A DNA stretch of 64,000 bases from contig OY759675.1 in NCBI GenBank assembly GCA_963662515.1, forward strand, positions 302,405 to 366,404, read 5' to 3'. The notes under the pieces are model-generated. The model made no database searches. It was not told where the DNA came from and was given only the letters and a program-made list of their open reading frames with translations. Below are positions 1-64,000 of this stretch, one piece after another; within the stretch, counting starts at the first letter, position 1, and each line of letters starts with the position of its first letter. This stretch comes from Sedimentisphaerales bacterium. Lineage in GTDB: Bacteria; Planctomycetota; Phycisphaerae; Sedimentisphaerales; SM23-30. Position numbers and translations under genes: made by a program.

Positions 1-1287
1 GTAGCTTTTTTGCCGCTAATGATTGTGATCTTGCGTAATAACGGTACCAAAGCAAATGCTGCTGTTGTTGGTTTGTATATGTCACTGGCATACATTATGC
101 CACAGATGTACTATCTGCGTATGCCGGTAGTCATTACTGTGATTTTGATGGTATATATGGTTGCCGTTGTGACTGTGCTATGTCTGATCACGGGGATGCT
201 TATCAAAAGACCGGCTATATCGGCCAGCATACTTATTGGCATTGCTATGTATTCAATCGACTATCTCAATTGTACGCTTTTACCGGTCTGGGGTCTGGCT
301 CAGTCGTTGGTCAGGTCATGGACTGCATATCCTCTGGCAATTGGATTTACCTCTATTACCGGTATTTGTGGTGTGATTTTTGTTATTGGTAGTATGCAAA
401 GTCTTGCAGCTCATTATATTTTCCAAAAGAACAATCGCAAGGCTATTATTCTTACTGCTATGCTGATCGTGGCAGTTTGTGCCGGAGCTGATTATCTTAC
501 TTTGCCAGCCAAATCTGATACGCTCAAGGTTGCTACGATTGGCTGGGTTCTGGATGAAAATAACGATCTTTCTAACCCGGCAACAGATGAGGGATTTGCT
601 AAGCTATTCTTAGAACCAGCCAGTCAGGCCGCCACTCAGGGGGCCCGACTGATAACAACTGGTGAGTTAGGTTTTTATGTGAATAAATTTACAAGGCAAG
701 AAATTATAGGGAAGTTTTCTACCTTTGCTCAAGATAAAAATGTGTGGCTGGTCATTGGCATATTTGATCTTACCGAAAATCATAATAAATTGCTGTTTAT
801 TTCACCAGATGGGGTTATAGCCGATCAGTATTACAAAACGCACCTGACTCCGTTAGAGCCGGGTAAAAAAGGGCCGGGTCATTTGAAGAATGTAAATATT
901 GATGGGCATTATGTAGGAGCTATGATCTGTCAGGACGATAATTTCTACCAGCAAACAGCCTTTTATGGCAGAAATGGCACGGGTCTGGTAGTATGCCCGA
1001 CAGCCGATTGGACTACCGTGAGGTATGGGCATTTACAGGCTGTGCGGGCCAGAGCAATCGAAAACAGATACAGCATTGTTCGGGCAGCAGCCAATGGTAT
1101 AAGTGCTATAATCTCTCCAACTGGTGAGATAATAGCACAAATGGACCACTATAAGCAAGGTCCGGGCTACCTTATAGCCGATGTTCCGGTATGTACTAAT
1201 AAAACTATTTTTAGCCAACACGGTTTCGCTTTACCTTTCTCTGTTTTATCACTGGTGGCGATTTTGATACTGGTCAGAAAAGTATAA
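1..1287 (+). CDS. Carbon-nitrogen hydrolase (nitrilase-fold) membrane protein, apolipoprotein N-acyltransferase-like; 5' end lies outside the window
   Basis: Frame is open from base 1. Hydrophobic N-terminal half, then the E-K-C triad motifs TGELGF, YYKTHLTP and MICQDD, and RARAIENRYSIVRAAANGISAII. Confidence 0.75.
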   Translation, partial: VAFLPLMIVILRNNGTKANAAVVGLYMSLAYIMPQMYYLRMPVVITVILMVYMVAVVTVLCLITGMLIKRPAISASILIGIAMYSIDYLNCTLLPVWGLAQSLVRSWTAYPLAIGFTSITGICGVIFVIGSMQSLAAHYIFQKNNRKAIILTAMLIVAVCAGADYLTLPAKSDTLKVATIGWVLDENNDLSNPATDEGFAKLFLEPASQAATQGARLITTGELGFYVNKFTRQEIIGKFSTFAQDKNVWLVIGIFDLTENHNKLLFISPDGVIADQYYKTHLTPLEPGKKGPGHLKNVNIDGHYVGAMICQDDNFYQQTAFYGRNGTGLVVCPTADWTTVRYGHLQAVRARAIENRYSIVRAAANGISAIISPTGEIIAQMDHYKQGPGYLIADVPVCTNKTIFSQHGFALPFSVLSLVAILILVRKV

Positions 1288-1849
1288 ATAGAGCAGAGAT
1301 ATTGAAAATGTATATGGTTTTTCTCGTGATAGTGTGGTTTGTATAGTTTGTAGAAGCTTCACGGAGCCGAAATTCCTGGTCTTAAAGCTTGTAGTTGATC
1401 TGGGTGATTTGAAGGGTTGCATTGCTGTTGAAGCGAAAAAGAAAGTGGGTTTTGGTTACACAATTATAAACCGACCAGAATCGCGGCTGCCCAATTTCTC
1501 CTACGGTTCCCGCATAAGTGTCAGTAAAAATGCTGCACACATTTCACTTTTTCCGGGGTGCTTTCTGTAAATACAAATTGAAATTAGACGGCAAAGCAAT
1601 CAGTCTGGTTGCTTACATGAAAACTCTCTCGCTGCAAATTTTGGGACAATAATTCAAAAAAATAAAAATTTTTTGTTACGAAATTAATATTTGTTCGTCT
1701 ATTATTATGGCAAAGATGAGGTTGATATGTGTCCTTATGTCTGGCGATTGGTCCGGGCGGGCGGTAAAGTGTTTATAATATATTCATATTAAAGTAATTA
1801 TGAATGGAATGTAATCCGTTTATTCAGGAACTTTTTAGGAGCTAATGTA

Positions 1850-4156
1850 ATGAAAAAGTTGGTTATGGTTCGGATGATGGTCGTGTTTTTGCTTTTGTCG
1901 AGTATTGCTTATGGTCGCTATTGGCCGGGCTATGATGATGGCTATAATGGTAAGCGATTGACTTTGGATGACAAGACTTATAACGCTTATCTGTCGGCAG
2001 CGGAACGAGGTGATAAGGACGCACAATATATAATAGGTGGTTTATATCTCAAGGGTCTTGGTGTTGGTCAGGATATAGACAAGGCAATTGGCTGGCTGAC
2101 TGTGGCGGCCCATGCTGATCAGCTGGACGCACAGAAGTTACTGGCGAAATTGTATTTTCTGGGCGAGCGAGTAGAGAGAAATGATGCACTGGCTTATAAA
2201 TGGCTGGCAATTATGGGTGCCAGGAATTTATGGCTCAGATCGCTGATGAACGACTGTAAGGTGCAGATCGATAAGGTCGCAGTTGAGCAGGGTCAGAAAT
2301 TAGCACAGGTTTGGCTGGAGCAGTGGAAAGATAAGTGCATGACAGACCCAAGGTGTACTTTTGAGGCATTTGAAGAAACGATCGGGATAAGTTGTTTTTA
2401 TCCGGGCAACGGTACTGTCGCCAGAAAGGAATTGGCCCGAAATAAAGACAAGCTCTTCCAACTTGGTAGTGGAAATGGTTATGGCTACGGAGATACCCGG
2501 CGAGAATTTGGCCAGACGCCGATAAATACCGCGGCAATGAGCGTAGCATCTGATAAAAAGGAGCAGGTAGATGCTCTGCTGGCCTTAGCCAAAGCAGGCG
2601 ATGTACGCTCGCAGACTCGGGCGGGAGTATGCTTTTTTTACGGGACCGGCTATCGTGAAGATAATTTAAAATCCTTGCATTGGTTTACTATCGCTGCTGA
2701 TAATGGTGACGCAGATGCGATCTTCTGTCTGGGCAGAATGCATTTGCTTGGTATTGGTACGGTTCAGAACCCTGATAAAGCAGTTGAGCTACTGACAAAA
2801 GCTGCTGCTAAAAAACAGGTTGATGCCATGTATCTGCTGGCCAGGGAATATTACTATGGTGATATTCTGCAAAAGAATAATGCCAAAGCATATAAATGGA
2901 TATCGCTGATGGCAGCTTCAGACAAAAAGGCAGAGGAGATCAAGAGTAAGTGTGAGTCGATTATGTCGCGTGAAGATATTGAGCAGGGCCGGCAAATGGC
3001 TCAGAAGCCAGTTAAAGTTGACCGTGTTAAAGTGGGTGTGTTTGTAAGTCTGTATTCGGCTAAGGGGCCGTCATGGTGGCAAGGCAGTGAGATCGGCTGG
3101 AATCATGTTGGTATCGCCGGTCGTTTTAATGATACGGAAGATTACGAGCTTTATGCCCTGATTGATCCGGGTACTGCAGATGATCCATCGTTAAAAGAGC
3201 AGTTAGCGAACTATAATTTCTCCAGTATGCTGCTGGACGCTTCCAAAGTTGAGGATCTGCAGAAGGTTGATGTTATGGTATCGGGTAACTGGCATGTTAA
3301 TATTAAGTGGGAGATTATTGATGCCGTTATCGAAGCGGTGAAGAGCGGTGTGCATCTGGTAAACTTTGAGCATTTTGGCCTGGTTAGACCAGCATATGCC
3401 ACTGGCTTTGAGGCGACCAAAGCGACCTGGGCCTCGCATATGAATAATGATATCAAAAATAATGCTGCTGAAACAGAGAGATATAAGCAGAAGATGACCG
3501 AACTGTTTGGCCTGAAAGATCCTCGGTTCATCTGGCATTTAGGGCTTAAAGACTGGAAGATAAATAATAAATACCCGGCATTAGATTTTGTTGCCGACGG
3601 GATGGTTACGAAAACTTGTGGGGTAAATGGGCTGGTGGGTGACTATGTTGAAGGCCAGTCATTTGTTCTGGTTGATGATAAGCTGACTGACCAATGGGAT
3701 GGCCGTGCCGTAGCCAGAAAAGAACTCAACCCATTTACGGTTTATCGTTGTGGTAAAGGGCTGGCTGTGAATATGGGTATTGTAGGTGAGTTCAAGAATC
3801 TTGGATTTCCGGAACGAGATGATTTTGTGAAGTATTGTGTTGACTGGGTAGCTGAGCATGGTGATTTTGATGAAACAGTTGCCAGTGAGCCAGTGAAAGT
3901 CAGGGATAGTGTCTGGACGATAAATCAGAAACTTATCAGCAGGGGATTGTCAGTTACTGGCGATTATTCAACTGCTGAGATATTGAACGATTTTGGCTGG
4001 CCATATCGAACCGAAAAAATTGCTGGTCTGGCTATATGGTACTATAAGATAGCAGATGATATTCAAGTGCCGTTCTTTATTGTAGATGATGTGCTTATAG
4101 CTTATGGCGAAACATTTTTCCAGACTATGCAATGGAAGATGATCGTTAATCACTGA
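1850..4156 (+). CDS. Secreted Sel1-repeat protein with uncharacterised C-terminal domains
   Basis: SD AGGAG upstream and signal peptide MKKLVMVRMMVVFLLLSSIAYG. Two blocks of Sel1-like repeats (AERGDKDAQYIIGGLY..G.GV.QD..KA..W; AADNGDADAIFCLG.M...G.G...N..KA). Confidence 0.8.
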   Translation: MKKLVMVRMMVVFLLLSSIAYGRYWPGYDDGYNGKRLTLDDKTYNAYLSAAERGDKDAQYIIGGLYLKGLGVGQDIDKAIGWLTVAAHADQLDAQKLLAKLYFLGERVERNDALAYKWLAIMGARNLWLRSLMNDCKVQIDKVAVEQGQKLAQVWLEQWKDKCMTDPRCTFEAFEETIGISCFYPGNGTVARKELARNKDKLFQLGSGNGYGYGDTRREFGQTPINTAAMSVASDKKEQVDALLALAKAGDVRSQTRAGVCFFYGTGYREDNLKSLHWFTIAADNGDADAIFCLGRMHLLGIGTVQNPDKAVELLTKAAAKKQVDAMYLLAREYYYGDILQKNNAKAYKWISLMAASDKKAEEIKSKCESIMSREDIEQGRQMAQKPVKVDRVKVGVFVSLYSAKGPSWWQGSEIGWNHVGIAGRFNDTEDYELYALIDPGTADDPSLKEQLANYNFSSMLLDASKVEDLQKVDVMVSGNWHVNIKWEIIDAVIEAVKSGVHLVNFEHFGLVRPAYATGFEATKATWASHMNNDIKNNAAETERYKQKMTELFGLKDPRFIWHLGLKDWKINNKYPALDFVADGMVTKTCGVNGLVGDYVEGQSFVLVDDKLTDQWDGRAVARKELNPFTVYRCGKGLAVNMGIVGEFKNLGFPERDDFVKYCVDWVAEHGDFDETVASEPVKVRDSVWTINQKLISRGLSVTGDYSTAEILNDFGWPYRTEKIAGLAIWYYKIADDIQVPFFIVDDVLIAYGETFFQTMQWKMIVNH

Positions 4157-4179
4157 AAGTGACAGTTGAGTTTTGTAGT

Positions 4180-4218
4180 GGGGTGGCTGTTCATACGGAG
4201 TAGCCACCCTTTATTTTT
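4180..4218 (+). terminator. Rho-independent terminator
   Basis: Stem GGGTGGCT/AGCCACCC followed by TTTATTTTT after the Sel1 gene. Confidence 0.7.
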
Positions 4219-4305
4219 AATTAAGGCTCGTTGACAGGTAAGCATGGTCTGGTTAGAATTTGTCATTGTTGGTTTGTAGTTCACATATTGATTCGAGGAG
4301 TAATA

Positions 4306-4407
4306 ATGCGGCATAGTCTATTAGTTGGCTATTTTATGGCAATGGTATTAGCGGCTGGTTGTGGTACAGGTCAGGTTAAAGATACTGGTGGTTCATGTGT
4401 TTGCTAG
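4306..4407 (+). CDS. Small putative lipoprotein, 33 aa (MRHSLLVGYFMAMVLAAGCGTGQVKDTGGSCVC), below the ORF-track cutoff
   Basis: GAGGAG at 4295-4300, ATG 4306, hydrophobic h-region, lipobox LAAG-C, TAG 4405-4407. Confidence 0.6.
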   Translation: MRHSLLVGYFMAMVLAAGCGTGQVKDTGGSCVC

Positions 4408-4490
4408 GTTAATTGTCTTGTGCAAAAGTATTTATGATCATATTTTCCCAATATTAAAGGTTTCGTATCAGGCTTATGAAGCAGGGTGAT

Positions 4491-4519
4491 TTGACATTTA
4501 TTACACTAGGTGGTATAAT
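4491..4519 (+). promoter_or_regulatory. Consensus sigma70 promoter of higBA with overlapping inverted repeats (likely HigA operator)
   Basis: TTGACA 4491-4496, 17 nt, TATAAT 4514-4519 with extended TGn. Inverted repeat ACATTTA (4494-4500)/TAAATGT (4521-4527) and an imperfect TTACACTA-GG-TGGTATAA. Confidence 0.8.
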
Positions 4520-4523
4520 GTAA

Positions 4524-4820
4524 ATGTGGAAGAAGTTAAGCAGATTTGCAGATAAGAATTTGGAAAGATTCTGGAAAGAAGGAAAAGCCAAGGCTTTACC
4601 TGCCGGTATTGAAAAAACGCTCAGACGCAAGTTAGTTATGTTGATTGCAGCAGTTACTTTAGATGATTTGCGGATACCGCCATCAAACCATCTTGAAAAA
4701 CTCAGGGGTGACCTGGGCGGTTTGTATAGCATAAGGGTTAATGACCAGTGGCGATTAATCTTCAGTTGGGAGGCTGATATGGCCTGCAATATTCAATTGA
4801 TCGATTACCACAAAGGATGA
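4524..4820 (+). CDS. higB: HigB-family (RelE/ParE superfamily) toxin
   Basis: LRIPPSNHLEKLRGD...YSIRVNDQWRLIF...IDYH motif set; located upstream of its antitoxin. Confidence 0.9.
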   Translation: MWKKLSRFADKNLERFWKEGKAKALPAGIEKTLRRKLVMLIAAVTLDDLRIPPSNHLEKLRGDLGGLYSIRVNDQWRLIFSWEADMACNIQLIDYHKG

Positions 4821-5167
4821 GGGCTATGAGTAAGAATACGAATATGATAATACCAGCGATCCCGGTTCATCCGGGTGAAGTATTGCAAGAGGAGTTTCTT
4901 GATCCATCTGGGATCACGCAAGTAGCCCTGGCCGAGCATCTGGGTGTGCCAGCTCGTCGTATTAATGAGATATGTCGGGGGCGGCGTTCGGTTTCGGCCC
5001 AGACGGCATGGCTCTTATCGCAGGCATTTGGTACCAGCCCGCAATTCTGGCTGAATTTGCAGTCGCTTTACGATCTGGCCGTAGCCCAAAGAGATTTAAA
5101 GCTAACGCCAGTGGCACGGATAATTTCTGGCAATGGAAATGCCGCTATTGCCGCGAAGCTCGACTAG
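4817..5167 (+). CDS. higA: HigA-family antitoxin, XRE HTH (alternative start 4826)
   Basis: PVHPGEVLQEEFL...TQVALAEHLGV...RINEI...AFGTSPQFWLNLQ; ATGA overlap with higB. Confidence 0.9.
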   Translation: MRAMSKNTNMIIPAIPVHPGEVLQEEFLDPSGITQVALAEHLGVPARRINEICRGRRSVSAQTAWLLSQAFGTSPQFWLNLQSLYDLAVAQRDLKLTPVARIISGNGNAAIAAKLD

Positions 5168-5313
5168 TCTGAGAAAATTTGTGATTAGTTTTGACTCTGT
5201 GTAATGGAATAGTATTTGGTTTGTCTTTATATAGACAAAGCCGGTTGCCGGGTAATTTTCGAGGTACAGGCGGTTGGCGGATAATTACTCCCGATATAAG
5301 GAAAACGAAAATA

Positions 5314-5679
5314 ATGAAAAAGATGGTGTCAGTTCTGGCGGCGGCGTGTCTGGTGGTGTTGGTATGTGGTTGTAATTCGCCCAAGCCGATATTAGGTGCC
5401 GGTGTGTTTGACAGCAGAGGTATTCCGCAGAAAAAGTATCTGGTGGGAGGTGGGTTAGAGGTTGATTATGAAGTACCTGTGGATGGGACAGTATATTGGG
5501 TGGAAGAGCATAGTGGACGGATATTGATAAGTGAATCACTGGAAGAGGGAGATAGTTTTCAACAGAGCCTGCCTTTGGAATTAGAATTAATTAAACTGTT
5601 TGGTGAAGATAATGCAGCCAACCAGAAAATGAGTTTGTATTTCGTGCCGAATCCGGTGGAGAAAGAGAAAACTGAATAA
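5314..5679 (+). CDS. Hypothetical lipoprotein
   Basis: Start revised to ATG 5314 (AAGGA upstream); signal MKKMVSVLAAACLVVLVCG-C. Confidence 0.7.
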   Translation: MKKMVSVLAAACLVVLVCGCNSPKPILGAGVFDSRGIPQKKYLVGGGLEVDYEVPVDGTVYWVEEHSGRILISESLEEGDSFQQSLPLELELIKLFGEDNAANQKMSLYFVPNPVEKEKTE

Positions 5680-5705
5680 AACAGGTTCCGATAGACTTAT
5701 ACAAA

Positions 5706-5750
5706 TAAGAACGACCGGTCTGGATAATCAGGCCGGTCGTTTTTTGTTTT
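5706..5750. terminator. Bidirectional intrinsic terminator
   Basis: ACGACCGGTCTG/CAGGCCGGTCGT stem (5711-5740) with an A-rich left flank and T-rich right flank, between convergent genes. Confidence 0.8.
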
Positions 5751-5775
5751 TTGTTGTGATAGAATGTCTGTTCTA

Positions 5776-6621
5776 TCAGATCTGGTCGAAGCCGGTTAAG
5801 GCTTTGATTCTGGCCTGGGTTGTCGGGTGGGTGCGGAACAGGTTCATGGCCTGCTGGCCGCTGAAGGGCTGGACGATGAACATATTCTGGTAGCTGTCGG
5901 CAACCTTCATGGGTATGCGGTGGCTGTAGTTTTCCAGTTTTTGTAGGGCACTGGCCAGACCATAGGGGCTGCCGGCCATTGCTGCTCCGCCGGCGTCGGC
6001 CATGAATTCGCGACGGCGACTGATCGCCATCTGGATTATCGCCGCGGCGATGGGGGCCAGGATTATAAGTGCCAGGCTTGCCAGCGGATTGGAGTCTTCA
6101 TCGTCACTATTTCCCAGAGGCAGGAAATAGAGCATATACCCGATAGAGGAGATAACACCGGCGACAGTGGCGGCGATGGTACTTATCAGGGTATCGCGGT
6201 TCTTGATATGGGTCAGCTCATGGGCCAGAACGCCGCGCAGCTCATCGGCGGAGAGGCATTCGAGCAGCCCTTCAGTAACGGCGACGGCGGCATGGCTGGG
6301 GTTGCGGCCGGTAGCAAAGGCGTTGGGTGCCTGCTGCTGGCAGATATAAACGCCCGGCATAGGCAGCCCGGCATTAGTGGCCAGCTCTTCTACAGTGCCA
6401 TAAAGACGAGCGTGACTCTGGCGGTCAACCTTACGGGCACGCATCATGGTCAGAGCGATCTTATCGCTGAAGAAATAGCTGAAAAAGTTCATCATACCGC
6501 TCAATATAAGGGCGATTATCATGCCATGCTGGCCAAAGAATCGCTGGCCAACTATGACAAAAAGTGCCATTAGCGCAGCCATCAACATGGCGGTTTTCAA
6601 ATTGTTCATAAAGCTACTCAT
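5776..6621 (-). CDS. htpX: Zinc metalloprotease HtpX (M48)
   Basis: PNAFATGRNP, HELTH (HExxH), SRRREFMAD, HPTTQARI. Confidence 0.93.
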   Translation of the reverse strand: MSSFMNNLKTAMLMAALMALFVIVGQRFFGQHGMIIALILSGMMNFFSYFFSDKIALTMMRARKVDRQSHARLYGTVEELATNAGLPMPGVYICQQQAPNAFATGRNPSHAAVAVTEGLLECLSADELRGVLAHELTHIKNRDTLISTIAATVAGVISSIGYMLYFLPLGNSDDEDSNPLASLALIILAPIAAAIIQMAISRRREFMADAGGAAMAGSPYGLASALQKLENYSHRIPMKVADSYQNMFIVQPFSGQQAMNLFRTHPTTQARIKALTGFDQI

Positions 6622-6683
6622 ATGTTTTTCCTCTTATTCTTTTGTCCATCTGGTTGTTTGGGAGACGCAAATGTGCGTCTCTA

Positions 6684-6953
6684 TTAGTATCTTATTTCAA
6701 AGCGGTGGTATTTACCACCGACGGGCATATCCTGGAAATTTACTTCCCTGATATTGCCGCTCATCATATCGGCCAGTTCGTCGCAGAAGTTCTGTATCTC
6801 GGTTTTTGTGCCCTCGATCTCGACTTCTACCTGACCGCCGGGTAAGTTTCTGACAAAGCCGCAGACATCGTGGTTAGCCGCCACACGCACAGCGGTGAAG
6901 CGGAAACCAACGCCCTGTACTCTGCCACTGTAAATTATACGCCTTCTTATCAT
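6684..6953 (-). CDS. acyP: Acylphosphatase
   Basis: GRVQGVGFR and GFVRNLPGGQVE motifs. Confidence 0.93.
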   Translation of the reverse strand: MIRRRIIYSGRVQGVGFRFTAVRVAANHDVCGFVRNLPGGQVEVEIEGTKTEIQNFCDELADMMSGNIREVNFQDMPVGGKYHRFEIRY

Positions 6954-7001
6954 ATTGGTTCTTCTTTTACTATACTGGGGGGCAGTGTTCTTAAGAGACT
7001 A

Positions 7002-7421
7002 TTACTCTTTTGACCAATGTCCATTTTCGTCGAGTCGTGATTGTGTGGTATCGCTTATCCTGCTGCCTTCAAAGCATTTAACATTCTTTCTGGATACCAG
7101 TTCCTTAAGGTAGTCATAGTGAGGGCATTTTGGCCCGTGAAAACTTTCCCGGCAGATACAACTGGAAAAGTGCAATGCTACCTGTTCAGGCTCAATCCCT
7201 GCCCGCTTTTTGAGCAGTTTAAGGGCGTTAGACAGTTTACGCAAACTGGCACGCCCACAACAGCCGCCACAGGTTATACTCAAATAGCGGATGTCTGTAT
7301 CTTTGGGGTAATGGGCGAACCCACCTTGCCGCAAATGAAATGCTTCTTCGCATAAGTAGCCGCTACATCGCTCTTTAACTATATGGCATTGCAAAGTTAT
7401 TATATATTTTATATCGTCCAT
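7002..7421 (-). CDS. CGGC domain-containing protein
   Basis: C..ERC.GYLC, TCGGCCG, HFSSC, CPH cysteine pattern. Confidence 0.8.
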   Translation of the reverse strand: MDDIKYIITLQCHIVKERCSGYLCEEAFHLRQGGFAHYPKDTDIRYLSITCGGCCGRASLRKLSNALKLLKKRAGIEPEQVALHFSSCICRESFHGPKCPHYDYLKELVSRKNVKCFEGSRISDTTQSRLDENGHWSKE

Positions 7422-7422
7422 C

Positions 7423-7941
7423 TCAGATGTATGCTCCTGGTTCTTTTACCAGCAGGCGAAACTTGGCTGCAGGTAGGTCAACTGTTTGCCATCGCGTGCT
7501 TCTTGTTTTCATTACTGATTGATAGTCATTAACATATATCATATTAAGCCAATATTGTCTGCCCATATAATCAAAGCTGTCTTGGTTTGTATTTGGAACC
7601 GGGGTTTCATAATCGAATAACCAATAGACAAAAACAAATACGGCGCTATGACCCGGGCCAAATATCTTCTGCCATTTGAGCATAGAATCGACATCGGCTT
7701 GAGTAACCCAGTTTTCGCCGGGACGATGAGCGAGAAAGTCGGCGGTTTTCAGTTTTCGGCCTTTAATCTCTACCAGCAGGGCGTCGCTATGGTCCGGGTG
7801 GACAATATAATCAAAGCTCTTGAGCTTCTCGCCGTGCATTATTGCCTGTCTTACCTGTGATAAAGGTACAAAAGGCAGTTCGCTGTCAAGTAGCCAGCTT
7901 TCAAAGGCTGATTCATAATGTCTGCTGTTTTGAGCTGTCAT
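7423..7941 (-). CDS. HYExAFE-family protein with PD-(D/E)xK-like motif
   Basis: N-terminal RHYESAFESWL; SFDYIV...LLVEIKGR. Confidence 0.8.
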   Translation of the reverse strand: MTAQNSRHYESAFESWLLDSELPFVPLSQVRQAIMHGEKLKSFDYIVHPDHSDALLVEIKGRKLKTADFLAHRPGENWVTQADVDSMLKWQKIFGPGHSAVFVFVYWLFDYETPVPNTNQDSFDYMGRQYWLNMIYVNDYQSVMKTRSTRWQTVDLPAAKFRLLVKEPGAYI

Positions 7942-8315
7942 TAATTAAGATAATATACAGAAAAACTGGTCCAGACCAGTATAAACTAATATCTATAGGT
8001 TATGAATGTTTAGTTTGTATTGAGGTTTAGTCCGTGCAAGAGCGGGTTCAGGATTGTTGTTCCCTGATATGTTGTTTTCTGTTGTCCGTCGTACCAGACC
8101 ATTGTTGTCAGGGTATCATCTGGCGAAAGTATTTCGGCAAAATGTTAATGTTTTATGTAAATTTCAAGTTGTAGTTTTGATTTACATAAATATTACCACT
8201 ACCGTAAAGCCAGCTTTCAAAGGCTGATTCATAATGTCTGCTGTTTTGATCTGTCATTAATTAAGATAATACACTGAAAAATATGGTAGGACCAGTAAAA
8301 TACTAGTGTGTAGTG
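7892..8315. repeat. Direct repeat of about 100 bp (7892-~7997 and 8208-~8315, offset 316) duplicating the 5' end and upstream region of the HYExAFE gene
   Basis: First 64 nt are identical except one base (AGCCAGCTTTCAAAGGCTGATTCATAATGTCTGCTGTTTTGA[G/T]CTGTCATTAATTAAGATAATA), then similarity decays. Confidence 0.92.
8153..8257 (-). pseudogene. 34-codon ORF carrying the duplicated HYExAFE N-terminus (MTDQNSRHYESAFESWLYGSGNIYVNQNYNLKFT)
   Basis: Translated by hand; first 17 codons match the gene at 7941 (A3D), followed by unrelated sequence and TAA. Confidence 0.65.
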
Positions 8316-8557
8316 ATTTTGTAAAAAACAGGGATAAATATTGTTGTATGGCACTAATTTTTAATCTTTATTGCCAGTGGCAGAGTTAGTAAAGGTGCAA
8401 TATTAAACAAAAAAAGTCAGGTTATGGTCTTATAATACTTTATTTTTGGGAGATATTGGCTATAATCCCGACATAATTGGCCAATGTATGGGGCATGGTC
8501 CAGATGTGCTATCTATGGTGGTAGTGCCGGAAAAATGGTTATTGGAGAGAGTTTTGT

Positions 8558-9739
8558 ATGCAGAAATGGATCGTTCTGGCGGCCGGCGTGATCTTACAGA
8601 TGGTATTGGGTAGTGTTTATGCCTGGAGTGCCTTTGTTCCTTTTTTGAAAAATGATCATGGATTAAGCAGTAGTGAGTGTAGTTTAATTTTTGGTGTTAC
8701 CATAGCCACATTTACAGTGGTAATGATCCCGGCGGGTCGAATGCTGGGCCGTTACGGAGCCAGACCAGTGGCTGCTGTAGGGTCAGTGTTATTTTTTTTG
8801 GGATATTTAGTGGCTTCATACTCAGGGGGCAGTTATCCAGTTTTATTGACAGGAATAGGCTTGATAACAGGAATGGGAATAGGGGCTGGCTATGTATGTC
8901 CTCTAACCGTAGGTATGAAATGGTTCCCGGATAATAAGGGTCTGGTAACTGGTGTAGCAGTAGCGGGGTTTGGTGGTGGCGCTATTGTTTTGAGCAGTCT
9001 GGCAGAGTATATGCTGGACATGCATGACGGTGATGTCCTTATGTCATTCAGGGTTTTAGGGCTGGCATTAGGGGGAGTGGCATTTTTAGCCAGTATGTTT
9101 TTGAGTGAGCCAAAGTGTATAGTCAGATGTCAGGCTTCTGATGTCAAAAATATGTCGATCAAGCCATATTTGGCTACCAGGTCATTTTGGCTGTTGTGTC
9201 TGGGTATGTTTGCCGGTACTTTTGCCGGTCTTTTGACTATAGCCAATCTGCACCCATTGATCCATAATATGGGTTTTAATAATATGGTGGCTACTCTGGG
9301 TATATCGACCTTTGCTCTGGGTAATTCCCTGGGGCGTATATTGTGGGGTCAATTTGCCGATAAGTATGGTAGTAGCAAGATCTTAATAATATCAACATTA
9401 TGGCTGGCAATTTCCTTATTGCCTCTGACTGTCAGTCAGAGTTCCAGTGGTTTGCTGCTGGTAATGACAACGGCAGCAGGTATTGGTTTTGGTGGTTGTT
9501 TTGTGGTCTATGCTTCCTGCATTGTGCAGAGGTATGGAACAGAGTTTTTCCCTCGCTTGTACCCGGTTTGTTTTCTGGGTTATGGCTTTGCCGGTTTGGT
9601 GGGCCCAGTGATTGGTGGAGCGATAGCAGATGTTACGGGTTCATTTAACTGGGGTATCTGGTTGGGTGTGTTGCTGGTGTTTGTGGTATTGATAATCCGT
9701 CTGTCAATTAATTATTTCGAGCAGAAAGAAAAATCTTAA
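8558..9739 (+). CDS. MFS transporter, OFA/MCT-like (oxalate:formate antiporter family)
   Basis: About 12 hydrophobic segments; LGSVYAWSAF, GIGAGYVCP, KWFPDNKGLVTGVAVAGFGGG. Confidence 0.85.
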   Translation: MQKWIVLAAGVILQMVLGSVYAWSAFVPFLKNDHGLSSSECSLIFGVTIATFTVVMIPAGRMLGRYGARPVAAVGSVLFFLGYLVASYSGGSYPVLLTGIGLITGMGIGAGYVCPLTVGMKWFPDNKGLVTGVAVAGFGGGAIVLSSLAEYMLDMHDGDVLMSFRVLGLALGGVAFLASMFLSEPKCIVRCQASDVKNMSIKPYLATRSFWLLCLGMFAGTFAGLLTIANLHPLIHNMGFNNMVATLGISTFALGNSLGRILWGQFADKYGSSKILIISTLWLAISLLPLTVSQSSSGLLLVMTTAAGIGFGGCFVVYASCIVQRYGTEFFPRLYPVCFLGYGFAGLVGPVIGGAIADVTGSFNWGIWLGVLLVFVVLIIRLSINYFEQKEKS

Positions 9740-9829
9740 TGATTTTTATCAGTTATGCTAAGTGTAAGGTTTATAGTGTTTATTATTGCCGGAGAAGCGT
9801 TTAAGTGAATGTGCAATAATAAGGATATC

Positions 9830-9858
9830 TTGACTTGGCGGGTATTTCCCTTTAAAAT
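9830..9858 (+). promoter_or_regulatory. Sigma70-type promoter upstream of purF
   Basis: TTGACT 9830-9835, 17 nt, TAAAAT 9853-9858. Confidence 0.55.
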
Positions 9859-9967
9859 GTCGCCCTTGGCAAGTAGTGATGCTGTCATGCTTAACTTTAT
9901 ATAACAATAGTGAGATAAAAGAGTTAAGATATAACCTACATCTCTTTCGATACAGCAAGAGGAATAA

Positions 9968-11443
9968 ATGCACGAACATAGTGACCAGTCAGCCACGGAC
10001 CATGGTGTGGTGATAAGCGGGCCGGATAAAAAGGAAAACTGCGGGGTGGTAGGCATATACGGTCATCCCAGTGCTACAGATCTTTGTGTGCTGGCAATGC
10101 ATGCCTTACAGCACCGAGGTCAGGAGTCAGCGGGAATAGCGGTAAGTAATGGCGAGGATATTCGCGGTCATGTGGGAATGGGTCTGGTTTCAGATGTGTT
10201 TCCTAAAGAGCAGCAGCAGAAGATGACGACCTGGGGAGATACAGCAATTGGTCATGTTCGTTATTCAACGGCGGGTTCGAGCAATATAGCCAATGCCCAG
10301 CCGATGCTGGTGGAGTATTCTCTTGGTCAGATGGCCCTGGCGCATAATGGCAATCTGGTAAATGCCATGTTATTGCGAGATGAGTATGAGGCTCATGGTC
10401 ATATATTCAAAGGGACAAGTGATACAGAGGTGATAATTCATCTGCTGGCCAAGCCGACGCATATATCCAAGCCAGATACATTTGCCCATGTATGTCGTCA
10501 TTTGCAGGGCTCGTTTTGTCTGTTATTATTGACTCCGGATAAGATCGAGGCTGCCCGTGATGCCAGAGGCATAAGGCCGTTATGTATAGGCAGATTTGCT
10601 AATGGCGGTTATATAATAGCTTCTGAGACTTGTGCCCTTGATATAGTAGATGCTGAACTGGTGCGTGAGGTAGAGCCCGGCGAAATAGTAACTATAGATA
10701 AGAACGGATTAAGAAGTCGCTTCTATGAGCAGCCAGGTACAGTAAAGCCGGCCCATTGTATCTTTGAGCAGGTTTATTTTGCTAATCCTTCGAGTATGGT
10801 CTTTGGCGAGAATGTACATAATGTTCGCCTGGCAATGGGTCGCCAGTTGGCGCGTGAGGCTGGTGTAGATGCCGATATAGTTGTGCCTGTTCCAAATTGT
10901 GCAACATGTGCCGCTCAGGGTTATGCCCAGGAAAGCGGCATACCATATGACCGCGGTTTTACGGTGAGTCATTATGCCGGTCGCAGTTTTATCGAGCCAG
11001 AGCAGCCTATGCGAGATCTGGCTGTAAAGATGAAGCTTAATGTTATCCGTGAGGTAGTAGAGGGTAAACGGGTAATAGTAATAGAAGATTCTATAGTTCG
11101 CGGTACAACGACTCGCGGCAAGATGAGTGCATTGCGTCGTGCCGGAGCCAAGGAGATCCATCTGCGTGTGGCCTCACCGCCGATCAAGAATCCTTGTTTT
11201 TATGGAATCGATTTCCCCAGTAAGAAAGAGCTGATCGCCAATGAGCGTTCTGTGGAAGAGATAGCCAAATATCTGGGAATAGATTCTCTGCATTATATAT
11301 CGCTGGAGGGAATGCTCGGTTGTGTGAGTAAGCCGGCTGACCATTATTGTAATGCCTGCTGGTCGGGTAAATATCCGATCTCAGTAGATGAAATAGTAAC
11401 TCGTTATTCTCAAGATCGGTTTCAGAAGAAGTTATTTGAATGA
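9968..11443 (+). CDS. purF: Amidophosphoribosyltransferase (propeptide- and Fe-S-type)
   Basis: CGVVG, LQHRGQESAG, GHVRYST, AHNGN, DSIVRGTT; cluster Cys in HCIFE, PCFYG, YCNAC. Confidence 0.96.
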   Translation: MHEHSDQSATDHGVVISGPDKKENCGVVGIYGHPSATDLCVLAMHALQHRGQESAGIAVSNGEDIRGHVGMGLVSDVFPKEQQQKMTTWGDTAIGHVRYSTAGSSNIANAQPMLVEYSLGQMALAHNGNLVNAMLLRDEYEAHGHIFKGTSDTEVIIHLLAKPTHISKPDTFAHVCRHLQGSFCLLLLTPDKIEAARDARGIRPLCIGRFANGGYIIASETCALDIVDAELVREVEPGEIVTIDKNGLRSRFYEQPGTVKPAHCIFEQVYFANPSSMVFGENVHNVRLAMGRQLAREAGVDADIVVPVPNCATCAAQGYAQESGIPYDRGFTVSHYAGRSFIEPEQPMRDLAVKMKLNVIREVVEGKRVIVIEDSIVRGTTTRGKMSALRRAGAKEIHLRVASPPIKNPCFYGIDFPSKKELIANERSVEEIAKYLGIDSLHYISLEGMLGCVSKPADHYCNACWSGKYPISVDEIVTRYSQDRFQKKLFE

Positions 11444-11447
11444 TGTA

Positions 11448-11573
11448 GAGACGCATGGTTATGCGTCTTGGAATATTCAAGCCGGGCGTGAATAGGGTTG
11501 AGCATATTTTATAAATATTCCAGCCAAAACAATAGATGTTTGCCCGAAAATGAGACACATGATTATGCGTCTT
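11448..11573. promoter_or_regulatory. Pair of near-identical 20-bp palindromes upstream of dnaA
   Basis: AGACGCAT-GGTT-ATGCGTCT (11449-11468) and AGACACAT-GATT-ATGCGTCT (11553-11572). Confidence 0.7.
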
Positions 11574-11597
11574 TACAAAATATAAAGGACTACCCCT

Positions 11598-12926
11598 TTG
11601 GGTGAAGTATTAACAAATATATGGGACAAGATCCTGCGAACTTTTCAGCAGGAATATAATGCACTCTGGCGTCATTGGTTTGAGCAGTTGGAGCCATTAA
11701 GTCTTGATGGTGGTATATTGCGAATCGGGGTTGCTGAGGAGTCATGGCGTCAGTATCTCAGTTTGCGTTGCAGCGGCGGTCTTACCAGTGCCGCCCAGCG
11801 TATAACGGGTCATTTTGTGACGATCGAATATGCGATGCCGGGCGAGCGGACAGATGCCGACCGTCGCCAGACCAGCGAGCAGGCGGTAGTGCTTGATGCC
11901 AGTGAGATAACTTATTTCAATCCGGATTATACTTTTGATAATTTTGTGGTAGGTCCCAGTAATCGTTTGGCCCATGCTGCCTGTGTGGCGGTGAGTGAGT
12001 CGCCGGGTGAGACCTATAATCCGCTGTTCATTCACGGTTCGGTAGGACTGGGTAAGACCCATATTATGCAGGCTGCCTGTCAGGCATTGAAAAAACGCAA
12101 TCCGGCCTCAAAGATATTGTATCTTACCTGTGAGACATTTGTAAATGATTTTGTGCGTGCCTTGCGTCAGGGTGATCTGTATGATTTTCGGTATAAATAT
12201 CGTTATGTCGATGTACTGGTAATTGACGATATACAGTTCCTTACCGAAAAGGAGCAGTCGCAGGAAGAGTTTTTCCATACTTTCAATAGTCTGTACCAGA
12301 GTCGCAAGCAGATCATCATTTCAGCAGATAGTCCGCCGTCGGAAATACCCAAGCTGGAAGATCGCCTGATAAGTCGATTTAATCAGGGTTTGGTTACCCG
12401 CATAGATAACCCGGCTTTTGAAACGAGAATGGCCATCTTATACAATAAGGCCGCTCTGCGAGGCATAAATCCGCCAGAAGATGTTATCAGTTTTATTGCC
12501 GAGCGTATCACCAGTAATACTCGTGAGCTGGAAGGAGCATTGACTAAGGTTTACGGTTATGCAATGCTGGGCGATGGTAAGATCACAATGGAGCTGGCGC
12601 GTCAGGCATTAGGAGTAGAGTCTATTCCTCGTCATTCGCAGGTAACTATATCTCAGATCATAGATGCCGTTACCACTCATTTTAATGTTAAGCTCAGTGA
12701 CTTGCAGGGCAAGCGTCGCAGTCGGAGTATAGCGTATCCGCGTCAGATATGTATGTACCTGGCGCGTGAGCTCACCCGGCATAGCCTGGAGGAGATCGGC
12801 GGCCATTTCGGCGGTCGTGACCATACAACGGTGATGCATTCATGCCGGAACATTGATAATCTCTGTGATCATGACCCGCAAGTGCGTGACCTGGTAGATT
12901 CACTGGTGGCGAGCCTGACGAAATAA
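11598..12926 (+). CDS. dnaA: Chromosomal replication initiator DnaA (TTG start)
   Basis: YTFDNFVVGPSN, YNPLFIHGSVGLGKTH, DDIQFL, RELEGAL, IGGHFGGRDHTTVMHS. Confidence 0.97.
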   Translation: MGEVLTNIWDKILRTFQQEYNALWRHWFEQLEPLSLDGGILRIGVAEESWRQYLSLRCSGGLTSAAQRITGHFVTIEYAMPGERTDADRRQTSEQAVVLDASEITYFNPDYTFDNFVVGPSNRLAHAACVAVSESPGETYNPLFIHGSVGLGKTHIMQAACQALKKRNPASKILYLTCETFVNDFVRALRQGDLYDFRYKYRYVDVLVIDDIQFLTEKEQSQEEFFHTFNSLYQSRKQIIISADSPPSEIPKLEDRLISRFNQGLVTRIDNPAFETRMAILYNKAALRGINPPEDVISFIAERITSNTRELEGALTKVYGYAMLGDGKITMELARQALGVESIPRHSQVTISQIIDAVTTHFNVKLSDLQGKRRSRSIAYPRQICMYLARELTRHSLEEIGGHFGGRDHTTVMHSCRNIDNLCDHDPQVRDLVDSLVASLTK

Positions 12927-12972
12927 GCCTGACTATTTCAATGTTTAAATACTGAACATGGGGGAAGGTATT

Positions 12973-14157
12973 ATGAGTCTTAGTGAAATGACATCTGACA
13001 AACAATATCGCCAGTGGCTCATCGATATTAAGCAGCGGATCCGGAACGCCCAGATCAAGGCAGCCGTAGCAGTCAATTCAGCTCTGGTCGAGTTTTACTG
13101 GTCGTTGGGTGAGGATATTGTCCGGAAGCAGGAGCAGGCCGTCTGGGGTAGCGGTTTTTTGCAGCAGTTAAGCAAAGACCTTATGGCAGAATTCCCGGAA
13201 ATGAAAGGGCTGTCGTATAGAAATCTAAGAACGGTTAAGGCATGGTATATCTTTTATTCACAAGGAGATATAATTGGGAAACAACTTGCTTCCCAATTGG
13301 ATGGCCCAGATTTTAACCAGAACAAAACTGCCTGTAAGTTGGAAAATCCATCTGATGATATAATTTGGCCACAACTTGCTGCCAAATTGGACGGCCCAAT
13401 TGCGAAGCAAGTTGCTTCGCAATTAGCTCAGATACCTTGGGGGCACAATATTGCAATCGTCCAGAAATGTGATACGGTGAAAAAAGCACTGTTTTATGTG
13501 CAAATGACAGTAGAGCATAACTGGTCGCGCAGTGTACTGGTTCACCAGATAGAGTCGGGGTTATACGAGCGGCAGGGCAAGGCTATTACTAATTTCAGTA
13601 ATACGCTGCCCGCTCCGATGTCTGACCTGGCCAGAGAGATAATTAAAGATCCGTACAATCTGGATTTTCTCACTCTGGCTAATGATTACAGTGAGCGTGA
13701 ACTGGAAAATGGACTGACGGACCATCTGTCCCGTTTTTTACTGGAGCTTGGTGCCGGGTTTGCTTATGTGGGTAAGCAGGTTCCGCTACAGGTAGGTCAG
13801 CGAGAGTTTTTTCTGGACTTGCTTTTCTATCACATTCGTCTGCATTGTTATGTTGTGATAGAACTGAAGGTGGTGGAATTTGAGCCGGAACATGCCGGGA
13901 AGCTGAATTTCTATATCAAGGCGATAGATGAGCAGTTGCGGGGCGAAGGTGATAAAGCAACTATTGGTATTCTGCTATGTAAGGGCAAGGATAAGGTGGT
14001 GGTTGAATACGCTCTCAGTCAGATCAATAGCCCGATAGGGGTTTCTGATTACCAGCTTACACAGGCTTTGCCAGATGAGCTAAAGTCAAGTCTGCCAACT
14101 ATAGAGCAGATCGAGGCGGAATTCAGTAAACAAGAAAATGAGGATAAAGGAATATGA
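12973..14157 (+). CDS. YhcG/DUF1016 PD-(D/E)xK nuclease-domain protein
   Basis: VNSALVEFYWSLG, IPWGHNIAI, WSRSVL..QI, KDPYNLDFL, LLELGAGFAYVGKQ, DLLFYH...CYVVIELK, GKLNFY. Confidence 0.92.
   Translation: MSLSEMTSDKQYRQWLIDIKQRIRNAQIKAAVAVNSALVEFYWSLGEDIVRKQEQAVWGSGFLQQLSKDLMAEFPEMKGLSYRNLRTVKAWYIFYSQGDIIGKQLASQLDGPDFNQNKTACKLENPSDDIIWPQLAAKLDGPIAKQVASQLAQIPWGHNIAIVQKCDTVKKALFYVQMTVEHNWSRSVLVHQIESGLYERQGKAITNFSNTLPAPMSDLAREIIKDPYNLDFLTLANDYSERELENGLTDHLSRFLLELGAGFAYVGKQVPLQVGQREFFLDLLFYHIRLHCYVVIELKVVEFEPEHAGKLNFYIKAIDEQLRGEGDKATIGILLCKGKDKVVVEYALSQINSPIGVSDYQLTQALPDELKSSLPTIEQIEAEFSKQENEDKGI
13272..13424. repeat. Three 27-bp in-frame palindromes inside the DUF1016 gene
   Basis: 13272-13298, 13362-13388 and 13398-13424; pattern AATT-N6-CAA-N-TTG-N6-AATT, with 12/13, 11/13 and 13/13 arm pairs. 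Confidence 0.9.
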
Positions 14158-14771
14158 AGATAATCAAATTTCTGGCTGTGTCGATTTCGTTAATGCTTTT
14201 GGTAGCAGGTTGCGGGTCGGCGGGTAAGTGTCCCGTGTTTTCGTCTGATAATGTGGTAAATACGGTATTTGGTGATATGCGGGTTAAGACCGATCTGCCC
14301 CAGAACTGGGTCAAGATAAGAGAAACTATTGGGGCAGTTCATGTCCTTATTTATACTGTTCTGGCAAGTGAACAGCCATCAGCCCAAAATGATGCTCAGG
14401 CCTTTTTTAAGGCTCAGGGATGCGATGCCAGAATGGAGCTGGATATGTACAAGGATTATATTTTATTTGGTAAGGAGTTTACGCCCGAAAGCGGCAATTT
14501 CATACTCGTCTCAGAGCGGGTCAATGATAATTACTGGCGTATCAAATGGCAGGGTAAAGGTCCGGATCATGATTATCTGATCTGGGACATTATCGGAGTC
14601 AAAGATGAAGTAGCTTTGCATATTCGGTTGACCTGTCCGATGATTGATGAGTATGAGCCGTTTGCCGACAGGCTCCAGTGTGATCTGGATCAGATATTCA
14701 ACACGCTGGATATTGTTCCGCCGACGGAGGAGACTGCTCCGCCAGCAGACACTGTGTCAGAAAACGCTTAG
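14154..14771 (+). CDS. Hypothetical lipoprotein
   Basis: MKIIKFLAVSISLMLLVAG-C lipobox; ATGA overlap with the upstream gene. Confidence 0.7.
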   Translation: MKIIKFLAVSISLMLLVAGCGSAGKCPVFSSDNVVNTVFGDMRVKTDLPQNWVKIRETIGAVHVLIYTVLASEQPSAQNDAQAFFKAQGCDARMELDMYKDYILFGKEFTPESGNFILVSERVNDNYWRIKWQGKGPDHDYLIWDIIGVKDEVALHIRLTCPMIDEYEPFADRLQCDLDQIFNTLDIVPPTEETAPPADTVSENA

Positions 14772-14805
14772 CAGATTCGGACCATCTAAACGATCAGAGG
14801 AATAT

Positions 14806-16596
14806 ATGGCTCAGACAGAAAGAGATAAAAAATATAAGTCAGGGGCGGGTAAGAGTTCGTTTTTACGAGCCTGTATTTTACCGCTGCTGAGTATGGCCCT
14901 GCTCTGGAGCAGTCAGGAGCCGCTGGGGTGGAGCCTGTGCAGTTGGTTTGCCTTAGTGCCCTGGCTGATAGCTTCAGTTCGTAATGAGCGATATATCCAG
15001 TCGGCGATGGTTAACCTGGTATGTGGTACGGTATATTTTGTGATCAGTCTGTTGTGGCTGTCCAATGTGACGGCAGCAGGTATGGCAGGTCTGTCAGTTT
15101 ATCTGTCATTGTACATTGTTCTTTCAGGTTTTATTTTGCGCCGGGTTTATGTAACGACCAGTTGGTGGTTCATGCTGACTTTACCGTTGATATGGGTCAC
15201 TCAGGAGTATTTGCGAGCAACGGTAATGACGGGTTTCCCCTGGTTGTTTATCTCTCATGCCCTGATCGATAATACTAATCTTGTGCAGATAGCTGATATC
15301 TGCGGTGCTTATGGTGTAACTTTTCTGGCAGTAATGATAAATGGTTTTATTGCTGATCTGCTGTTGCGTTCCCAGTTTCGGTGTAAGCCCGGAACTGATA
15401 AGCGTGTGAATCTTTTACTGGCAAGATCTTTTGTAGTGCTGGTTATATTTATCAGCGTCTATTGCTATGGTATGTATCGCAATCATGAGTCAGGGCATAC
15501 CATGACAGCTGGTCCGGTAGTGGCGGTTGTTCAGGAAGCGATACCACAGTATGTCAAAGAGTCTGGCGGCAGCAGTATTCAGGAGATAATAGACCGGCAT
15601 ATAGAGCTTACCCATCAGGCTTGTGCCGGTGTGGTTAAGCCCGAGCTGGTAGTATGGCCTGAGACTATGGTCCTTAATGCGATCAATGATGAATTTCTGG
15701 CTCTGGCAGATTACAGGGAAATGTTTGTCAGTGCATTTCAATCTGACATTGACGACTCGTTAGCTACAGACCGGGCATTATCTTCGCTGGCAGCTCAGTA
15801 TAATGTAGCCTTGCTGATCGGTACTCCCGGCGTGCTTTTGGATTTCAATGCAGATAAGAGTGAGTTGGTGAATAATGGCAGAACAAATTCGGCAATAATG
15901 TATAATCCCGATGGATCACGCAGCAGCTTGCGTTATGATAAGATGCACCGTGTGCCTTTTGGTGAGTATGTCCCTTTTAAAGAGAGTTTTCCCTGGCTTA
16001 ATCGCCTGCTGCTGAAGTTCACACCTTATGGCTATGATTACAGTATTAACGCTGGAGTTAAGCCGGTGAAATTTACTTTTACCGCTTCAGATGGCAGTGA
16101 ATATTCTTTTACCGTGGCTATTTGTTATGAAGATGTTACCCCGGTTGCGGCAGGGTATCTGGCCAACTGGGATAATACCGATTTTATGCTCAACATAAGT
16201 AATGATGGCTGGTTTGTAAATGAGCGGGCAGGTAAGATCGAGCCAACTGCTGAGCTGATGCAGCATCTGGCAATAAGCCGCTATCGGGCCATTGAACACC
16301 GTATCGGCATAGCCCGGTCTGTTAACTGTGGCGTTAGTGCCATGGTCAGGCCCGATGGTTCAGTGCAGAGTGCTCCTCTGTCAGCCAGTTTGCCGGCATC
16401 TGATATAAGGGCCCGCCGCTGTGTCGCTGGATATATTACCGACCATGTCTGGCTAGACAGCCGTAAAACAATATATAGCAGGGCAGGCGATGCTTTTGCT
16501 CTTTGCTGTACCGTATTGACCGGATTGATAACAGTAATTACACTGAAAAGAAAAAGCAGATTAAATAACAGAGGCGTTCAACTGACGCAGAATTGA
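14806..16596 (+). CDS. lnt: Apolipoprotein N-acyltransferase
   Basis: Start revised to ATG 14806 (GAGGA upstream). TGFPW, VVWPET, YDKMHRVPFGEYVP, ICYED, NISNDGWF, YRAIEHR...RSVNCGVS. Confidence 0.92.
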   Translation: MAQTERDKKYKSGAGKSSFLRACILPLLSMALLWSSQEPLGWSLCSWFALVPWLIASVRNERYIQSAMVNLVCGTVYFVISLLWLSNVTAAGMAGLSVYLSLYIVLSGFILRRVYVTTSWWFMLTLPLIWVTQEYLRATVMTGFPWLFISHALIDNTNLVQIADICGAYGVTFLAVMINGFIADLLLRSQFRCKPGTDKRVNLLLARSFVVLVIFISVYCYGMYRNHESGHTMTAGPVVAVVQEAIPQYVKESGGSSIQEIIDRHIELTHQACAGVVKPELVVWPETMVLNAINDEFLALADYREMFVSAFQSDIDDSLATDRALSSLAAQYNVALLIGTPGVLLDFNADKSELVNNGRTNSAIMYNPDGSRSSLRYDKMHRVPFGEYVPFKESFPWLNRLLLKFTPYGYDYSINAGVKPVKFTFTASDGSEYSFTVAICYEDVTPVAAGYLANWDNTDFMLNISNDGWFVNERAGKIEPTAELMQHLAISRYRAIEHRIGIARSVNCGVSAMVRPDGSVQSAPLSASLPASDIRARRCVAGYITDHVWLDSRKTIYSRAGDAFALCCTVLTGLITVITLKRKSRLNNRGVQLTQN

Positions 16597-16600
16597 AAAG

Positions 16601-17626
16601 ATGAAACCGATACTAGACTACAACATAGATGATATTACCAATTTACTGATCTCACTTAAGCAGCCAAAGTTCCGGGCTGGTCAGATTGCCAAATGGCTCT
16701 TTACTGAGCGTGTGAGTTCTTTTGAACAAATGACTAATCTGTCTAAGGAATTGCGGCAGATGCTCACGAGCGAATATATGGTTCGCAGTGGTGAGATAGT
16801 TAATACTGTTATTTGTCGTGATGGCACAAAGAAGTTTCTGATAAAGTGGCCTGACGGCGTATTGACCGAGACGGTGTTAATGGAATATCATGATCGCAAT
16901 ACGGTATGTATTTCAACTCAGTCTGGCTGTCCGGTTCGATGTGCGTTCTGTGCTTCCGGTATAAATGGCCTTACTCGCAGTCTGACGGCAGGGGAGATAA
17001 TTGAGCAGGTAATAATTGCGGCAGAGTCGCTGGGCGAGCAGCGGTTAAATAATGTAGTGATCATGGGTATGGGCGAACCATTTGCTAATTATGCGAATGT
17101 AGCCCGGGCGATAAAGACCATGAATGCCGACTGGGGTATGAATATAGGCTCCCGTCATATTACTCTCAGTACGATAGGCATACCAGACCGGATAATTCAG
17201 TTTGCTCATGATTTTCCGCAGATCACTCTGGCGGTTAGTCTTCATGCCCCTAATGATAAGCTGCGGGCAGAGTTGATCCCCTGGGCGGTCAATTTCCCCA
17301 TGCGTGACATTCTTACTGCCATTGACGATTATTATGAGATCACTCATCGGGAAGTTACTATTGAGTATGTAATGCTTGATGGTGTTAATTCACTGCCTAA
17401 ACATGCTGAGGCTCTGGCCAAACTGCTGCGTCCATACCGGATAAATGTAAATCTGATCAATTATAATACGGTAAGCGAAACTGGCCATAAGCCAGCCCAT
17501 GAGAACGCCGTAAATAACTTTATGGAGATACTCAAAGACAGGGGTATAAATGTTCATCTGCGTCAGTCAAAGGGCATAGACATTAATGCCGCCTGCGGTC
17601 AGTTGCGTAATAGCCATAACCAGTGA
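16601..17626 (+). CDS. rlmN: 23S rRNA (adenine2503-C2)-methyltransferase, radical SAM
   Basis: CISTQSGCPVRCAFC, MGMGEP, SLHAPND, INAACGQL. Confidence 0.95.
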   Translation: MKPILDYNIDDITNLLISLKQPKFRAGQIAKWLFTERVSSFEQMTNLSKELRQMLTSEYMVRSGEIVNTVICRDGTKKFLIKWPDGVLTETVLMEYHDRNTVCISTQSGCPVRCAFCASGINGLTRSLTAGEIIEQVIIAAESLGEQRLNNVVIMGMGEPFANYANVARAIKTMNADWGMNIGSRHITLSTIGIPDRIIQFAHDFPQITLAVSLHAPNDKLRAELIPWAVNFPMRDILTAIDDYYEITHREVTIEYVMLDGVNSLPKHAEALAKLLRPYRINVNLINYNTVSETGHKPAHENAVNNFMEILKDRGINVHLRQSKGIDINAACGQLRNSHNQ

Positions 17627-17658
17627 GCCAGTCAAGGCTGGTTATGGTTGAAAAGACT

Positions 17659-18435
17659 TTACACCAGCACTACCGGTTTGCCGGTTTGGGGGTGGCTGGT
17701 GATGATTATGTCCTGGTGGTAGGCTCTGGTGATGTACTCTGGGGTTATTACTGCTTCGGGAGTGCCATCGGTGAGCATTTCCCCTTCGTACATGAGTATA
17801 AGGCGGTCGCAATATTTTGCGGCCAGGTTCAGGTCATGAGTTACTACCATGACGGCCTTACCGTTCTGTGCCTGTCGTGCCAGTAGCGAAAAGAATGATG
17901 ATTGATGATGTAGGTCCAGACCGGTGGTGGGTTCATCAAGCAGTAGTATTTCCGGTTCCTGGGCAATAACCGAACCGAGTAATGCTCGTTGCTGTTCGCC
18001 GCCGGAGAGGCATTCAATATTTCGGTTGCGAAATTGAGTGACCCCGGCATCAGTCATGGCTGCTTCGATCGCTGCCATGTCAGATTTGCCGACAAATCCC
18101 AGTCCGTTAAGATGGCTGTATCGGCCCATAGCCACTACCTGCTCAACGGTATAGCCGGGCACTATGTTAATATGTTGGGGCAGATATCCAAGTTTGAGGG
18201 CGATTTGTTTGCGGTCAATATGGTTCATATTATCGCCGGCGAGTATTACCTTTCCCTCAAGAGGTTTGATGATCCCGGCGGCAATCTTAAGCAGAGTGCT
18301 TTTGCCTGCGCCGTTTGGTCCTATAATGCCGGTAAGTTCGCCGGAGGTGAGAGCTAAGGATACAGCTTTTACCTGTAAGCCGGAAGGGTTATACCCAAAA
18401 TGTATATTGTCTAATTTAAGCAGAGTATCTTTCAT
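17659..18435 (-). CDS. ABC transporter ATPase, iron-siderophore/cobalamin type
   Basis: GPNGAGKST, LSGGEQQR, LLLDEPTTGLD, THDLNLA. Confidence 0.9.
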   Translation of the reverse strand: MKDTLLKLDNIHFGYNPSGLQVKAVSLALTSGELTGIIGPNGAGKSTLLKIAAGIIKPLEGKVILAGDNMNHIDRKQIALKLGYLPQHINIVPGYTVEQVVAMGRYSHLNGLGFVGKSDMAAIEAAMTDAGVTQFRNRNIECLSGGEQQRALLGSVIAQEPEILLLDEPTTGLDLHHQSSFFSLLARQAQNGKAVMVVTHDLNLAAKYCDRLILMYEGEMLTDGTPEAVITPEYITRAYHQDIIITSHPQTGKPVVLV

Positions 18436-18483
18436 CTTATCTGATTCTAAAGTAAGGTCAGCTTGCTAACAAGCAATAAGTCT

Positions 18484-19443
18484 TTATTTTTGGTGGGCGT
18501 GTATGCAGTCAAAGAGCATCTGGGCGATCTTGCCGCTTCTCACTCCCGGGCGGTTAAGTATATTTTCATCCATCAGAAAAACTCTTTTATTAGCGGTGGC
18601 AGGTACATCAAGAGCGTACCATTGTCCGATAAGCTCAGCAGAACGCTCTTTAATATTCTGGGAACTGGTCGCTTCAATAATGATGTCCGGCGAACGAGTT
18701 ATCAGTGATTCCCTGGAAATGTCAGCATAGGGCAGGGGCAGGTCATTGAAGATATTTGTTCCACCAGCGATCTCAATAAGTTCAGTCAGACAGGTATCCG
18801 GCCCGACAGTGCCGATATTGGTCAAAGTGCCGGGCTTGCGATTGAGGCATAAAAAGACTCTTACGGGTTCTTCCTGTTGGTGTCTTGTATTAACTCTGGC
18901 AACCTGCGATTTAATACTCAGCAGTTCATTAGATATTTCCTGGCAAAGTGTTACGGCTTTTTCCGGGCAGTTAAGAACCTCGCCGATGTGGAGTATGTCA
19001 TTGTAAAGGCTGTTCAGGTCGGTCATTTTCAATCTTTCAAACCTGATCTTATTGGTATCGCAGAAATCTTTGATTTTTTTACTGACCCCCAGGCTGATGA
19101 CCAGATCTGGGTTAAGAGCGGTAATAGTCTCGAAATTAGTATCGAAAAAGCTGCCGACTTTAGCGATCTCATTAGTTTCAGGAGGATAATCGCTGAATAT
19201 ATCAATACCACAAAGCCTGTCTTGACAGTCCAGAGCATATATAAGTTCCGTGCCAAGTGGGGTAATGCATACTATTCTTTGTGGAAAACCTGTGGGAAAC
19301 TCTGAACTATTGTCCGTAGTATGTGTTTTTTGCGGATTTATAACTGTTTCGGTGCTGAGATTGCCAGTAATTAGCATGGCAATACCAATGAATGTGAGAG
19401 ATAAAGCGGTGATAAGTGTCTTGTCTTTGAACATTATTTTCAT
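18484..19443 (-). CDS. Periplasmic binding protein, BtuF/FepB-like helical-backbone family
   Basis: PQRIVCITP..TELIYAL, FETITALNPDLVI, ESLITRSPDIII, RPGVR. Confidence 0.85.
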   Translation of the reverse strand: MKIMFKDKTLITALSLTFIGIAMLITGNLSTETVINPQKTHTTDNSSEFPTGFPQRIVCITPLGTELIYALDCQDRLCGIDIFSDYPPETNEIAKVGSFFDTNFETITALNPDLVISLGVSKKIKDFCDTNKIRFERLKMTDLNSLYNDILHIGEVLNCPEKAVTLCQEISNELLSIKSQVARVNTRHQQEEPVRVFLCLNRKPGTLTNIGTVGPDTCLTELIEIAGGTNIFNDLPLPYADISRESLITRSPDIIIEATSSQNIKERSAELIGQWYALDVPATANKRVFLMDENILNRPGVRSGKIAQMLFDCIHAHQK

Positions 19444-19654
19444 AACTCAAGATGAATGTGCTAGTTAAGGTTATTAATTCGTTATTTAAGCTATCCGTAT
19501 CGGCTATTATAACATGTCAGTAGCCAGATCATATTGCGTCATCCATTATAGTATTAGTTATATTCGATACAATCGCTAATTACTTGCTGACCGGACTATT
19601 CGGAGGAGATTATCTGGATAAAGTTCAAAATCATAGTAAATGCCTGATTATTCA

Positions 19655-19683
19655 TTAATTGCCATTATGATGAGAGTCGATGT
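19655..19683 (+). promoter_or_regulatory. Putative sigma28 (FliA) promoter
   Basis: TTAAT 19655-19659, 16 nt, GTCGATGT 19676-19683. Confidence 0.55.
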
Positions 19684-19754
19684 AAAAGTTGGACTGATTG
19701 TTAAGCAAAGAATCAGGGAGAGAACCGTTAAAAAAAACTGGAGGCTCGGTAGCG

Positions 19755-20513
19755 ATGCGAAAAAGGAAATTTGTAGTTGGTAAAGAAACGCAGAATTTAT
19801 TACAGACTGCGTTGATGAAGAAAATGCCGCTGACCATAACTCGCAAACATGGCGAGGACTGGGAGATGTATAAATCACATATAATATCGATCCTGGGGCA
19901 TAGAATGGTAATAGCGATGCCGGAAGGTCGTGCCGATCAGCCAGTGATGGCTTATGATAAGGGGCAGGAGCTGGCAATATCGTTCAAGAAGGGTTATAAC
20001 AAGTGTTTGTTTACCAGCCGGATCATATCTCAGGGTCGAACCGAGCTTGAGCCGGGTAAATTTATCGAAACACTTATGGTTTATATACCCGAGCAGATCG
20101 AGAAGATCCAGCGTCGTATTTACGAGCGGACAATGGTGCCGTCAGGTGAGCAGATCTCAGTTAGCTTCTGGCCGATAAACGATAGTAAAAGTCGCTATGT
20201 AGGTGAGCTAACCGATTTATCGGGCGGTGGAATTGGCGTAGTGGTCAATAATTCAGTTAATCCTGAGATAGAGCCTGAGCAGCATTGTACGGTACAGTTT
20301 GTTCCTTTGCCAGGTCATGAGCCGATAATAGCAACTTCCATATATCGTCACATAACCGAGCCAGAGTCTGATGGCCGCAAGATAGGTTTTCAATTTATCG
20401 GGCTGGAGACTACCGAACAGGGGCGTATGATCCTGCGTCGTATAGGTCGTGTCGTGACTATCTATGAAAGACGAAACAGTATATCAAATAACTATTCCTG
20501 TCAGCATTATTGA
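19755..20513 (+). CDS. YcgR-like flagellar-brake PilZ protein (ORF open from 19698)
   Basis: C-terminal PilZ motifs QRRIYER (RxxxR) and DLSGGG (DxSxxG); GGAGG precedes ATG 19755. Confidence 0.8.
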   Translation: MRKRKFVVGKETQNLLQTALMKKMPLTITRKHGEDWEMYKSHIISILGHRMVIAMPEGRADQPVMAYDKGQELAISFKKGYNKCLFTSRIISQGRTELEPGKFIETLMVYIPEQIEKIQRRIYERTMVPSGEQISVSFWPINDSKSRYVGELTDLSGGGIGVVVNNSVNPEIEPEQHCTVQFVPLPGHEPIIATSIYRHITEPESDGRKIGFQFIGLETTEQGRMILRRIGRVVTIYERRNSISNNYSCQHY

Positions 20514-20540
20514 CAGATATACGGACTGGTTGTATTTAAT

Positions 20541-20579
20541 GAAAAAAAGCAGACTCGTTTGTTCGAGGCTGCTTTTTTT
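20541..20579. terminator. Bidirectional intrinsic terminator
   Basis: A7-GCAGACTCG-loop-CGAGGCTGC-T7 between convergent genes. Confidence 0.85.
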
Positions 20580-20608
20580 CGTTATAACATATATATAGCA
20601 TTATAAGG

Positions 20609-23308
<2,700 letters not shown>

Positions 23309-23553
23309 GATATAAAACCTCGTCTCTGGCTAACTATTCCCTGCGATATTTGTTGCCATAGGCTAAAACTTATGCCGGGAGGGTAATTCTATTTAAAACA
23401 CTATTACTAAAGCGATTAGCATAACATTTTTTCTTGAAATTCTCAAGGAAATATCGTTTTTCCCGGCACTATAGTTCATTTTGACAAATAGGAAGTTATA
23501 GGCCTTTACGTCAAGTGAAAAAAAATAAATTTATTTTTTAATAAAAAAATATA

Positions 23554-23582
23554 TTAAAAAAAAGCATCAACCCGGTCGATAA
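23554..23582 (+). promoter_or_regulatory. Putative sigma28 promoter
   Basis: TTAAA 23554-23558, 16 nt, GTCGATAA 23575-23582. Confidence 0.6.
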
Positions 23583-23610
23583 CTTCAGTATTAGAAGGAA
23601 GAAAGAAAAA

Positions 23611-23946
23611 ATGAATACAACATTAAAACAACCAGAGAACAGACGGGCATATCGAACAGAGATCGATTGCAGCTTGAAATTTAACCACAAACCCAGCAGT
23701 AAGTCACTGCGTGGCAGATGTCTGAATATATCTGAAACCGGCGCATTAGTAATTGTGCCGATGCAGGTTCCGGTTATCGCCGGTCAGACAGTAGAGATGA
23801 GCTTTTCCGCCAACGGCATGGAGCAGTTGGAAAAAGTTAACCTCGAAGCCCCTGCCAGTCACATGACAGCAGTTGTGACCCGTATAGACCGGTCAAATCT
23901 GCTTCAAGACGCAGGAGTAAGAGTTGGCGTGGAATTTCGTCGTTGA
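23611..23946 (+). CDS. Stand-alone PilZ domain protein
   Basis: ENRRAYR (RxxxR) and NISETG ([DN]xSxxG); ends VGVEF. Confidence 0.85.
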   Translation: MNTTLKQPENRRAYRTEIDCSLKFNHKPSSKSLRGRCLNISETGALVIVPMQVPVIAGQTVEMSFSANGMEQLEKVNLEAPASHMTAVVTRIDRSNLLQDAGVRVGVEFRR

Positions 23947-24097
23947 TTGATTTATTATTGGCCTGACGGCTTTGATATTTTCGCTGCTGTGCTTTCTGGC
24001 ATGGTGGTTTGTTTCTGATAGTTCTTTACTATTGTTATTGCTTTTTGGTTAAGACCGTAGTTTGCTTTTATTTTTGTCTGTTGTTATAATCTGAATT

Positions 24098-25189
24098 ATG
24101 ACAGATATAACAGATAATAAGGTACTCGTTGCAATGAGCGGCGGGGTTGACAGTTCGGTAGCTGCCGGTTTATTGCAAGAACAGGGCTATAGTGTAAGCG
24201 GCTTATTTATGCGTCTTGGTCAGAATCGCAGTTCGCAGGCTGATCAGCAGCTGGCTGAAGATGATGCCCGTCGTGTAGCTGATGTTCTGGGCATAGAACT
24301 GATAACCATTGATTTTCGTCAAGAGCTGGAGCAGATAATAGATTATTTCGTCGCGGAGTATCGCAGCGGTCGTACGCCTAATCCCTGTATAATGTGTAAT
24401 CGTCGGCTGAAGTTTGGCCGGGTGATCGACTATGCCCGGGAACAGGGTTTTGGCCGAGTAGCTACAGGGCATTACGCCAGAGTGGAGCATAATGCTGATA
24501 GTTCGCGTCTTTGTCGTGCTGTTGATCTGAGTAAGGATCAATCTTATTCACTTTTTGGCATGGGTTATACCCGGCTTGCCAGTGTATTGTTTCCTACCGG
24601 TAATTATCATAAGACAGAAATACGAGAGATAGCCCGGCGAATGGAATTGCCCGTACACGATAAAGGCGATTCTATGGAGATATGTTTTGTACCTGATGAT
24701 GATTATATTGCCTTACTGGCTGAACTTGCCCCAGAGCTTGACCGGCCCGGTGATGTGGTGGATACTTCGGGTAAGGTGGTTGGTCAGCATAATGGAGTGC
24801 ATCGATTTACGATCGGTCAGCGCAAGGGTGTTAATATACCTTTGGGTTATCCGGCGTATGTTATTAGTATAGATTCGGCTACAAATACCGTTGTTGTTGG
24901 CGGCAAAGAAGATGCCTACAGTTCTATCCTTTATGCTCGAGATATGGTGTGGCTGTCAGAGTTACCCCCGACGGAGCCTTTTGAGGCTGCCGTTCAGGTG
25001 CGGTATAATAATCGCAATGCCGCTCGTGGAATAATATATCCGATCTGGCAGGATGGTCAATATACAGGTGAAATGCGGGTTGAATTTTCTGAGCCGGTAT
25101 TAGCTGTTACACCTGGTCAGGCGGCGGTAGTTTACGATGGTCAGTATGTATCAGGCGGCGGCTGGATCAGTTCTTCTGCCGGGCAATAA
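24098..25189 (+). CDS. mnmA: tRNA 2-thiouridine(34) synthase
   Basis: VAMSGGVDSSV, TPNPCIMCN, ATGHYA, KDQSY, TIGQRKG, PGQAAVVY. Confidence 0.96.
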   Translation: MTDITDNKVLVAMSGGVDSSVAAGLLQEQGYSVSGLFMRLGQNRSSQADQQLAEDDARRVADVLGIELITIDFRQELEQIIDYFVAEYRSGRTPNPCIMCNRRLKFGRVIDYAREQGFGRVATGHYARVEHNADSSRLCRAVDLSKDQSYSLFGMGYTRLASVLFPTGNYHKTEIREIARRMELPVHDKGDSMEICFVPDDDYIALLAELAPELDRPGDVVDTSGKVVGQHNGVHRFTIGQRKGVNIPLGYPAYVISIDSATNTVVVGGKEDAYSSILYARDMVWLSELPPTEPFEAAVQVRYNNRNAARGIIYPIWQDGQYTGEMRVEFSEPVLAVTPGQAAVVYDGQYVSGGGWISSSAGQ

Positions 25190-26306
25190 AGGTTCTCATT
25201 ACCTGCTCAGCAGTTCTGCTGAGATTTTTGCCGGCGTTTTTGATAGAATGGGAAAGAGGCATTGGGCCGGGGCAGATCGAGTAGGCAGCGGTAAGGCCTC
25301 TGTTATATAGAGCGGAAATGTCGCCATTTATACTGCCGCACAAGGCAATAACGGGAATGCCGTTAGCTGTGTCAATGATGCCTGAGATCACTTTGCCTGA
25401 GGCCGTTGTTGAGTCGAGAGATCCTTCGCCAGTTATTATGAGATCAGCGTTTTTAACCCGGTCGAAAAAATCGGTTATTCTCAGGATGATATTTATACCT
25501 GGCTCCAGTTTGCCATCGAGAAAGGCAAGTAGTGATATGCCTATACCACCAGCAGCACCACTGCCTGGTATATTGCGAAGTTTTCGGCCGAATTCATTTT
25601 CTATCTTGGAAACGATCAGGCTGTTGGCCTGTTCTATCTGTAATATTTGTTTGTCATTTGCCCCCTTTTGTGCAGCGAAGACAAAAGCTGCTCCATCTTT
25701 GCCCAGTAGCGGATTGCTCACATCGCAGATGGCGGTGAAACGAGAGTTCATGACAGGTATTTTCAGATTTTTGCAGCTGATATTTTTTACCTGAGTGTTC
25801 AATGAGGCATTCATGTATGGTTCGATGAGCAGGCCGGAGTCATCGAAAAACTCTATGCCTAAGGCCTGAGCCATACCTGTGCCGCAATCGCAGGTAGCTG
25901 AGCCACCTAACCCTATATAAAAATCACGACAGCCTTTATGCCAGGCATCAAGGATAAGCTCGCCAACGCCGTAGGTAGTGGTCAATAGCGGGTTTCTCTC
26001 TTCTGTGCTGATAAGTTCGATGCCGGCAGCAGCAGACATTTCTATTACAGCGGCTTTTTTGCCAAAACGATCGATAATAATATATTCAGCGTTAACACTT
26101 TTGCCTGTTGGCCCGGTTACCTGTGAGATGATCTTTTCATGTTCACCGGGAAAACATTGCAGCAGCCCCTCTCCGCCGTCAGAAAGAGGTATTTGTACTA
26201 TCTCGCTGGCAGGACAGCTCAGACGAACTCCTGTAGCTATGGCTCGTGCTACATCTACAGCCCGACAGCATTCTTTAAATGAATCTGGTGCTATTACTAT
26301 TTTCAT
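25167..26306 (-). CDS. Glycerate kinase (GlxK/GarK family); ORF open to 26333
   Basis: MKIVIAPDSFK, PLSDGGEG, GLGGSATCDCG, GSGAAGG, ITGEGSLD. Confidence 0.92.
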   Translation of the reverse strand: MKIVIAPDSFKECCRAVDVARAIATGVRLSCPASEIVQIPLSDGGEGLLQCFPGEHEKIISQVTGPTGKSVNAEYIIIDRFGKKAAVIEMSAAAGIELISTEERNPLLTTTYGVGELILDAWHKGCRDFYIGLGGSATCDCGTGMAQALGIEFFDDSGLLIEPYMNASLNTQVKNISCKNLKIPVMNSRFTAICDVSNPLLGKDGAAFVFAAQKGANDKQILQIEQANSLIVSKIENEFGRKLRNIPGSGAAGGIGISLLAFLDGKLEPGINIILRITDFFDRVKNADLIITGEGSLDSTTASGKVISGIIDTANGIPVIALCGSINGDISALYNRGLTAAYSICPGPMPLSHSIKNAGKNLSRTAEQVMRTFIARQKN

Positions 26307-26357
26307 TTTGTCTGTTTTTATCTGTCTGTTCATTTTGGGCTTAACCTGATGCCACGC

Positions 26358-27743
26358 TTAACGGTTTTTAATCGCTTCGACTATTTGTTCCATTTTTGCT
26401 GATCGAGAACCTTTGGCCAGAATTGTGTCACCTGGCTCAATGATCTCCAATAGTCGCTCTGCTGCCTTTTTGCTGTCTGGTGCGGTTATTATTCTTTCTG
26501 TGTTAAACCCGGCTTCAATGGCGGCCTGAGCTGAATAATTGGTAAGCGTTCCGGCAGTAATAAGATAATCGGTTTTGCTCTGTGCAATTTTTTGGCCCAA
26601 TTCGCGATGCAGCTCTATAGTATTATCACCTAGTTCGCCCATGTCGCCACAGCAGAATATGCGGCGATTGCCGGGCTGGTCGTTCAAAACATCAAGGGCT
26701 GCGGCCATGCTGGCTGGGTTGGCATTATAGCTGTCGTCAATCATGGTAAAACCATTAATGGTTTTTATATTGAGCCGTCCGCTGACAGCATTGAAATCTT
26801 TGATCAGTTCAGCGAAATCGGCGGTAGTAATATCCATACGACGACACACCGCCAGAGCCGCCAGGGCGTTGCTGACATTATGTCTGCCTGGTACTGCCAG
26901 TCGCACTAAAACCCGGTCATTGGTCTCAAAGCTGATACCACCTTTACCATCTGGTTCTATTTTAGCGGCCCAGAGCTGACAATTTTCTGTCAGGCCAAAG
27001 GTAATGGTTTTATGTCCGCCTCTATCCAGAATAGCCAGGGCTTCAGGGTTAGCTCCGTTACAGATGACAACGCCGCCTGGCTTCATGCCATGAGCGATAG
27101 CTGTCTTTTCGATACATACTCCAGACAGGCTCTTTAGCCCTTCGAGATGAGAAGGGCCGATAGATGTTATTACTGATATGTCAGGCTGGGTTATCATCGA
27201 GAGATAATTTATTTCTCCCGGTGCATTTGTCCCCAGCTCAATAACCGCAAAATCATGGTTATTTTCAATTTCCAGTATGCTCAAGGGCGCGCCAATGGCA
27301 TTGTTAAAGTTTTTTTGCGATTGCGTTCCTTTATACTTCTTACTTAGAACATGGTAGATCATTTCCCTGGTTGTGGTCTTGCCATTAGAGCCGGTTACGG
27401 CAATGGTCTGTACCTGACTGACATGGTTAGTCCTATAATATTTTGCCAGCTTTCCCAGGGCCTCAACTGTATCGGCAACTTTATGAACATTAACCTTTCG
27501 TTCATAGATGGCTGGACTGATAGTGATATCTCGCTGAACCACCAGTTCGACAGCGCCATTGGCTACAGCTTTTTCGATATAATCGTGTCCATCGAGATTT
27601 TTACCGACTATAGCAAAGAATATCTTATCGGTGAGGTCTCCTCTGGAATCAGTGGCGATACCATGGACAAGATTATTTTCCAGAGGATTTTTCAGCGTTG
27701 AATTTATCGCTGATCTGATTTCGGCAGACATTAAAGGTCTCAA
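26358..27743 (-). CDS. murF: UDP-N-acetylmuramoyl-tripeptide--D-alanyl-D-alanine ligase
   Basis: IAVTGSNGKTTT, NFNNAIG, ELGTNAPGEI, IDDSYNANP, GDMGELG, KGSR. Confidence 0.95.
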   Translation of the reverse strand: MRPLMSAEIRSAINSTLKNPLENNLVHGIATDSRGDLTDKIFFAIVGKNLDGHDYIEKAVANGAVELVVQRDITISPAIYERKVNVHKVADTVEALGKLAKYYRTNHVSQVQTIAVTGSNGKTTTREMIYHVLSKKYKGTQSQKNFNNAIGAPLSILEIENNHDFAVIELGTNAPGEINYLSMITQPDISVITSIGPSHLEGLKSLSGVCIEKTAIAHGMKPGGVVICNGANPEALAILDRGGHKTITFGLTENCQLWAAKIEPDGKGGISFETNDRVLVRLAVPGRHNVSNALAALAVCRRMDITTADFAELIKDFNAVSGRLNIKTINGFTMIDDSYNANPASMAAALDVLNDQPGNRRIFCCGDMGELGDNTIELHRELGQKIAQSKTDYLITAGTLTNYSAQAAIEAGFNTERIITAPDSKKAAERLLEIIEPGDTILAKGSRSAKMEQIVEAIKNR

Positions 27744-27767
27744 TATGTACTCTCCTGCTTGCTTTCA

Positions 27768-28430
27768 TTAGAAATATTCTTCAATCTGATGGTCCAATTC
27801 TTCCAGAGGGCAGCCCTTACATTTTGCTTTGGGTTTGCAATGGTCTTTCCCAACCTGAACCAAAAGTGCGTGAAATTCATTATACAGTTGTATGTCAGAT
27901 TCAAGATGTGATATGCAATATTCTCTTATCTGTTCATAATCAGCTTCAGGCTCAATAAGTTTATGTCTGCTCAATACTCTGGCAGTATAGGTATCAACAA
28001 CGAAGCTGGGCATACCAAAGGCATAGAGTAAGATGCAATCGGCGGTTTCGCGTCCAATGCCGTTAATTTCTAACAGTCTTTCTCTTAATGAGTTGAGCGA
28101 GTAACTCTTGAGTATTTCCAGGTCACCTTCAGTTTGTTCCATGATCCATCTGGTGAGGTTTTTTAGTCTGTTTGCCTTGATGTTATAATAGCCAGCCGGT
28201 CTTATCATTTCTGCCAGTTCATTGCTGGGCATACCGTTTATGGTCTGGAAATCGAGAGCCTGAGCGAACTTAAGGTTATCCAGAGCCATTTCCACATTTC
28301 CCCAGTTGGTGTTTTGCACCAGAACTGCCCCAATGATGATTTCAGTTACAGAGTCGCCGGGCCACCAATTTTGTGGTCCATATTTATTGTAAAGTGTTTT
28401 GTATATTGTATTTAAGTTATTTTCTTTCAT
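27768..28430 (-). CDS. HhH-GPD DNA glycosylase / endonuclease III-related protein with 4Fe-4S motif
   Basis: GPQNWWP, GAVLVQNTNW, INGIGRETAD, VVDTYT, C-x6-C-x2-CP. Confidence 0.88.
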   Translation of the reverse strand: MKENNLNTIYKTLYNKYGPQNWWPGDSVTEIIIGAVLVQNTNWGNVEMALDNLKFAQALDFQTINGMPSNELAEMIRPAGYYNIKANRLKNLTRWIMEQTEGDLEILKSYSLNSLRERLLEINGIGRETADCILLYAFGMPSFVVDTYTARVLSRHKLIEPEADYEQIREYCISHLESDIQLYNEFHALLVQVGKDHCKPKAKCKGCPLEELDHQIEEYF

Positions 28431-28714
28431 AACTGTACTAATGTCTTATTGATTTTTTTTTTTAATCTGCTATTAAAGTAGTCTGCAAAGAGAAATATAA
28501 CTGTTCATCGCTCAATTAGCAATGGTTATTGCCCGAAATAGCCAGAGTATAGCTTAAAAACGGTATATTTGTTAACGATCGCGAAAAAAAATAAAAAAGT
28601 TTTAAAAAGCAGAAATTTTGTCTCAGAAAACTGGGCCAAAAGGCCGAAATTTACAGAAATATTATAGTGTATTAAGTTAGCAGTTAAGGCATTTTTAGAG
28701 AGGACCTTAGGAAA

Positions 28715-29116
28715 ATGGCTGAGGATATGGCTATTTTGATAGTTGTTAATAGTGAGAGCAAAGCAGAATTTTATCAGACAATGATGGAGGACCACGACAT
28801 TCCGGTCGATATAATAGACCAGGACAGTGGTGAAATAGCTGTCCGTGTGCCTCTTGATATGATAGAAGAGGCCAAGTATGTACTGTCTCAATCAGATGAG
28901 TTTGTAGAAGAAGAATCGGTTTTTGACGATTTTGACGAAGAAGATGATGATGACGATGATGACGATGATTTTTCTGACTACAGTCCATTAGATGATGATG
29001 AAGACATGGGCTTTGAAGATGACGATGACGACGATGATGATGATGATGACTATGACGACGACGATGATGATGATGGCTATGGTCGCTTCGGCGGCTATGA
29101 CGATGACGACTATTGA
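28715..29116 (+). CDS. Small protein with a PII/DUF2007-like N-terminus and a long poly-Asp tail
   Basis: AGGA upstream; tail encoded by mixed GAT/GAC/GAA repeats (about 28920-29110). The domain assignment is tentative. Confidence 0.7.
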   Translation: MAEDMAILIVVNSESKAEFYQTMMEDHDIPVDIIDQDSGEIAVRVPLDMIEEAKYVLSQSDEFVEEESVFDDFDEEDDDDDDDDDFSDYSPLDDDEDMGFEDDDDDDDDDDDYDDDDDDDGYGRFGGYDDDDY

Positions 29117-29177
29117 TAGTTGCCATGTCCGGCATGTCAGCTCAAGTTTCGTCAGTAATTACTCAGGAGTATAAGAG

Positions 29178-29582
29178 ATGGCAGAGCAGGTGATGGACAT
29201 ACAGGAAGATGCCGGGAGTAAAGGGCCAGATAAGCGAGCCGATCAGGATAGGCGTAATAAAAGTGAGAGACGCAGCGGCATGGATCGCCGCTCAGGTGTT
29301 GGAGCGGAGTATAAAGGTCCTGAGCGTCGTAAGGTTAAGGAGGAGCGTCGTATAGGCGATATGGAGCGTCGCCGTGGTCCTGGTCGTCGGCGTTGTGACG
29401 AAAGACGCAGTGCCGAAGAAGGAGAAATGACAGACGAGCAGTTTATATTTATAAAAGCCATAGAAGAATATAAACGGATAAATAAAAGGCCATTTCCCAG
29501 CTATACAGAAATACTGGAAGTGGCGATCGCATTAGGTTATCGCAAAGTTGCCGAGCCGACCGCGATCAAAGCAGCGCAATAA
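29178..29582 (+). CDS. Hypothetical protein with tandem [DE]RR motifs and a C-terminal helical domain
   Basis: SD CAGGAG; DRRNKSERRSGMDRR, YKGPERR, EERR, MERR, DERR; C-terminal EMTDEQFIFIKAIEEYKRINKRPFPSYTEIL. Confidence 0.8.
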   Translation: MAEQVMDIQEDAGSKGPDKRADQDRRNKSERRSGMDRRSGVGAEYKGPERRKVKEERRIGDMERRRGPGRRRCDERRSAEEGEMTDEQFIFIKAIEEYKRINKRPFPSYTEILEVAIALGYRKVAEPTAIKAAQ

Positions 29583-29587
29583 ATACT

Positions 29588-29620
29588 ACCAGCCGGGCTT
29601 TGTGCCTGGTTGGTTTTTTT
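29588..29620 (+). terminator. Rho-independent terminator
   Basis: ACCAGCCGGGC/GCCTGGTTGGT stem followed by a T run. Confidence 0.7.
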
Positions 29621-29645
29621 GCTTTTTGGGTATCTGGAGGGGAAT

Positions 29646-30521
29646 ATGTTCAGCCGAGAGCCAAATAAAGTGTCTTTACATCTTTCGCATACCGCCGCAC
29701 TGGCTATACTCTGGGGTGAGAGTGTCTATCGCGACAGGTATGCCCGTCAGTATCTTCAGCGTCTTGACCTTAGTGAAGGTCAGATTCTTATGGAGTCTTG
29801 CAATGCTATTTGTCCCTGGTATTCAGAGATAATTGTAAATCGCAAGTTTTATATTCGCAAGTTGCTGGAGCAGTATTATCGTCGGGCAAAGGGTGCCTTT
29901 CAGTTGATCATACTGGCTGGTGGGGCAGATCCGCTTTCATTGGAGGCTTTAGACCGTTTTGGAGATAAACTTGATCGTGTTATTGAAGTTGATATAACCG
30001 ATTTTACTGCAAAGCAATATGTCATGACCGATATTGCCCCGGAGCTGGCTAAGCACATCCATTTTATTCAGGCTGATGTTCGTGACAGGGAGCTGATAAA
30101 GAAGCTGGAAGTTTTTGGCGACTACGATCCGGAGAAGCCGGCATTTGTAGTGGCAGAGGGCCTGAGCTATTTTCTCTGCAAGGTCGAATTAGAGCGGTTA
30201 TTATTTGAGTTCAGCTCTGCGAAAAAGCATAATATGTTCGTTATGGACTATTTGCTTTCTGATATGCATATTGGCGCTGAATATGTGAGTATTCCCCGCC
30301 AGATAGTTGAGGCAGTAATGAGCTATATATCTGATATGCCTAATCATTATCATTATCAATCATACAGTCCCGAAGAGATAACACGCATGTATGAGAATAA
30401 TAATTGCTATACCAGTTGTTTTTATCCTCAGAGTATTATGGAGCATTGCCGTAAGGGTATTTATGCTTATTTCCACCCGGATAATGATGGTTGGGTGGCT
30501 CTTTCAGCCGGTAATGTCTGA
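29646..30521 (+). CDS. Class I SAM-dependent methyltransferase, leucine-carboxyl-methyltransferase-like
   Basis: Start revised to ATG 29646 (GGAGGG). IILAGGAD, IEVD, FIQADVRD, VVAEGLSYFL, VMDY. Confidence 0.7.
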   Translation: MFSREPNKVSLHLSHTAALAILWGESVYRDRYARQYLQRLDLSEGQILMESCNAICPWYSEIIVNRKFYIRKLLEQYYRRAKGAFQLIILAGGADPLSLEALDRFGDKLDRVIEVDITDFTAKQYVMTDIAPELAKHIHFIQADVRDRELIKKLEVFGDYDPEKPAFVVAEGLSYFLCKVELERLLFEFSSAKKHNMFVMDYLLSDMHIGAEYVSIPRQIVEAVMSYISDMPNHYHYQSYSPEEITRMYENNNCYTSCFYPQSIMEHCRKGIYAYFHPDNDGWVALSAGNV

Positions 30522-30575
30522 GGGATTAACTTATCTCAGAGCATAATCATCTAAGGCAATATACAGCCAGCTATA

Positions 30576-32384
30576 TCAGCCGCGGTTTATTTCATTTTGA
30601 TAGCGTGATATAAGGTCGGCTCTTGTTATCATGCCGGTAAAATCATTTCCCTGTCGAACAGGCAGCGAGTTTACCCCGAATCTGCTGAACAGGTTGAGTA
30701 CATTGTCCAGTGTTTCTTGTGGGTCAAGAGTTGGTATGTCTTCTCGAGTAAGTTCGCCAGCCAGTAATAAAGGAACAGCTTCAGGCTGGAGCAAAGCGTC
30801 GCGAAGGTCACATTCATTCAGTGTGCCGCAATAATTGCCATTATGCATTATGACAAAGTCGGCGTGCTGATGACCGATAGCCAGATTAATAATGTCTGGC
30901 AAAGGTGTGTTATAGTCGGCAAGCAGTATATCGCGATGCATAATTTCCTGTACGGTAATATTTCTGAGCAGGCTCATATCGGTGATCGCCTGATAATTTA
31001 CCCCGCGTCTGGTGAGTTTCATGGTATAGATAGAGTCACGGCATAATAGTTGAGAAATGAACAGAGCGATAGTAACTGCCAGCATAAGAGGGAGCATAAC
31101 CTGGTAGTTTCTGGTCATTTCAAAGACGATCATAATTGCAGTCATAGGTGCGTGAGAAGAAGCAGCAACAACAGCAGCCATGCCTACCAGGGCGTAATTT
31201 TCTGGCTGAACAGCTGGGAAAAGGCCTGTCAGGTTGAGTGTCATGCCAAAAAGATTGCCAGTTACCGCACCGAGCATTAGGGATGGTGCAAAAACGCCGC
31301 CGCTGCCGCCGCTGCCCAGTGTGAAGCAGGTGGCAACCGTTTTCATTAGTAATAAGGCAATTAGTACCATGATAGAAGGTTTAAGCCCTGTTTCTTCGCC
31401 GGTGCTTGACTTAATGCACTCACTGATAACATTATAGCCATTACCAAAGATGGCAGGTTTTACACCGCCCATTAGTTTTACCATGATAATGCCGACAATG
31501 CCCAGCAAGGCAGCGCCAATTACCGGTTTGAGTATATAGTGAACTTTCACATATTTATCGAAAAAGTCTTCGGTTGCATAAAGAGCCTTGCAGAACCAGA
31601 TGGCCGGGAAGGCACAGGTAAGTCCCAGGAGCAGATAGAAAAAGGTTTCATACCAGTTAAAGCTAAAGGCTGAACTGGTCAGTGGGAATATTGCTGAGTT
31701 ACTACCAAGCATAGTACTGACAGTAACCGAGCTGATAACTGAAGCGATCAGAACGGGAGAGAAAGTCTTGAATTTAATATTACGAAGAAAGACTTCCAGG
31801 GCAAACAGAACTCCGGCGATTGGGGCATGAAATATTGCTGATATGCCCGCAGCCGCTCCGCAGCCGACAATAATGCTCATATTAGCCTTTTTCAGGCCAA
31901 GTAACTGACCAGTGCTTGACCCTATGGCAGCTCCGATCTGTATGATCGGTCCTTCAGTACCGGCACTGCCGCCTGAGCCAATAGTAAGAGCAGATGAGAT
32001 AGACTTAGCTATTGCAACCCTGCCGCGAATAATGCCATTTTTTCGGGCGATAGCGTCCATAACTTCTGGTACGCCATGGCCTCGAGCCTCTCTGGCAAAT
32101 ATATAGGTTATAGTTCCAACCAGCAAAGCTCCCAAAGCCGGCAGAATTATCAGGTAGTACCATTGCCCGCTGAAGATACCGTGAATATGTTCACTGCCAT
32201 AGCAAAAGTCATTTACAAATTCTACCAGCCAGGTAAAGATCAGAGACCCCAGGCCGGTGAGAATACCGATCAGCATGGCGATCATGATGAGCATAGAGTC
32301 TTCATTAATACCATATTTGCTGAGATGAGACAGTAAATTGCTGAATATGGTCGGTTTGCCGGTTTTATTGCGATTAAAAATCAT
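30576..32384 (-). CDS. ClC chloride channel / H+:Cl- antiporter with C-terminal CBS pair
   Basis: GHGVPE, GSAGTEGP (gating Glu), GGVFAP, Y in the C-terminal helix; CBS domains. Confidence 0.92.
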   Translation of the reverse strand: MIFNRNKTGKPTIFSNLLSHLSKYGINEDSMLIMIAMLIGILTGLGSLIFTWLVEFVNDFCYGSEHIHGIFSGQWYYLIILPALGALLVGTITYIFAREARGHGVPEVMDAIARKNGIIRGRVAIAKSISSALTIGSGGSAGTEGPIIQIGAAIGSSTGQLLGLKKANMSIIVGCGAAAGISAIFHAPIAGVLFALEVFLRNIKFKTFSPVLIASVISSVTVSTMLGSNSAIFPLTSSAFSFNWYETFFYLLLGLTCAFPAIWFCKALYATEDFFDKYVKVHYILKPVIGAALLGIVGIIMVKLMGGVKPAIFGNGYNVISECIKSSTGEETGLKPSIMVLIALLLMKTVATCFTLGSGGSGGVFAPSLMLGAVTGNLFGMTLNLTGLFPAVQPENYALVGMAAVVAASSHAPMTAIMIVFEMTRNYQVMLPLMLAVTIALFISQLLCRDSIYTMKLTRRGVNYQAITDMSLLRNITVQEIMHRDILLADYNTPLPDIINLAIGHQHADFVIMHNGNYCGTLNECDLRDALLQPEAVPLLLAGELTREDIPTLDPQETLDNVLNLFSRFGVNSLPVRQGNDFTGMITRADLISRYQNEINRG

Positions 32385-32551
32385 TTTTGGCTCTGTCGTA
32401 TTGTGTTGTCTTTTAATATTTTCTGCACTATAATACTATACCGTCACCTGTTAGGTGTCAACATAAGATATTATGTAAAGAACCATTTATCGGCTGTTTG
32501 AGCTGAAAATTTAATTATTCCAGTCATTTTGGCAACAAATAGTAATAGGCT

Positions 32552-33739
32552 ATGATCGGTATATCAAAATTATATTGCGGAACAGTAGAAGCATCTGATC
32601 CATTGCGTTATAGTCGCCATTCCGGTCGGCTGCCCAGCCATTTATTGCAGTTTTCTGCCGATAAAAAGCCAGTTGTGGTGTGGAATATAACCCGTCGGTG
32701 CAATCTTCACTGTCAGCATTGTTATTCCCAGTCAGAGAATCTTAGCTATGCAGATGAGCTGACGACAGAGCAGGGTTTTGATCTGATGGACGATCTGGCG
32801 GCTTATGGCTCGCCAGTGATATTGTTCAGTGGTGGTGAACCTTTGACCAGACCAGACCTGCCAGAGCTTATCGCTCATGCCCGGAGTGTTGGTCTGCGTG
32901 CTGTAATATCGACAAATGGTACTCTGATAAGCCAGGAGAGGGCAGAGGAATTTGCGTCATTGGGTTTGAGTTATGTAGGAGTCAGTCTTGACGGTATAGG
33001 GCCGACCAATGACTATTTTCGCGGCCAGCAGGGTGCATATAGCAAAGCCCTGGCCGGGATCAGAAATTGCAAGGCGGCAGGGGTTAAGGTAGGTCTTCGC
33101 TTTACCATACATAAAAATAATATTTCAGACATATCAGGTATATTTGATCTGCTTGAATCAGAGGATGTGCCGCGGGTGTGTTTTTATCACCTGGTTTATG
33201 CCGGGCGTGGCAGTGAGCTGGTTGGAGATGACCTTACTCATGCCCAGTCGCGAGAGGTGTTAGACCTTATAATGTCTCGTACGGCAGATATGTTTTCTCG
33301 CGGCCTGAAAAAAGAGGTTCTTACCGTTGATAATCATGCCGATGGTCCATATATCTATCTGAAGCTATTAAAAGAAGGTAAAACAGACCGTGCAGCAGAA
33401 GTTATGAAATTGCTGGAAATGAACGCCGGCAATAGTACCGGTCTGGGTATAGGTTGTGTCAGTTGGGACGGCTCTGTTCACCCCGATCAGTTCTGGCGAC
33501 ATGAAACATTGGGTAATGTAAAAGAACAGAAATTTTCTGAGATATGGTCAGGTAACCCAGGTGGATTACTCGATAAATTGCGAAATCGCAAACAATATCT
33601 GACAGGTCGTTGTGCTCGATGCCGCTTTTTGGGTGTTTGCAATGGCAATTTTCGAGTTCGGGCCGAAGCCACTACCGGCGACCTCTGGCAGCCGGACCCG
33701 GCTTGCTACTTAACTGATGAAGAGATCGGTATTGTATGA
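32552..33739 (+). CDS. ahbC: Radical SAM/SPASM protein of the AhbC (NirJ1-like) family, siroheme-dependent heme route
   Basis: Characteristic N-terminus MIGISKLYCGTVE..D.LRY; KKPVVVWNITRRCNLHCQHC, DNHADG, VHPDQFW, CARCRFLGVCNGNFRVRA. Confidence 0.8.
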   Translation: MIGISKLYCGTVEASDPLRYSRHSGRLPSHLLQFSADKKPVVVWNITRRCNLHCQHCYSQSENLSYADELTTEQGFDLMDDLAAYGSPVILFSGGEPLTRPDLPELIAHARSVGLRAVISTNGTLISQERAEEFASLGLSYVGVSLDGIGPTNDYFRGQQGAYSKALAGIRNCKAAGVKVGLRFTIHKNNISDISGIFDLLESEDVPRVCFYHLVYAGRGSELVGDDLTHAQSREVLDLIMSRTADMFSRGLKKEVLTVDNHADGPYIYLKLLKEGKTDRAAEVMKLLEMNAGNSTGLGIGCVSWDGSVHPDQFWRHETLGNVKEQKFSEIWSGNPGGLLDKLRNRKQYLTGRCARCRFLGVCNGNFRVRAEATTGDLWQPDPACYLTDEEIGIV

Positions 33740-33888
33740 CGATGTTACTATTTATAGAAGCGTAGCGGCCTGTAATTTGTTTTTTTGTGAATAAAAGCAA
33801 AATACATTGTCTGATCTTAAGCCATTCTATATAATAATCTTTCCGTGTTAGTTTTCATTGTATTGATCTAGTTCAGAAAGGCTTATTT

Positions 33889-34932
33889 ATGAAAAGAATA
33901 TTGCATTTAGTTGTATGCCTTGCGGCCATGTTTGTTTTTGTCGGTTGTCAGAAAGATGATGGCGCAGCAGAGACAGCCAGCGGTTCTGAAAGTATAAATC
34001 TCACTTATAGTGTGTTTTTCCCACCAACTCATGTTCAATGTCAGGCAGCTCAGGAGTGGGCTGATGAAATATCTGCCCGTACTGAAGGGCGGGTAAAAAT
34101 CGCTGTTTTCCCTGCCGGGTCGCTGACAAAGGCTCCGCAATGCTACACAGGCGTAGTTGATGGTATCTCAGATATTGGTATGAGTTGTTTTGCCTATACT
34201 CGCGGCCAGTTCCCCTTAATGGAGGGGTTGGATCTGCCTTTGGGCTATCCAGATGGGATGACCGCCAGTAAGATAGCGACGGAATTATATAATAAGTATC
34301 AGCCGGCCGAGCTTAACGATGTTAAGGTTTTGTATATTCACGCGCACGGGCCGGGAATACTGGCATCAAAAAAGGAAGTCAGTTCATTGGCAGATCTGAG
34401 TGGAATGAAGGTAAGGGCGACAGGTCTTTCTGCCACTATTGTTGAGAAGTTGGGTGCTATTCCAGTGGCTATGAGCCAGGGAGAAACATATGAGGCCTTG
34501 CAAAAGGGCGTGGCTGAGGCTACTCTTTGTCCGATGGAGACTCTTAAAGGTTGGAAACAGGGTGAGGTTATCAGTGCCGTAACTGATTCATCTGCTATTG
34601 GCTACACCACGGCAATGTATGTGGTAATGAATAAGGGCAAATGGGATTCACTGCCTGATGATATAAAGCAAGTGTTTGAACAGGTGAGTATGAAATGGGT
34701 AGAAAAGCACGGCGTAGCCTGGGACAAAGCCGACATTGAAGGCCGGGCGTTCGTTGAATCGCTGGATAAGAAGTTTATTGAGCTTAGTTCAGAAGAGCAG
34801 GCCAGATGGGTAGAGGCCGTTAAGCCGGTGATAGATGATTATATTAAAGTTACCACTGAAAAGGGCTTGCCCGGTCAGGAATTTGTAAATGATATTAAAG
34901 AAATGATAATATCTTCCGGATCGGTTAATTGA
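33889..34932 (+). CDS. dctP: TRAP transporter substrate-binding protein (DctP family), lipoprotein signal
   Basis: FVG-C lipobox; [21 protein letters not shown]. Confidence 0.9.
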
Positions 34933-34949
34933 GGTTTGATGGTTAATTA

Positions 34950-34977
34950 AAGGGCAGCCAGTAAAATGGTTGCCCTT
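34950..34977 (+). other. Intercistronic hairpin after dctP (possible mRNA-stabilising or attenuating stem)
   Basis: AAGGGCAGCCA-GTAAAA-TGGTTGCCCTT. Confidence 0.55.
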
Positions 34978-35008
34978 ATATTTTCAAAGGCAAAGAGAAA
35001 TTGACATA

Positions 35009-35506
35009 ATGGATACTGTCATAAAATTTTATGTTCGTTTTTTGAAAGCAGTGGTCATGGTTTTTGGGGCGATCTCTGCACTGGGCATATTGGTAATGGT
35101 TGGCATAGTTGTAGTAGATGTTATTTTACGCATGCTGCGTTTACCTGTTAAAGGTGCTTATGATCTGGCGGCAATAGCCGGCACAATAACGATTGCAGCA
35201 GCCTTCCCCTATACGACGGCGATAAAAGGTCATATAGCGATCGAATATTTCTTTCAGAAATTTAATCGTGCCGGTCGTTTGCTGGTAGATACGATAATGC
35301 GATTGATGTCGATAGTGTTTTTTATCTGTGCTGCCTGGCAGTTTATTTGTTATGGTAGTTCGTTGCGTGCTTCTGGTCAGGTGTCTCCGACATTGCAGTT
35401 GCCGGTATTCTGGCTGCCGTGGTTTCTGGCTGTTGTTTTTGTGGTAGTTACTTTGGTAACTGTCCAGCATTTGTTAACTCCGAATAAGGAGTTTATGAAG
35501 CCATGA
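35009..35506 (+). CDS. dctQ: TRAP transporter small permease
   Basis: Four TM segments; DVILR, GHIAIE. Start revised to ATG 35009. Confidence 0.88.
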   Translation: MDTVIKFYVRFLKAVVMVFGAISALGILVMVGIVVVDVILRMLRLPVKGAYDLAAIAGTITIAAAFPYTTAIKGHIAIEYFFQKFNRAGRLLVDTIMRLMSIVFFICAAWQFICYGSSLRASGQVSPTLQLPVFWLPWFLAVVFVVVTLVTVQHLLTPNKEFMKP

Positions 35507-36807
35507 CACCATTAGAGATAGGATTAATTGGCTGTTTGGCCATGATAATATTGTTAGCATTGAGTATGCCGGTGGCATTTGCAATGGCTATTGTTGGCGT
35601 GACAGGCTTTGCTGTATTGGTTAACCCTAAGGCCGCGATGAGTATGATGACCGTAGATCTGTACGATACTTTTTCTAGTAATTCCCTTACAGTAATACCT
35701 ATGTTCATCTTGATGGGCCAGGTCTCGTTTCATGCCGGTATAAGTTCTCGATTGTTTGATGCCGCATATAAATGGCTGGGCCGTTTGCCAGGTGGTATGG
35801 CAATTGCAACTGTTGGTGCCTGTACAGCCTTTGGTGCGATCTGTGGTTCAGGCCCGGCTACCGCGGCAACGATGGCCTCTGTGGTTTTGCCGGAGATGAA
35901 AAAGTACAAATATGACATGACCCTGGCAACCGGTGCTGTTGCTGCTGGCGGCAGTCTGGGTATGCTTATACCCCCTTCGGTAGTGTTCATTGTCTATGCT
36001 TTGCTTACAGAGCAGTCGATTGGTGAGTTGTTTATTGCCGGTATAATGCCCGGCGTTTTGATCGCCATACTTTTTTCGCTGTCGATCTTTATTAGCTGTA
36101 TTCGTCGGCCGGAGTATGGCCCAGTTGGTCCGAAGTTCAGTTTGAAAGAGAAAATTCATTCGCTTTTGGGTATCTCTGAGACTCTGGCCCTGTTTGTTCT
36201 GGTTATAGGCGGTATGTTTACCGGGTTATTTACTCCAACTGAGGCTGCTGCGGTGGGAGCGGCAGGATCGATCGTTATAGCAGCTATTCGGGGTAAGTGC
36301 ACCGTCAAGATGCTCAGGCGTTCATTGTTTGAGACTATGCGAACATCTTGTATGGTGATATTGATAGTTGCCGGAGCAACGGTTTTTGGTCATTTTCTGG
36401 CAATATCGCAGCTACCGGCTGAGCTGGCCAGCTGGCTGGCGGGTCTGCCTTTGCCGGGCTGGACAATAATCGGTCTGATAATATTATTCTATTTACTGGC
36501 TGGTTGTTTTATTGATGCCCTGGCTCTGATCATACTGACCACGCCGATCTTTTACCCTGTGATAATAGAGCTTGGTTTTGATCTGGTCTGGTTTGGTGTT
36601 ATTTTGGTAGTTGTTACCCAGATGGGTGTTATTTCTCCGCCTGTCGGTGTTAATGTATATGTTGTAAGCGGTATAGAACGAGATATACCATTACAGTCGA
36701 TATTTAAAGGTGCTTTGCCATTTCTGTTCATGCTGATAGTGGCAGCAGTGTTACTGATAGTCTTTCCTCAGATAGCTTTATATCTGCCGTCACTGGTAAG
36801 GCAGTAA
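35503..36807 (+). CDS. dctM: TRAP transporter large permease
   Basis: IPMFILMG, FGAICGSG.AT, GMLIPPS, TPTEAAAV, ISPPVG.NV. Confidence 0.93.
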   Translation: MTPLEIGLIGCLAMIILLALSMPVAFAMAIVGVTGFAVLVNPKAAMSMMTVDLYDTFSSNSLTVIPMFILMGQVSFHAGISSRLFDAAYKWLGRLPGGMAIATVGACTAFGAICGSGPATAATMASVVLPEMKKYKYDMTLATGAVAAGGSLGMLIPPSVVFIVYALLTEQSIGELFIAGIMPGVLIAILFSLSIFISCIRRPEYGPVGPKFSLKEKIHSLLGISETLALFVLVIGGMFTGLFTPTEAAAVGAAGSIVIAAIRGKCTVKMLRRSLFETMRTSCMVILIVAGATVFGHFLAISQLPAELASWLAGLPLPGWTIIGLIILFYLLAGCFIDALALIILTTPIFYPVIIELGFDLVWFGVILVVVTQMGVISPPVGVNVYVVSGIERDIPLQSIFKGALPFLFMLIVAAVLLIVFPQIALYLPSLVRQ

Positions 36808-36854
36808 CAGACCTGATGGATTTATGTGAATAATTATTTTGGGAGTATGATATT

Positions 36855-37331
36855 ATGCTCAGACATTATTTCAAAAAGGTTCTTATCTGTAGCGACTTTT
36901 CGGCTAATTCCGATTTTGCCTTTGATTACGCCCTTGAGATCTGTCAGCGTTCGGAAAGTACCAGCCTGTATCTGCTGCATGTCATACCAGAGGTAGATGC
37001 CCAGTTCTGGAAGACATATATTTATGAGGTAGAGGACGATATTGATGCCAAGGCAAAATCAGATATAGACAAGCGGCTTGAGCCGTATAAGCAGGCCGTA
37101 CCGGCTGGTCAGGAATTTCATATTGAGATCAGGATCGGAAAAGATCATCGTGAGATACTTGATTATGCCCGTGAGATATCGGCAGACCTGATCGTACTTG
37201 GCCGCCAGAGCAAAAATAGTTTCCAGAAGGCATTTATGGGTGATATAACCGAGAAGATATGCCGGAGTGCCGACTGTGCCGTTCTGGTTATGCCGGCTTC
37301 ATATCAACAGCGGCTTGATGGAAAGGGCTGA
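36855..37331 (+). CDS. Universal stress protein
   Basis: KKVLICSDFS, LLHV, ADLIVLG...GDITEKI.RSA.CAVLV. Confidence 0.9.
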   Translation: MLRHYFKKVLICSDFSANSDFAFDYALEICQRSESTSLYLLHVIPEVDAQFWKTYIYEVEDDIDAKAKSDIDKRLEPYKQAVPAGQEFHIEIRIGKDHREILDYAREISADLIVLGRQSKNSFQKAFMGDITEKICRSADCAVLVMPASYQQRLDGKG

Positions 37332-37493
37332 GGTAACCTAAGGTCTCTCATATAATTGTAATTGTACATGACTTACATCTTTCAAATTTTCATTTTGCAA
37401 TTATAATGCTATCGCCTGCCTGCTGGTGTGGACAACCAGAGGTGGTTATTTGGATATGTGTCCGTTATTTTGCTGTTTGCAGGTGTTGTTTGT

Positions 37494-37838
37494 ATGAAAA
37501 CATTTCTTATTACTGCTGCTATGCTTATCTGTTCCAATGTGTTTATGACCTTTGCCTGGTATGGCCATCTCCATAATATGAAGTCTCGTCCCTGGTTTAT
37601 AGCGGCAATAGTAAGCTGGGCTATAGCTCTGGGGGAATATCTGATCCAGGTGCCGGCTAATCGCATCGGGCATGAACAGTTCAATGTCGGTCAGTTGAAG
37701 ATCTTGCAGGAAGCGATAACTCTGATGGTATTTGTTCCATTTTCAATACTATATCTGAAGGAAGAATTCAAGACCGACTATATCTGGGCCGGCCTGTGCA
37801 TTATCGGTGCAGTTTATTTTATATTCAGAAGCCACTGA
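37494..37838 (+). CDS. DMT-family small membrane protein
   Basis: SNVFMTFAWYGHL, SWAIALGEYLIQVPANRIG, QLKILQEAITL. Start revised to ATG 37494. Confidence 0.88.
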   Translation: MKTFLITAAMLICSNVFMTFAWYGHLHNMKSRPWFIAAIVSWAIALGEYLIQVPANRIGHEQFNVGQLKILQEAITLMVFVPFSILYLKEEFKTDYIWAGLCIIGAVYFIFRSH

Positions 37839-38214
37839 AGGGTGGTTTGGTTATAATTTTTAGTGATAGAATAGCTAAAAATTTATCAATTAATGCCAAA
37901 TAGTGCATTTGCTATTTGTCGTTTAACCATTTGAATTGCAAGAAACATGCTTGTTATGGGACTAATCCGTTTTTCGTGAAAAAGTTTATTATTTTATTTT
38001 TGGAATAAAAGCATATTTATATGGCAGTAATGGTGTATTAATGTTACACAGCTAGCAATGACCATTTTTAACTGGCATAATCAACAGTTTCAGTATTGTT
38101 TTTTATGTTTTTATTGACAGTTTAATTTTCTTTGTTTGGGTTGTGGTCTATTTTCTTTGTGGTCATTATTAAATAATAAAGTAAAGCGATATTTTTGGAA
38201 CAATTTGGCATCGG

Positions 38215-38243
38215 TTAATTATTTCCTGTTTTATCGTCGAGAA
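38215..38243 (+). promoter_or_regulatory. Putative sigma28 promoter
   Basis: TTAAT 38215-38219, 16 nt, GTCGAGAA 38236-38243. Confidence 0.5.
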
Positions 38244-38339
38244 GAGTGGCATAAGGTATGAGAAGTTGTTAATGATCATTTCAGTTTTTAGTGATCATTT
38301 TATTTCATGCGTAGGTCCCCGTAAAACAGGAGTATAAAA

Positions 38340-40259
38340 ATGAGAAAGATGAAATTGAGTAAGAAGATGTACTATGGTTTTGGTGTTGTAGTTTTGTTGC
38401 TGGTTATTGTCGCTTATGTTGGCTTTTATTCTTTATTGTCGGCTCGAGATAGTATGGCGATAATGCAAAAGCAGGTAGTTATTGCTCAGGATGTTAATGC
38501 GATATTGACTCATGTGCAAAATGCTCAGGCCGCATCAGTGCGTTATACGCTATATCGCAATGATGTATATGATAAGCAAATATCAGATGAGCTGAGGTTG
38601 GCGATCGATAAGGCTCTGGTTGTCAAAGATAGTCTCAACTCTGAAGAGAGAAAGCAGGATACCGCTCAGGCTATTGCAAAGATCGAAGAATATATAAAAG
38701 CCAATCAGCAGACATACCAGACATTTCAGGCAATGGATAAAGCTCAACAAACAGGTGATGCTGAAATAGCCAAAGTGTTCGAAGCATTGGCTGGTATTGT
38801 TACTGTTGCTGAAAAATTCGTTCAGGATAATGTAAAGGAAGATATGATAGCGTTTAGCATTGTTCAGAGGTGGCAGGGTATTGAAAAGTTCGAGCAGGAC
38901 TTTTATGATATAACCCTTACTCTGAATGAATATTTAACAGAGCGGTCTTCAGATAAGAAATCTGCTTTTGTAAGTAAGATAGATGCTCAGGTTGCCGCAC
39001 TGGTTGATTCGCTTAAACGCGGCAGAGAGACGATGGCTTCAGATGTTACCAAGGCACATATAGATAATGCGGTGGCTGCCTTATACTCTTTTAAGGCTGA
39101 GTTTGATAAGTATGTCCGTTTGGGTAATGAGCAGGATATGCAGCGTGATACGGTATTAAGGCCGTTAGCTCTGGCTGTGGTGGATTTGGCTACTAAGGTG
39201 CGTGATGGTGTTTATGCAAATATAGATGAGGTTGAGCGGCAGTCAAATGAAGAGATAATAGCAACGCTTTATAAGATAGGCATCATAAGTTCTATAGCTG
39301 TTCTTGCTGGTATGGTAGTAGCATTTCTGATATCACGAGGAATAGTTATTTCACTGACCAATATTATTGCTCAGTTATCATGCAGTTCCGATCAGGTTTC
39401 TGCCGCTGCTTCGCAGGTGTCAAGTTCTTCTCAGTCTCTGGCAGAGGGTACTACAGAGCAAGCAGCAGGTTTGGAAGAATCGTCGAGTTCTCTGGCCAGT
39501 ATTACATCTCAGGCCAAACAGTGTGCTGAAATTGCAGATAATGCTAACCGGCTTGCACTGAGTGCTGAGAAAGCATCTGGCGATGGTTCAGTTGCTATGT
39601 CGGAGATGAGTAATGCGATAGTAGATATTCAGAATTCGGCAACAGAGACCAGTAAGATAGTTAAGACTATAGATGAGATCGCTTTCCAGACTAATCTCCT
39701 GGCACTGAATGCCGCGGTAGAAGCTGCCAGAGCTGGTGAAGCCGGCAAAGGTTTTGCAGTTGTTGCTGAAGAGGTTCGCTCTCTGGCTATACGCAGTGCC
39801 GAAGCTGCTAAGAATACATCTGGCATGATCGAGTTATCTATTCAGAATGCTAACCGAGGTGTTGATATATGCTCTCAGGTTTCAAAGAGTCTTGGAAATA
39901 TTGCCAATACGGTAACTGAAGTTGTAAGGCATATAACAGAGATAAATGAAGCCAGTCATGAGCAGTCTGATGGTATAAATCAGATAAGTACGGCAATGGA
40001 TCAGATGGGGCAGGTCACTCAGCAAAATGCTGCTAATGCCGAAGAGTCTGCCAGTGCCTCAGAAGAGCTTGAGGCACAAGCCGTACAGATGAAAGATATC
40101 GTATCAGAATTGGCTGCTATTCTTAACGGTTCAAATGATCCTGAAACAACTTCAGCAAAAAGCCTTTCTCCTTCTGATGAACTATATCATAAGATATCAG
40201 CAGGTAAAGGAGCCAGGGAAGTGAAATATACAAATTCCTCTTTACATTCTCTTTTATAA
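38340..40259 (+). CDS. Methyl-accepting chemotaxis protein
   Basis: Two TM segments around a helical sensor; [37 protein letters not shown]. Confidence 0.96.
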
Positions 40260-40349
40260 CAATGTTTGACCTTCTCACTGCTATTATAATAGTAGGGTAA
40301 TGTATCTGAGTGCATACTGCGTTACTATTATAATATCAGAGTCGAACAT

Positions 40350-40387
40350 AGCCGCTGGTTGAACAGTTTCGATCAGCGGCTGTTTTT
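40350..40387 (+). terminator. Intrinsic terminator between the MCP and CPBP genes
   Basis: AGCCGCTGGTT/GATCAGCGGCT stem followed by GTTTTT. Confidence 0.7.
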
Positions 40388-40391
40388 GGTA

Positions 40392-41195
40392 TCAGTTTGA
40401 CAGTTTTAGTATGGTGCCGGTTATATTCATGGCGTTAAAGGCGGCGTGCATAGTTATGGCGGTCAGGATAGAGCCGGTTTTTGAATAGGCATATCCAAAG
40501 CAGCAGCCCAAAACTATAAGTGCGGGAAAGTGCTGGGCGTTAGCGTGCATCAGGGCGAACAGGACGGCACTGGCAATTATACCACGCCAGTTACTGCCTG
40601 AATATTTGATCAGGGAATTTTGCACTATACCCCTGAAGAGTAGTTCTTCCATAATGGGTGTAACTATTGCCGCCGAAAAATACATGGTGACGATGCCGGT
40701 TATTCCAATATTGCCGCTGTTGAGTTCTTTGAGAAATTCATGCTGCTGAATATTATCATAACCAAGTAGTACGCAAACCGAAATAGTAACTGAAAGAGCG
40801 AAGGCCGCCAGGCCAAAAGCCGGCACGCTGTATAGTAGTGCGGTTATAATATTTTTACCAGGGTTTTGGAAGTCAGCAAAAATAGCTTTGGTCCCACCTG
40901 TGAATCTGGTTTTGATGATAAAGCCAAGTATGCAAATAGTAATAATGTTAAGACCGGCTAATAACCCGGCCCGAATGGATAAGCTGGTATTTTCGTTAGT
41001 AAAAACTGTAGTCAGGCCCGAAATACAGATAAACGACAATATGCCCAGTGGAATATCGGCCAGAGACAGGTTGTTGTCAGGCAGGTAGGCATCTGTTAGT
41101 GAGTTGCGTCCCAGATTATGACGCTTAAGCCATTTAATTAAGGTGATTAGGGAAAATAATATCCATATAAGTTGTATGGTTTCAATATCTGTCAT
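40392..41195 (-). CDS. CPBP-family (Abi/CAAX) intramembrane glutamic endopeptidase; ORF open to 41267
   Basis: PIMEELLFRG, FALMH, ITMHAAFN. Confidence 0.88.
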   Translation of the reverse strand: MTDIETIQLIWILFSLITLIKWLKRHNLGRNSLTDAYLPDNNLSLADIPLGILSFICISGLTTVFTNENTSLSIRAGLLAGLNIITICILGFIIKTRFTGGTKAIFADFQNPGKNIITALLYSVPAFGLAAFALSVTISVCVLLGYDNIQQHEFLKELNSGNIGITGIVTMYFSAAIVTPIMEELLFRGIVQNSLIKYSGSNWRGIIASAVLFALMHANAQHFPALIVLGCCFGYAYSKTGSILTAITMHAAFNAMNITGTILKLSN

Positions 41196-41314
41196 AGCAT
41201 TTATAATTTTTTTATAGCTGGTTAATTTTGTCAAAAGCCAGCAGGTATTGTACTGATAAACGGACAAATGTGAAATGATGTTTATTGAAGTATTTTCTCT
41301 GCTATAATAAGGAT

Positions 41315-42121
41315 ATGGATTTGTTAACTGATATTCATTGTCATTTGCATGAGCCCGACTTCGAGAGCGACCTGGGAGAGGTAATAGCTCGTGCGCTAGA
41401 AAAAGGCATAGGGCAGTTCGTTTGTAATGCCGGAGCGATATCAGATTTTGAGCGACTAATTACTATAGCAAAACAATATGATGGTATAGTACCTTGTTTT
41501 GGCATTCATCCCTGGTTTTGCGGCGATCTGCCGGACGGTTGGCAGAAAGAACTGGCTGATAGGCTGGTCAGTCATAAAGCTGGTATAGGTGAGATCGGTC
41601 TGGACAGTTGGAAGCCCGGCATACCATCACTGGAGTTGCAAACGAAGATATTTCGTGAACAGTTGGCTTTGGCACGCGAGCTTGACAGGCCGGTGATGAT
41701 ACACTGTCTCAAGGCTTATGATGAGTTATACCAGATACTTACAAATGATGGAGTGCCGATGTCGGGTTTTTTGCTTCATGCCTACAGCGGGCCATGGACT
41801 ATGATAGTTCCTCTAGCTGAACTGGGCGGCAGATTTAGTTTTTCTCATCCGTGTTTTGCCCCGGACCGAAAAAAAGCCCATAAAACAATAGCTGCTGTAC
41901 CTGTTGACCGGCTGTTATTGGAGTCTGACAGTCCCGATCTGGTAGGTCCGGATCCGTTGCGGCCGTATTCGATCCGCCGGTCTGATGGCAGGTTTCGCAA
42001 TGAACCGGCGAATATATCGGCTATAATTGAAATACTGGCCGCGATAAGGAGAACAAGCCAGTCCGAACTAATACAACAAATAATTAAGAACACCAGAGAG
42101 TTTTTAGCTCCTGTAGTATAG
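41315..42121 (+). CDS. TatD-family hydrolase/DNase
   Basis: DIHCH, FGIHPW, IGEIGLD, IHC.KA, HAYSG, LLLESDSPD. Start revised to ATG 41315. Confidence 0.92.
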   Translation: MDLLTDIHCHLHEPDFESDLGEVIARALEKGIGQFVCNAGAISDFERLITIAKQYDGIVPCFGIHPWFCGDLPDGWQKELADRLVSHKAGIGEIGLDSWKPGIPSLELQTKIFREQLALARELDRPVMIHCLKAYDELYQILTNDGVPMSGFLLHAYSGPWTMIVPLAELGGRFSFSHPCFAPDRKKAHKTIAAVPVDRLLLESDSPDLVGPDPLRPYSIRRSDGRFRNEPANISAIIEILAAIRRTSQSELIQQIIKNTREFLAPVV

Positions 42122-42344
42122 TTTTTTGGCTCTGGCCTTATATTTTGCTTCACATTATTGCTGTTTCCTAATAGAATCACTGAACTTAGGATTTTTCCTT
42201 TGTTATAAACTTAGTTTTTAGAAGCCCTGTTTGGCTAATGGCCAGGTTTGTGTTCAGGTTGCTACTATGTTAGATAGTAATTTGTATCTGGTTTTTTAAT
42301 AATAAGTTATGAATGACATAGTGTTTTAGCTGTCAGGAAGATTT

Positions 42345-42986
42345 ATGGACATATTTATTAACGATGAGCCGGTAGAGCTGGAGTACGAGGCGGGAAAGTC
42401 TCTGTCAGAGATATTGATGCTTGTTCAGGATAATTGTTTTGAGCCGGGAACGATAGTAACAGCCATTTTACTGGATGGTGAGATGTTAGAGCCTCAGCGG
42501 CTGGCCGAGCTTAAAACTCAGCCAGTGAGTGATTTTACCGAATTGAACTTTGTTGTTCGGCCTGCCAATACCTTTGCTGCTGAAGGATTGATAACAGTTT
42601 GTGGCCATCTGGATCATAGTATAGCCTTGCGTAGTGAGCTGGTAGAGTCATTACAACAGGGCAATACTCGTGTGGCTATGCAGAAGCTCAATGATTATAT
42701 AAAATTCTGGTCTGGTTTACAGTCAACGCTGGCCAGTGCGTGCCGGATCGTTAATGTTGATGTTGAATCGCTCGAAGTGGTCGATGAAGATCAGGGAGCG
42801 ACTCTGGTGGTAATGGAGCATATAAGCAGTTTGTCGGATCAGTTGTCAGAGGTAAAATCGGCTCTGGAATCAGGCGATATGGTATTGCTCAGTGATATAA
42901 TAGAGTATGAGTTTTCGGATCTTACTGCTAACTGGCGCAATCTATTGTACAAGATGGCTTTACAATTTGATCCGAATTTGGAATGA
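42345..42986 (+). CDS. Hypothetical protein (beta-rich N-terminus, helical C-terminus with D.VLL.DIIEYE)
   Basis: CAGGAAG upstream; ATGA coupling to tmk. Confidence 0.75.
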   Translation: MDIFINDEPVELEYEAGKSLSEILMLVQDNCFEPGTIVTAILLDGEMLEPQRLAELKTQPVSDFTELNFVVRPANTFAAEGLITVCGHLDHSIALRSELVESLQQGNTRVAMQKLNDYIKFWSGLQSTLASACRIVNVDVESLEVVDEDQGATLVVMEHISSLSDQLSEVKSALESGDMVLLSDIIEYEFSDLTANWRNLLYKMALQFDPNLE

Positions 42987-43612
42987 TCCGAATGAATATA
43001 GAGTCTCTCAAGGGTAGATTTATAGTAATAGACGGCCCAGATGGTGCGGGTAAGAGTACGCAGGCCCAGATGCTTGTTAAGTATTTGCAAGAGGAGGGTC
43101 TGGAAGCGGAATTGGTGCGCGATCCAGGCGGAACAGAGATCGGCGAGAAGATTCGTGCCATTTTATTGGATAATGCCAATGTGGCTATGAGTGTCCGCTG
43201 TGAAACTCTGCTTTATATGGCTAGTCGGGCCCAGTTATATCATGAAAAGATAGCACCGGCATTAGCCGCCGGTAAGTGTGTGATCTCTGATCGATGGGTA
43301 TCAAGTACCTATGCCTATCAGGCTATTGCCGGCGAGGATGGGGCCGAGTTGGTTTTGACCCTGGCCGATGCTGCTTTAGAGAGGCCCTGGCCAGATCGCA
43401 CAATTTTATTGGACCTGCCTTCCGAGTTGGGGTTGACAAGGGTTGGCAAAGAGCGGGATCGTATGGAGAGTAAATCGCTGGAGTTCCATAGAGCAGTCAG
43501 GCAGGCTTATCTTGACCTGGCCAGTATTCGTAATGATTTTAAAGTATTGAGTGCTTCTGGTTCGGTAGCTGATATTCATCGCGATATTCTGAATTGTTTA
43601 TCTGAGTTCTGA
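42983..43612 (+). CDS. tmk: Thymidylate kinase
   Basis: FIVIDGPDGAGKSTQ, RDPGGT, SRAQ, VISDRW, PDRTILLDLP, DRME. Confidence 0.95.
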   Translation: MIRMNIESLKGRFIVIDGPDGAGKSTQAQMLVKYLQEEGLEAELVRDPGGTEIGEKIRAILLDNANVAMSVRCETLLYMASRAQLYHEKIAPALAAGKCVISDRWVSSTYAYQAIAGEDGAELVLTLADAALERPWPDRTILLDLPSELGLTRVGKERDRMESKSLEFHRAVRQAYLDLASIRNDFKVLSASGSVADIHRDILNCLSEF

Positions 43613-43952
43613 GCGTGCAAGGGTTGTGTTCTGGGCCGACCTTATGCTGTGGTGTAAGGATATAGATGTCGGGTAAGGTCCAATAATTTTTTGGGTTATA
43701 TTTATTTTTTTATTGTCTGATTTTGTTTAGTTTTAAATGAGTGTGTCTTTAGTGGTGGGTATAGAATAACTGTTTTATTCACATATACTTAGTTATTGTG
43801 GGATATTCAAGCATATTTATATGTATATCCGGCATGATTAATTCAGGTATAACTGGTTAAAAAAGCAGATTATAAGTTATATGTCCGGCTATTTAAACCG
43901 ATAGCTTCTTTATGGAAATGTGAACTATATATAGTTAAGGCCTGAAAGACAG

Positions 43953-44276
43953 ATGATAAGAAAACATATCCTTTATACAAGATTAGCTATATTTGCGGCG
44001 GCACTAAGTATGGCCTTATGGCACATGGCTGGTGAAGTTGGTCACAATACCGATGATAGCGGTGTTATTCTGGCCGATCGTACCAATCGATATCTCGATC
44101 TTAGCCTGGAAGAACTCTTGACAATAGAGGTTGTATCTGGTGAAGGTTCTAATCGTCAATCCTGGCTTGATAGCCGGAGAGGTTCTTTCCTGGTTTCAGG
44201 TTTAGAAATTACAATGGTTTATCCAGCCGATAAGATAAACAGTTCAATTATAACAGGTGATAATGCAGTATGTTAG
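43953..44276 (+). CDS. Small exported protein resembling only the N-terminus of a TonB-dependent receptor (or a truncated-receptor remnant)
   Basis: Signal-like N-terminus, then LDLSLEELLTIEV and a degenerate plug start; stops at 107 aa and overlaps yfiR. Confidence 0.55.
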   Translation: MIRKHILYTRLAIFAAALSMALWHMAGEVGHNTDDSGVILADRTNRYLDLSLEELLTIEVVSGEGSNRQSWLDSRRGSFLVSGLEITMVYPADKINSSIITGDNAVC

Positions 44277-44853
44277 GAACAAAATAATACTGGCAGTGTT
44301 AAGCATGCTGTTATTTGCTATTCCGGTTATCGGGCAGGAGAGTTTAGCTGCCGGAGACAAGGAAAAGGAATATAAGGTAAAGGCTGCCTTTGTCTATAAT
44401 TTCATGAAATTCGTAGATTGGGAAGGTATGTCGATAGCTGGCTTTAAGGATAAGCCAGATTTAGGTTTGGGGGTAGTTGGTGATGATCCGTTCGATGGCG
44501 GTCTGGAGGCGCTTAAGAGTAAGACGGTTGGAGATAAAAAGATAGCTGTATATTATTTCACTTATGATTCATTAGCCGACGAATCTGAGAGTAAGCAACT
44601 TTCCAGTTGTAATGTAGTATTTGTAAGCAAGTCGGAACAGAAGCATTATGCAGAGATAGCGAGCAAAGTAGCAGATAGCAGTGTTCTGACGATAGGTGAT
44701 GAAGATAGTTTTGCTAATTCCTGTGGGGTAATTAGTTTTGATATTGAAAAAGGTAAGGTCTGTTTTGATATTAATCTTAATAATGCCAAAAAGTCAGGAA
44801 TAAAGATCGATGTTAAATTACTAAAATTGGCGCGTAAGGTCTATAAAGACTGA
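44257..44853 (+). CDS. YfiR-family (DUF4154) periplasmic protein
   Basis: EYKVKAAFVYNFMKFVDW, CNVVFVS, VLTIGD, FDINL..AKKSGIKID.KLLKLA. Confidence 0.9.
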   Translation: MIMQYVRNKIILAVLSMLLFAIPVIGQESLAAGDKEKEYKVKAAFVYNFMKFVDWEGMSIAGFKDKPDLGLGVVGDDPFDGGLEALKSKTVGDKKIAVYYFTYDSLADESESKQLSSCNVVFVSKSEQKHYAEIASKVADSSVLTIGDEDSFANSCGVISFDIEKGKVCFDINLNNAKKSGIKIDVKLLKLARKVYKD

Positions 44854-44874
44854 CAATGTGCCGGCAGGACGGTA

Positions 44875-46827
44875 ATGATGGCTTCAGGAACGATTAAGAG
44901 TAAACTGATAAAGATAATAGTTGGCGTATCGCTGATATGTCTGATCGTTTCCAGTTTATGTTTTTTGCTGTGGTTCTCATATATATTTAAGGATAACCTG
45001 GTAAAGACACTGGAGGTGCAGGCACATATAACGGCGGAGAATTGCAGTGCGGCTTTAGCCTTTGAAGATAAGGATGAAGCTGCCAGTGTTTTATCTGCAT
45101 TGCGCCATAATAAAGAGATCGTCAGTTGCATATTATTTGATAAGACACATGAATTTTTTGCAGCATACCCGGCTGATACACCTGCTGATTTTAATGGCGA
45201 AGACTATTGTGTTATTAAATATATGGTTAACCTGGAGGGTGAGCATCTGGGTGAACTTACCATTTTTGGATCATATAGTAAGTTTTATTCGACTATATAC
45301 TATGGTGCGGCTTTAGTATGTGTTATGTCAGTGTTTTGCTTTTTCCTCTCGCTGTTATTAGGTGGTAAGATGCAAAGGCTGATCTCAGTGCCCATCTTGA
45401 AGCTAAAAGATGTTACTTATGAGATAACGCAGAGCAAGGATTATTCTACTCGCATTGAAGTTATAAGTGATGACGAAGTAGGTTCACTGGCGGGTGCGTT
45501 TAATGAGATGTTAATGCAGATACAGGATCGAGACCGGGAATTACAGGTATATAATAAGGAGCTGGAAGCCAAGGTAGAAGAGCGTACTCGTGAGCTGGAA
45601 GAGTCGATGCACAAGGCTCAGGATCTGGCAGATAAAGCCCAGATAGCTAACCGGGCCAAGAGTGAGTTCCTGGCCAATATGAGTCACGAGCTGCGTACCC
45701 CGATGAACGCTATAATTGGCTTTACTTCTGTAATATTATGTGAAGAAATATCTCCGCAGCATCGTCAGTATATGATGACAATAGACAGTAGTGCTCGAAA
45801 TCTGCTGAAAATATTAAATGACATACTTGACTTTTCCAAGATCGAAGCTGGTCGGCTCGATATAGAAGCGATACCGTTCAGCCTGCTGCATGTGTTGGAA
45901 GAGATAAGGTCAGAGATGAATCCTCTTGCCGTTGATCGAGGTATAACACTTGAGGTATCATGTGATAATAAGGTTCCGGTGGCACAGATAGGCGACCCGT
46001 TGCGTCTGAAGCAATGTCTGGTGAATCTGATCGGTAATGCGATAAAGTTTACCCACGAGGGTACGGTCAGTCTGAATGTTAATTTTGAGCCGGACACGAA
46101 CAATAAAATGCTTCGTTTTGAAGTTAAGGATACCGGTATTGGTATTCCTGAAGATAAGATAAAGTTGATCTTTGAGGCATTTTCACAGGCAGATGGCAGT
46201 ACCAGCCGGAAATATGGTGGCACTGGTCTTGGCTTGTCGATCACGCGTAATCTGGTGAAACTGATGAATGGCCGGCTGGCCCTGGAAAGTGAATTTGGCG
46301 TTGGCAGTACATTTTCAGTTGTGATGCCTTCCAGGCCATGTACTACTGAGGAAAATGCAGAGAGCCAGGAAGAGCCGTTAGTTAAAACAGAAACAGCTTC
46401 TGAGCAGATCGATGAATACACTTTTGAAGGAGCCAGGATCCTGATAGCAGAAGATAATATGTCTAATCAGGAGTTATTAAAGACATTTCTATCTAAAACA
46501 AAGATAGAATATGAGATTGCACCTAATGGTCTTGATGCTGTTAATAAATGGCAGACAAGCAAAGATTATGACATGATATTTATGGATATACAGATGCCGA
46601 TAATGAACGGTTATGAAGCAGTGATAGAGCTGAGAAAGAATGGCTGCACAGTGCCGATAGTAGCTTTGACCGCTAATGCTATGCAAAGAGATGTTCAGCA
46701 ATGTCTGGCGGTAGGTTGTGACTGTCATGTAGCCAAGCCCCTGGACCGTGATACCTTCTTGTCGGTATTAAAAAAGTATCTCATTTCAGTTAGTGCAGGG
46801 GCTGGTAATATAGATGAGTCAAAGTGA
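44875..46827 (+). CDS. Hybrid sensor histidine kinase (CHASE8-like - HAMP - HisKA - HATPase - REC)
   Basis: AENCSAALAFED..EA..VL.AL; DEVGSLAGAFNEM; FLANMSHELRTP; NLIGNAIKFT; GGTGLGL; IFMDIQMP. Confidence 0.93.
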   Translation: MMASGTIKSKLIKIIVGVSLICLIVSSLCFLLWFSYIFKDNLVKTLEVQAHITAENCSAALAFEDKDEAASVLSALRHNKEIVSCILFDKTHEFFAAYPADTPADFNGEDYCVIKYMVNLEGEHLGELTIFGSYSKFYSTIYYGAALVCVMSVFCFFLSLLLGGKMQRLISVPILKLKDVTYEITQSKDYSTRIEVISDDEVGSLAGAFNEMLMQIQDRDRELQVYNKELEAKVEERTRELEESMHKAQDLADKAQIANRAKSEFLANMSHELRTPMNAIIGFTSVILCEEISPQHRQYMMTIDSSARNLLKILNDILDFSKIEAGRLDIEAIPFSLLHVLEEIRSEMNPLAVDRGITLEVSCDNKVPVAQIGDPLRLKQCLVNLIGNAIKFTHEGTVSLNVNFEPDTNNKMLRFEVKDTGIGIPEDKIKLIFEAFSQADGSTSRKYGGTGLGLSITRNLVKLMNGRLALESEFGVGSTFSVVMPSRPCTTEENAESQEEPLVKTETASEQIDEYTFEGARILIAEDNMSNQELLKTFLSKTKIEYEIAPNGLDAVNKWQTSKDYDMIFMDIQMPIMNGYEAVIELRKNGCTVPIVALTANAMQRDVQQCLAVGCDCHVAKPLDRDTFLSVLKKYLISVSAGAGNIDESK

Positions 46828-46970
46828 GTTGTTATGTGATATGTCTGAGGAAGTTGGAATGCGGTATGTTATAGGACTATGTCGTTAGCTAAGGATTCAG
46901 TTTTTCATATTAAGATACTTGCTTTGTTGTTGTGATGAAGATGAAAGCTAAAATAATCTTTGATTTTAGA

Positions 46971-46998
46971 TTAATTACACGAAGTAATGAGCCGAAAT
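46971..46998 (+). promoter_or_regulatory. Putative sigma28 promoter (classical spacing)
   Basis: TTAAT 46971-46975, 15 nt, GCCGAAAT 46991-46998. Confidence 0.45.
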
Positions 46999-47006
46999 AA
47001 TAGATA

Positions 47007-48596
47007 ATGAAGTCTGATAATACAAAACGGAAGATACTTGCGATTGATGATAACCCAGTTAACCTTCAATTGTTACAGGCAGTGATCAAACGAGCCCAGG
47101 ACATAGAGGTTGTTGTGGAATCTGATGAGCGTAAGACAGTAACTCGTGCTATTGAAGAAAAGCCCGATATTATTCTGCTGGATGTAATGATGCCGCAGAT
47201 AGATGGTTTTGAAGTTTGCCATCTGCTCAAGAATAATGAATATACGGCGAATATTCCCGTTATTTTTCTCACAGCAAACAGTCAGACTACAGCTCAGATA
47301 AGTGGTTATGCCAGTGGTGCGATCGACTATATTACCAAGCCGTTCGAGCCGGAGATATTGATGAGTAAGATCCGGGTTATACTCAATATGATAATTCACC
47401 TGGAAAATCTGCTGGAAGAGGCAAACACTGATAAGCTCACCGGCTTATACAACCGCCGCTATTTGCAGGAGGTGCTTTCGCCGTCAGTGCGGGATGCAAG
47501 TTTGCATGACCGTGATCTTTCACTTATTATATTTGATATCGATTATTTTAAAAATATTAATGACACCTTTGGTCATCTTACAGGTGATCTTGTACTTAAA
47601 CGCATATCGGCTAAGGTAAAGGAAAATCTCTATGCTAATGATATAATGGTTCGTTATGGCGGCGAGGAATTCCTGATAATCCTGAAAAACACTGAGATAA
47701 AAGTGGCCGAAGAAATAGCCCAGAAATTGCGTAAGGTGGTAGAGGCTATAACCTGGGAATTTACGATAGAGCCATTAGCAATAACCGCAAGTTTTGGTAT
47801 TGCCAGTACCCGTACGGTTCAATCAGATGATAGTGAAGATCTGATAAGGGCAGCGGACAGGGCTTTGTATGTAGCTAAAAATCGCGGTCGTAACCGGGTT
47901 GTTTGTAATAATCAGATAATTGCCGAAGATGAGGAGCGACTGGACGAACAGCAGACCGCCAGTGAGCTGCGTAATAAGGTAAATGAATTAGCTGGTAAGC
48001 TCAAAGAGCAGATATTTGAGGTTTTAAAGGTATTTGTGAAGACTCAGGAGATGCGGTCCCCATATCTGGCTCAGCAGTCATGTAAGGTTGCTGGTTATGT
48101 AAAAAAGGTGGGAACGCATATGGGCATATTTGAACGACACCTCGATATGATCTATAACGCGGCCATTTTGCATAATGTTGGCAAGTTGTCATTGCCAGAC
48201 AGTATAATCCAATGTGGTAATATGTTAAGCGAAAGTGACCAGAAGGTGCTCAAGCGGCACCCGCGGATGGCGGCAGACATTTTGGGTGTGACCGAATTGT
48301 TCCGTGATGAAAAAGAGATCGTATTGCATCATCAGGAATATTATGATGGTACAGGTTATCCGCGTGGCTTGTCTGGTCGCGAGATACCATTTGGTGCCCG
48401 GCTGCTGTTGGCAGCGGTAACCTGGGACGCGATATTGAGCGGCCGTGGTTATAGAGAGCCCAAGAGTGTTGCAGAGGCAATGGAGATATTCAAGACTCTG
48501 TCTGGCACACAGCTTGACCCGCAGATAGTAGAGGCTTTTGTCGAACTGGCAGAAACAGGTGACCTGGTCTGCAATGATGAGATGGTAATGTTCTGA
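47007..48596 (+). CDS. REC - GGDEF - degenerate HD-GYP protein (response-regulated diguanylate cyclase)
   Basis: REC LLDVMMP; DIDYFK.IND.FGH..GD, RYGGEEF; HD-GYP-like LHNVGK...DGTGYP. Confidence 0.9.
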   Translation: MKSDNTKRKILAIDDNPVNLQLLQAVIKRAQDIEVVVESDERKTVTRAIEEKPDIILLDVMMPQIDGFEVCHLLKNNEYTANIPVIFLTANSQTTAQISGYASGAIDYITKPFEPEILMSKIRVILNMIIHLENLLEEANTDKLTGLYNRRYLQEVLSPSVRDASLHDRDLSLIIFDIDYFKNINDTFGHLTGDLVLKRISAKVKENLYANDIMVRYGGEEFLIILKNTEIKVAEEIAQKLRKVVEAITWEFTIEPLAITASFGIASTRTVQSDDSEDLIRAADRALYVAKNRGRNRVVCNNQIIAEDEERLDEQQTASELRNKVNELAGKLKEQIFEVLKVFVKTQEMRSPYLAQQSCKVAGYVKKVGTHMGIFERHLDMIYNAAILHNVGKLSLPDSIIQCGNMLSESDQKVLKRHPRMAADILGVTELFRDEKEIVLHHQEYYDGTGYPRGLSGREIPFGARLLLAAVTWDAILSGRGYREPKSVAEAMEIFKTLSGTQLDPQIVEAFVELAETGDLVCNDEMVMF

Positions 48597-48614
48597 TCAG
48601 GCAGGGGCGGTTCT

Positions 48615-48833
48615 TTAATTGCCCACAATGAAGTCAAATATATTGCCCAGCATGCTGGTTTCGGCTTTGTATATCTCGGTGTATTTGCACTGGGTGCAGG
48701 TTACAGTTGAGAATTTCTTATTCTGGATGTCGAATAATTTGGAAAGTCCGCCGCCAGTCGCTGCAAATTGCCCAACCTCATAATTTGTATTACCGCACTT
48801 TATACAGTGCCAATTTTTATTACCTTCACTCAT
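48615..48833 (-). CDS. Zinc-ribbon protein (DUF2082-like)
   Basis: CIKC...TGGGLSKLFDIQNKKF..VTCTQC.YTEIY. Confidence 0.85.
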   Translation of the reverse strand: MSEGNKNWHCIKCGNTNYEVGQFAATGGGLSKLFDIQNKKFSTVTCTQCKYTEIYKAETSMLGNIFDFIVGN

Positions 48834-49155
48834 TATTATTACCTTTCCTTATTCATTCTTGCAGGTTCTTTATTTGTACTTGTTGAACCATATTTTTCGG
48901 TCGGTATTGCAGTAGCATTTTCTGCTTACCAGGATAATACTATCTATTTTTAATTTGTCTGGCAATAAAAATGTTGTATTTAACCGTTTACGGTTACTGT
49001 TGTATTATATTTAAATAAGCTTTTTTTGTTGTTATTTTTTCATTTGTAATACTATAGTCGCAGGTTATAATAATACACAGAAGGATCAGTTTCGCCTGAA
49101 GTCCTTAATGTCTGGGGATTTTGGCCACTGTATAAATCTTGTTACAGGTGTAGTT

Positions 49156-50127
49156 ATGACTGAATCACAGGTTAATGGCAGGGATGTCGGTTTGCCAGGG
49201 AATGGCAACGGTAATGGCGGTAAGTTTTTCTCCTCTTTTTTCACATCTGGTAATGTGCTATGCCAGGCAGAGATAGGCGATCGTGAAGATATAATCATGC
49301 GTCTGCTGAAATTGCTGGCTATGGAAAAAGGCATAGGCAATGTACAGCAGGCATTTGATGCTATAATGGACAATGAGAAGATAATGCCATCGATAATGGT
49401 GCCTGGTCTGGCTGTTCCTCATGCTCGCTTATCAGGGGTAGATAATATCACTGTAGCGGTAGCTACCAGTCGTAAAGGTTTTAGTTATGCCGATACAGTG
49501 GCAGAGCCTGTGCATGTGGTCGTGCTGATATTGTCGCCTAAAACCGCACCAGGTTCCCATTTGCAGTCTTTAAGCTCGCTGGCCCGTATATTTAGAGAGC
49601 CAGAGGCTGTGCGGGTGGTAAGTGATCTTGAAACTTCCGCTGAGGTCTGGGAGTTTTTTCATTCGGGCGGGGTTTTGCTGCCAGAATATTTGCGTGTGCG
49701 AGATGTGATGAGGCCGGTTGAGGTGGTATTACATGAAAATGATACGCTGGCCAAGGCGATAGATCTTTTTGTTAAGTATGGTCGAATAGATCTGCCGGTG
49801 ATAGATAATGAAAAAGAGCTTATTGGAGTAGTGACTTCTTATGAACTGTTAAGAGTGTGTTTACCTGACTATATTCTCTGGATGGATGACCTTTCGCCAA
49901 TCCTGAAGTTTGAGCCTTTTGCCGAGGTGTTAAGGAATGAGAGCCGTACCTGGCTGGTAGATATTATGGCCAGCGATTATGCCACTTGTGAGGTTGACAA
50001 GCCGGCGATCCAGGTTGCCAAGGAGTTTACTCGCTGGAGAGTTGATCATGCCTATGTGCTGGAAGGCAGAAAGCTCGTTGGTGTGGTGTCGCTGGAAAAC
50101 TTCCTCCGGCAAATATTGCGTGAATAG
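49156..50127 (+). CDS. PTS EIIA (PtsN/fructose-like) domain fused to a CBS pair; ORF open from 49108
   Basis: GLAVPHAR (phospho-His), HLQSLSSLAR; VRDVM...LPVID...LIGVVT, LVGVVS. Confidence 0.85.
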   Translation: MTESQVNGRDVGLPGNGNGNGGKFFSSFFTSGNVLCQAEIGDREDIIMRLLKLLAMEKGIGNVQQAFDAIMDNEKIMPSIMVPGLAVPHARLSGVDNITVAVATSRKGFSYADTVAEPVHVVVLILSPKTAPGSHLQSLSSLARIFREPEAVRVVSDLETSAEVWEFFHSGGVLLPEYLRVRDVMRPVEVVLHENDTLAKAIDLFVKYGRIDLPVIDNEKELIGVVTSYELLRVCLPDYILWMDDLSPILKFEPFAEVLRNESRTWLVDIMASDYATCEVDKPAIQVAKEFTRWRVDHAYVLEGRKLVGVVSLENFLRQILRE

Positions 50128-50193
50128 CAGCGGTGCGAGTTTGTCAAGTTATAGTGGTCATATAAGCATTGTCATTTATAAGGTGCGTATATT

Positions 50194-51702
50194 ATGTATG
50201 TAGATGCAGAGAGCAAAAAGGAAAGAATGGGTTTTATAATACGCGGCATAGCTATGCTGCTGGTAAGTTGCTGTGTTGCCGCTCTTACCCATTCTCTGGG
50301 CCTGAATACATCCCAGGTGTTATCATGTGGCATATTCATAATGATAATTATGGCGACATTGCTTTTCTGGAAGTTTCGCCTGGCTATAGCCTTTGTTGGT
50401 ATTGGTTTGCTTATGGGCACAGGTGTCCTTGATCTGCCTACTTTTCTGGAAGAGTGTAAATTAGATGTTATTTTATTTCTGGTTGGCATGATGGTAACAG
50501 TGGGTGTGCTTAAGGAATTAGGCCTGTTTACCTGGATAATTCAGTTAGTGATAAATTCCTCGCACATGACCGGTCCCCGTTTTGTTGTTATTATTGTATT
50601 GCTTGGGGCATTAATGGGCTGTGTGGTCGATGAAGTAACTTCCATCGTTTTTGTGGTTACGCTTATATTTCAGGTGTGCGACACTCTCAAGGTTCGCCCT
50701 ATACCATTTGTTATGATAGCAGTAATGGGTACTAATGTAGGGTCATGCGGTACTATGCTGGGTAATCCTGTTGGTATCCTCATTGGCCAGAGTGCTTTAC
50801 CACCTTTGAGTTTTATAGATTTTCTCACCTGGTCATTTCCAATAATGTTCGCTTCTTTGCTGACCACTCTGTTATTATTGTGCTGGTGGTTTCGTAGTGA
50901 TATACGACATTTTTCTGAGCGACTGACTACCCGCCGGGAGATGGGGCTTGGTCTTGGTCCAATGGTTCAGGTACCTTATCGTCGTGGTTTATTTGTGCTG
51001 ATAGGTTTGATCGGTTTTATAGCGATGCACCATCAGATAGAGCAGGCTCTTGGTTTGGCTCCTAATACAGTTATGATCGTTGCGCCCCTGGTAGTAGCAG
51101 GGCTGCTTATGATCTGGCGACATGAACGAGCCCGGCATTACATTGAGGCCGATGTTGAATGGTGGACCTTGCTGTTCTTTATGATGCTTTTTGCTGTTGC
51201 CGGAACATTATCTCATACTCATGTTACAGATGAGGTGGCGCGTGGTTTCCAGGGTGTTTTTGGTAATAATCAGGCTATACTCATACCGGTCATTATGGCC
51301 TTGTCAGCTATAGGTTCTGCTTTTGTTGATAATATAGTTTTTGTTGCGGCTTTTATGCCGGTGGTTAACTCGCTGGAATATACCCCTTTGCTATGGGCTC
51401 TACTACATGGTGCGTGTTTGGGTGGAAATATAACCATGATAGGCTCAACTGCCAATATAGTAGCTCTGGGTATGCTGGAGAAGCGGTACCGGGTACAGAT
51501 AAGGTTTTTTGAGTGGTTTAAGGTTGGCATAATAATAGGTTTAGTGTCATGTCTGGTGTCATGGATCGGAATAGCTGCTTTTGCCCATAAAATGCCGACT
51601 AAGGAGCAGCGAATGGTTAAATACCGGCAATTAGAAGAGGCGCATCGGATGCACTCTCAGAAAATTGGAGCAGAACAGACCGAGCCTAAGCCCAATGAAT
51701 AA
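50194..51702 (+). CDS. ArsB/NhaD/SLC13 (IT superfamily) ion transporter
   Basis: ILFLVGMM, VDEVTS, TNVGSCGTMLGNP, SAFVDNI, LGGNITMIGSTANIVA. Confidence 0.9.
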   Translation: MYVDAESKKERMGFIIRGIAMLLVSCCVAALTHSLGLNTSQVLSCGIFIMIIMATLLFWKFRLAIAFVGIGLLMGTGVLDLPTFLEECKLDVILFLVGMMVTVGVLKELGLFTWIIQLVINSSHMTGPRFVVIIVLLGALMGCVVDEVTSIVFVVTLIFQVCDTLKVRPIPFVMIAVMGTNVGSCGTMLGNPVGILIGQSALPPLSFIDFLTWSFPIMFASLLTTLLLLCWWFRSDIRHFSERLTTRREMGLGLGPMVQVPYRRGLFVLIGLIGFIAMHHQIEQALGLAPNTVMIVAPLVVAGLLMIWRHERARHYIEADVEWWTLLFFMMLFAVAGTLSHTHVTDEVARGFQGVFGNNQAILIPVIMALSAIGSAFVDNIVFVAAFMPVVNSLEYTPLLWALLHGACLGGNITMIGSTANIVALGMLEKRYRVQIRFFEWFKVGIIIGLVSCLVSWIGIAAFAHKMPTKEQRMVKYRQLEEAHRMHSQKIGAEQTEPKPNE

Positions 51703-51878
51703 GTTATAACTTGTAACTTGTTTAACTGTTGAGGTTTATATTGTGTATATTTATAAGTGTATTTGATAGTTGATTTTTTGCTGTGAATCAAATATGCTGG
51801 TGTAATCCCTTGCAGGCAAAAGGTTTATTGTTAAGATGAGTAAGAATGTCCTGCGGGATCAAACCTAATTAATATAGT

Positions 51879-54527
51879 ATGCAGAATATAGATATAAGTA
51901 AGCTCACCCCGGCAATGCAGCAGTATGTTGGCTTTAAGCGTCAGTATCCTGAGGCTATATTGTTATTTCGTATGGGCGATTTTTACGAAACTTTTTATGA
52001 TGATGCCCGCACTTGTGCCCAGGTACTGGGTATTACTCTGACATGCCGCAATAAGAACAGTGATAATCCTGTACCGCTGGCCGGGCTGCCCTATCATGCT
52101 ATTGACAGTTATCTGCCCCGTCTTATCAAGGCCGGTTATAAGGTGGCTGTCTGTGAGCAGGTAGAAGACCCGGCAATCGCCAAGGGAGTGGTAAAACGCG
52201 ATGTGGTGCGATTGATAACGCCGGGCACATTAACTGAAGATAATCTACTTGGCGGTGCGGCAGAGAACTATCTCGCTGCTATCTGTTTTGAAGGTCAGGG
52301 GTCAGGCAAAAGTGGTTCCAATATGGTGGGGATATCCTGGGTTGACCTTTCTACAGGGCAGTTTTTTGCTCAGATGACTGAAATACGCTTTTTGATCGAT
52401 GAGCTGGTTCGGATAAGTCCGTCAGAATGTCTGATCACTCAGGAGCGAGAGGACCTTCCGCCAGATTTTGCCCGGCAATTAGCAGAAGTTATTGGGACGG
52501 TGGTTACTGCCCGCCCGGGTTGGTCTTTTGATTCGCGTCAGGGCTATGAGGAATTAACTGGTATTTTGCGTGCCGGGTCATTAGAAGGCTTTGGGTTTTC
52601 TGAGCCTGACTGCTCTATTGCTTCGGCCGGGGTAATTATCGATTATCTAAAAGAGACGCAGAAGATCGCACTGGATCATATTACTTCGCTGCGAAAGATA
52701 AAGAGAGAGTCATTTTTACAGTTAGATCAGGTTACTTTACGGTCGCTGGAAATAGAACGGACTATTCGTGAAGGGCATACAGCCGGTTCCCTGCTGGGCA
52801 GTATAGATGAGACTCGTTCAGCAATGGGTACAAGGAAATTGCGACATTGGATATGTTATCCACTCAATAATCTTAACGAGATACATCGTCGTCAAGGGGC
52901 AGTAGCAGAGTTGGCAGGCTTTGACAATGTTCGGGATAGTCTCCGTTCAGTACTCAGGGAGGTTACAGATATAGAGCGCATTGCTACCCGTATCAGTACT
53001 GGCAGAGCTGTACCGCGAGACCTGCTTGGACTGGCACAGGCATTAAGGCAATTGCCGGTTTTGAAAGAGGTACTGTCAGGTTGTAGCAGTGAATTACTGG
53101 TAGAATTGTCTGGGCAGTGCGATAATTTTGAGACTTTGACATCTCTGATAGAGTCAGCGATCAGTCCTGAGGCTGGCATGTCTATTCGAGATGGTAATAT
53201 AATTAATACTGGTTATGATCCTGAAGTTGACCGTCTGCGCGGCTTGTGTCATGATGGTCAGGCCTGGCTGGCCAGTTATCAGAAAAAGTTGATAGAGCAG
53301 ACCGGTTTGACAAATCTTAAGGTTGGTTATAATAAGGTCTTTGGCTATTATGTCGAATTGAGTCAGGCTCAGGCTGAAAAAGCACCTGTTCATTTTGTGC
53401 GTAAGCAAACTTTGAAAAATGCCGAGCGATATATTACCGATGAGCTTAAGCAGTATGAGACAGAAGCTCTTACTGCTGAGCAGCGTAGTAAAGAGCTGGA
53501 AGAGCGAATATTCCATGAGGTTCGTCGTGAGGTGGCAACCTATACGCTCAGATTGCAGCAGGCAGCCGAGACAGTAGCAGAGATTGATGTGTTGGCCAGC
53601 TTTGCTTATATAGCGCGAACCAGAAATTATTGTCAGCCTGAGGTTCATGCCGGTCACGATCTGGAGATAAAAGAAGGGCGGCATCCGGTGCTTGATGTTC
53701 AGTTGGGTGGCAAGTTCGTTCCCAACGATGTTGCATTAGGTGGCCGTTTTGGTGATGTTGGTATTATTACCGGTCCAAATATGTCAGGTAAGAGTACTTA
53801 TATTCGTCAGACTGCTTTGCTGGTATTGCTGGCGCATACCGGTAGTTTTATACCGGCCAGGTCGGCCCAGGTCGGGCTGACTGATCGCATTTTCACCAGG
53901 GTTGGGGCTGCTGATGAACTTACTCGTGGTCAGTCAACCTTCATGGTAGAGATGCTCGAAACGGCTAACATAATAAATAATGCTACAGATCGTTCTCTGG
54001 TTATTCTCGATGAAGTTGGCAGGGGGACAAGCACTTATGACGGTCTGAGTCTGGCCTGGGCAATAACTGAGCACATTGCTGGTGTTATCAAGTGCCGCAC
54101 TTTGTTTGCTACTCACTATCATGAGATAACAGAGCTGTGTGAGTTGTATGATAATGTGAAGAATTATAATGTTGCAGTGCGTGAATGGAAAGATGATGTT
54201 GTCTTTCTCCATAAGATATTAAAAGGCCGAACAGACAAGAGTTATGGTATTCATGTAGCCCGCCTTGCGGGAATGCCCCAGAGCATAATTTCTCGTAGTA
54301 AAGAGATATTGCAGGAGCTGGAGAGTAATTTTTCTCGTGAGGCTCATCGTCCGCAGCTTACCGGTAAGTTGGGTAAAAAAGATACCGCCGGCCAGATGTT
54401 GCTTTTCAGTAATCAGCCAACCGACCCGCTTTTAATTAAGCTCAAAAATATGGATCTGGATAATCTTACCCCTATGCAGGCGATCAATCTGCTGCATGAG
54501 ATAAAAAGCGATCTTGAATCCCGCTAG
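51879..54527 (+). CDS. mutS: DNA mismatch repair protein MutS
   Basis: TPAMQQY, LFRMGDFYETF, ITGPNMSGKSTY, STFMVEM, DEVGRGTST, FATHYHE, SYGIHVA. Confidence 0.98.
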   Translation: MQNIDISKLTPAMQQYVGFKRQYPEAILLFRMGDFYETFYDDARTCAQVLGITLTCRNKNSDNPVPLAGLPYHAIDSYLPRLIKAGYKVAVCEQVEDPAIAKGVVKRDVVRLITPGTLTEDNLLGGAAENYLAAICFEGQGSGKSGSNMVGISWVDLSTGQFFAQMTEIRFLIDELVRISPSECLITQEREDLPPDFARQLAEVIGTVVTARPGWSFDSRQGYEELTGILRAGSLEGFGFSEPDCSIASAGVIIDYLKETQKIALDHITSLRKIKRESFLQLDQVTLRSLEIERTIREGHTAGSLLGSIDETRSAMGTRKLRHWICYPLNNLNEIHRRQGAVAELAGFDNVRDSLRSVLREVTDIERIATRISTGRAVPRDLLGLAQALRQLPVLKEVLSGCSSELLVELSGQCDNFETLTSLIESAISPEAGMSIRDGNIINTGYDPEVDRLRGLCHDGQAWLASYQKKLIEQTGLTNLKVGYNKVFGYYVELSQAQAEKAPVHFVRKQTLKNAERYITDELKQYETEALTAEQRSKELEERIFHEVRREVATYTLRLQQAAETVAEIDVLASFAYIARTRNYCQPEVHAGHDLEIKEGRHPVLDVQLGGKFVPNDVALGGRFGDVGIITGPNMSGKSTYIRQTALLVLLAHTGSFIPARSAQVGLTDRIFTRVGAADELTRGQSTFMVEMLETANIINNATDRSLVILDEVGRGTSTYDGLSLAWAITEHIAGVIKCRTLFATHYHEITELCELYDNVKNYNVAVREWKDDVVFLHKILKGRTDKSYGIHVARLAGMPQSIISRSKEILQELESNFSREAHRPQLTGKLGKKDTAGQMLLFSNQPTDPLLIKLKNMDLDNLTPMQAINLLHEIKSDLESR

Positions 54528-54985
54528 CAAACGGTGAATATAAGCCCAGAGTCTCACTGTATTGAGTTTTCACAGGTTAATGTATGATTGAGTGTTATCT
54601 ATCTTGATTTTGAGACAATTCGACTTAATGCTTATATCTTATTGCTTTCGCCTGACTTGTATTGTTATGTTGAGTGTGTTTTGAATAGTTTTTTTACGCT
54701 GGATAGAATTAGTGGTTTTAAGGTTTGTATGGTTTGCATGGATTGTTTTTGAGTCCTATAACTATCTGGTTCTCTAAAAAAAAACTAAAAACCCTGATTT
54801 ATTGGTTTTTTTTATTTAACTTGTTTATTCGTCATATTCATCATACTTCATATCTTAATGTTCAATATTCAGGCCTTTATCTCGTTTATTATTGGACTTA
54901 TCCCTGTTTTAATGTTTTTCCGTATGGTCTTTAAGTTAAAAATACATTTTTAAACAGTAAAATCATTAAATTCCATTTTCACCTT

Positions 54986-55014
54986 TTAAAGTCGGTCTTT
55001 AGCGTCGTCGATGT
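54986..55014 (+). promoter_or_regulatory. Putative sigma28 promoter of flagellin
   Basis: TTAAA 54986-54990, 16 nt, GTCGATGT 55007-55014. Confidence 0.6.
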
Positions 55015-55345
55015 GCTTCATGTCATGGGAGAGGCATAGAGCGCCCAGGCAGGAAAAATTAAAACAGGAACGAAATATAATGGTATGCGTTAGACACAAT
55101 TTATCGAGCAGTGACAACCGGTGGAGGGAAGGGCCTATGAACTGACAAAGTCGAGACCGGCTCAGTCCGGTATGCGTTAACGATATACACTAGATTATGA
55201 TTATTTGTTGATATTTGAAAATTAAACCAGATTGTAACCTTTGCTAAATTCGTCTCCGGTGGGTTAAACAGTAATACGGATTTTGGAAATCAGTACCCGG
55301 TAAAGAAGGTTGCAATCAACAAATGAAACCCCAGGAGGTAACATT

Positions 55346-56809
55346 ATGAGCAGAATTAACACAAATGTAACGGCTATGACCAGTACCCGAATCCTTAACC
55401 AGAATAATGATTCATTGAATGTATCACTGGAAAGATTAAGTACCGGTTTGAAGATCAACCGCGGTGCTGACGACCCGGCCGGTTTGATCGCGTCTGAGAA
55501 TCTGTCAAAGCAGATCAAAGGTACTGAAACAGGTATTAAGAACGCAGAAAGAGCTAATACCATTATAGCAACAGCAGATGGCGCATTAGGCGAGATAAGT
55601 GACATGCTTACCGAGCTGCAGGGCCTTCTGGGTGAAGTAGCGAATAAAGGTGGTATGAGCCAGGAAGAAATTGAAGCTAATCAGCTTCAGGCAGACTCGA
55701 TCCTGAATACGATCGATCGTATTGCTAACTCAACCGAGTTCCAGGGCATTAAACTGCTCAATGGTAACTTTGATTATACAGTAAGTGGTGGTACAGCAAC
55801 AACCTTTACCAGTGCTGTTAACGACCTCAAGGTAAATGGTGCCAAGTTAATTGATGGTGCAGCTATGACTGTTACCGTATCAGTTACAACATCTGCTCAG
55901 ACTGGTAAGGCATACCTCTCTGGTGCTGTTTCTGGTGCACTGACTGTTAAGGTTGGTTCTAATCGTGGTAATACTGAGCTGACCTTTGCCAGTGGTACTT
56001 CAGTTGCTAATGTAGCAACCAGTATCAATGCCGTTAAAGAAGTTACCGGCGTATCAGCTACAGTTAGTTCAAATAATGTAACCATTAAACTTAATAGTGT
56101 TGATTATGGAACAGATTCTTATGTTAGTGTTGAGAAATTGACCAGTGGCAATAACAGGCTCAGAATTCTGGGTTCTAATGTTACCACAGGTGCCAAGGCA
56201 GCAGAGACTACTAACATGAAAGACTTTGGTGTTAATGCTATCGCAACTGTCAACGGTACAGAGGCTGTGGCTAATGGTAAGAAACTGTCGATCAAGACTG
56301 CTATGATTGATGCCGAGATGACTCTGGCTGATGGCAGAGCAACAACACTGGGTACCAGCTCATTCACTATTACTGGTGGTGGTGCAGACTTTGCGATCGG
56401 TGCTGTAGTAGATGCTATCGGTCTGGAAGCTGTAGGTATTAAAGATGTTTCATCTTCTTCATTGGGTACTACTGACGATGGCCGTCTCAGTACGCTCAAG
56501 AGCGGTGGTGATAACTCACTGAGTTCTGATAACCTTTATACCGCCCAGAGAATTCTCAATACCTCGATCAAGGATGTGTCTAAGATGCGTGGTCGTCTGG
56601 GTTCATTCCAGAAGAATACTCTGGAAAAGACTATAAATACCCTGACCGTGGCCAATGAGAATCTGGCCAGCGCTCAGTCTGCTATCAGAGATACAGACTT
56701 TGCCAGTGAGACATCATCAATGACGAGGTCTCAGATCCTGGTTCAGTCTGCTACCAGCGTACTGGCTCAGGCCAACTCTGCTCCGCAGAGCATACTCCAG
56801 TTGCTGTAA
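55346..56809 (+). CDS. fliC: Flagellin
   Basis: SD CAGGAGGT; MSRINTNV, SLERLSTGLKINRGADDPAGL; C-terminal AQSAIRDTDFASE, QAN..PQ.ILQLL. Confidence 0.97.
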   Translation: MSRINTNVTAMTSTRILNQNNDSLNVSLERLSTGLKINRGADDPAGLIASENLSKQIKGTETGIKNAERANTIIATADGALGEISDMLTELQGLLGEVANKGGMSQEEIEANQLQADSILNTIDRIANSTEFQGIKLLNGNFDYTVSGGTATTFTSAVNDLKVNGAKLIDGAAMTVTVSVTTSAQTGKAYLSGAVSGALTVKVGSNRGNTELTFASGTSVANVATSINAVKEVTGVSATVSSNNVTIKLNSVDYGTDSYVSVEKLTSGNNRLRILGSNVTTGAKAAETTNMKDFGVNAIATVNGTEAVANGKKLSIKTAMIDAEMTLADGRATTLGTSSFTITGGGADFAIGAVVDAIGLEAVGIKDVSSSSLGTTDDGRLSTLKSGGDNSLSSDNLYTAQRILNTSIKDVSKMRGRLGSFQKNTLEKTINTLTVANENLASAQSAIRDTDFASETSSMTRSQILVQSATSVLAQANSAPQSILQLL

Positions 56810-56835
56810 TAGTCAGAAAATATTCAGAATGTATA

Positions 56836-56874
56836 AAAGGGTCTGGCGCAATGATGCTGCCAGGCCCTTTTTTT
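56836..56874 (+). terminator. Rho-independent terminator of fliC
   Basis: AAGGGTCTGGC...GCCAGGCCCTT followed by a T run. Confidence 0.85.
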
Positions 56875-57067
56875 GCGCATTTACGAAAATGGCTGGCGCA
56901 AAAATTGCGCATGCTTGACAATATAAATAGAATTTTACTTCAAGAAATTTTATATTTACAGTGAGGCGGTAAATAGTGGTACTGTAAATCATTTAAATAA
57001 GATATTTTGTGTATTATTATACAATAGTAGATGGGTTGTGTTGTAATTTTGACTTAAATCGCTTTTC

Positions 57068-57083
57068 TGGCATGCTTTTTGCT
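57068..57083 (+). promoter_or_regulatory. Sigma54 (-24/-12) promoter of the polysaccharide locus
   Basis: TGGCAT-GCTTT-TTGCT, with GG at 57069-57070 and GC at 57081-57082 (canonical spacing). Confidence 0.65.
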
Positions 57084-57209
57084 TTTTTGTAATTGCGGAC
57101 GATTTTATATCTATTAAAAATAGGTCCGGCTCTGTGGACAGGGCGGCAAAATTAAGACATGTGGCTATATCGTTTAGCGATATTGCCAGTAATAAAACTG
57201 TAGGATCAG

Positions 57210-58361
57210 GTGAAAAACAACATTACAACGGAGTTGATGTTGTCTGATGGATCGGGCAAGGATGCCAACAGTTCAGGATGGGCTGTTACCAGGATCTTTC
57301 GGACCAGGAGAGGCAGGTATTTGCTGATATTGCTGATGCAGATGGCGTTGGCAATGTTTTCTGGCTGCGCCGACCTTGAGCCTAGCAGTTATCAGGAGGT
57401 AGAGCGGTTTTTAGCCGCCGGGCCGATAACCCCGGAGCTTGATGGTGAGCTTATGGTTGCTTCTTGTTGGAAGCAGCAGCATTATCGGTTGGTATGTGGG
57501 GACATTATTGAGCTGGAGATGCCAGCGATAATGAAGGTCAGTGCCAGTGAATTGCCAGAGTGGTCGGGCAAGCGAGAGCCGTATAGTTGTCGGGTCGATG
57601 ACAAAGGGCGGATAAATCTTCCTGTTATTGGTCAGGTATCAGCCGCGGGTCTTACTCTTACCGAATTGGAAAGCAAGTTATCCCAGATCTATTACCCGCG
57701 TTATGTGGTCACTAATCCTTCAATAGTTGCATCGGTGCGAGAATACTGCACTGCCCGGGTATCGGTTGTTGGTGCTGTCAAGGAAAGTGGTATCTATGAG
57801 TTAAGGTCAAATGAAATGTCACTGGTAAATCTGCTGATGAAAGCCGGTGGTATTGCAGAAGATGGTGCTGCGGTTATTCGGATTGCTCATAGTGATGGTG
57901 GCGATTATAGTAAGCCGATAGTATTGCCGGTGAAGGGTTATAATGTCCCCTTTGATGATGCGGTTTTGAAAAATGGTGATACGGTAATAGTTGAGCCGCT
58001 GCTGGCCCAGACTTTCACAGTTGTTGGCCTGGTCAAACGACCAGGTGCTTTTCCATTTACACCCGGTATCAGATATAATCTGATGCAGGCTCTGGCTTAT
58101 GCCGGCGGGTTAGATGAAGTTGCTGCACCTAAATATGTTCGTATATATCGACAGGCATCCGATGGCGAGATAGTTTCAGCCTTATTCCCGCTTCATGGCA
58201 GAGAGGCCGAATCGTCATTGGCAGTTAATCTCAAGCCCGGCGATGTAATTGCTGTTGAGCCTACGCAACGAACCCGTACCCGTAAGTTGTTGGCAGAGAT
58301 CGTACAGTTCAATCTGGGTATGCAGACAATGTACCGTCTGGATAATAAGGATTCAGATTAA
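57210..58361 (+). CDS. Polysaccharide export lipoprotein (Wza/SLBB family)
   Basis: FSG-C lipobox; VDDKGRINLPVIG, GLTLTELE, V.VVGAVK.SG, V.GLVKRPG, LKPGDVI. Confidence 0.88.
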   Translation: MKNNITTELMLSDGSGKDANSSGWAVTRIFRTRRGRYLLILLMQMALAMFSGCADLEPSSYQEVERFLAAGPITPELDGELMVASCWKQQHYRLVCGDIIELEMPAIMKVSASELPEWSGKREPYSCRVDDKGRINLPVIGQVSAAGLTLTELESKLSQIYYPRYVVTNPSIVASVREYCTARVSVVGAVKESGIYELRSNEMSLVNLLMKAGGIAEDGAAVIRIAHSDGGDYSKPIVLPVKGYNVPFDDAVLKNGDTVIVEPLLAQTFTVVGLVKRPGAFPFTPGIRYNLMQALAYAGGLDEVAAPKYVRIYRQASDGEIVSALFPLHGREAESSLAVNLKPGDVIAVEPTQRTRTRKLLAEIVQFNLGMQTMYRLDNKDSD

Positions 58362-58387
58362 ATATAAAAAGGCAAGTAATTAGTAAA

Positions 58388-60514
58388 TTGGAATATCAAC
58401 CGATACAACCAGAATTTAAGAATGAATATGCTCTGCAGGATATGCAGCAGAGGCAGGGGATGTTGGCGCGGGTGGTGTCGAAACGCTGGCGAATAATTAT
58501 GGCCTCAGCGGTTGTCGCATTTGGTATTACTTCAGCCTGGACTTATGTCAGCCCGACAAAGTACAGCGTTTCCAGCAGGCTCTTTGTTGAGCATAAGTCG
58601 CCACGACTTATGGCTGAGCAGAATAATCTTATGTCTGGTTCGCGTAATTTCCTCAGTGCTCAGGCAGAGATGGTCCGTTCAATGCCGGTTATTTCCGAAA
58701 TGCTTGCCAATCCTGATATTGTGTCATTGCTGCATCAGGCGGGGATTACTGATCAGATCGATTTTTTGCGTAATAAGATAAATGTTAGTGCCGGTCTGAA
58801 AGATGATATCGTAACGGTGGCTGGAGTAACTACTGAACCGCTCTGGCTGGCAGATATAATAAATTCCATGGTCGATACTTATATTGCCTATAATAATCGG
58901 GTGAATAATCGGACTTCACTGGCTGTTGTACACTTATTGCAGAAGGAAAAAGATAAAACCGATGTCGAACTGCTTACCAAGCAGACCAAGCTGCGAGAAC
59001 TGGCCCGTGAAAACGGCGTTATCGACTTTGAGCGGGAAGGTACCAATATAGAGATAACCCGACTGGCAAAAATATCTGAGGTACTAACCGAGTCGGAATT
59101 GGAACTTGCTTCGGTGCAAACACTATATGATACGGTAAATGCCCTGGCTGATAAGCCGGATCAGATCCGTGCTATGGCAGTAGCTGAAGGTAAGTACGCT
59201 AATTATCTTACACAGGAAAACAGTCTTCGACTCCGGCTGCAAGAGCTGGAAATGCAGTTGGGCCAGCTTAATCAGCAGGCAACCCTGGAGCATCCGGCGG
59301 TTGCGGCTACCTGGGAGGAAATATCCTCTGTTCGCCGGCAGTTAGATGAGATAACCTTCAGATTGGCCCGCGAATATACGGATAGCATTATCCATAAATG
59401 GGTGGTCTGTACGCGTAATGTAAACGAAAATAAACGCCGACTGGAAGAGCAAAAGTCTATCGCCTGGGCACTCAATTCAAAGGCTACGGAATATGCCCTG
59501 CTCAAAAATGATATTGATCGTTTGGAAGATATCTGCTCAACACTCGACCGGCGTATCAAGGAAGAGACTGTTTCGGCTGGCTCTGAGTCAATGAATATTA
59601 CTATATTGGAGCGAGCAGATGTTCCTTCCAGCGTCCCGGTTTCGAGTCGGGCAAAAGCTATGGCAATGGGTCTTATCGCCGGTTTATGGCTGGGGCTGGC
59701 TCTGGGCTTTATTCGCGAGCTTACCGATAAGAATGTGCGGACTACTGAAGATGTTAATGAGGCTACTTCTTTGCCGTTGCTGGGAAGTATCCCGGCGTTA
59801 GATACGCAGGATGGTATTCGTAAACATGGGCTTATAACTCAGGTAGATGCCTCTTCTCAGGCGGCTGAGGCCTTTCGCGAGATATGGTCGGCTCTGTATT
59901 ATCGTGGTATTCGCGATAATCGTCGGGCTGTTATGATCACTTCGCCACAGGCCGGAGCCGGTAAGTCGTTTATAGCGAGTAATCTGGCGATAATCATGGC
60001 TCATGCCGGGCAGCGGGTATTGTTAATTGACGCTGACCTGCGTAACCCGACCCAGCATAAGATACATGGCAGTTCGGCCTGGCTGCGTGCCGGGCTGGCG
60101 GATATACTTGAGGGCGGGCTCGATGTGCTGCCCAATTGCATTATCAGTACATCTATAGCTAATCTTGATGTGCTCAGCAGCGGCTCAGGCAGCTTTACTC
60201 ATTCGGAGCTATTGGCTGGCGATGTATTCCGGCAAATGCTCGAGGTATTGAAAAACAGCTACGACCGGATAATTATCGATACTCCACCAGTACTGGAATT
60301 AGCTGATGCCAGAATAATGGCCAGTGTCTGCGATAGCACCGTTCTGGTAGTGCGAGCCGATAAGAGCCGCCGGGAACAATGCACTCAGGCAACGGCTATC
60401 TTATCCGCCATCGGAGCCGAACTCGCCGGCGTAATTGTGAACGATATCGCTGTTAATAAAAACAGCTATAACTATAAGAGCTATCAATACGATAATAAAG
60501 ATTCTGTCCGCTAA
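58388..60514 (+). CDS. Polysaccharide co-polymerase / BY-kinase (Wzc-like), TTG start
   Basis: Two TM segments with coiled coil; TSPQAGAGKS, VLLIDADLR, IIIDTPP; C-terminal Tyr cluster SYNYKSYQY. Confidence 0.92.
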   Translation: MEYQPIQPEFKNEYALQDMQQRQGMLARVVSKRWRIIMASAVVAFGITSAWTYVSPTKYSVSSRLFVEHKSPRLMAEQNNLMSGSRNFLSAQAEMVRSMPVISEMLANPDIVSLLHQAGITDQIDFLRNKINVSAGLKDDIVTVAGVTTEPLWLADIINSMVDTYIAYNNRVNNRTSLAVVHLLQKEKDKTDVELLTKQTKLRELARENGVIDFEREGTNIEITRLAKISEVLTESELELASVQTLYDTVNALADKPDQIRAMAVAEGKYANYLTQENSLRLRLQELEMQLGQLNQQATLEHPAVAATWEEISSVRRQLDEITFRLAREYTDSIIHKWVVCTRNVNENKRRLEEQKSIAWALNSKATEYALLKNDIDRLEDICSTLDRRIKEETVSAGSESMNITILERADVPSSVPVSSRAKAMAMGLIAGLWLGLALGFIRELTDKNVRTTEDVNEATSLPLLGSIPALDTQDGIRKHGLITQVDASSQAAEAFREIWSALYYRGIRDNRRAVMITSPQAGAGKSFIASNLAIIMAHAGQRVLLIDADLRNPTQHKIHGSSAWLRAGLADILEGGLDVLPNCIISTSIANLDVLSSGSGSFTHSELLAGDVFRQMLEVLKNSYDRIIIDTPPVLELADARIMASVCDSTVLVVRADKSRREQCTQATAILSAIGAELAGVIVNDIAVNKNSYNYKSYQYDNKDSVR

Positions 60515-60685
60515 TCCCCCTGCTTTTGGTCTTTTCCTTTCCGAAATCCAGGGTAGAAATGAATATTTAAGCGAACCGACGGGGACGGAGTCTGCGCGGA
60601 GGTGTGTGGAATTGGTGTAATAAATGCGTATTTGATAACATATCAAGGGCAGACGGCAATAATATAACATGAAAGAATATTTAAA

Positions 60686-61948
60686 TTGTTCAGGATAAGG
60701 AGGATTTTACAGTCAAAAGCAACGCAGGCCTGTTCTGTGATTTTTGATCAAGGCTTATGTAGTATTGCGAATTTCTATGTAGGAGTTATGGTTGCAAGAG
60801 CCTGTGATAAATCAGAATATGGTATATTTATACTTGGTCTGACAATCTTGCGGGTTATTACAGGAATTCAGAATAGTATTATATCAGTACCGTATGCAAT
60901 ATGCTATCCAAGATGTAAAGAGAGTGATTCTGGGGAGTATCTCGGCAGTACTTATGTTCACCAACTGGCAGCATGTTTGATAACTGGTGTTGGTTTTTGT
61001 TTTTTTGCAGGAGTAGTTTTCTGGCGTGGCGATAGTCAGAATATGGCATTTACTCTGCTTGTGTTGGCATTAGCTTCATCAGCATTTATGTTGCGGGAAT
61101 TTGTCCGTCATATAATGCTGGCAGAATTACGCTTCTGGCCCAATATGTCTATGAGTCTGGTTGCTAATACTGTTACAGTTGTGGTGATATATTATGCTTA
61201 CAAAGCAGAATATCTTGATACAACAAAAGCGTATTTAATCATTACGATGTGCTCTGGATTACCAGCATTAGTGATGACGATAATATATGGTAAAAAGATA
61301 TGTATTATTAAAAGTAAGGTAATACAGGACTTTAAAAATAACTTCCGATTGGGAAAATGGATTGTCGCCAGGAGTCTGGTGAATACAGGTGCGGTTTCAT
61401 TATACCCATTTTTACTGACATATTTTTTCGATACGGCTCAGGCTGGTGTATATGGGGTATGTATTCAGTTTTCCTCGTTGTTAAATCCCATATTTATGGG
61501 CTTAGGAAGTTATTTGCGGCCAGCGACTTCACATCTCGCTGCTTCCAGGCCTGATTTATTGCAAAGGTATATAATTAATGTCTTTCTATGGTTGATGCTG
61601 ATAGTTTTTATAATATATGTTGCCTGTATCTTCTATGGTTATGAATTGCTATTGTTGGTATATGGCCAACAGTACACTGATAGTAAGATTGTGCTGTTAG
61701 TGTGTTTGTTTGGCGTTTCAGTTTCAGTATTAACCAGTCCAATATTGAGATATCATGAGGCATTGGCAAGGACAGATATCCCGTTTAAAGCAGGTCTGGC
61801 TGGATTATTCATGACGGCGACATTGGGAGTTGTTTTGGTTGCAAAATATGGGATAATTGGTGCAGCGGTAGGTTTTAGCCTGGCACATATAACAGTTTTT
61901 GGTGTAAATGTTTTTATGATTAAAGGTCAATTGAGATGTAAGTTCTGA
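60686..61948 (+). CDS. Polysaccharide flippase (Wzx-like)
   Basis: DQGLCSIANF, EYGIF, multi-TM; position in the locus. Confidence 0.8.
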   Translation: MFRIRRILQSKATQACSVIFDQGLCSIANFYVGVMVARACDKSEYGIFILGLTILRVITGIQNSIISVPYAICYPRCKESDSGEYLGSTYVHQLAACLITGVGFCFFAGVVFWRGDSQNMAFTLLVLALASSAFMLREFVRHIMLAELRFWPNMSMSLVANTVTVVVIYYAYKAEYLDTTKAYLIITMCSGLPALVMTIIYGKKICIIKSKVIQDFKNNFRLGKWIVARSLVNTGAVSLYPFLLTYFFDTAQAGVYGVCIQFSSLLNPIFMGLGSYLRPATSHLAASRPDLLQRYIINVFLWLMLIVFIIYVACIFYGYELLLLVYGQQYTDSKIVLLVCLFGVSVSVLTSPILRYHEALARTDIPFKAGLAGLFMTATLGVVLVAKYGIIGAAVGFSLAHITVFGVNVFMIKGQLRCKF

Positions 61949-61986
61949 GCTAGTGTTGTCAGTTAATAATTATTAGAGAAATTGTA

Positions 61987-63222
61987 ATGGATTTGCTCAA
62001 AATAAATTCAAATAGATTCCAGTCCACAAATTGCACAATTCCTGTCAGAAATTGGTTAGATGGTTTGGTAACGGCGGGTGTTCCCGGTTTATTAATATAT
62101 ATGTGGGTACTCATTCCGCAGTTATTTACCAGCTACCGTTCCGGGGATGAGTATGCAAATATTGACAGAACGGCAATAATACAGTTGTCAGTAATTGCAA
62201 TTGGCACGGTGTATCTTGTTTTAACTTATGCTGCTTATCAACGAAAAATTAAGGAAATTATCTTACACGCTCCTATGGTATGGTTTTTTGCGTATTGCAT
62301 ATTGTCCATACTAAGTTCTGTATGGTCAGTTGATCCATTGTATTCTCTGGCAACAGCGCATACCGCTTTAGTTTTTTATTTGCTAAGTATCGTTCTTTGT
62401 ATCCGTTATGAAGGAAATATGTCTGGGCTGATTAACTGGGTTCTGTGGTGGGGGATTATAGCAGGTTGTTTGCCTGTTATTTTAAAAGCGGACAAACAAT
62501 GGAATACCCTGCAATCCTGGCATGGGTTTGCCATATTCTATATATCGCCAATAATGTTCCTGGCTTTGATCGATTATCATAAATTTAAGTGGCATTTTAT
62601 CTTTCTACTCATAATAGCAGTTGTTTCGACATCGGCGAAAGTGTATTTGGGTATTGTGATGGCTATAGTAGTGTATAGTGTATTTAGTAAGAAATGGTAT
62701 TTGCATTTGGCCGTTTTGCTGCTAATAAGTTTGCTGGTGATTTTTTGGGCTCTATACTCAAATTCAGGTGAAAGGTTGCTGGCAATTTTATTTTGGGGAA
62801 GAGACACCAGTGTGTTAGAGACGGCTAATGGGCGTACATCTATTTATCCTTTGTTTATAGAACTTGTTAGTGAATCACCTATACTAGGGTATGGTTTTGC
62901 AATGGGTGAAAAGGTAGCATACCAAAAAACCGGAATATATGTCTCAAGTACGCACAATGTATTTCTGACATCACTGCTTTACTCTGGGATTAGCGGGCTG
63001 GTCTTAATCGGTATGTTTTGGTTGAGTCTTTTCAGAAGTAGTTTACAATATATTAAAGATAATACGGCATTGATCTTTCTCATGTGTTACACTGTAAGTT
63101 TTGTATTTACTGTATTTGATCAGGGGCTGGGTAATAAGATTATGAGTAGTTGGATTTCACAGGCTATTTTGTGCGGTATTGGTTCACAGTGGTATCTGAG
63201 TAGAAAACCAGGGAAGAAATAA
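61987..63222 (+). CDS. O-antigen polymerase/ligase-like membrane protein (Wzy_C)
   Basis: Multi-TM; TANGR..IY, SPILGYG, STHNVFL..LLYSGISG. Confidence 0.8.
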   Translation: MDLLKINSNRFQSTNCTIPVRNWLDGLVTAGVPGLLIYMWVLIPQLFTSYRSGDEYANIDRTAIIQLSVIAIGTVYLVLTYAAYQRKIKEIILHAPMVWFFAYCILSILSSVWSVDPLYSLATAHTALVFYLLSIVLCIRYEGNMSGLINWVLWWGIIAGCLPVILKADKQWNTLQSWHGFAIFYISPIMFLALIDYHKFKWHFIFLLIIAVVSTSAKVYLGIVMAIVVYSVFSKKWYLHLAVLLLISLLVIFWALYSNSGERLLAILFWGRDTSVLETANGRTSIYPLFIELVSESPILGYGFAMGEKVAYQKTGIYVSSTHNVFLTSLLYSGISGLVLIGMFWLSLFRSSLQYIKDNTALIFLMCYTVSFVFTVFDQGLGNKIMSSWISQAILCGIGSQWYLSRKPGKK

Positions 63223-63317
63223 TGCGTTTGTATTACCTATCATATAACGACTGAGATGATTTAGTTGTTGAGTATTGCGTTTTTATGAGGATGGTTTCAA
63301 GGACGAGGAGTCTGTTA

Positions 63318-64000
63318 ATGTTTATATCAGTTTTCTGGACACATTGTTATGAGCTGGCATGCATATTGTTTCGACATATATTTAAATGGCACAGTAAAAG
63401 ACCCTGGATGAGAAAGAGGGAATTAGAAATTGTCACAGAAATATTGCGGAAGAAACAGCCTGAATATTGTCTGGAATGGGGGGCAGGGTACAGCACATTG
63501 CAATTTCCAGTGCTAAGCGATCAGGTTAAACAATGGATTTCAGTTGAACATGATGATGACTGGGCAGTTAAGATCAATTCAATGAATATGAACAATAAAG
63601 TTTCTGTGGTTTGTGTTAAGCCTAATAATGATGTCAGCCCTGGGGCAGAAAAATATAATGATTATAAAGATTATATAGAGTATCCTGATAGTTTGGGATT
63701 AAAATTTGATTACATTTTTATTGATGGACGGGCCAGGTCAGAGTGTCTGGCAAAGGCAAGAGCATTACTTAATACCCAAGGAATAGTTGTAGTTCATGAT
63801 GCTAATAGGAGCGATTATCATAAGGCGTTTACTCCGTATAAAGAACAGATATTATTCTCAGATATGAGATATGTAAAAGGGGGAGGTTGCTGGATAGGTA
63901 GTAACGATCTTGATTTGAAGGAAGTACTTGACATTGATAAGCATACTCGTGTCTGGAATTGCTATAATAAAATCTATAATGTCGTCAGATCGGTATTGGG
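63318..64000 (+). CDS. Class I SAM-dependent methyltransferase, truncated by the window end (not in the ORF track)
   Basis: Translated by hand: GAGGAG SD, ATG 63318 (in-frame ATG also at 63285); CLEWGAGYSTL, ISVEHD, FDYIFIDGRAR, VHDANR; no stop before 64000. Confidence 0.8.
   Translation, partial: MFISVFWTHCYELACILFRHIFKWHSKRPWMRKRELEIVTEILRKKQPEYCLEWGAGYSTLQFPVLSDQVKQWISVEHDDDWAVKINSMNMNNKVSVVCVKPNNDVSPGAEKYNDYKDYIEYPDSLGLKFDYIFIDGRARSECLAKARALLNTQGIVVVHDANRSDYHKAFTPYKEQILFSDMRYVKGGGCWIGSNDLDLKEVLDIDKHTRVWNCYNKIYNVVRSVL

Follow-up and report, generated by a model that had tools for sequence, protein, structure and literature searches.

Why does the gene for a predicted nuclease carry, in frame, three nearly perfect 27-nt palindromes whose arms differ from copy to copy by compensating changes? 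The gene lies in a 64,000-nt stretch of DNA from a Sedimentisphaerales bacterium (hereafter the window), and a preliminary description of that stretch had proposed that the palindromes are units of an expandable linker cassette, selected for DNA or RNA structure rather than for the peptide.

Three palindromic units in a YhcG-family gene

The features on which the argument rests are the following.

12973..14157, + strand: DUF1016/YhcG-family gene, 394 aa (Pfam PF17761, 1.3e-39; PF06250, 3.6e-65)
13272..13298, unstranded: palindromic unit 1, AATTGGGAAACAA-C-TTGCTTCCCAATT, peptide IGKQLASQL, 12/13 paired
13362..13388, unstranded: palindromic unit 2, AATTTGGCCACAA-C-TTGCTGCCAAATT, peptide IWPQLAAKL, 11/13 paired
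13398..13424, unstranded: palindromic unit 3, AATTGCGAAGCAA-G-TTGCTTCGCAATT, peptide IAKQVASQL, 13/13 paired
13267-13308 and 13357-13398 (span 13267..13398), + strand: 42-nt direct repeat, two copies, 86% identical, carrying units 1 and 2 (repeat search)

Judged by its profile matches, the product of 12973-14157, which lies directly downstream of dnaA (11598-12926), is a member of the DUF1016/YhcG family (PF17761 and PF06250; COG4804), with both domains above the Pfam gathering score (DUF1016_N, 135.8 bits with a cut-off of 32.8; YhcG_C, 219 bits with a cut-off of 32.5). The profile HMM of the PADLOC phage-defence candidate PDC-S02 also matches the protein (2.3e-154, 511.9 bits), making it a candidate phage-defence protein. 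It is composed of an N-terminal helical domain (residues 18-200) and a C-terminal PD-(D/E)XK nuclease domain (residues 222-375). No solved homologue was found by sequence. The first AF2 model, built from 25 sequences, was too poor (pLDDT 60.7) and was set aside; the model described here has a mean pLDDT of 75.5. In a Foldseek search, the C domain gave its best matches to NucS (2vld, E 4.5e-4) and Cas4 (4ic1), suggesting a NucS/Cas4/RecB-like PD-(D/E)XK core fold and thus a predicted nuclease. A likeness of the YhcG C domain to archaeal Holliday-junction resolvases had been proposed before (PMC1189080). The same search against the PDB with the N domain returned no match and no DNA-binding fold.

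Each unit is built as 13+1+13 nucleotides, and all three stand in a common codon phase of the ORF, the codon boundary falling after the first A of the leading AATT. The gaps between them, of 63 and 9 nt, are coding sequence. Sequence, phase and gaps were all as the preliminary description gave them, as were the compensated pairs at positions 5/23, 6/22 and 8/20, and the flanks that it saw shared by units 1 and 2 proved to belong to the 42-nt direct repeat, which is the trace of a local duplication. The pattern AATTN6CAANTTGN6AATT occurs three times in the window, versus 0.01 expected.

Unit 3 begins 40 nt upstream of the W codon (13438-13440) of the PWGHN motif and encodes the helix at residues 142-151, modelled with a pLDDT of 83-95. 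Residues 107-132 have a pLDDT below 50 in the model, and unit 1 falls in a low-confidence loop. Unit 3 is the canonical, family-wide copy and, according to the model, encodes a helix of the N domain, while units 1 and 2 are additional duplicates, peculiar to this lineage, by which a disordered insert or loop has grown longer.

In 2000 synonymous-codon shuffles of the window gene, the mean number of paired positions at units 1, 2 and 3 was 5.7, 6.7 and 5.8 of 13, and the observed pairing was matched or beaten in 2, 6 and 0 shuffles, respectively. Three palindromes with at least 11/13 pairs were found in 0/2000. When folded as single-stranded DNA, units 1 and 3 gave -7.5 kcal/mol (z -4.6) and -13.1 kcal/mol (z -7.7), with unit 2 being weaker (-6.4 kcal/mol, z -2.4).

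A palindrome at one codon throughout the family

The 27-nt palindrome is an element at one fixed codon in almost every DUF1016/YhcG gene, being absent from some intact members. More than 8000 homologues were found, and the family is present in archaea and on hundreds of plasmids, besides E. coli K-12. In 73 homologues drawn from many phyla, we counted the palindromes with at least 10/13 paired positions over the 250 nt upstream of the W codon. This segment, preceding the PW.H motif, holds 98 palindromes, versus 5.5 +/- 2.3 (maximum 12) in synonymous shuffles, and the remainder of the same 73 genes holds 9, versus 10.7. Of 109 genes, 79 have their terminal unit at -31 or -40 relative to the W codon. 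A palindrome stands at the same site, with unrelated arms and centres, in both paralogues of the window genome, in distant subfamilies and in yhcG of E. coli K-12, and equally good palindromes encode such unrelated peptides as IQYPVGTEL, ILNALRSEL and IWQTLSAKS.

The conserved blocks of the unit are an outer AATT and an inner CAG.CTG. Units of one gene share their centre and ends and differ in their arms, and the centres are wholly different between subfamilies. A second reading frame of the unit (N..T.C..I) is used in 52 of 120 homologues, where the AATT is common with the next unit, giving a 23-nt period. Since the codon-shuffled control that the preliminary description had proposed failed to reproduce the palindromes, and since the unit is read in two frames, the constraint lies on the nucleotides and not on the peptide; it acts on double-stranded DNA, in a strand-symmetric manner.

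Pairing of the arms and the centre base

Covariation between the arms, noticed before in the window units, is borne out across the family: 89.3% of the cells pair, as compared to 75.1% in shuffles (0/500 shuffles as high), and double-change cells number 92, versus 32 in shuffles. Slid controls were 24-41% paired. Positions 6-10 are the most variable and are the very ones that covary. Pairing continues to the middle of the unit, with positions 11 and 12 paired in ~90% of units and position 13, adjoining the unpaired base, in ~65%. Because the arm mismatches comprise 44 G·T and 70 A·C (and 156 others), RNA structure is disfavoured. These strict Watson-Crick arms, lacking any G·U bias, fit an inverted repeat maintained by template switching.

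Template switching is known to homogenise the arms of inverted repeats, to invert their spacers and to introduce compensatory changes (PMC5941160, PMC8794818, PMC8604942). The earlier claim, that covariation indicates selection on DNA or RNA structure and not on peptide, stands as far as the nucleotide level is concerned, but goes too far in naming selection on structure: covariation alone is no proof of a selected structure, because copying from arm to arm yields the same pattern.

Among 94 pairs of near-identical units, whose arms differ at no more than 2/26 positions, the centre base differs in 53, always by C↔G and never by a transition. These flips point to template switching, and the turning of the centre to its complement fits spacer inversion. 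In the two codon-5 classes that are commonest (NCT and NTT), 82 of 86 units have C or G at the centre, giving Pro/Ala or Leu/Val and almost never Ser/Thr/Ile/Phe; the flips could alternatively be read as protein-level selection for Pro/Ala or Leu/Val.

Unit number, deletions and breakpoints

The syntenic orthologue L248, also preceded by dnaA and 86% identical, lacks unit 2 through a 36-nt indel. It keeps unit 1 at 12/13, with the mismatch at another position than in the window gene, and its terminal, canonical unit has decayed to 8/13. Among E. coli alleles of yhcG, the number of units is 3, about 2 or 1; 78 nt are deleted in O157, and in strain 8479 units 2-3 are lost with 80 nt. The K-12 copy itself has Arg in place of Trp in its PW motif. 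The IS1 junction at nt 385 and the truncation of E. coli B at nt 406 both fall in or at unit 3 of yhcG. These alleles are 93-100% identical except in a patch of 60-68% identity limited to ~nt 245-415. A distant homologue used as a DNA similarity query gave no E. coli match. Gains and losses of units, deletions and IS junctions all cluster at this site, making it a hotspot.

Unit number thus varies between close relatives, as the preliminary description foresaw, and to this extent its expandable cassette is upheld. The restriction of that cassette to the linker is not, since the element is neither gene- nor linker-specific and unit 3 lies in a well-modelled helix of the N domain. Its further suggestion of a memory-like array finds no support: the window units vary by only ~5-6 bp each, the gaps between them are coding, and arm matches in the genome are at chance level, bar one gene remnant. 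The half-site scan of the window genome, from which this follows, returned chance matches, protein-motif matches (DLGTEF in FecR-like genes) and that remnant. Programmed inversion of the shufflon type was rejected, in that inversion between units 1/3 or 1/2 creates a stop codon and that the organism's contigs, taken from two samples, all have this stretch in one form, rare variants being beyond the reach of contigs. Module shuffling between the N and C domains was also rejected, the identities of the two parts being correlated (r 0.72) without strong outliers.

Copies outside intact genes

A search of metagenome sequence with a pattern leaving 8 free bases gave 122 matches, of which 97 are perfect palindromes and ~26-34 lie outside intact genes. 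Pseudogene copies (n=5, undated) score 9-13, with a mean of 11.4, the same as 15 intact copies. The window genome (4.28 Mb) has about six copies of the unit; its perfect 27-nt palindromes number 8 in all, and one of these is an orphan of this type (C1:967801), a perfect copy adjoining a 24-nt gene remnant. Two short fragments elsewhere in this genome correspond exactly to the segment 'NL..WYLFY..GD.I (+unit)'.

Extra copies stand just after the stop codon at some loci (L042, L135/L146, L128, L099 and L095) and just before the start at others (L149, L180, L254 and L264). In an unbiased sample of 73 loci, flanking units were seen at only 2. Orphans were found in defence islands and at gene ends. 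As a separate observation, the palindrome extends outward by 1.63 extra pairs in orphans (n=19) and by 0.76 in genic copies, a weak trend.

Maintenance of the palindrome

The explanation that we favour, and to which we give about an even chance, is an ancient in-frame coding palindrome kept symmetric by template switching, with no need of a dedicated function. During replication or repair, the nascent strand would copy one arm from the other, so that a mutation in one arm would be either reverted or transferred to the second arm. The transfer would produce compensated double changes, altering two amino acids at once, and the unpaired centre base would be flipped to its complement. The protein would tolerate the resulting peptide provided that it forms an amphipathic helix with Q/K/E and then a hydrophobic residue at its end. 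As a side effect, the site would be fragile and variable in length, with units gained or lost and with deletions and IS junctions occurring there. On the other hand, the palindrome has stayed at a fixed codon across bacteria and archaea despite full turnover of the sequence, and although it forces codon choice and imposes paired amino-acid changes on a structured helix; purifying selection on a functional site would be expected to give the same outcome. The copies at gene ends hint at a link between site and gene, and the restriction of the centre to C or G could equally reflect tolerance of only Pro/Ala or Leu/Val. Furthermore, such upkeep of a coding palindrome has to our knowledge not been reported from any other prokaryotic gene family, which would be odd if the drive were generic.

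We consider it rather unlikely that the hairpin or cruciform is instead a working DNA site, bound or cut by the gene's own predicted NucS/Hjc-like nuclease and serving, e.g., autoregulation, self-marking, recombination or mobility. The kinship of the C domain with NucS/EndoMS and Cas4 and its earlier comparison with Holliday-junction resolvases (PMC1189080) suit such a role, as do the position and symmetry throughout the family, the loose copies beside some genes and the rearrangement breakpoints on units; moreover, covariation in a variable stem requires intra-strand pairing or templating, not duplex read-out. Nevertheless, pairing at positions 11 and 12 is superfluous for a hairpin, with its loop of at least 3 nt, the palindrome is missing from some intact genes and decayed at the canonical site of L248, symmetry is no lower in pseudogene and orphan copies than in intact genes, and template switching accounts equally well for all of the DNA-level marks. 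In addition, extrusion of an 11-12 bp stem requires strong negative supercoiling. Quite unlikely is the elaborated version, in which the palindrome, within the ORF or sometimes at the gene end, is a structured site for this nuclease, and gene and palindrome together make a self-contained DNA-transaction module. Cutting or nicking at the extruded palindrome would there lead to templated repair or gene conversion and diversify the adjacent helix-and-linker segment, the donors possibly being short silent fragments like the two in the window genome. Symmetry, centre flips and clustered rearrangements would then be enzyme products and not ordinary replication errors. We further regard as improbable a duplex operator for a dimeric protein (the YhcG N domain or a host factor), through which, for example, transcription would be blocked and a toxic nuclease held at a low level. 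The perfect dyad through the centre, the conserved outer and inner blocks, and the centre and ends shared by the units of one gene are consistent with an operator, but a reader that ignored the highly variable positions 6-10 would not need them paired; the differing arms within one gene, the entirely different centres between subfamilies and the Foldseek result for the N domain also argue against it.

There is only a slim prospect that the unit works as an mRNA hairpin controlling how the nuclease message is translated, where pauses occur on it or how stable it is. Its location on the transcribed strand, just upstream of the most conserved motif, and its stable predicted stems would be in keeping with this, but G·U is not tolerated, the symmetry continues into the would-be loop, and copies survive as orphans, outside genes and in pseudogenes. 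Nor does any Rfam family correspond to it: the Rfam 15 covariance models gave only chance miRNA/snoRNA matches, far below the gathering scores. We would give similarly little credence to small mobile or recombination elements (REP- or attC-like, or silent conversion cassettes) that insert at AATT and exchange the 'last N-domain helices + linker'. The AATT common to adjacent units and the use of two frames, the orphans in defence islands and at gene ends, the two fragments elsewhere in the window genome, and the coincidence of this segment with the only divergent patch between E. coli alleles all speak for such elements. They are countered by a single orphan without a dispersed family, no linked recombinase or HUH gene being seen, correlated identities of the N and C parts with no gross mosaics, stop codons upon inversion between units, and the rarity of flanking units in the unbiased sample. 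The chance that we are looking at a peptide repeat encoded, by coincidence, in self-complementary codons is practically nil. Q (CAA) and L (TTG) codons are indeed mutually reverse-complementary, and the linker background in shuffles is slightly raised (the 5.5 expected over ~250 nt x 73 genes), but the 98 palindromes observed, the rarity of shuffles that equal the window units, the unrelated peptides on equally good palindromes and the two reading frames refute codon coincidence.

Implications

A very common prokaryotic family, a candidate phage-defence nuclease, holds a conserved nucleic-acid feature within its ORF, of which we found no published description for YhcG/DUF1016 in the literature searched. 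The palindrome would account for yhcG being so often rearranged, truncated or variable in length. If template switching alone maintains it, it would be the clearest natural case of a self-perpetuating palindrome that has dictated a protein sequence over deep time, and a warning against taking covariation as proof of a selected structure. If it is a functional site, it would offer the first handle on the substrates of YhcG nucleases.

Comparison with known systems

Integron attC sites resemble the YhcG unit in being imperfect palindromes that conserve structure over sequence, and their position at the 3' ends of cassettes recalls the few YhcG genes with a unit right after the stop codon. However, attC sites are 57-141 bp long, have extrahelical bases, serve as single-stranded substrates of IntI and never lie inside an ORF, and no integrase is linked to the YhcG unit. 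REP/BIME elements with their RAYT genes are likewise short, hairpin-forming palindromes tied to a particular gene, which they sometimes flank, and are targets of IS insertion and rearrangement. In contrast to the YhcG unit, which lies inside an ORF for a PD-(D/E)XK nuclease and has about six copies in the genome, they are intergenic, dispersed in tens to hundreds of copies and associated with an HUH Y1 transposase; we rejected membership in this class, finding one orphan and no dispersed intergenic copies. Rickettsia palindromic elements, which Ogata and colleagues reportedly found in 2000 to be inserted in frame into genes, show that in-frame palindromic DNA is tolerated and adds peptide segments. 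They are, however, 100-150 bp long, genus-specific and spread over many unrelated genes, whereas the YhcG unit has 27 bp, belongs to one family and is conserved in position.

A parallel to the proposed explanation by template switching is provided by short perfect inverted repeats whose arms are homogenised, whose changes are compensated without selection and whose spacers are inverted (Lavi et al. 2018, PMC5941160; Monttinen and Loytynoja 2022, PMC8794818), a pattern that the C↔G centres and strict Watson-Crick arms of the YhcG unit fit. Those repeats lie mostly in non-coding DNA or RNA genes and were followed over short evolutionary distances, and neither study reports a coding palindrome that bacteria and archaea alike keep at a single codon of one family. 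The repeats described in 2019 (PMC6649704) are, like the YhcG unit, perfect inverted repeats in frame in functional genes, with both arms coding and with protein sequence and DNA symmetry kept together. While those repeats reach 284 bp and occur in large numbers in many genes of one organelle genome, the YhcG palindrome is a single 27-bp unit held at one codon position of one prokaryotic family across phyla, through turnover of its sequence and local changes in copy number.

Three in-frame palindromes in the DUF1016/YhcG gene

The ORF at 12973-14157 of the window matches DUF1016_N (PF17761) and YhcG_C (PF06250), both far over the cut-offs, as well as the PADLOC defence candidate PDC-S02. It contains three palindromes of 13 + 1 + 13 bases in one codon phase (split as A, ATT ...), each with the sequence given in the preliminary description:

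13272-13298, palindromic unit 1, 12/13 pairs complementary, encoding IGKQLASQL
13362-13388, palindromic unit 2, 11/13 pairs complementary, encoding IWPQLAAKL
13398-13424, palindromic unit 3, 13/13 pairs complementary, encoding IAKQVASQL

Units 1 and 2 each lie in one copy of a 42-nt direct repeat. The skeleton AATTN6CAANTTGN6AATT has three matches in the window, as compared to 0.01 expected. The codon-shuffle control proposed earlier (2000 synonymous shuffles, keeping protein and codon usage) did not reproduce the palindromes: the mean numbers of pairs were 5.7, 6.7 and 5.8 for units 1, 2 and 3, the observed pairing was reached in 2, 6 and 0 of the 2000 shuffles, and none had all three hits at once. 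The shuffles and the skeleton count therefore show that the window palindromes are real and unexplained by the peptide.

The nuclease gene is immediately preceded by dnaA, an arrangement shared by L248, the 86%-identical syntenic orthologue from another sample. In the window, dnaA occupies 11598-12926 and has an unusual neighbour in the nuclease gene, which begins 47 nt after the dnaA stop codon.

The palindrome is a property of the whole family

The other two DUF1016 copies of this genome also have their best palindrome at this position, in an unrelated sequence that encodes an unrelated peptide (GATTCAGTACCCA-G-TGGGTACTGAATT, peptide IQYPVGTEL, in one; GATAGTGAACGCA-G-TGCGTGCACAATT, peptide IVNAVRAQL, in the other). 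Among 73 homologues that span many bacterial phyla as well as archaea, 107 palindromes reached the threshold of at least 10/13, and about 97 of them fall in the 250 nt preceding the W codon of the conserved PW.H motif, with 91 of these in a single frame. Within this 250-nt linker, 98 palindromes were observed against 5.5 +/- 2.3 expected from synonymous shuffles; the rest of the gene held 9 against 10.7. In 79 of 109 genes, the start of the terminal unit lies 31 or 40 nt ahead of the W codon. A diverse range of subfamilies from the phylum of the window likewise has the palindrome there, its arms and centre being entirely different (such as AATTCTGAACGCA-C-TGCGTTCAGAATT or GATTTTTCAGACA-G-TGTCTGAAAAATC), a further set reached at least 10/13 in 19 of 20 copies, and E. 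coli K-12 yhcG carries three units with a 39-nt period. When metagenome contigs were searched with the ends and centre fixed and 8 bases free, 97 of the 122 matches were perfect palindromes, as compared to 1 in 256 expected, while the sole two palindromic matches in viral contigs were within DUF1016 genes. The original observation thus stands, and its scope widens to the whole DUF1016/YhcG family, in whose literature our search found no paper mentioning a palindrome or repeat there.

The constraint acts on DNA

Covariation was counted on terminal units defined by anchor position. Paired cells amounted to 89.3%, against 75.1% in shuffles (0/500 as high), and double-change cells to 92 against 32, while sliding the partner lowered pairing to 24-41%. 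Mismatches (G·T 44, A·C 70, other 156) revealed no G·U bias. About 90% of units have pairs at positions 11 and 12, close to the single unpaired centre, and about 65% at position 13, although a hairpin with a loop of at least 3 nt does not need pairing at positions 11-13. Furthermore, the unit DNA is read in a second frame (N..T.C..I) in 52 of 120 close homologues, where the second-frame unit and the next unit overlap by AATT, and the metagenome matches outside intact genes stay perfect palindromes. These four points argue for a strand-symmetric, DNA-level cause, and against both an mRNA hairpin and selection on the peptide. The nucleotide-level constraint proposed in the preliminary description was therefore right, as the shuffles, the two-frame reading and the non-genic copies indicate.

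Among the good units of the unbiased set, 40 have C at the centre, 29 have G and one has A. The centre base differs in 53 of 94 near-identical unit pairs (arms differing at no more than 2 of 26 positions), and all 53 differences are C<->G, which is both a transversion and the complement. By codon class, the centres give Pro 34, Ala 30, Thr 1 and Ser 0, or Leu 13, Val 5, Ile 1 and Phe 2. Protein selection does not readily explain why Pro and Ala should exchange so fast in a helix while Ser, Thr and Ile almost never occur.

Gain, loss and breakpoints of units

The site is fragile and variable in length: the number of units per gene ranges from 0 to 6 and, as the preliminary description had anticipated, varies between strains. 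L248 lacks unit 2 and retains unit 1 at 12/13, while decay has left its canonical unit at 8/13. The majority of alleles in 5426 complete E. coli genomes carry three units; units 2-3 are gone from O157:H7 by a 78-nt in-frame deletion and from strain 8479 by an independent, frameshifting deletion of 80 nt. An IS1 junction falls at nt 385, within unit 3 of yhcG. In the B lineage, the gene breaks off at the 3' edge of unit 3 (nt 406), and a transposase gene follows about 90 nt further on. The 2015C-3107 and IMT16316 alleles are 93-100% identical to K-12, but only 60-68% over nt ~245-415, where the unit arms are changed and fully compensated. Run contigs from two samples of the window organism showed no variation in the window stretch.

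K-12 yhcG (L237:5828-6955) has Arg (AGG) in place of the motif Trp (TGG) of other E. coli alleles and the family, and its unit 1 has one mismatch that other strains lack. This laboratory allele may be defective.

Copies outside intact genes

Five copies interrupted by in-frame stop codons scored 9-13 with a mean of 11.4, matching 15 intact copies; conversely, the palindrome is missing from a few intact genes. The own-genome paralogue p2 (C1:4003335-4003799) retains a 12/13 palindrome, and its SW.H motif has TGA instead of the Trp codon, the frame (382 aa) being open elsewhere; p2 is a pseudogene or else a candidate for recoding. Extra units immediately flanking DUF1016 genes, behind the stop codon or ahead of the start, are rare (2/73 in the unbiased sample). 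Two remnants lie elsewhere in the own genome:

C1:967801-967827 (L084:3002-3028), outside the window, orphan perfect unit AATTACGAAACAGCCTGTTTCGTAATT
L084:1579-1683, minus strand, second short DUF1016 fragment (NLEHTRKWYLFYCQGDTI)

The orphan has 24 nt of recognisable DUF1016-like 5' flank, followed by unrelated DNA, and the fragment lies 1.3 kb from it, in a small island with a toxin-antitoxin pair. A peptidase gene lies on one side of the orphan and a small membrane-protein gene on the other; a second copy of the peptidase 3' end is found about 450 nt away, and an AbrB/PIN toxin-antitoxin pair sits between the duplicates. This setting looks like an integration scar or island. The fragment stops where the first unit would start, and a terminator-like GC hairpin follows.

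Other palindromes were encountered. Three units of a different subtype (L017:2782-2864), 235-290 nt downstream of a contig-end DUF1016 gene, come from a neighbouring paralogue or else make up a flanking array. Perfect or near-perfect (C/T)T(T/A)AGGTCACAA-T-TTGTGACCT.. palindromes, differing in type from the coding unit, occur near DUF1016 genes of two unrelated genomes (L034:788, L010:1560). Three perfect 27-nt palindromes, AATTAAAGGTGTC-N-GACACCTTTAATT (C1:3644673, 3717849 and 3719449), are unrelated to DUF1016 and may be a repeated operator or element end.

Origin of the palindromes

Template switching inverts the spacer (abstract of PMC8604942; PMC5941160), and the centre pattern is exactly what such inversion predicts. 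It also moves mutations from arm to arm, generating 'compensatory' pairs without selection (PMC8794818). The covariation of the arms described at the outset is thus upheld, but the step from it to a selected structure is not secure, since template switching mimics it. That the encoded nuclease would itself use the palindrome as a hairpin or cruciform site, for which the covariation is accordingly no proof, seems to us improbable, although it would be the more exciting outcome if true. The proposed memory array fails on information content, as the variation within a unit is confined to about 5-6 bp. No open alternative frame results from inverting the stretch between units 1 and 3 or 1 and 2; nor did we find N and C domains grossly shuffled, a dispersed unit family in the own genome or a matching Rfam family.

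The reading that we favour, at about even odds, is that of an ancient palindrome within coding sequence: template switching would keep the arms symmetric, slippage would duplicate units locally, and the units would be tolerated since they encode an adaptable helix or loop.

The encoded protein and its relatives

In the AF2 model of the window protein (63 sequences, mean pLDDT 75.5), the peptides of the extra units fall within residues 107-132 (pLDDT <50), and the unit 3 peptide forms helix 142-151 (pLDDT 83-95). The N domain is modelled as a helical bundle with no fold match in the PDB, and a sequence search found no solved homologue. The predicted C domain most closely resembles NucS (2vld, E 4.5e-4), Cas4 and EndoMS. 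On DUF1016/YhcG, our literature search found nothing beyond the prediction that the proteins are nucleases (PMC1189080) and the enrichment of the gene beside type I R-M and programmed-inversion loci (PMC9881135).
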